A DNA stretch of 20,758 bases, from positions 1 to 20,758 of the forward strand of contig JBHLSH010000071.1 of the NCBI GenBank assembly GCA_048881705.1, written 5' to 3'. The position numbers were made by a program, and so were the translations under genes. The notes beneath the pieces were generated by a model. It had not been told where the DNA came from. It did no database searches and worked only from the letters and a program-made list of their open reading frames with translations. The stretch comes from Candidatus Heimdallarchaeota archaeon (GTDB taxonomy: Archaea; Asgardarchaeota; Heimdallarchaeia; Hodarchaeales; Hodarchaeaceae). Below, piece by piece: positions 1 to 20,758 of the stretch (positions are counted from its first letter, which is position 1; every line of letters begins with the position of its first letter).

Positions 1-22
1 CCAAATCGGAATCTTTTTTGCT

Positions 23-48
23 TTATTGAACAGGTTAAGGTTCAATAA
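23..48. promoter_or_regulatory. Perfect 9-bp inverted repeat (TTATTGAAC-N8-GTTCAATAA) upstream of ssb; candidate operator
   Basis: TTATTGAAC at 23-31 and GTTCAATAA at 40-48, ending 24 nt before the ATG at 73. The dyad is seen directly; its function is inferred. Confidence 0.45.
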
Positions 49-72
49 GTTGTAAATTCAGATGTGCAAAAA

Positions 73-609
73 ATGACCTTAAATTTCGATAGCGAAGAAC
101 AACAGACCCAAGACGTAAAGATTGGGAATGTTCAACCGCTCCAGAAGCATATAAATGTGGTCTTTCAGGTTACTCAGAAAGACGATGAGCGTGAAATCGT
201 GAGCCGAAAAACCGGTGAAACCCACCGAGTGTGCGATTTCACAGTGGCAGATGATACTGGCTCAATAACCCTCACCTTATGGAACGAGGACATCGATAAT
301 ATCGAACTAGAATCAGTCTATAAGCTATCCAATGGCTTTGCTAATATCTATCGTAACAGTCTCCGATTAGCAAAGGGAAAATTCGGTACAATCGAGAGTG
401 ATGAGACTGAGTTTGAAGAAGTCAACGAAGGCAATAATAGATCCTCTGAACACGTAGATGATCCACGAAGAAGATACTCACCTGGTGGTGGAGATCGGGG
501 TGGACGCGGAGATAGAGGTTACGGAGGTCAAAGGGGCGGTTACGGCCGTGATCGAGATCGTGATCGAGGCTACGGGAGCCAACGTAGAGATCGAGGCAGT
601 CGCTACTAA
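73..609 (+). CDS. ssb: Single-stranded DNA-binding protein (single OB fold, crenarchaeal SSB/RPA type) with Gly/Arg/Asp/Tyr-rich C-terminal tail
   Basis: OB-fold motifs INVVFQV, VADDTGSITLTLWN and NGFANIYRNSLRL..GKFG are typical of archaeal SSB/RPA. The ATG at 73 is preferred over the GTG at 64. Confidence 0.88.
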   Translation: MTLNFDSEEQQTQDVKIGNVQPLQKHINVVFQVTQKDDEREIVSRKTGETHRVCDFTVADDTGSITLTLWNEDIDNIELESVYKLSNGFANIYRNSLRLAKGKFGTIESDETEFEEVNEGNNRSSEHVDDPRRRYSPGGGDRGGRGDRGYGGQRGGYGRDRDRDRGYGSQRRDRGSRY

Positions 610-623
610 GTTCAATCTATTTT

Positions 624-658
624 GGAGAATTAAGATTCTCCTTTTTCTCTATTTTTTT
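624..658 (+). terminator. Hairpin plus T-tract terminator after ssb
   Basis: GGAGAAT-TAAG-ATTCTCC (624-641) is a perfect 7-bp stem, followed by T5 (642-646) and T7 (652-658), 15 nt after the ssb stop. Confidence 0.6.
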
Positions 659-699
659 CGGGGAGTCTAGACACGTTAGATTAGCTTTGAAGCAAATCA

Positions 700-1101
700 T
701 CAAGAAACAAAGATCCAGTCTACTACCAGGAGTATCATCGGAATCAAACCAACGATAATCCATGTCAAGAAGACTCCAAATTTCCCAAATCTTAGATAAT
801 CAATAGCCCCACTTACAACAAACGCTCCAGATGCTAAGAAAAAATATAACGGACTTAGGAAGAGAGAGATAGCTGCAATTAAGAGAAGGAATACCCCGAG
901 ACAAAACATCTGGATCACTTTCCGACGAATTTCAGATTCAGTGGCTTTTTTTGGTAATTCAAAGCTGTGCTGCTTCTTTGAAAGATTATAGTTATCCGAA
1001 AGGAGGTAGACTAGATTCGTGGTGGTCTCAAAAGCGCCGATAACAATCCCAAAAAACCCTATATTGACCAAGTCAATTATCGAAATATCATTTGGTATCA
1101 T
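700..1101 (-). CDS. Hypothetical membrane protein (~4 TM)
   Basis: 133-aa ATG ORF filling the gap between ssb and xth, with several hydrophobic segments; no family recognised. Confidence 0.7.
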   Translation of the reverse strand: MIPNDISIIDLVNIGFFGIVIGAFETTTNLVYLLSDNYNLSKKQHSFELPKKATESEIRRKVIQMFCLGVFLLLIAAISLFLSPLYFFLASGAFVVSGAIDYLRFGKFGVFLTWIIVGLIPMILLVVDWIFVS

Positions 1102-1183
1102 ATTGGCAGGCCTCTTAAAGGACTAAGGTTCTCATCTCGATTTACTTAATAAACTCCCTTGTTTTACAGTGATTTGACACAGA

Positions 1184-1954
1184 ATGGAGTTATTAACTTG
1201 GAACGTTAATGGCCTACGTGCGTGCATAAATAAGGGGTTCATAGAGTGGGTGAAAGCGCACCAGCCAGATGTTTTATGCGTTCAAGAAACAAAAGCTCAA
1301 CCAGATCAAGTTTCCTTATCGTTCGAACTTCCTGAATATCGAGGCTTTTGGAATTCCGCAAAAAAGAAAGGTTACAGTGGGGTCTTAACTCTCGTGAGAA
1401 CACCCTATAAACCTTCAAGTATTAAAAAAAAGATGGGAAAGCGGAAATTGGACGAGGAGGGGCGGTTTTTGCAACTCGAATTTGATCAATTTTATCTGTT
1501 AAACTTCTATTTCCCCAATGCTCAGCGAGAATTAAAACGCTTGGATTTTAAATTGGAATTTAATGATGCTGTACTTGCCTATTGCGAAGCATTGCGTAAA
1601 AAAAAGCATCTAATCCTATGTGGCGATTTTAATGTCGCCCATAAAGAGATAGATCTAAAAAATCCCAAGACCAATCACAAAAACGCAGGGTTTTCACCTC
1701 CAGAACGAGACTGGTTTTCCAGTTTACTGGAGCATGGCTACATGGATACTTTTCGTGAATTCGACCAGTCACCTGACCAATACACATGGTGGAGCTATCG
1801 ATCCAATGCTCGACCGCGGAATATCGGATGGAGAATCGATTATTTCGTCATCAATCAAGAATTTCGCCCTTTTCTACAGTCTGCCTTTATTTTGCAGGAT
1901 GTTATGGGTTCCGATCATGCACCTGCAGGAATCAAGATCAATAATTTCAAGTAG
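1184..1954 (+). CDS. xth: Exodeoxyribonuclease III / AP endonuclease (ExoIII/ExoA family)
   Basis: Motifs TWNVNGLRA, LCVQETK, GYSGV, EGR, YFPN, GDFNVAH, YTWWSYR, GWRIDY and GSDHAP are all present. Confidence 0.96.
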   Translation: MELLTWNVNGLRACINKGFIEWVKAHQPDVLCVQETKAQPDQVSLSFELPEYRGFWNSAKKKGYSGVLTLVRTPYKPSSIKKKMGKRKLDEEGRFLQLEFDQFYLLNFYFPNAQRELKRLDFKLEFNDAVLAYCEALRKKKHLILCGDFNVAHKEIDLKNPKTNHKNAGFSPPERDWFSSLLEHGYMDTFREFDQSPDQYTWWSYRSNARPRNIGWRIDYFVINQEFRPFLQSAFILQDVMGSDHAPAGIKINNFK

Positions 1955-2085
1955 CACAGCTTTTGAAAGGTTAAACCCCAGATTCTCAATTTCTTGTGGT
2001 ATTGTCAAGAAGGTAGCAATTTTACCCCGCGGTTCGAGGCGAAAGCTTTATTTCTTTCACCAGATATTTTCTTTCAGGAGTACTT

Positions 2086-2832
2086 ATGAGTAAATCGGCA
2101 ACACAATCGGTCAACTCCTATTACAAGATAATTGAGGAGAATAAAGATCACGATTGCGCGAATCACGAAACCCCAGGGACGGGGCCGCTTGGTGCCGCCA
2201 GCCATTTCTGTGTCAAGGTTGTATCGGCAGCGAAACTTCCATCACGATTCGGAGATTTTCTAGCACTTGGATTTCATCAGACACATGATGAAAAGGAGCA
2301 TGCCGCCTTCGTAAAGGGAGATGTCGTTAACAAATCGAATGTATTGGTACGTCTTCATTCAGAATGTCTAACGGGCGATGCAATCGGAAGTCTTAGATGT
2401 GATTGTCGTGATCAATTGGAGGGAGCATTAAGAAAAATTGAAGAAGAAGGTGAGGGAATTGTACTCTACCTGAGACAAGAGGGTAGAGGAATCGGATTGA
2501 CAAACAAACTAAAAGCGTATGAATTGCAGGACCAGGGAATGAACACGGTAGAGGCCAACATTGCTCTTGGATTTAGGGACGACGAGCGGGATTACCATCT
2601 TGCGGGTCACATGTTGAAAAGCCTAGGAATAACTTCAATTAGGCTATTAACCAACAATCCAAGGAAAATAACGGCTCTACAGGAATGGGGAATCACTATT
2701 ACCGAACGTGTTGAACATATCTTCCCTGAGAATCCGTATAACAAAGCCTACCTTGCCACGAAGAAGGAAGTTAGCCAGCATTTATTGGATCCTGATATGA
2801 GCGCGGATAGTTTTATACATCAAAAACACTGA
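2086..2832 (+). CDS. ribA: GTP cyclohydrolase II with N-terminal extension
   Basis: RLHSECLTGD, SLRCDC (Zn cysteines), YLRQEGRGIGL, NK..AY..QD.G..TVEAN and LLTNNP.K; AGGAG SD at 2076-2080. Confidence 0.95.
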   Translation: MSKSATQSVNSYYKIIEENKDHDCANHETPGTGPLGAASHFCVKVVSAAKLPSRFGDFLALGFHQTHDEKEHAAFVKGDVVNKSNVLVRLHSECLTGDAIGSLRCDCRDQLEGALRKIEEEGEGIVLYLRQEGRGIGLTNKLKAYELQDQGMNTVEANIALGFRDDERDYHLAGHMLKSLGITSIRLLTNNPRKITALQEWGITITERVEHIFPENPYNKAYLATKKEVSQHLLDPDMSADSFIHQKH

Positions 2833-2856
2833 TTCATCCTATTTACCTGACTCTTA

Positions 2857-3498
2857 CTAGATGAGGTTCAAAACCTGCTGGAAGCAAGGGATGTAGTCAA
2901 TCAGAGAGTAGGCATAATTACGACTGAGGGAATATTCGACAAAATTAGTCTGAGCTATATCGGGTAACAAGGTTCTAAGGTCATCTGAGATGGTAACCGA
3001 TTCCTTCTCTGATCTAACTCTAGATACCCAATCAGAATCCAGATTTGGAGAAGGTGTAAGAATACCTAGTCTGGGTTGATCCACAGGAACCGAATATTCC
3101 TTTTGATCAAGGAGTCTTGCTCGCCTATCTTTACGTGTACCACTGGTTTTTTGTGTAACGATAATTTCCATTAGTTTCCTTATAACGTAAATAGTATGAG
3201 CACGAGAACGACCTTCAAACATCAGAAGATTAACCCCATGGAGATATGAATATTTATCATCGAAGTTAGGCCCATGGGGAGAATAAAAGTGTTGTGTAAC
3301 GCCATGTTCACGGAGGTAGTCTTCAAAGATGATTTGCAGTGAAACCTCGCAAATTTTCTCCGGAAAATGGACCTTAAACATTGTACTCCATCCAAATCCC
3401 TCATGAAGTCGTGACTCGAAAATCCCATCAAAATTGTATGCCGAGAAGGTTTTAAATTTTGGATGAAACCGGTCTATGAAGATACACTTTAGTAGCAA
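2857..3498 (-). CDS. Hypothetical protein, putative NPRL2/Npr2-like longin (uDENN-superfamily) protein
   Basis: 213-aa ORF with TTG start (in-frame TAA shortly upstream). Collinear motif matches to NPRL2 as recalled: CIFIDRFHP, KYS...NL, VIRKL, EYSVPV, LLPDI. Confidence 0.55.
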   Translation of the reverse strand: MLLKCIFIDRFHPKFKTFSAYNFDGIFESRLHEGFGWSTMFKVHFPEKICEVSLQIIFEDYLREHGVTQHFYSPHGPNFDDKYSYLHGVNLLMFEGRSRAHTIYVIRKLMEIIVTQKTSGTRKDRRARLLDQKEYSVPVDQPRLGILTPSPNLDSDWVSRVRSEKESVTISDDLRTLLPDIAQTNFVEYSLSRNYAYSLIDYIPCFQQVLNLI

Positions 3499-3631
3499 TG
3501 TGTAAAATATGTAGATCGATTAAAGTTAAGAGGATTTTTCAAACTTTATTATGATCATACAACCGCGTGACGGTAAAAATAATTGAAGTTTTTCTGATTT
3601 TAGAAAATTGGCTAGCGCAAGGAATCTAGAA

Positions 3632-4522
3632 ATGATGGATCTACCTAATAATAAATCAAAAACGATTTCACTGCCAGATGGGCGTCAATTAGGTTACATT
3701 GAACATGGATCTGAGGCTGGTAAGCCAGTATTCTATTTTCACGGTCGAGACGGAAGTCGGCTGGAAGGAGCGTTTGGAAAGGAACACCTGGCCGATGATT
3801 TGGGAATTAGGCTTATCTGTGCAGAACGGCCTGGAATGGGTCTTTCCGATTTCTTGAAAAAACGAACTATTCTTGACTGGCCAACTGATGTCCTTAAACT
3901 TGCCTCAGCGCTGCACATAAAGAAGTTTGCAGTAGTCGGAGGTAGCGGGGGAGCCCCTTATGCGCTTGCGTGCGCATATAAAATCCCTGATCGATTAACA
4001 TCATGCATAGTAGCTGGAGGATTGGGGCCATTCAAGCTGAGTAAACCTTTTCTAGACCGTCGGAACCGGAATCTCCTTTCAATTGCTCGTTTCTTTCCAT
4101 GGTCGGTCCGATTATTACTCTGGTCTATGATAGGACGTAATCTGTATAATGAAGTATGGTGGGAAAAAAATTATGAGAAACTAGTGTCTTCGCTGCCGCC
4201 ATCCGATCAAATACTCGTGAAAAAGCCGGAGATAAAGGAACGGATGATAGATAAAACCCGTGAAGCGTACCGAGAAGGTTGTAGGGGCCCTGCTCACGAC
4301 TTCACCTTGTTTGCGAAACCGTGGGGATTTGCCCTTGAGGAAATATCCCCTGATATTCGAGTTTCCCTTTTCCATGGAAAAAAGGATACAGCTGTGCCAA
4401 TTCAGATAGCCCAAAAGATAAGCAGTAGTATTCCCAATTGTGAACCAACATTTTACGAGGAAGAAGGCCATATCTCTGTCTGGGTTAATCGTTTCGCAGA
4501 TATCATCAAGTCATTAAGCTAG
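3632..4522 (+). CDS. Alpha/beta-fold hydrolase (Abhydrolase_1 type)
   Basis: LPDGRQLGY, VFYFHG..GSR, RPGMGLS, nucleophile elbow GGSGG, FHGKKD..VP and catalytic His in EGH. The ATG at 3632/3635 is preferred over the TTG at 3608. Confidence 0.9.
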   Translation: MMDLPNNKSKTISLPDGRQLGYIEHGSEAGKPVFYFHGRDGSRLEGAFGKEHLADDLGIRLICAERPGMGLSDFLKKRTILDWPTDVLKLASALHIKKFAVVGGSGGAPYALACAYKIPDRLTSCIVAGGLGPFKLSKPFLDRRNRNLLSIARFFPWSVRLLLWSMIGRNLYNEVWWEKNYEKLVSSLPPSDQILVKKPEIKERMIDKTREAYREGCRGPAHDFTLFAKPWGFALEEISPDIRVSLFHGKKDTAVPIQIAQKISSSIPNCEPTFYEEEGHISVWVNRFADIIKSLS

Positions 4523-4563
4523 AGGTAAGATGGCCAGTAAATTCCTTTTTTTAGGTGAATTCA

Positions 4564-5910
4564 ATGTTTATTAAGGACGAAGTTGAAGAATTTCAAAGGA
4601 AAAGACCCAGGTCACATGAATTATGGAAAACAGCTGTAAAAGCATTGGCAGGCGGGGTATCACATAATATTAGGACGTTTGGGCTTCCAACAATTGGCGC
4701 ATTTCCTGTGTTCGTAAAATCATCCAAGGGAGCAAATCTCACAGATATAGACGATAATTCGTATATTGATTGTTGGAATGGACATTTTGCTATGATTTTG
4801 GGGCACAACCATCCAAGAATTCGGGAAGTAATCCTTCAACAGATAAATCAGGGCTGGCATTTTGGAACTACAACAGATCTACAGATCCGATTGTCGGAAC
4901 AGCTGATAACTGATAATCCAGGAATAGAGAAAATTAGATTTTGCACCAGTGGTACGGAAGCCACGATGTATGCGTGTCGTCTAGCTAGAGCGTACACTGG
5001 AAGACGATTGATTGCAAAGGCCAAGTTGGGATGGCATGGTGCAAACGATACGCTTTCTTACGCGGTCGGGGGAATGCTCGATGACCGTAGTACGCCAGGT
5101 ATCCTTGAACCGCAGGATGCAGGAATAATAACTTTCGATATAAACTCTACGGATTCAATAGGGCGTATAAAGGGGCTAAGGGAGAATTTGGCTGCAGTAA
5201 TCCTGGAACCGGTCATGGGGGGAGGGGGAGGATTTTCAGTAAATTTTGAGTTTTTAAAGGAATTAAAAGAGGAATTAGATAAAATGGGAGCGCTTCTTAT
5301 ATATGATGAAGTAATAACTGGATATCGATTCCGTTACGGCTTGTATCAGAATGTAATCAAGGTAATTCCTGATTTAACCACAATGGGTAAGATTATTGGT
5401 GGGGGGTTCCCGATAGGGGCGGTTGGTGGTCAGCATGACATTATTGATCGCGCCATACCTGGAAGGACCAATTCTGTATTAATTGGTGGCGGTACTTTTT
5501 CTGGTTTTCCCGTTAGCCTTACAGCAGGTCTTAAAACATTGGAATTATTGAGGGATTCACAAGCGGAATATGATCGTATTAATTCCGCAGGGGAATTGCT
5601 CAAACAGAACCTAAATAACTATTTTAGAGAAGAAAAACTCCCCATCCTTGCAACTGGAATGGGATCCATCGTAATGCTACATACACTCTCGGAATGGATA
5701 GAAGATCCATCAATTCCACAGATTGTTAAACTGACTGATAAAAAACGGGCGGCTTTACTGCAACTCGCGCTGTTTAACAGGGATATAGCAGGATTGCATG
5801 GATTGGGTTGCATATCTATGGCCCACACAAAAGAAAACGTATCACAAATCCAACAAACTGTGCTTGAGGTTGCTTCGCCGATATCCTCCGCTACCGATTG
5901 GCCTACCTAG
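4564..5910 (+). CDS. Class III PLP-dependent aminotransferase, glutamate-1-semialdehyde aminomutase (HemL)-like
   Basis: GGVSHNIR, FCTSGTEATM, WHG, LEPV, DEVITGYR, TMGKIIGGGFPIG (PLP lysine) and GGTFSG. GGTGA SD at 4554-4558 favours the ATG at 4564. Confidence 0.88.
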   Translation: MFIKDEVEEFQRKRPRSHELWKTAVKALAGGVSHNIRTFGLPTIGAFPVFVKSSKGANLTDIDDNSYIDCWNGHFAMILGHNHPRIREVILQQINQGWHFGTTTDLQIRLSEQLITDNPGIEKIRFCTSGTEATMYACRLARAYTGRRLIAKAKLGWHGANDTLSYAVGGMLDDRSTPGILEPQDAGIITFDINSTDSIGRIKGLRENLAAVILEPVMGGGGGFSVNFEFLKELKEELDKMGALLIYDEVITGYRFRYGLYQNVIKVIPDLTTMGKIIGGGFPIGAVGGQHDIIDRAIPGRTNSVLIGGGTFSGFPVSLTAGLKTLELLRDSQAEYDRINSAGELLKQNLNNYFREEKLPILATGMGSIVMLHTLSEWIEDPSIPQIVKLTDKKRAALLQLALFNRDIAGLHGLGCISMAHTKENVSQIQQTVLEVASPISSATDWPT

Positions 5911-5939
5911 ATTTGGAGGAAGATTAACCCAAAAGAAAA

Positions 5940-7088
5940 TTATCTAGTAAAGTTACGAATTCCCCACTCCAATGAATATTTGAAACCCCATTTTCGCCAA
6001 ATACTGGCCATGACGATAAAAAAGGCAGTATAAATTGCCATAATGACCCAAAAGATTATGGATGAGGGAATTAGTTGAGGATCGAGTAAAAAAAGGGCGC
6101 TATGAACCATGTATATGGTCAGGGCGATTTTTCCCAAATTACACAACCAACAATCCTGAGAAATCGGACGTGGCTCCTTCATATCAATTTCTCTCAATCC
6201 TACGGCCAATGTGAGGAGTAAAATCCCGTGAGAAAGAAAGAACAGGGTATAGGTCGCGGTTTCATCTATTACTGGGGAAGTTAACCTTATTCCCATCAAT
6301 AATAGGAGAATTCCAATTGCGATTATTCCAGCTGAAAGAACCATTATCACGTTAAGATCTCGCCTTATTTCATTTGGATTATCTTCTAAAGGCAGGCTGA
6401 GAAGGCTTGCGAGCAATGCCCCAGCCAGGGGAAATGAAATCCAAGGTATAATCCCGAAAGAGCGAACATCGAGGATCGCATATTCCAGAATAGGAATGAT
6501 ATCCAGAGGGACTGGTTCAGGAATTACTTCTATCAGGGATGAAGCAAATGAATAGGTTACGAAGAAGAGGAATGATACTGTAAGGATTACAGCTGCCAAT
6601 AGTAACCTAAAGACCATGATGAACCTTTCGGGTCTATTTTTTGTGACTTTTGACGCCAATTCCCATAGAATGAAAAGTGTTATCGTGGAAAAGGCAAAGA
6701 CATGGAAAAAATTCCATGTGAATAAATATCTGACAAGATTCTCGATCATAACGGGAGGTCTGCTTAAAAAAACAATAACCTGTAAAGAAGCAGCAATTAC
6801 AAAAAATAGGAATATTCGTTTGACCGTTTTTCCCCGATTAATGGTGGGGCTTCTCAGAAACGAATTAACCTGGTTAAATCCGTTGAGAAAGACGTAACAT
6901 GGGATGCCAAAAAGCCCTATCAACATGGTTAAAAAAACCAGAAACCCTCCTGTCTCATAATTTAAAGCTAGATCAGGTGCATACCAAAACAACCCGTGGC
7001 CCGAAATCATTGGAAATACAATGATCCCTTGGAGAATATCGACCGTGATCAAATGGAACTTTTTTGCGCGCTGGGCCCCTGGCTCCAT
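5940..7088 (-). CDS. Polytopic membrane protein, DUF1624/HGSNAT-like acyltransferase family
   Basis: N-terminal VDILQGIIVFPMISGH resembles the D..RG...M...H motif; about 10 TM segments; C-terminal LG..ALTIY..H and SLEW..R motifs. Confidence 0.6.
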   Translation of the reverse strand: MEPGAQRAKKFHLITVDILQGIIVFPMISGHGLFWYAPDLALNYETGGFLVFLTMLIGLFGIPCYVFLNGFNQVNSFLRSPTINRGKTVKRIFLFFVIAASLQVIVFLSRPPVMIENLVRYLFTWNFFHVFAFSTITLFILWELASKVTKNRPERFIMVFRLLLAAVILTVSFLFFVTYSFASSLIEVIPEPVPLDIIPILEYAILDVRSFGIIPWISFPLAGALLASLLSLPLEDNPNEIRRDLNVIMVLSAGIIAIGILLLLMGIRLTSPVIDETATYTLFFLSHGILLLTLAVGLREIDMKEPRPISQDCWLCNLGKIALTIYMVHSALFLLDPQLIPSSIIFWVIMAIYTAFFIVMASIWRKWGFKYSLEWGIRNFTR

Positions 7089-7178
7089 GGTTCAAGCACC
7101 GAGCTAGTTTCTGGAAAAACCGCGTCCAATTCCAATGTAAACAGGAATAAACTGTGATACGCTCCCAGAAGAAAATCA

Positions 7179-8537
7179 TTAAAGAGAGGAGAGGTTCTTA
7201 AGCATTAACTTAATTACTTCTTTTCCACCGACGAGATTTTTGATCCTAAGTCTTTCGTCTTGAGAATGGGCACCATCTGATGCCTGACCGACCCCTACAC
7301 AAATGGCTGGAGCTTCAAAAACCTTTTCCAGGAATGGTATTATCGGAATGGAACCACCTGACCTTGCAAAATTTGGGGCCGTATGCCAATACTCTTGGAT
7401 CGCCGCGGTTCCCGCTTTAAATAAGGAATTAGTAACATCCCCTAACCACCAATCACCTTCCCCAAGTGATAATACTCTTATTGTATTTGGGGAACCTAGC
7501 TTTTCAAATTCCTTAAGGACGTACTCCGTAAATAATTCAATAATCTTCTCGGTATTTTGATTTGGTACAAGTCTCATACTGACTTTACCTATCACAGTAC
7601 TAGGTATTACCGTCTTCATCCCTGGTTCACTAAAAGCACCCTGAATACCGTGTATAGTTAGAGTTGGATTTCGCCAGATGTTCATCAACATTTCTTTAGA
7701 ATCAGTTCCAATATGATTATCTATCCCTAACGAGTTCAATAGCTCTGTAAAAGAGAATTCCAGATTATCATACAATTCCTGTTCAGTATCGTCAATCGGT
7801 CTGACCGAATCATAGAATCCGTCGACCAATACCTTATTATCGGCATTAATTAGCCTAGAAAACAGCATGATTAAATCTGACATGGGCTCCCGAACGCCAC
7901 CCCCAACAAGCCCAGAGTGTTTGTCTTGTTTAGGCCCAGTAATTTCAATTCCCATGTAGGCAATTCCCCGAAGCCCATATTCTAAGGAGGGCCTTTCATC
8001 GGTGAACCAGGCCCCGTCCATTACAACAATCCCATCCACCTTTCCAAATGTTGAAATATGCTTATTGACCGTCTGTTCGAATCCGCCTGAGGCGCTCTCT
8101 TCTTCCCCCTCGTAAAGAAATCGAATATTAACGGGCAATTCCTTATTCTCTTCTAATAGCTCCTTAACAGCAAAATAGGTCGCGACGATTGGCCCCTTAT
8201 CATCAGTTACCCCACGGGCGTATAGATAACCGTCATCTTTTTCTGTAAGTACAAAAGGCTCCGTCTCCCACCCATCTTCGAGACTGGCAGGTTGTACATC
8301 ATAGTGAGAGTAAAAGAGAATGTTCTTTTTTGATGGATCTTCACCAAGCATCCCAAACAATATTGGATTGCATTCTTGCGATTCATTCTGAATTATGTCA
8401 TTTTTTGCCCCGATATTTTCTAGGTGCCTAGAGAGAAATTCGATAGCCCTTCTAGACTCTGGAGCTTTACTTTTGTCCGAACTAAGCGACTGATATGCCA
8501 CAAATTGAGATAACATCTTTTTCATATCATCATACAT
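7179..8537 (-). CDS. M20 family metallo-dipeptidase, CNDP2/Dug1-like
   Basis: Metal and catalytic motifs SHYDVQPA, RGVTDDKGP, EGEEES, YGLRG, HSG..GG, HGIQGAFS, KTVIP, GGSIP and DGAHSQDE. Confidence 0.92.
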   Translation of the reverse strand: MYDDMKKMLSQFVAYQSLSSDKSKAPESRRAIEFLSRHLENIGAKNDIIQNESQECNPILFGMLGEDPSKKNILFYSHYDVQPASLEDGWETEPFVLTEKDDGYLYARGVTDDKGPIVATYFAVKELLEENKELPVNIRFLYEGEEESASGGFEQTVNKHISTFGKVDGIVVMDGAWFTDERPSLEYGLRGIAYMGIEITGPKQDKHSGLVGGGVREPMSDLIMLFSRLINADNKVLVDGFYDSVRPIDDTEQELYDNLEFSFTELLNSLGIDNHIGTDSKEMLMNIWRNPTLTIHGIQGAFSEPGMKTVIPSTVIGKVSMRLVPNQNTEKIIELFTEYVLKEFEKLGSPNTIRVLSLGEGDWWLGDVTNSLFKAGTAAIQEYWHTAPNFARSGGSIPIIPFLEKVFEAPAICVGVGQASDGAHSQDERLRIKNLVGGKEVIKLMLKNLSSL

Positions 8538-8916
8538 TTGTTATACCATCCTTCGAGCATTAAAAATTCTGGTTTAATGAGTCTTTTTTGAAGGAAGTAT
8601 TTTGGCTCTCTTAAGTAACCAGATATATCCCAAATATGGATTTTCACAAAACAGTAATGAATTTTTAAGGGAGAGAGACGTCGGATCCAAAACCTAGAAA
8701 ACGAAATCGAAAATCTCATTAAATAACCTCGGTGCTCCGCTATCTTGGAGTCCTGTAAAACACGCGTGTTGATTATTGATCCACAGATGGTTACTCCTGA
8801 AAAATCAGGACGGGTTCATTCCTAGAGCAATAACATTAAAAACGATTAGATTGTGAATAGTACGAGACCTAGTTTGAAACAGGGATTTGCCATTATATCA
8901 TGGGGTTTAGTTCAAG

Positions 8917-9519
8917 ATGTCAAGTGATAAACCAAACCTTGTAAGTTATCTATTAGTTTACCGAAAATCTGGTCTTCCAATTTATAGCAAATGCTTCTCA
9001 GGATTTTGTGGTATTGCTATGAAGGAACCTTCGCTTTTAACTGGATTCTTAACAGCAGTCCAAAGCTTCAGTACCGAACTGGTATCGTCCGCTTCTAGTG
9101 ACTCAGGAAACCTAGAAGCAATCACTATGGGGGAAACAATTATGCGATTTAACACTACGACGCCATCTGGGCATAGAATCGTTGTTGGACTCCGAGAGGA
9201 TAAACCAAAAATAGCAGAGGAAATTTTTAAAGCAATTGGCCACGTTTTAGAGACAAAATACTCTGATCAAAACTGGGATCTAATTAAAGATGCTGAATTC
9301 AATCATGAATTCGAAAATGCCCTGCACGAAGATGCTTTAACCCCTGCCCTCCTAAATGTAGGGGGTTTTCACGATAACTGCCCTATGGGTGATAACTGTC
9401 TGTTCCGAACACTACCGACTGAAGGTACCCGGAAGAAGTCTATTTGGCAGCTGATCAAATCCAAGATTCAGTTTATGAGGAATAAATTGGGACTGGAAGG
9501 GCCTACGAATATTAATTAA
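8917..9519 (+). CDS. Longin-like domain protein (Asgard type) with Cys-rich C-terminal extension
   Basis: YLLVYRKSGLPIYSK, LLTGFLTAVQSFSTEL and LEAITMGETIMRF follow the longin beta-beta-alpha-beta-beta-beta-alpha pattern common in Asgard genomes. Confidence 0.7.
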   Translation: MSSDKPNLVSYLLVYRKSGLPIYSKCFSGFCGIAMKEPSLLTGFLTAVQSFSTELVSSASSDSGNLEAITMGETIMRFNTTTPSGHRIVVGLREDKPKIAEEIFKAIGHVLETKYSDQNWDLIKDAEFNHEFENALHEDALTPALLNVGGFHDNCPMGDNCLFRTLPTEGTRKKSIWQLIKSKIQFMRNKLGLEGPTNIN

Positions 9520-9637
9520 GTTCAAATTATTTGTGATGACTTGATATTAGGTTCCGTACCAAAACTAGGATCCGATATGACTGGATTAAACCTTAGAGTC
9601 CCTAGTTGGACAGGTTATCAGCTGGATTATACAGTTT

Positions 9638-10642
9638 ATGCGTAAAGTTCAGGTAATATCTCATACATATTATATCTCGAGGTGATACTGCAAATCAGGT
9701 TTCGAAATTTCCTTTGGATTACTGCATCGCCAAAATTGGGATTTTTTAAAAGAAACTCAATAAAATAGGGTGGAATTTCCTCTATATTTGGAGATAAAAT
9801 CTTCCTTATATCCTATTTAATACAATAGGGGAGCTTAAAGATGTCTTCTTTGATAACATTAGAAACCAATGACCCAAATACCTGGGTACCCCATAACGAC
9901 AAATTCATTCTTGGATACACGGCCGTTTTGGTTCATGTAATGAGTGAATCAGTATCTGCTGTATTTATTTCGCAGAAAATGGATTCTAAAACCAGTAATC
10001 TCTTGATGAAAAACTGTGAGATCTCTTCTATACCTGTTAAGGTACTGCCTTCCGTAAAAGATACGGAAAACGCCGAACCTCTCAACGAATTGTTAACCAT
10101 GGCCTTCGAAACAGGAGCATTTGCCGTTCTTAAAGAACAAACCGTCAAATAGATTTTAGAAAATAGAAGGATTTTCCGATGTCTTCCCGTCCCTTCAATC
10201 CGCAATTTTGAAACTGGTATTTCATTTTAAATCCCGATGTTATATGAAATGCAGGTCTAATTGAGGGTAAGGACTCCATACAGAATTGAGGAGCTATCGG
10301 GTTGCAATACGTTGTGCTGGAAAACGTAGGACTTTAATTGGACATTCTTTAAGCGATAGGGCTGTTAATAAAATTGAGAAAACAGTTAATCCGGGATTGA
10401 ATGTTTTCCAGAATAGTATGGAGCCGCTTATTGATCGAGATATTTTGAAGGGTGATGAAGATATTGGATCGGTGGAAGCTCAGAAAGTCATTGATTAATA
10501 GTTGAACGATTTTCACTATGATCAAGAATCTGACGTTACCATGCCTCTTGATAATATCGATGAAAGTATAAGAAGACTAGGAGAGTACTCCAGAGATTTT
10601 GCGGAAAATGTGATGAATTTCATTCTATTAGCAGAATTTTAA
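9638..10642 (+). pseudogene. phoU: Degraded archaeal phosphate uptake regulator (AbrB-like N-terminus plus PhoU repeats)
   Basis: Collinear relics across frames: MRKVQVISHTYYIS (9638), ITLET..FILGY (ORF 9841), YRVAIR/LENVG (10295-10331), VFQNSMEPLIDRD, and after TAA-TAG (10496-10501) ESIRRLGEYSRDFAENVMN ending in TAA at 10640-10642. The span is about 335 codons, the usual family length. Confidence 0.75.
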
Positions 10643-10711
10643 TAAGTAAGAGCGTGACCAATAATATCAAGCGATGCTTTTACAAAGCTCTCCTCAAAGC
10701 CTGATTCCGCC

Positions 10712-12415
10712 ATGTTTTCTCAATTACAAAGAGAAAAACTCAAACGTATGCAGTACCGCATCATAGATGGCGTTTCGCAGCCAACGGTTACAGCTATATG
10801 GTATTTTATTATCATCCTCTTCTTTTTCTCACTAGTATTACTCCCCACAATCTATGTGTTGATCAACATCCTATTCAACTTATCCGCAGTAAACACTTAT
10901 ATCTTATCAGATCCTCTAAGATTGAACGAAATCATAGATGCCCTTTATTACTCTGTCATAGTTTCTATAATCATATCAGTTATAGATCTAGCTTTTGGGC
11001 TTCCTATCGCATGGACTCTTGTGAGAAAGGATTTTCGATTTAAATCGATTCTCAATGGGATTATTGAGTTACCCTTAGCAGTCCCCACGGCAGGATTGGG
11101 ATTTTCAGTTGCTTTGTTTTGGGGAGTCACCCCAGACGTGGCATTAAAGCCCCCGTTTGCCCTAAATCTGATCCAAGATGCCTTGCCAATTTTGGTTCTA
11201 TTCCATTTCACGACTACGTTCCCTTATGTTGTCCGTTCTCTTGCAGCAATATTGGAGGAGATCGATATTACGCTAGAGATTGCAGCAAGAACCTGTGGTG
11301 CCAGTCGATTTACAGCTGCACGTACCATTACGCTACCGCTATTTCGATCTGGTGTAGCTACTGCAATGGTTCTTAGCCTTGCCAAGAGCTTGAGCGATAC
11401 TGGAGGCGTTACTACCCTTTTGGCTACTATAGGGAGTTTAAAGAGAACTGGTACGGTTTTAACGGGAGATTGGAAACATGCCTACCAAGATGCCATCAAT
11501 CAAGGAACAACGCCTGAACCCTACCTTTTCCCCGGCATGTTATTCATCAGTGTTCTGATGATCCTAATATCACTCTTCTTGGTACTTGTGGCAAAAATTC
11601 TGGCAAGAAAGGCAAGATTACCCTTTAATCGTGTGTTCCCCGCTCTTGAATCTCGAATCAGTGAAGGCTCGGTTCCTAAGGCACGATCAATTGTTTCTTT
11701 TGGCTTTCTGGTGATTTTTGTGTTGATCCCCTCATTTTTCATTGGAATTTATCTCTTTCAAGGATTCACGATTGAAAGATTTGTAAGTGGCAATTGGGGG
11801 ATTTTTGTTCAAAGTATCTTTTTCTCAGTATTCGTCGCTACGGCTGCTACAATACTCAATGTCTGCTTAGGAGTTCCAATGGCTATTTTGATCGCTCGGA
11901 AAAACCATAGAGCGTCCCGAATTCTCGATATTTTTGTAGATATCCCCTATGTTGTGCCAAGTACTGCCTTAGGATTTAGTGTTGGGCTTTTTTGGACTTC
12001 TCAACAATTATTTCCGGTTAATGAACTATTTTTTGTAGTGATGGCTCACGTTAGTATGACATTTCCTTTCATTGTCCGAAATACAATTGGTGGTCTAGCT
12101 GAACTCGATACAGCCCACGAAGAAGCGGCTAGAAGCCTTGGAGCTAGACCCATTCAAGTTTTTCGAAATGTTACACTCCCAGTGATTAAATTTTCAATAA
12201 TTGCTGGAGCTATTATGTCATTTACGAGAAGTATTGGAGAAACGGGGGCAACATTGGCCGTGTCTCCTTTCTCTATAACAGCTCCCGTGTTTATCGTCAA
12301 TCTTATTAAAGAAAGTAATTACTTCTTTGCAGCTTTAACCACGATTATTTTGATACTTATTTCATCCTTACTGATTTTTTCTCTGCGAACTAGGGTTTTG
12401 CGAAAGAAACGGTGA
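10712..12415 (+). CDS. ABC transporter permease, two fused TM domains (CysT/CysW-, ModB/WtpB-like)
   Basis: Two EAA-loop motifs (LEIAARTCGASR and HEEAARSLGARP); FRFKSILNGIIELPLAVPTA and FPYVVRSL resemble CysT. Confidence 0.88.
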   Translation: MFSQLQREKLKRMQYRIIDGVSQPTVTAIWYFIIILFFFSLVLLPTIYVLINILFNLSAVNTYILSDPLRLNEIIDALYYSVIVSIIISVIDLAFGLPIAWTLVRKDFRFKSILNGIIELPLAVPTAGLGFSVALFWGVTPDVALKPPFALNLIQDALPILVLFHFTTTFPYVVRSLAAILEEIDITLEIAARTCGASRFTAARTITLPLFRSGVATAMVLSLAKSLSDTGGVTTLLATIGSLKRTGTVLTGDWKHAYQDAINQGTTPEPYLFPGMLFISVLMILISLFLVLVAKILARKARLPFNRVFPALESRISEGSVPKARSIVSFGFLVIFVLIPSFFIGIYLFQGFTIERFVSGNWGIFVQSIFFSVFVATAATILNVCLGVPMAILIARKNHRASRILDIFVDIPYVVPSTALGFSVGLFWTSQQLFPVNELFFVVMAHVSMTFPFIVRNTIGGLAELDTAHEEAARSLGARPIQVFRNVTLPVIKFSIIAGAIMSFTRSIGETGATLAVSPFSITAPVFIVNLIKESNYFFAALTTIILILISSLLIFSLRTRVLRKKR

Positions 12416-12440
12416 AACATGCCTTCATAAGGGTAAAACG

Positions 12441-13604
12441 ATGACAGCATCGCATATTGGCGTTCATAATCTAGGAAAGAAGTTTGGAAAACTTCAGGTG
12501 TTACATCAGATTAATCTGGAGGTTAATAAAGGTGAATACGTTGTCATTTTGGGACCAAGCGGCGCAGGCAAGACAACTTTTCTCAAACTCATCGCAGGCA
12601 TTTTAAAACCGAGTGAAGGTGAGGTACATAAGAATGGGCGTAATTTGAATCAAATTCCCCCAGAAAAGCGCAATGTCGCCTATTTACCGCAAACTTCGGA
12701 TTATTCTTTGTTTCCTTATATGACAGTCTGGGAAAATACCGTTTTTTCTCCCAGGATGAAGGGGGAGAAATCGTGGGATCAAGTGCGAGCTGTTGGCGAT
12801 GAAATATTAGATCTCGTAGGCTTACGGTTCCGATACGACGCATTGCCGTATGAACTTTCCGGGGGGATGAAACAACGGGTGGCCTTGGCTCGATGTATTG
12901 CCGCTGATGCCGACGTATTTCTTTTGGATGAGCCTCTTCGGGCATTAGATGCCCGTTTGCGACTCAGAATTCGAAAGGAACTCCGAAAGTTAGCAAAAGA
13001 TCTTGAAAAAACCACATTTCATGTTACTCACGATTTCGAGGAAGCTTTAGCTATCGCAGACAAGGTTTTGATTATTAATCAGGGCAGGATCGAACAATAT
13101 GGAACTCCTGATCAGATTTATAACTCTCCGAACTCCTTGTTTGCTGCCTATTTTTTTGGAGAGACAAATCTACTACCAGGAACATTACTCGAAGAGCCGA
13201 ACTCTTCCACTGACGAGTACCTGGTTAAAGTGGGAGAAAGGAGCCTTGTTGTTGAAGTAAATAAGCTTAGAGGCGTCATGAAATCTGCTCAAGAAAAATC
13301 AGATCGGGTTATAATTGCCATCAAAGCTGAAAATATTCTAGTTTCAAGGAACGTCCTTGAAACCGACAAGATAGATGAGGAAAACACTATTGAAGGAATT
13401 ATAAAGGAAATTTTCGATTTAGGGAAATTTGCGAACCTGGAAATACAATCCGAGGTTTTATCAAAGTCTTTGAATGCATATATCCCTTCAGCCGAATTGT
13501 CATCCTTCGATATCGGAATGAAGGTGATTGTTTCCATGCCAAAAGATGCGATTATTTGGTTTCATGAAGATTGGGATCTAATAGGTAAATTGGAGGAGGT
13601 TTAG
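12441..13604 (+). CDS. ABC transporter ATP-binding protein 1 (CysA/PotA/WtpC-like, C-terminal TOBE region)
   Basis: Walker A GPSGAGKT, signature LSGGMKQ, Walker B VFLLDEP, H-loop VTHD. Confidence 0.93.
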   Translation: MTASHIGVHNLGKKFGKLQVLHQINLEVNKGEYVVILGPSGAGKTTFLKLIAGILKPSEGEVHKNGRNLNQIPPEKRNVAYLPQTSDYSLFPYMTVWENTVFSPRMKGEKSWDQVRAVGDEILDLVGLRFRYDALPYELSGGMKQRVALARCIAADADVFLLDEPLRALDARLRLRIRKELRKLAKDLEKTTFHVTHDFEEALAIADKVLIINQGRIEQYGTPDQIYNSPNSLFAAYFFGETNLLPGTLLEEPNSSTDEYLVKVGERSLVVEVNKLRGVMKSAQEKSDRVIIAIKAENILVSRNVLETDKIDEENTIEGIIKEIFDLGKFANLEIQSEVLSKSLNAYIPSAELSSFDIGMKVIVSMPKDAIIWFHEDWDLIGKLEEV

Positions 13605-14699
13605 ATGCCGACAGTTCGGTTAGAGGGCGTTTCCAAGCATTTTGGTCGAATAAAAGCAGTTGATGATATTGACCTGGAAGTTCAGGATGGAGAATATGTG
13701 TTCGTATTGGGACCGTCTGGTTGCGGAAAAACGACTTTAATTAACTGTATTACCGGAATTGTTGGTGTGACCAGAGGGAACATACGTTTTAATGATATTA
13801 TCGTGAATTCAATACCAATTGAGTCGCGTAAATTCGCAATGGTATTTCAGAGTATAGCACTCTTTCCGCATCTATTGGTTGAAGAAAATGTTTCCTATAG
13901 TGCATTTGTAAAAAATAAATCATTAGAATCTCAAAGAGATATTAGCGAAAAAATGCTCGACTTGGTGGACTTACTTCATCAGAAGGGATTGAAACCCCGA
14001 GAACTGAGTGGCGGGGCGCAACAGAAAACCGCACTTGCCAGAGCACTTGCCAATGACCAAAAGCTCTTGATATTGGATGAACCCATCTCTGCATTAGACT
14101 ATAAAGTCAGAGTCTCCTTGAGGTATGAACTACGTCGATTGGTAAAAGAACTAGGTTTAACAGCGATACATATAACGCACGATCAAGAAGAGGCTATGTC
14201 CATTGCAGATCGTATTGTAATTATGCGAGCTGGCAGAATTGTGGAAATAGGAACCCCCCGTCAGCTTTACGAGAGTCCAACCCAGCCATTCACAATGAAT
14301 TTTATTGGAGAATGTAATTTCTTGGAAGGGAGGATCGCAAATCGAACAGGGGATGACTCTTATCAGGTAGAATTTAGAAACAAACAGAAAATTTCTTTAA
14401 AGAATATAACGAAGAGTTTTGAGGAAGAAGAAGCGGTGGCGGTTGCGTTTCGTCCTGAAGTGGGAAAAATCCTTCACGCGGAAAAAGAAAATGCACTGCA
14501 GGGGACAGTCGTGCAGAGAAGATTCTCTGGGGGGTTTCAACGCTATGAGATTAGGTTACTGACAGAAGATCTAATTATGATCGACTCCAAGGCAAAAGCT
14601 AAGGTTAACGATTTGGTGTATGTTGAAATCCCCTTCGATAATGTTCAAATCTTTAAAACACCTAAATTTGGGCTTAGGAAGGCATTAGAATTGGAGTGA
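13605..14699 (+). CDS. ABC transporter ATP-binding protein 2 (CysA/PotA/WtpC-like, C-terminal TOBE region)
   Basis: Walker A GPSGCGKT, signature LSGGAQQ, Walker B LLILDEP, ITHD. It abuts the upstream stop (TAG-ATG), with SD GGAGGAGGT at 13592-13600. Confidence 0.93.
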   Translation: MPTVRLEGVSKHFGRIKAVDDIDLEVQDGEYVFVLGPSGCGKTTLINCITGIVGVTRGNIRFNDIIVNSIPIESRKFAMVFQSIALFPHLLVEENVSYSAFVKNKSLESQRDISEKMLDLVDLLHQKGLKPRELSGGAQQKTALARALANDQKLLILDEPISALDYKVRVSLRYELRRLVKELGLTAIHITHDQEEAMSIADRIVIMRAGRIVEIGTPRQLYESPTQPFTMNFIGECNFLEGRIANRTGDDSYQVEFRNKQKISLKNITKSFEEEEAVAVAFRPEVGKILHAEKENALQGTVVQRRFSGGFQRYEIRLLTEDLIMIDSKAKAKVNDLVYVEIPFDNVQIFKTPKFGLRKALELE

Positions 14700-14705
14700 A
14701 ATAAG

Positions 14706-15404
14706 ATGGCAGATAATGGTGAAAGCAGTCTGTTACATTGGTTTAGACACAGACGTAATCAAGCGATCCTTTCGAAACTGGATTTGCATTCGGAGAAAGT
14801 ACTCGATACCTGTCAAACAGCGGTCGAACTCATTGATCATTTAAGAGACCCAGAGGCGGGTCTTGCTGAAAAAATCTTCAAACGTTTGTCTAGGCAGGAG
14901 CGTTCAGCGGATCATATTCAGGATGAACTTGCCAATGAGATAGCTAGAGGGCTATTACCGCCCGAAATTAGAGAAAAACTATTCAGACTCGTAAGATTGG
15001 TTGACTCAACCGCAAATTGGACGAAAACCGCAGGTAAGAATTTGGCCATGCTAGTCAAGCTTGAGCTGCCTACGGGTCAATTTACGGAAATCCTCGACCA
15101 ATTCCACGCAATGGCCCAATTAAATATCGAAAGCATTCGCGTTTTCAGAAAGATGACCGCAGCATTAGGGAAGGATGATCAGACGATACTTGATAACAGA
15201 CAAGTCATAGAGGATCGAGAACGGGAATGTGATAATGTCTACCTAAGATCTTTGGAGGATATTCTCACGATAGATGAGGAACATAGCTACGCAATTCATT
15301 TTCTTTTCATAGACACTGCTAGAAACTTGGAAAATGCATCCGATTCGGTCTCCAGTGCCTCTGATGTCCTTTATACCATTGTGATGTTGGGAATACCCTC
15401 ATAA
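14706..15404 (+). CDS. DUF47 / PhoU-like putative phosphate transport regulator
   Basis: All-helical twofold repeat with ERSADHIQDEL...LLPPEIREKLFRLVRLVD, ERECD..Y and LENASD, typical of DUF47 (TIGR00153); starts 6 nt after ATPase 2. Confidence 0.82.
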   Translation: MADNGESSLLHWFRHRRNQAILSKLDLHSEKVLDTCQTAVELIDHLRDPEAGLAEKIFKRLSRQERSADHIQDELANEIARGLLPPEIREKLFRLVRLVDSTANWTKTAGKNLAMLVKLELPTGQFTEILDQFHAMAQLNIESIRVFRKMTAALGKDDQTILDNRQVIEDRERECDNVYLRSLEDILTIDEEHSYAIHFLFIDTARNLENASDSVSSASDVLYTIVMLGIPS

Positions 15405-15470
15405 GCCCTTTGTGCCTATTTACTTAAATCACTTGAGAAATTTGGCATGAATAGGGAAATTAGGCCATTC

Positions 15471-16946
15471 TTATACATTTACAGAACGTTTAAGCTGCTC
15501 TCCGTATAGTAGAACGTCTTCAACTTCTAATAATTGTATTTGATTTGTCTTGGAAGGAAATCCAAGAAGACTGCCGCCAACGATTAATATTATATTATCT
15601 GAGGAAAGTAAACCTATTTCTGAAACCCTTCGCACAATATTGTAAACCAATTCATCATAATTCGGAGTAACATCGACTAGAATTGGAAAAACTCCCCAAA
15701 TCAAATTAAGCTGACGTTTCACGGTTCTATAAGGTGTGCCTGCGATAATCTTTGTGCCTGGTCGAAATTTGGCTATGAGTCTTGTTGTTGACCCTGTTCT
15801 TGTACTGGTGACGATTGCATCAATCCCGAGGGCTTCCACTTCTGAAAGCATTTGAGTTGCTTGGCCTAAGGCTTCCGCACTGGTTAGAATTTTGTTTGAT
15901 GAATCGTAGGTATTATGTTTTGTGATCAGGTGATGGGGGATTTCTTGAAGAATCTTTTCCATGTATTGAACCGCTTCGAGAGGATATTTACCCGCTGCTG
16001 TTTCACCGGAAAGCATAACCGCATCGGCCCCGTCAATAATCGCATTCGAGACATCTGAGACTTCAGCTCGCGTTGGTCGAGGATTACGAATCATAGAGTC
16101 CAACATTTGCGTTGCTACGATTACTGGCTTACCAGCCTGATTACACTTCTTGATCAATTCCTTTTGTACGATCGGAACTCTTTCTGCAGGTATTTCTATT
16201 CCTAAATCACCCCGAGCAACCATTATTCCATCAGAATTTTCTAAAATTTCATTGAAGTTTGTGATTCCATCACGATTTTCGATTTTGGAGATAATCTTTG
16301 TAGGGGAATTGTGGTCTTTGAGGATCTGTCTTATGATATGTATATCTTCTTTACGCCTCACAAAAGAGGCTGCGATATAATCCGGAGGTTCTTCAAACTT
16401 CCTCAGGATGAATTTCACGTCATCCAGGTCTTTTTCAGTAGGAAAGTAAGCAGATAAGGGAACATCAGGAGCGTTAATACCCTTCCTTGACTTCAGAACA
16501 CCCCCATTTAGTACAGTACAAACAAGCTCGTTCTCATGTTTTCCAACGACTCGTAAGAGAATCAAACCATCATCTATGGCCAAATGATTACCTATTTGGG
16601 CATCATCAACCAGCGGAGGATAATTTATACCTGTAACCTTGTTATTCCCCTCAATGCCGATTTCTGCTGATATCCTGAACTTAGATCCTGTTTCAAGCTT
16701 GGTTCCAGCTTCAACCTCTCCAGTACGGATTTTCGGGCCACATAGATCGACCAATACCGTTGGATCACCTTTTAGGGATCGAATCCGCTCATAGTTCTCT
16801 AAATGGTCACCATGGGATCCGTGGCTAAAATTCATACGACAAATGTCCATGCCCGCCTTGTTCAAGTTCTTTAGGACAGTTAATTTATTAGAAGCTGGAC
16901 CAATGGTGCAAACTATCTTTGTTGAAGCGTCTCGAGAGCGTTTCAA
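15471..16946 (-). CDS. pyk: Pyruvate kinase
   Basis: IVCTIGPAS, RMNFSHG, GPKIRTG, IISKIE, DGIMVARGDLG, ATQMLDSM, PTRAEVSDV and MLSGETA.GKYP; TTG start with a GGAAGG SD upstream. Confidence 0.97.
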   Translation of the reverse strand: MKRSRDASTKIVCTIGPASNKLTVLKNLNKAGMDICRMNFSHGSHGDHLENYERIRSLKGDPTVLVDLCGPKIRTGEVEAGTKLETGSKFRISAEIGIEGNNKVTGINYPPLVDDAQIGNHLAIDDGLILLRVVGKHENELVCTVLNGGVLKSRKGINAPDVPLSAYFPTEKDLDDVKFILRKFEEPPDYIAASFVRRKEDIHIIRQILKDHNSPTKIISKIENRDGITNFNEILENSDGIMVARGDLGIEIPAERVPIVQKELIKKCNQAGKPVIVATQMLDSMIRNPRPTRAEVSDVSNAIIDGADAVMLSGETAAGKYPLEAVQYMEKILQEIPHHLITKHNTYDSSNKILTSAEALGQATQMLSEVEALGIDAIVTSTRTGSTTRLIAKFRPGTKIIAGTPYRTVKRQLNLIWGVFPILVDVTPNYDELVYNIVRRVSEIGLLSSDNIILIVGGSLLGFPSKTNQIQLLEVEDVLLYGEQLKRSVNV

Positions 16947-17052
16947 AGCTGACCTTCCTTCGTGGCTAATATATAGTCATTCGCAAGAAGAAATTAAAAA
17001 CTAATCTAAACAATTGTCTATTGACATAACTTATTGAAAACGTAAGTCACCG

Positions 17053-17571
17053 ATGGCTGAATCAAAGATGAATCGGGCTCAAGGAAAGCCATATGATGAA
17101 ATACTTAGTGAAATTCAAACGGTGTTGGGCAAAGACAACGCAAGAATCATGGCCAAAGTGGGTTTGAATTTGGGAAAAAGATGGGGAGAAGCTCAAAAGG
17201 AGAAGTCGAGGCAACCAAAAACTCTCTTGGAACTTTGGGAGTGGATCGCAAATTATCTAGAGAATGATATGTTCGTGGCGGATCCAATACAAGTAAAACA
17301 AGAGAAATCTGGACAATATCACATTAAATATGGCGAATTTGACTCAGATGAGAATCAATGTAGGTTGTGCGTTGGGAATCTAGTAAAAGAAAAGGGCGGT
17401 ATCGCCGCTTGCCCAATTATGCATTTTTTCATAGGTGCGTCCCGTGTTTTTAAAAACGACTTAAATTTTAAGCGTATCCAGTTACAAAAGATCACAAAAC
17501 CAGCTAGTAAGAAACCTGGAGCCTGTAATCAGACTTTTATTGTTGAGCTTAGCCCTACGGACAACGTTTAA
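17053..17571 (+). CDS. V4R (4-vinyl reductase)/Bet3-like fold protein with four cysteines
   Basis: Helix AKVGLNLGKRWG, then CRLC...ACPIMHFFIGA...PGACNQTFIV, matches the V4R-superfamily pattern. Confidence 0.55.
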   Translation: MAESKMNRAQGKPYDEILSEIQTVLGKDNARIMAKVGLNLGKRWGEAQKEKSRQPKTLLELWEWIANYLENDMFVADPIQVKQEKSGQYHIKYGEFDSDENQCRLCVGNLVKEKGGIAACPIMHFFIGASRVFKNDLNFKRIQLQKITKPASKKPGACNQTFIVELSPTDNV

Positions 17572-18074
17572 TCCTGGCTCGCTATATTCACCATGATGTT
17601 ATCCTTTAGGATCGGATATACAGTATAGATTTTTTCCCATTCGGATAGTATGTATTCCTCGTAAATGGTCGAGAGTCCCTTTTGAGCGTAAATGTTTTCG
17701 TTTGTAAAACAAACTGCGTCGATTTGAGCTTTAGGAAAGAGTAGAGCGAATTGCTTTGTATATAGATCCGCCTGTTCTTCTACTTTTCTCCGTTTTTTTG
17801 TACGACTAGTCCGTGATGTTTTCCCTGATTTCATTTGAAGGTACTTCACTTCGACGATCAAAAAACGGGGGATATTATCCTGTGGATCGACTAGTATTAG
17901 GTCAATTTTTCCCACATTTGTCATTTCAGGGTGGAGAGGGAATTCATAGGCGAATATAAATGGGAATTTGTCTAATGGGTCAATTTGTTTTTGGTAGGTC
18001 AGCAGGAATTTCGTAAGGAGAAATTCATTTATATTATCCACAATAGGGAGTTTGAAAATAACTTCCCGCCACAC
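17568..18074 (-). CDS. Small PD-(D/E)XK superfamily nuclease-like protein
   Basis: YE..., GKIDLIL (motif II), IVEVK (motif III) and QADLY (RecB-type QxxxY); GTG start; 4-nt convergent overlap with the V4R gene. Confidence 0.7.
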   Translation of the reverse strand: MWREVIFKLPIVDNINEFLLTKFLLTYQKQIDPLDKFPFIFAYEFPLHPEMTNVGKIDLILVDPQDNIPRFLIVEVKYLQMKSGKTSRTSRTKKRRKVEEQADLYTKQFALLFPKAQIDAVCFTNENIYAQKGLSTIYEEYILSEWEKIYTVYPILKDNIMVNIASQD

Positions 18075-18482
18075 ATTATCTAATCTAAGATATTCTTTTT
18101 TGTTCAGACTGCATTTCCTCCGCTTAAGTGGTGTTTTAAAAGGGCAATAGCCGTGAAAGCGAGTCGCATATTTTTAATTTCGCGTCTTGCGGAATTGAAT
18201 TTCCTCACATGGAGGTCCTGCGTAAATCCCCGTTAAAACAAAATTCTATCAAAATTAAATTTAGGTTTTTTAAAGGTCATTGTTCCGCGTTATTGGATGC
18301 TAGGATCGTGTTACCGAGTACTCTCTCAATAGTTTCTTTTCAGGGAGTTTCATAGTACGAGATTGGCTCCCTTCAGTCATCAAATATCTTCCCTTGTTTA
18401 AAACATTGTCACCGTTTTCGGTTGCCTCGAAACTAACTTTTTTATTAGTAAACAAAGGGGGAAAGCCTAAAGTTATTCGGAA

Positions 18483-20758
18483 ATGCATCACGTGGATCTG
18501 AAAACTCGTAAAAATCACTTATGGATAGCAGTGATTATTCCTCTTCTATTTCTTGGTATTCTTCTTCTAAACCTGAGTTCTATACCAATTACAAGGGGAA
18601 ATACAAGCAGTGGAGAACTCAAGAATCCCAATAAATTCATATGGGAAACAGTCTTGATACCAAAAGTAATAGAAACCCTTGATCCAGGAATTGATTATGA
18701 AAGTGCTGGGAGTACGGTCATTGAGATCATTTACGAGACACTAGTAGGCTACAAAGGAAATTCAACGCAAGACCTCGAGGGTGTCCTAGCGACAAGTTGG
18801 AAAATCTCACCAGATGGATTGAAGTATACATTTACTTTACGAAAGAACGTAACATTTCACGATGGTGTTATATTTAACGCTTATATTATGAAATACTCAC
18901 TCGATAGAGCCATTCTAATGGCAGATCCATGGGGGCCCTCTTGGATGATAGCACAGGTTATAAGGGGTGCTTCAACTTATGTTAAGTATCATAATCCCAA
19001 TGTTACCGAGGCAGAGGCGTATTTGGATGAAAATGGCATAGTTGTGGTTGATGACTATACGTTGGAAATCAACCTAGAATCACCATATTCTCCGTTTATC
19101 CATACACTTGCCTTCACTGTCGGAAGTGCAGTCTCCCCAAAGGCAATTATTGACAATGAACCATCTTTCTATTTGCGAGATGTGACTAACAACGAATTTG
19201 GGATGATCCCGCTAAGCAAATGGTTTCCCGATTTGAATGACTATACTAAGTTGGGATTGCCGGAAAATCACAATCCGCTGGACTCGGGTGTTATCCCCGG
19301 ATCCCATAGAATGAGTCCCAGCTATCATACTTGGCTCAAGGATCACGCCGTCGGAACAGGACCCTACTTCCTTGGCTCCTTTGAAGATGACGTTATTCAG
19401 TTAGAAAAGAATTCAAATTGGTGGGGTTCATTTGCTTTCTATGCTGTAGATGAGATCGTTATTAAATCCGTACCAGATGATGAAACTCGAATCCAAGATC
19501 TCCGGAATGGGGATGCAGACATGATTTATCTTGAAAAACCAGACATTTCTGACGTACTTCATCCATCCGGAGATCCCCGATTTGAGGGGATTAAAGCGTA
19601 TACGACGCTAATGCCAATTACCTATCATCTTGGAATGAATATGAAAAACTCCATTCCGGGGGAATATATAGCTGAATCGGCAAATTCAACCTATAATGCC
19701 AGCAATCTTTCACGATATTCCACTGGGAATGAAACGGCCAGTCCTGGAAATCCATTCACATCTTTACTCTTTAGAAAGGCCTTCTCTATGACATTTGACA
19801 CTTCTTCCTATATTAGCAATGCCTTAAGGGGATTTGGGAAACAAATGGAGGGGATTATTCCCGAAAACATCTTGGGTCACCATGATAGCCTCTCTAAAGA
19901 GGGTTATATGGCGAGCTACAACCTGAATGCCGCCAAAGAGCTTTTTGAACAGGTGGGTTGGAAAGGATCAATTAAACTGGTGTTCACTGCAGGTAACGAG
20001 ATCCAAAGCCAACTGTACCTGATGTTAGCAAATTCAATTGCCCAGCTTGATGTTGGAATAGAGATTTTGCTGCATCCCATGTTGCGGGACAGTTATTACC
20101 AGTCGTTTTGGGATCAACATTATCCTATATACGTCGCAGGGTGGGTTGCAGACTATGCAGATCCCGACAACTTCATCGCACCATATTTGCACGGAGATTA
20201 CGGATTATACGCAGTTTTACTCTCATATGACAACCAGAAGTTAAATCAGTATATAGCCAGCGCTGCAATTGAACAAAATATCGATAAAAGGAGTGGCATG
20301 TATAGAGCGATCGAGGAAATTGCAGCCAATGATAGTCTTTACATATATCTTAATCAGGACGAAGGAATATACATTGTTCGAGACTGGATTCTTAATTTTG
20401 TGGAAAGCAATTCATTAAATCCGATGAGCGGAGCTCCAAACCTTCAACATATCGATAAAATGTTCTCATCAAACGATTTGGATAAAGATGGCATGCCTGA
20501 CCTTTGGGAGTTTCAAGTAGGCCTGAACGTAACATATGCTGGCGACGCACTAGAGGATCTTGATGGCGATTGGATTTCGAATCTGGATGAATACAAGGCA
20601 GGTACCAGTCCAAACAATATTTGGAGCTTTCCAATTATCAGCCCAAGTATTTTTCATTTTATCTCGGGCATTCTAATTGGTGTTTTTCTCTTAATAATCA
20701 GTGCAATTTCCTTTCAGAAAAAACGGAGAAAATCAGACTTTATATTACGATTAAAGGC
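18483..20758 (+). CDS. ABC solute-binding protein family 5 (DppA/OppA-like) with C-terminal DxDxDG (TSP3-like) repeats and TM anchor; 3'-partial, not in the ORF track
   Basis: Manual translation from the ATG at 18483 is open to the window end (758 codons). It has a hydrophobic N-terminus (WIAVIIPLLFLGILLL), TLDPG..YE, IYETLV, LATSWKISPDGLKYTFTLRKNVTFHDG, GTGPY, RKAF, GWVADYADPDNF, then DLDKDGMPDLWE...DLDGDWISNLDEYKAGTSP and a TM helix. Confidence 0.92.
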   Translation, partial: MHHVDLKTRKNHLWIAVIIPLLFLGILLLNLSSIPITRGNTSSGELKNPNKFIWETVLIPKVIETLDPGIDYESAGSTVIEIIYETLVGYKGNSTQDLEGVLATSWKISPDGLKYTFTLRKNVTFHDGVIFNAYIMKYSLDRAILMADPWGPSWMIAQVIRGASTYVKYHNPNVTEAEAYLDENGIVVVDDYTLEINLESPYSPFIHTLAFTVGSAVSPKAIIDNEPSFYLRDVTNNEFGMIPLSKWFPDLNDYTKLGLPENHNPLDSGVIPGSHRMSPSYHTWLKDHAVGTGPYFLGSFEDDVIQLEKNSNWWGSFAFYAVDEIVIKSVPDDETRIQDLRNGDADMIYLEKPDISDVLHPSGDPRFEGIKAYTTLMPITYHLGMNMKNSIPGEYIAESANSTYNASNLSRYSTGNETASPGNPFTSLLFRKAFSMTFDTSSYISNALRGFGKQMEGIIPENILGHHDSLSKEGYMASYNLNAAKELFEQVGWKGSIKLVFTAGNEIQSQLYLMLANSIAQLDVGIEILLHPMLRDSYYQSFWDQHYPIYVAGWVADYADPDNFIAPYLHGDYGLYAVLLSYDNQKLNQYIASAAIEQNIDKRSGMYRAIEEIAANDSLYIYLNQDEGIYIVRDWILNFVESNSLNPMSGAPNLQHIDKMFSSNDLDKDGMPDLWEFQVGLNVTYAGDALEDLDGDWISNLDEYKAGTSPNNIWSFPIISPSIFHFISGILIGVFLLIISAISFQKKRRKSDFILRLK
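20475..20612 (+). repeat. Two DxDxDG-type Ca-binding (bacterial thrombospondin type 3-like) repeats within the SBP
   Basis: Translation DLDKDGMPDLWEFQVGLN...DALEDLDGDWISNLDEYKAGTSP. Confidence 0.75.

Follow-up and report, generated by a model that had tools for sequence, protein, structure and literature searches.

An archaeal ABC uptake cassette of sulfate/molybdate-type parts with a DUF47 partner, and phosphate as its candidate cargo

Contig JBHLSH010000071.1 of Candidatus Heimdallarchaeota archaeon (assembly GCA_048881705.1, 91% complete; coordinates refer to the forward strand), whose 20,758 nt are called the window here, contains four closely spaced plus-strand genes at 10,712–15,404 in the 5'-to-3' order fused double permease, ATPase 1, ATPase 2 and DUF47, with gaps of 25, 0 and 6 nt. 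Judged by its sequence, this cassette is an intact copy of a widespread archaeal ABC uptake system made of sulfate/molybdate-type parts. The gene linkages, the phyletic patterns and the scarcity of ATP sulfurylase and MoaC among the carriers make phosphate the best-supported substrate, and it is moderately probable from gene context and distribution that the cassette imports inorganic phosphate or a phosphorus oxyanion very close to it. No paper describing a DUF47-paired archaeal ABC system was found in the literature. The features of the region are as follows.

9,641–9,685, + strand: candidate vestige of the AbrB-type N-terminus of a regulator (MRKVQ...), suggested by frame and spacing, not demonstrable
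9,841–10,152, + strand: small ORF, 103 aa, probably a separate gene by its substitution pattern against genome G001
10,304–10,627, + strand: pseudogene remnant of an AbrB-PhoU regulator, C-terminal ~108 codons (profile and tblastn)
10,712–12,415, + strand: fused two-domain permease of a type I ABC importer, 567 aa (two BPD_transp_1 stretches, Pfam)
12,441–13,604, + strand: ABC ATPase 1, 387 aa (ABC_tran E 7e-34, Pfam)
13,605–14,699, + strand: ABC ATPase 2, 364 aa (ABC_tran E 3e-31, TOBE_2 E 5e-4, Pfam)
14,706–15,404, + strand: DUF47/PhoU_div (PitR-type) accessory protein, 232 aa (PF01865 E 3e-21, Pfam)

Composition of the ABC core

Both EAA loops were located in the permease, at residues 189 and 470. 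Its NCBIfam scores ranked as sulfate subfamily TIGR00969 (194 bits), WtpB (183), ModB (158) and CysT (157), and the Pst models gave 56 bits for PstA and 42 bits for PstC with cut-offs near 195. Every score was under the curated cut-off, those of the sulfate, molybdate and tungstate models included. The nearest solved chains were ModB 2onk_C (1e-21) and 3d31_C (7e-17), and the solved iron ABC permease 9j4r_A was matched over both halves (E 1e-14). The family permeases are named inconsistently in databases, where "iron" or "thiamine" permease labels are frequent. In ATPase 1, Walker A, the signature motif and the H-loop were all located and the Walker B D163-E164-P165 was invariant in 21 relatives, and its C-terminal extension had no Pfam match. 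ATPase 2, whose C-terminal domain is of the TOBE type, shared 38% identity with ATPase 1, and its motif columns were conserved among relatives. Both ATPases scored highest on the PhnT2 model. The ORFs, Pfam and NCBIfam thus bear out the original prediction of an operon comprising a CysT/CysW-like fused permease, two ATPases and DUF47, and the profile scores together with the solved-structure matches agree with its claim that the core is of the sulfate/molybdate/tungstate and not of the Pst type.

All four genes are under purifying selection, with dN/dS against the sister genome G001 of 0.05–0.14 (permease 0.067, ATPase 1 0.14, ATPase 2 0.054 and DUF47 0.052), and orthologues at 56–98% identity were retained in 18/21 genus members.

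The cassette could also be read as a sulfate/thiosulfate or molybdate/tungstate importer, with DUF47 as a modulator of oxyanion transport in general that has no tie to phosphate. The top model and structure matches of the permease are CysT/W, WtpB and ModB, the ATPases have TOBE-type tails, as ModC and CysA typically do, and the binding protein of the cassette's relatives matches SBP_bac_11 with a sulfate-binding protein as its top fold; yet the sulfate, molybdate and tungstate models were all missed by large margins, and that binding protein matched no NCBIfam model. Sulfate import would be useful to the window genome because it has a sat–APS kinase cluster and no SulP was found in it, but ATP sulfurylase was present in only 13/50 carriers (37 without it) and MoaC in only 23/50 (27 without it), and none of the 10 Micrarchaeota carriers had either. 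Within the genus, Sat was found in 5/21 genomes as against the cassette in 18/21, and it was absent from G001 and the single-contig genome G010. A Tup-type tungstate system is already present in the window genome, and the recurrent AbrB-PhoU and pst neighbours described below would be left unexplained, so that we regard this reading as distinctly unlikely. Nevertheless, the permease, like the relatives' binding protein, is closer to sulfate/molybdate/tungstate systems than to Pst, which counts against phosphate.

The DUF47 partner and the regulatory neighbourhood

The E/D-x-x-x-D motifs of DUF47 (E65/D69, E172/D176 and E209/D213) were invariant in 27 relatives. The window protein scored 321 bits on a profile of cassette-linked DUF47s and the PiT-linked DUF47 of the same genome 29 bits; the cassette-linked proteins form a subgroup of their own. 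The single-domain PF01865 protein PitR of S. aureus was experimentally shown to be a phosphate accessory regulator that acts only with its cognate importer (PMC13170248). When a complex of DUF47 with the two ATPases was predicted, the score was 0.44 with a best control of 0.18 (runs of 0.44, 0.00 and 0.51, contact agreement at least 0%, partner pLDDT at least 82); the mark used was passed by 58/80 solved complexes and 2/110 mismatched pairs, and the range at or below 0.60, where this score lies, held just 7 of the 80 solved complexes and yet both passing mismatches. The prediction lends weak support to a DUF47–ATPase contact.

The neighbourhood survey collected 80 loci with a permease profile, 62 of them assessable archaeal loci. 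DUF47 was found within ~4.5 kb of the permease in 57 of these 62, and the linked loci span Hodarchaeales/Heimdall, Thermoplasmata, Bathyarchaeia, Micrarchaeota, Helarchaeota and Nitrososphaeria. The CPR bacterial homologues had no DUF47 (0/4), which counts against the phosphate reading. Intact AbrB-PhoU regulators flank the cassette at seven loci (L057, L062, L063, L065, L096, L155 and L156), and in the Thermoplasmata genomes G098, G177 and G213 it lies divergent from pstS-pstCA-pstB-phoU. The other neighbours scanned around the cassette were housekeeping genes. The proposed linkage to DUF47 is thus conserved in archaea, and AbrB-PhoU regulators recur beside the cassette.

A PhoU relic had been claimed directly upstream on the same strand, and its C-terminal third proved to be real. 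An AbrB-PhoU profile built from 30 proteins of relatives gave 28.9 bits on frame 2, whereas the best of 300 shuffled frames reached 1.2 bits, and tblastn with a same-genus paralogue (the L151/L152 proteins, which carry PF01895 and PF04014) aligned 10,304–10,627 at 43% identity across 108 aa (E 3e-22). In-frame stops TAA TAG interrupt the relic at 10,496–10,501, and its substitutions against G001, with which the pseudogene is shared, fall without bias on the three codon positions (23/25/16). The intact relatives nearest to it include the regulator adjoining pstS-pstCA-pstB-phoU-phoU in G008. Pfam gave no match on the relic region even at E 10, and the genome's own AbrB-PhoU paralogue did not match it. 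The remainder of the claimed pseudogene was not demonstrable: the local alignment score of the MRKVQ start at 9,641 was equalled by 12/500 shuffles, and this start and the C-terminal remnant could be parts of one former gene, with which frame and distance are consistent. Between them, the small ORF at 9,841–10,152 matched no Pfam or NCBIfam family and showed no similarity to the AbrB-PhoU regulator; it is 87% identical in G001, with substitutions by codon position of 8/6/22 and dN/dS of 0.15, and evolves like a coding gene, so that it is probably a gene of its own. The ABC core is, as had been proposed, bracketed by two types of phosphate regulator, on one side by the DUF47 gene and on the other by a true remnant of an AbrB-PhoU regulator.

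Phyletic distribution, binding protein and cargo

The MAGs behind the phyletic counts are related and mostly incomplete, and because the genomes are not independent the Fisher p-values overstate the case; so read, PstB was found in 4/25 cassette carriers and 11/15 non-carriers among 40 relatives, and in 151 Thermoplasmata PiT was found in 5/40 carriers and 73/111 non-carriers, and neither Pst nor PiT in 17/40 and 14/111, respectively. Among the carriers from other lineages, 34/50 were without both PstB and PiT, and G052 (Micrarchaeota, a record titled complete genome) was without Pst, PiT and Na/Pi cotransporters. Pst itself occurred in Thermoplasmata at the background rate (21/40 carriers vs 61/111 non-carriers), and therefore the cassette is not simply a Pst replacement. 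The suggestion that it substitutes for Pst agrees with the complementary distribution in the window's class but is not general, as Thermoplasmata show, and the expected anticorrelation with pst/pit was likewise seen for PstB in the former and for PiT in the latter, but not for Pst in Thermoplasmata. In the window genome the best PstB-model score was 181 bits (cut-off 343). This genome keeps a PiT–DUF47 pair, which counts against phosphate.

These observations raise the possibility that the cassette might carry a different phosphorus compound than Pst. It would then be a phosphate-regulon importer for phosphite, pyrophosphate, a small organophosphate or a phosphonate, a second scavenging route beside Pst/PiT. 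The complete pst operon adjoining the cassette in three Thermoplasmata genomes, the Pst co-occurrence at background rate there, the retained PiT–DUF47 pair and PhnT2 as the best model of the ATPases are in line with it. The relatives' binding protein has invariant SPA, SNSG and STG motifs at helix N-termini, and its nearest folds bind anions or phospho-compounds, which also speaks for phosphate itself. Among these folds are a binder of 2-aminoethylphosphonate (4r6y), two of sugar phosphates (AfuA and VcA0625) and a chain titled P5PA (6wce), but in this search binders of sulfate, phosphonate, sugar-phosphate, polyamine and iron were inseparable (E 1e-13 to 1e-11, 12–19% identity), and no NCBIfam model of the PhnD/PtxB type or PhnS was matched. 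C-P lyase, phosphite dehydrogenase and phosphatase genes were not recurrent in the 80 neighbourhoods and an NPP query found nothing. Moreover, many carriers would be left without an orthophosphate route because Pst, PiT and, where tested, Na/Pi transporters are absent from them. We consider such a cargo unlikely. The original prediction of an oxyanion ABC system repurposed for phosphate or a related oxyanion is favoured by context and distribution, through which the substrate is inferred.

The earlier description had not remarked on the absence of any binding protein in the window's branch. The family binding protein was found neither in the operon nor in the whole assembly, nor in the same-genus genomes G010, G008 and G001, which for a type I importer counts against phosphate; a Wtp/Mod/Sbp-type binding protein, the co-occurrence of which would have spoken for tungstate, molybdate or sulfate, was not present either. 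With the upstream regulator a pseudogene in both the window genome and G001, the cassette could be a leftover that has lost import in this lineage. The four intact, selected genes and their retention across the genus speak against this, and the cassette is equally conserved in Thermoplasmata and Micrarchaeota branches without the binding protein, which makes a leftover very improbable.

Proposed mechanism and comparison with known systems

In the favoured reading as a phosphate importer, the four genes would be a single operon encoding a type I ABC importer. Its membrane part would be the fused, heterodimer-like permease from the sulfate/molybdate/tungstate branch, and its motor two different, apparently catalytically intact ATPases. 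DUF47 would be the dedicated PhoU-like accessory and, by analogy with PhoU–Pst and PitR–PitA, may be seated on the cytoplasmic ATPases, throttling transport or reporting on it in response to the phosphate status of the cell. An AbrB-PhoU transcription regulator would formerly have stood directly upstream and decayed in the window's lineage, and the family's own binding protein would have been lost in its branch.

Like PstSCAB-PhoU (PhoT family), the cassette encodes a type I importer driven by ATP; both have two permease domains, and both operons close with a dedicated gene for a cytoplasmic accessory of the PhoU superfamily. Pst is likewise accompanied by AbrB-PhoU regulators in archaea and shares a divergent control region with the cassette in the three Thermoplasmata genomes. 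It differs in the low PstC/PstA scores of its permease (42–56 bits), in having, where Pst has a single short PstB, two long ATPases that differ from each other and carry TOBE-like tails, in a DUF47 (PF01865) accessory instead of the two-repeat PhoU (PF01895), and in a binding protein that is, where present in relatives, SBP_bac_11-like and not PstS (PBP_like_2). With PitA-PitR it shares an accessory of the same family with a single PF01865 domain, and PiT is complementary to it in Thermoplasmata; however, PiT is a secondary carrier and the cassette an ABC importer, and their DUF47s are far apart on the cassette-DUF47 profile (29 vs 321 bits). By profile score and solved structure, the permease is most closely related to those of CysPTWA, ModABC and WtpABC, which also share the TOBE-type ATPase tails and the SBP_bac_11-type binding protein of the cassette's relatives, whereas the window permease is fused and under all curated cut-offs, the ATPases are two distinct proteins, and the cassette has a DUF47 partner and phosphate-regulator neighbours and is not associated with ATP sulfurylase or Moco synthesis. 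Importers of the FbpABC/AfuABC/ThiBPQ type also have two BPD_transp_1 domains in a single polypeptide, but they run on a single ATPase and lack a PhoU-like partner, and the cassette permease is less similar to them than to ModB or CysT.

The four-gene cassette and its placement among ABC importers

The window's own genome (G000) is a 3.96 Mb MAG of 155 contigs (91% complete), and the window is its contig C71. The region of interest contains a four-gene operon, referred to here as the cassette, and two features upstream of it:

9841-10152, + strand: ORF of 103 aa, no family, between the ends of the dead regulator
10304-10627, + strand: remnant of an AbrB-PhoU regulator gene (the relic)
10712-15404, + strand: the cassette, consisting in order of
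 permease, 567 aa, + strand: two BPD_transp_1 domains and two EAA loops
 ATPase 1, 387 aa, + strand: first of the two ATPase genes
 ATPase 2, 364 aa, + strand: TOBE_2 tail
 DUF47/PhoU_div protein, 232 aa, + strand: PF01865

The original prediction of an operon of a CysT/CysW-like fused permease, two ATPases and DUF47 was borne out by the Pfam and NCBIfam results and by the packing of the ORFs, with intergenic gaps of 25, 0 and 6 nt and a convergent pyruvate kinase gene as the downstream boundary. The membrane component has the two BPD_transp_1 stretches of a type I importer (Pfam), with EAA loops at residues 189 and 470. The Walker A/B, signature and H-loop motifs are intact in both the ATPases, and the catalytic motifs are kept across 21 relatives. 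The DUF47 protein has a single PF01865 domain (76.2 bits against the Pfam gathering score of 24.4) and three E/D-x-x-x-D acidic pairs that are invariant in 27 relatives. The dN/dS against the sister genome was found to be 0.05-0.14 for all four genes, indicating that the operon is in use.

The 49 nt directly before the permease start (10663-10711, CTTTTACAAAG) are identical in the window's genome and its sister, against a divergence of ~20% in the flanking relic; this stretch is likely a promoter or leader. The search in the genus for words common to the cassette, pst and PiT promoters gave nothing usable for the window. Elsewhere in the genus, a triple direct repeat, ATATTGACT, is present in one genome (locus L019, G010) ~150-200 nt upstream of the permease gene and upstream of a conserved TTTAAAT promoter box, and loose ATTGAC words occur in the pst control region of another (G008); either of these could be a regulator site.

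Among the NCBIfam models, the permease was nearest to the sulfate, WtpB, ModB and CysT models and far above PstA and PstC, and it remained under every curated cut-off. The scores against cut-offs were 194/240 (TIGR00969), 157/246 (CysT) and 142/329 (CysW) for the sulfate type, 183/340 (WtpB), 158/183 (ModB) and 28/320 (TupB) for the molybdate/tungstate type, and 56/193 (PstA) and 42/196 (PstC) for the Pst type. Similarly, the two ATPases scored 128-131 bits on the PstB model, which has a cut-off of 343. The closest solved chains were the ModB permeases 2onk_C and 3d31_C, followed by a fused iron permease. In public databases these permeases are variously named as 'ABC transporter', 'iron', 'molybdenum', 'sulfate', 'Fe3+' or 'thiamine' permease.

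The regulator relic and the small ORF upstream of the permease gene

A PhoU relic had been predicted directly before the operon. Pfam detected no relic in 9520-10711 even at E 10. The only intact AbrB-PhoU protein of this genome (contig C24) gave no match in the same region when used as a tblastn query. These blanks at first seemed to refute the relic, but a profile from the lineage and another paralogue reversed the verdict. With the profile made from 30 AbrB-PhoU proteins of relatives, one real frame scored 28.9 bits, whereas none of 300 shuffled frames exceeded 1.2 bits. Furthermore, tblastn with a paralogue present in two same-genus genomes (G015 and G010) aligned 108 residues at 10304-10627 with 43% identity (E 3e-22), the alignment spanning the in-frame TAA TAG stops at 10496-10501. 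The matching paralogues bear PF04014 and PF01895. Relative to the sister genome, the three codon positions of this stretch have changed about equally (23/25/16 substitutions), as a decayed gene would show. The prediction was thus upheld by profile and tblastn for the C-terminal 108 codons, but the rest of the claimed pseudogene could not be demonstrated, the N-terminal two thirds of the regulator being undetectable upstream. An MRKVQ start at 9641 is suggestive only as a vestige of the regulator N-terminus.

The nearest intact relatives of the relic include the regulator of G008, which is divergent from pstS, fused pstCA, pstB and two phoU genes, and the next-nearest were regulators flanking the same cassette in other archaea. 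Such AbrB-PhoU regulators are divergent from the cassette at L057, L062 and L063 and downstream of it at L065, L155 and L156. At one further locus (L096) the regulator is upstream of the cassette on the same strand, and we infer that this was the layout of the window's ancestor.

The possibility that the relic was a decayed DUF47 or binding-protein gene was also considered. A second DUF47 is found upstream of the cassette in some same-genus genomes, and a 1.25 kb binding-protein gene occupies this slot in distant relatives; with the profiles of both families, no real frame exceeded the shuffles, and the possibility was rejected. The 103-aa ORF shares 87% identity with its counterpart in the sister genome; its substitutions (8/6/22 by codon position) are biased to the third position, and its dN/dS is 0.15. 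Its assignment as the middle of the pseudogene was unsupported. The ORF is unrelated to the regulator, shows the constraint of a coding sequence and is probably a genuine short gene.

Distribution of the cassette and its putative cargo

Cassette orthologues were found in 18 of the 21 same-genus genomes with 56-98% identity, and the order was always permease-ATPase-ATPase-DUF47. A wider permease profile search with one genome per species yielded 80 loci, which were scanned with our own profiles and span Hodarchaeales/Heimdall, Helarchaeota, other Asgard, Thermoplasmata/Methanomassiliicoccales, Bathyarchaeia, Micrarchaeota, Nitrososphaeria and a few CPR bacteria. The linkage to DUF47, a survey of which had been proposed with the original prediction, is conserved across archaea: DUF47 lies within ~4.5 kb of the permease in 57 of 62 assessable archaeal loci. 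It was found at none of the four CPR loci.

The family varies in its gene content. Two or three DUF47 paralogues are present in some cassettes (L022, 9985-10737 (-); L026, 7296-7985 (+); L096, 11958-15309), and the upstream DUF47 of two relatives (G006 and G011) is ~40% identical to the downstream copy of the other species of the two and ~30% to its own downstream neighbour. The permease of L158 (6803-9118 (-)) and those of many Thermoplasmata homologues reach 645-790 aa and have fibronectin type III domain(s) in an N-terminal extension; these extended permeases belong to a branch without a binding-protein gene. With the query used, no NPP/phosphodiesterase gene was detected beside the cassette at the 80 loci.

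An anticorrelation of the cassette with pst and pit had also been anticipated, and it was observed for Pst in the window's class and for PiT in Thermoplasmata, but not for Pst in Thermoplasmata. Among 40 relatives of the same class, PstB was present in 4 of 25 cassette carriers versus 11 of 15 non-carriers, these and the following counts being patterns from related and mostly incomplete genomes and not independent statistics. PstB was found in 1 of the 21 genomes of the window's genus and in 11/11 of the cassette-less families f4 and f5. The only Pst system in the genus (L154 in G008:C27, 10094-17214) consists of pstS, fused pstCA (776 aa), pstB and two phoU genes, and is divergent from an AbrB-PhoU regulator. 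In the class-wide sample of 151 Thermoplasmata genomes, the cassette showed no relation with PstB (21/40 carriers versus 61/111 non-carriers) and was strongly complementary to PiT (5/40 versus 73/111). Neither Pst nor PiT was found in 17/40 carriers versus 14/111 non-carriers. These counts include the unpublished G186 (cassette-negative, positive for PstB and PiT), without which the non-carriers become 60/110 for PstB and 72/110 for PiT. In three Thermoplasmata genomes (G098, G177 and G213), a pstS-pstCA-pstB-phoU operon is divergent from a permease-ATPase-ATPase-DUF47-AbrB-PhoU unit. Among the carriers from other lineages, 34 of 50 had neither PstB nor PiT, and Na/Pi cotransporters were also absent from G052 (Micrarchaeota, record titled complete genome) and from a 5.8 Mb Helarchaeota genome.

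Sulfate as the cargo was weighed against this pattern. In the window's genome, the genes for ATP sulfurylase (sat), an NPP-type phosphodiesterase and APS kinase are consecutive on a contig of 3.6 kb (L159, G000:C143, 46-3140 (-)), and the genome shows no SulP sulfate permease, so that sulfate stays a candidate when this genome is judged by itself. In the wider set of genomes, the ATP sulfurylase counts break the link between the cassette and sulfate: the enzyme was found in 13/50 carriers, with 0/9 in Thermoplasmata and 0/10 in Micrarchaeota, and in 5 of the 21 genus genomes, being missing from the cassette-bearing G001 (the sister genome) and G010, and it was present in 7/8 genomes of the cassette-less family f4. 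MoaC, in turn, was found in 23/50 carriers (0/10 Micrarchaeota, 0/6 CPR), and Tup-type tungstate genes are already present in the window's genome. Co-occurrence with Wtp, Mod or Sbp binding proteins had been named as evidence against the phosphate reading; the binding protein of the relatives matched no NCBIfam model for ModA, WtpA or Sbp. The Sat and MoaC counts likewise show no co-occurrence of the cassette with sulfate-activation or cofactor genes. Taken together, the observation behind the original prediction was confirmed and its interpretation as a pump repurposed for phosphate was partly supported, and we lean slightly towards an ABC importer of phosphate or a close phosphorus oxyanion with DUF47 as its accessory.

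Binding protein, DUF47 contact and comparison with known importers

In some relatives the family has its own binding protein of 370-460 aa (Pfam SBP_bac_11, E about 1e-9), which matched no NCBIfam model and no PDB sequence. Its gene lies directly upstream of the cassette in the Heimdall f3-type, Bathyarchaeia and Helarchaeota branches, and is absent beside the cassette in the window's genus, Thermoplasmata and Micrarchaeota, where the upstream neighbours are unrelated housekeeping genes. Hidden binding proteins upstream in Thermoplasmata, Micrarchaeota and CPR loci were looked for, and the ORFs turned out to be SRP54, CCA-adding enzyme, malic enzyme and similar. By ORF and Pfam analysis the window operon lacks the cognate binding-protein gene of a type I importer. 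The family profile, which gave 2e-184 with the positive control G028, found nothing at E<=10 in the window's genome and nothing in G010 (a single contig), G008, G001 and G052 (the record titled complete genome). An unrelated binding protein may be encoded elsewhere in the window's genome. On contig C21 (28725-30114 and 45357-46070), a distance of 15 kb separates Tup-like tungstate permease and ATPase genes from the gene of a TupA-like binding protein at the contig end, and the tiny contig C137 (2-1666) encodes a PhnS2-like binding protein of >555 aa; either protein could be an orphan binding protein.

The predicted structure of a relative's binding protein was confident (pLDDT 89), and invariant SPA, SNSG and STG motifs were located at three helix N-termini, which is the usual mode of holding an anion. 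Its top fold in Foldseek was the sulfate-binding protein, followed by 2-aminoethylphosphonate, sugar-phosphate, polyamine, iron and molybdate binders at near-equal scores and 12-19% identity, and the fold was therefore not discriminating for naming the ligand.

PhoU of E. coli is known to contact PstB. By analogy with PhoU-PstB and PitR-PitA, DUF47 would most likely bind the ATPase pair. The three-chain prediction of DUF47 with both the ATPases scored 0.44 against 0.18 for the best control (runs of 0.44, 0.00 and 0.51; contact agreement at least 0%; partner pLDDT at least 82), in the range of 0.60 or under where the mark was reached by just 7 of 80 solved complexes and by both the passing mismatches. 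Over all scores, 58/80 solved complexes and 2/110 mismatches reached this mark. The prediction thus lends weak support to a DUF47-ATPase contact.

Prokaryotic phosphate uptake is currently explained by Pst, PiT and Na/Pi carriers. Many of the archaeal genomes searched here have the cassette and none of these three, including a Micrarchaeota genome with its record titled complete genome. If it is a phosphate pump, the cassette fills the uptake gap in such genomes and provides an example of an ABC importer switching its anion specificity. As a rule, type I ABC importers require a binding protein, and the branches without one would challenge this need. The 'iron', 'thiamine', 'molybdenum' and 'sulfate' permease labels are arbitrary and would misdirect metabolic reconstructions of Asgard and DPANN archaea. 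The full-text literature search returned no description of an ABC-DUF47 system. New here are a validated and assigned relic, the complementarity to PiT in Thermoplasmata, the elimination by Sat and MoaC, and a genome (record titled complete; Micrarchaeota G052) whose sole candidate for phosphate entry is the cassette.

PitR of the DUF47 family has been shown to work together with its cognate importer as an accessory regulator for phosphate (mBio 2026; PMC13170248), which suggests that DUF47 of the cassette may regulate the adjoining ABC importer. The same study, the scope of which leaves out archaea and ABC-linked DUF47, proposed three importer-accessory pairs, PhoU-Pst, PitR-Pit and the NptA PhoU domain (PMC13170248). 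A phosphate-pumping cassette would add a new pair to this scheme recently described in bacteria. It is conceivable, albeit doubtful, that the cassette represents a fourth, independently evolved pair, with a PitR-like DUF47 as the gate of an ABC pump of sulfate/molybdate descent. The pump would then work without a binding protein in the Hodarchaeales, Thermoplasmata and Micrarchaeota branches, and would serve as the sole phosphate entry of many DPANN and other archaea. Such a pair would join Pst-PhoU, Pit-PitR and NptA with its PhoU domain.
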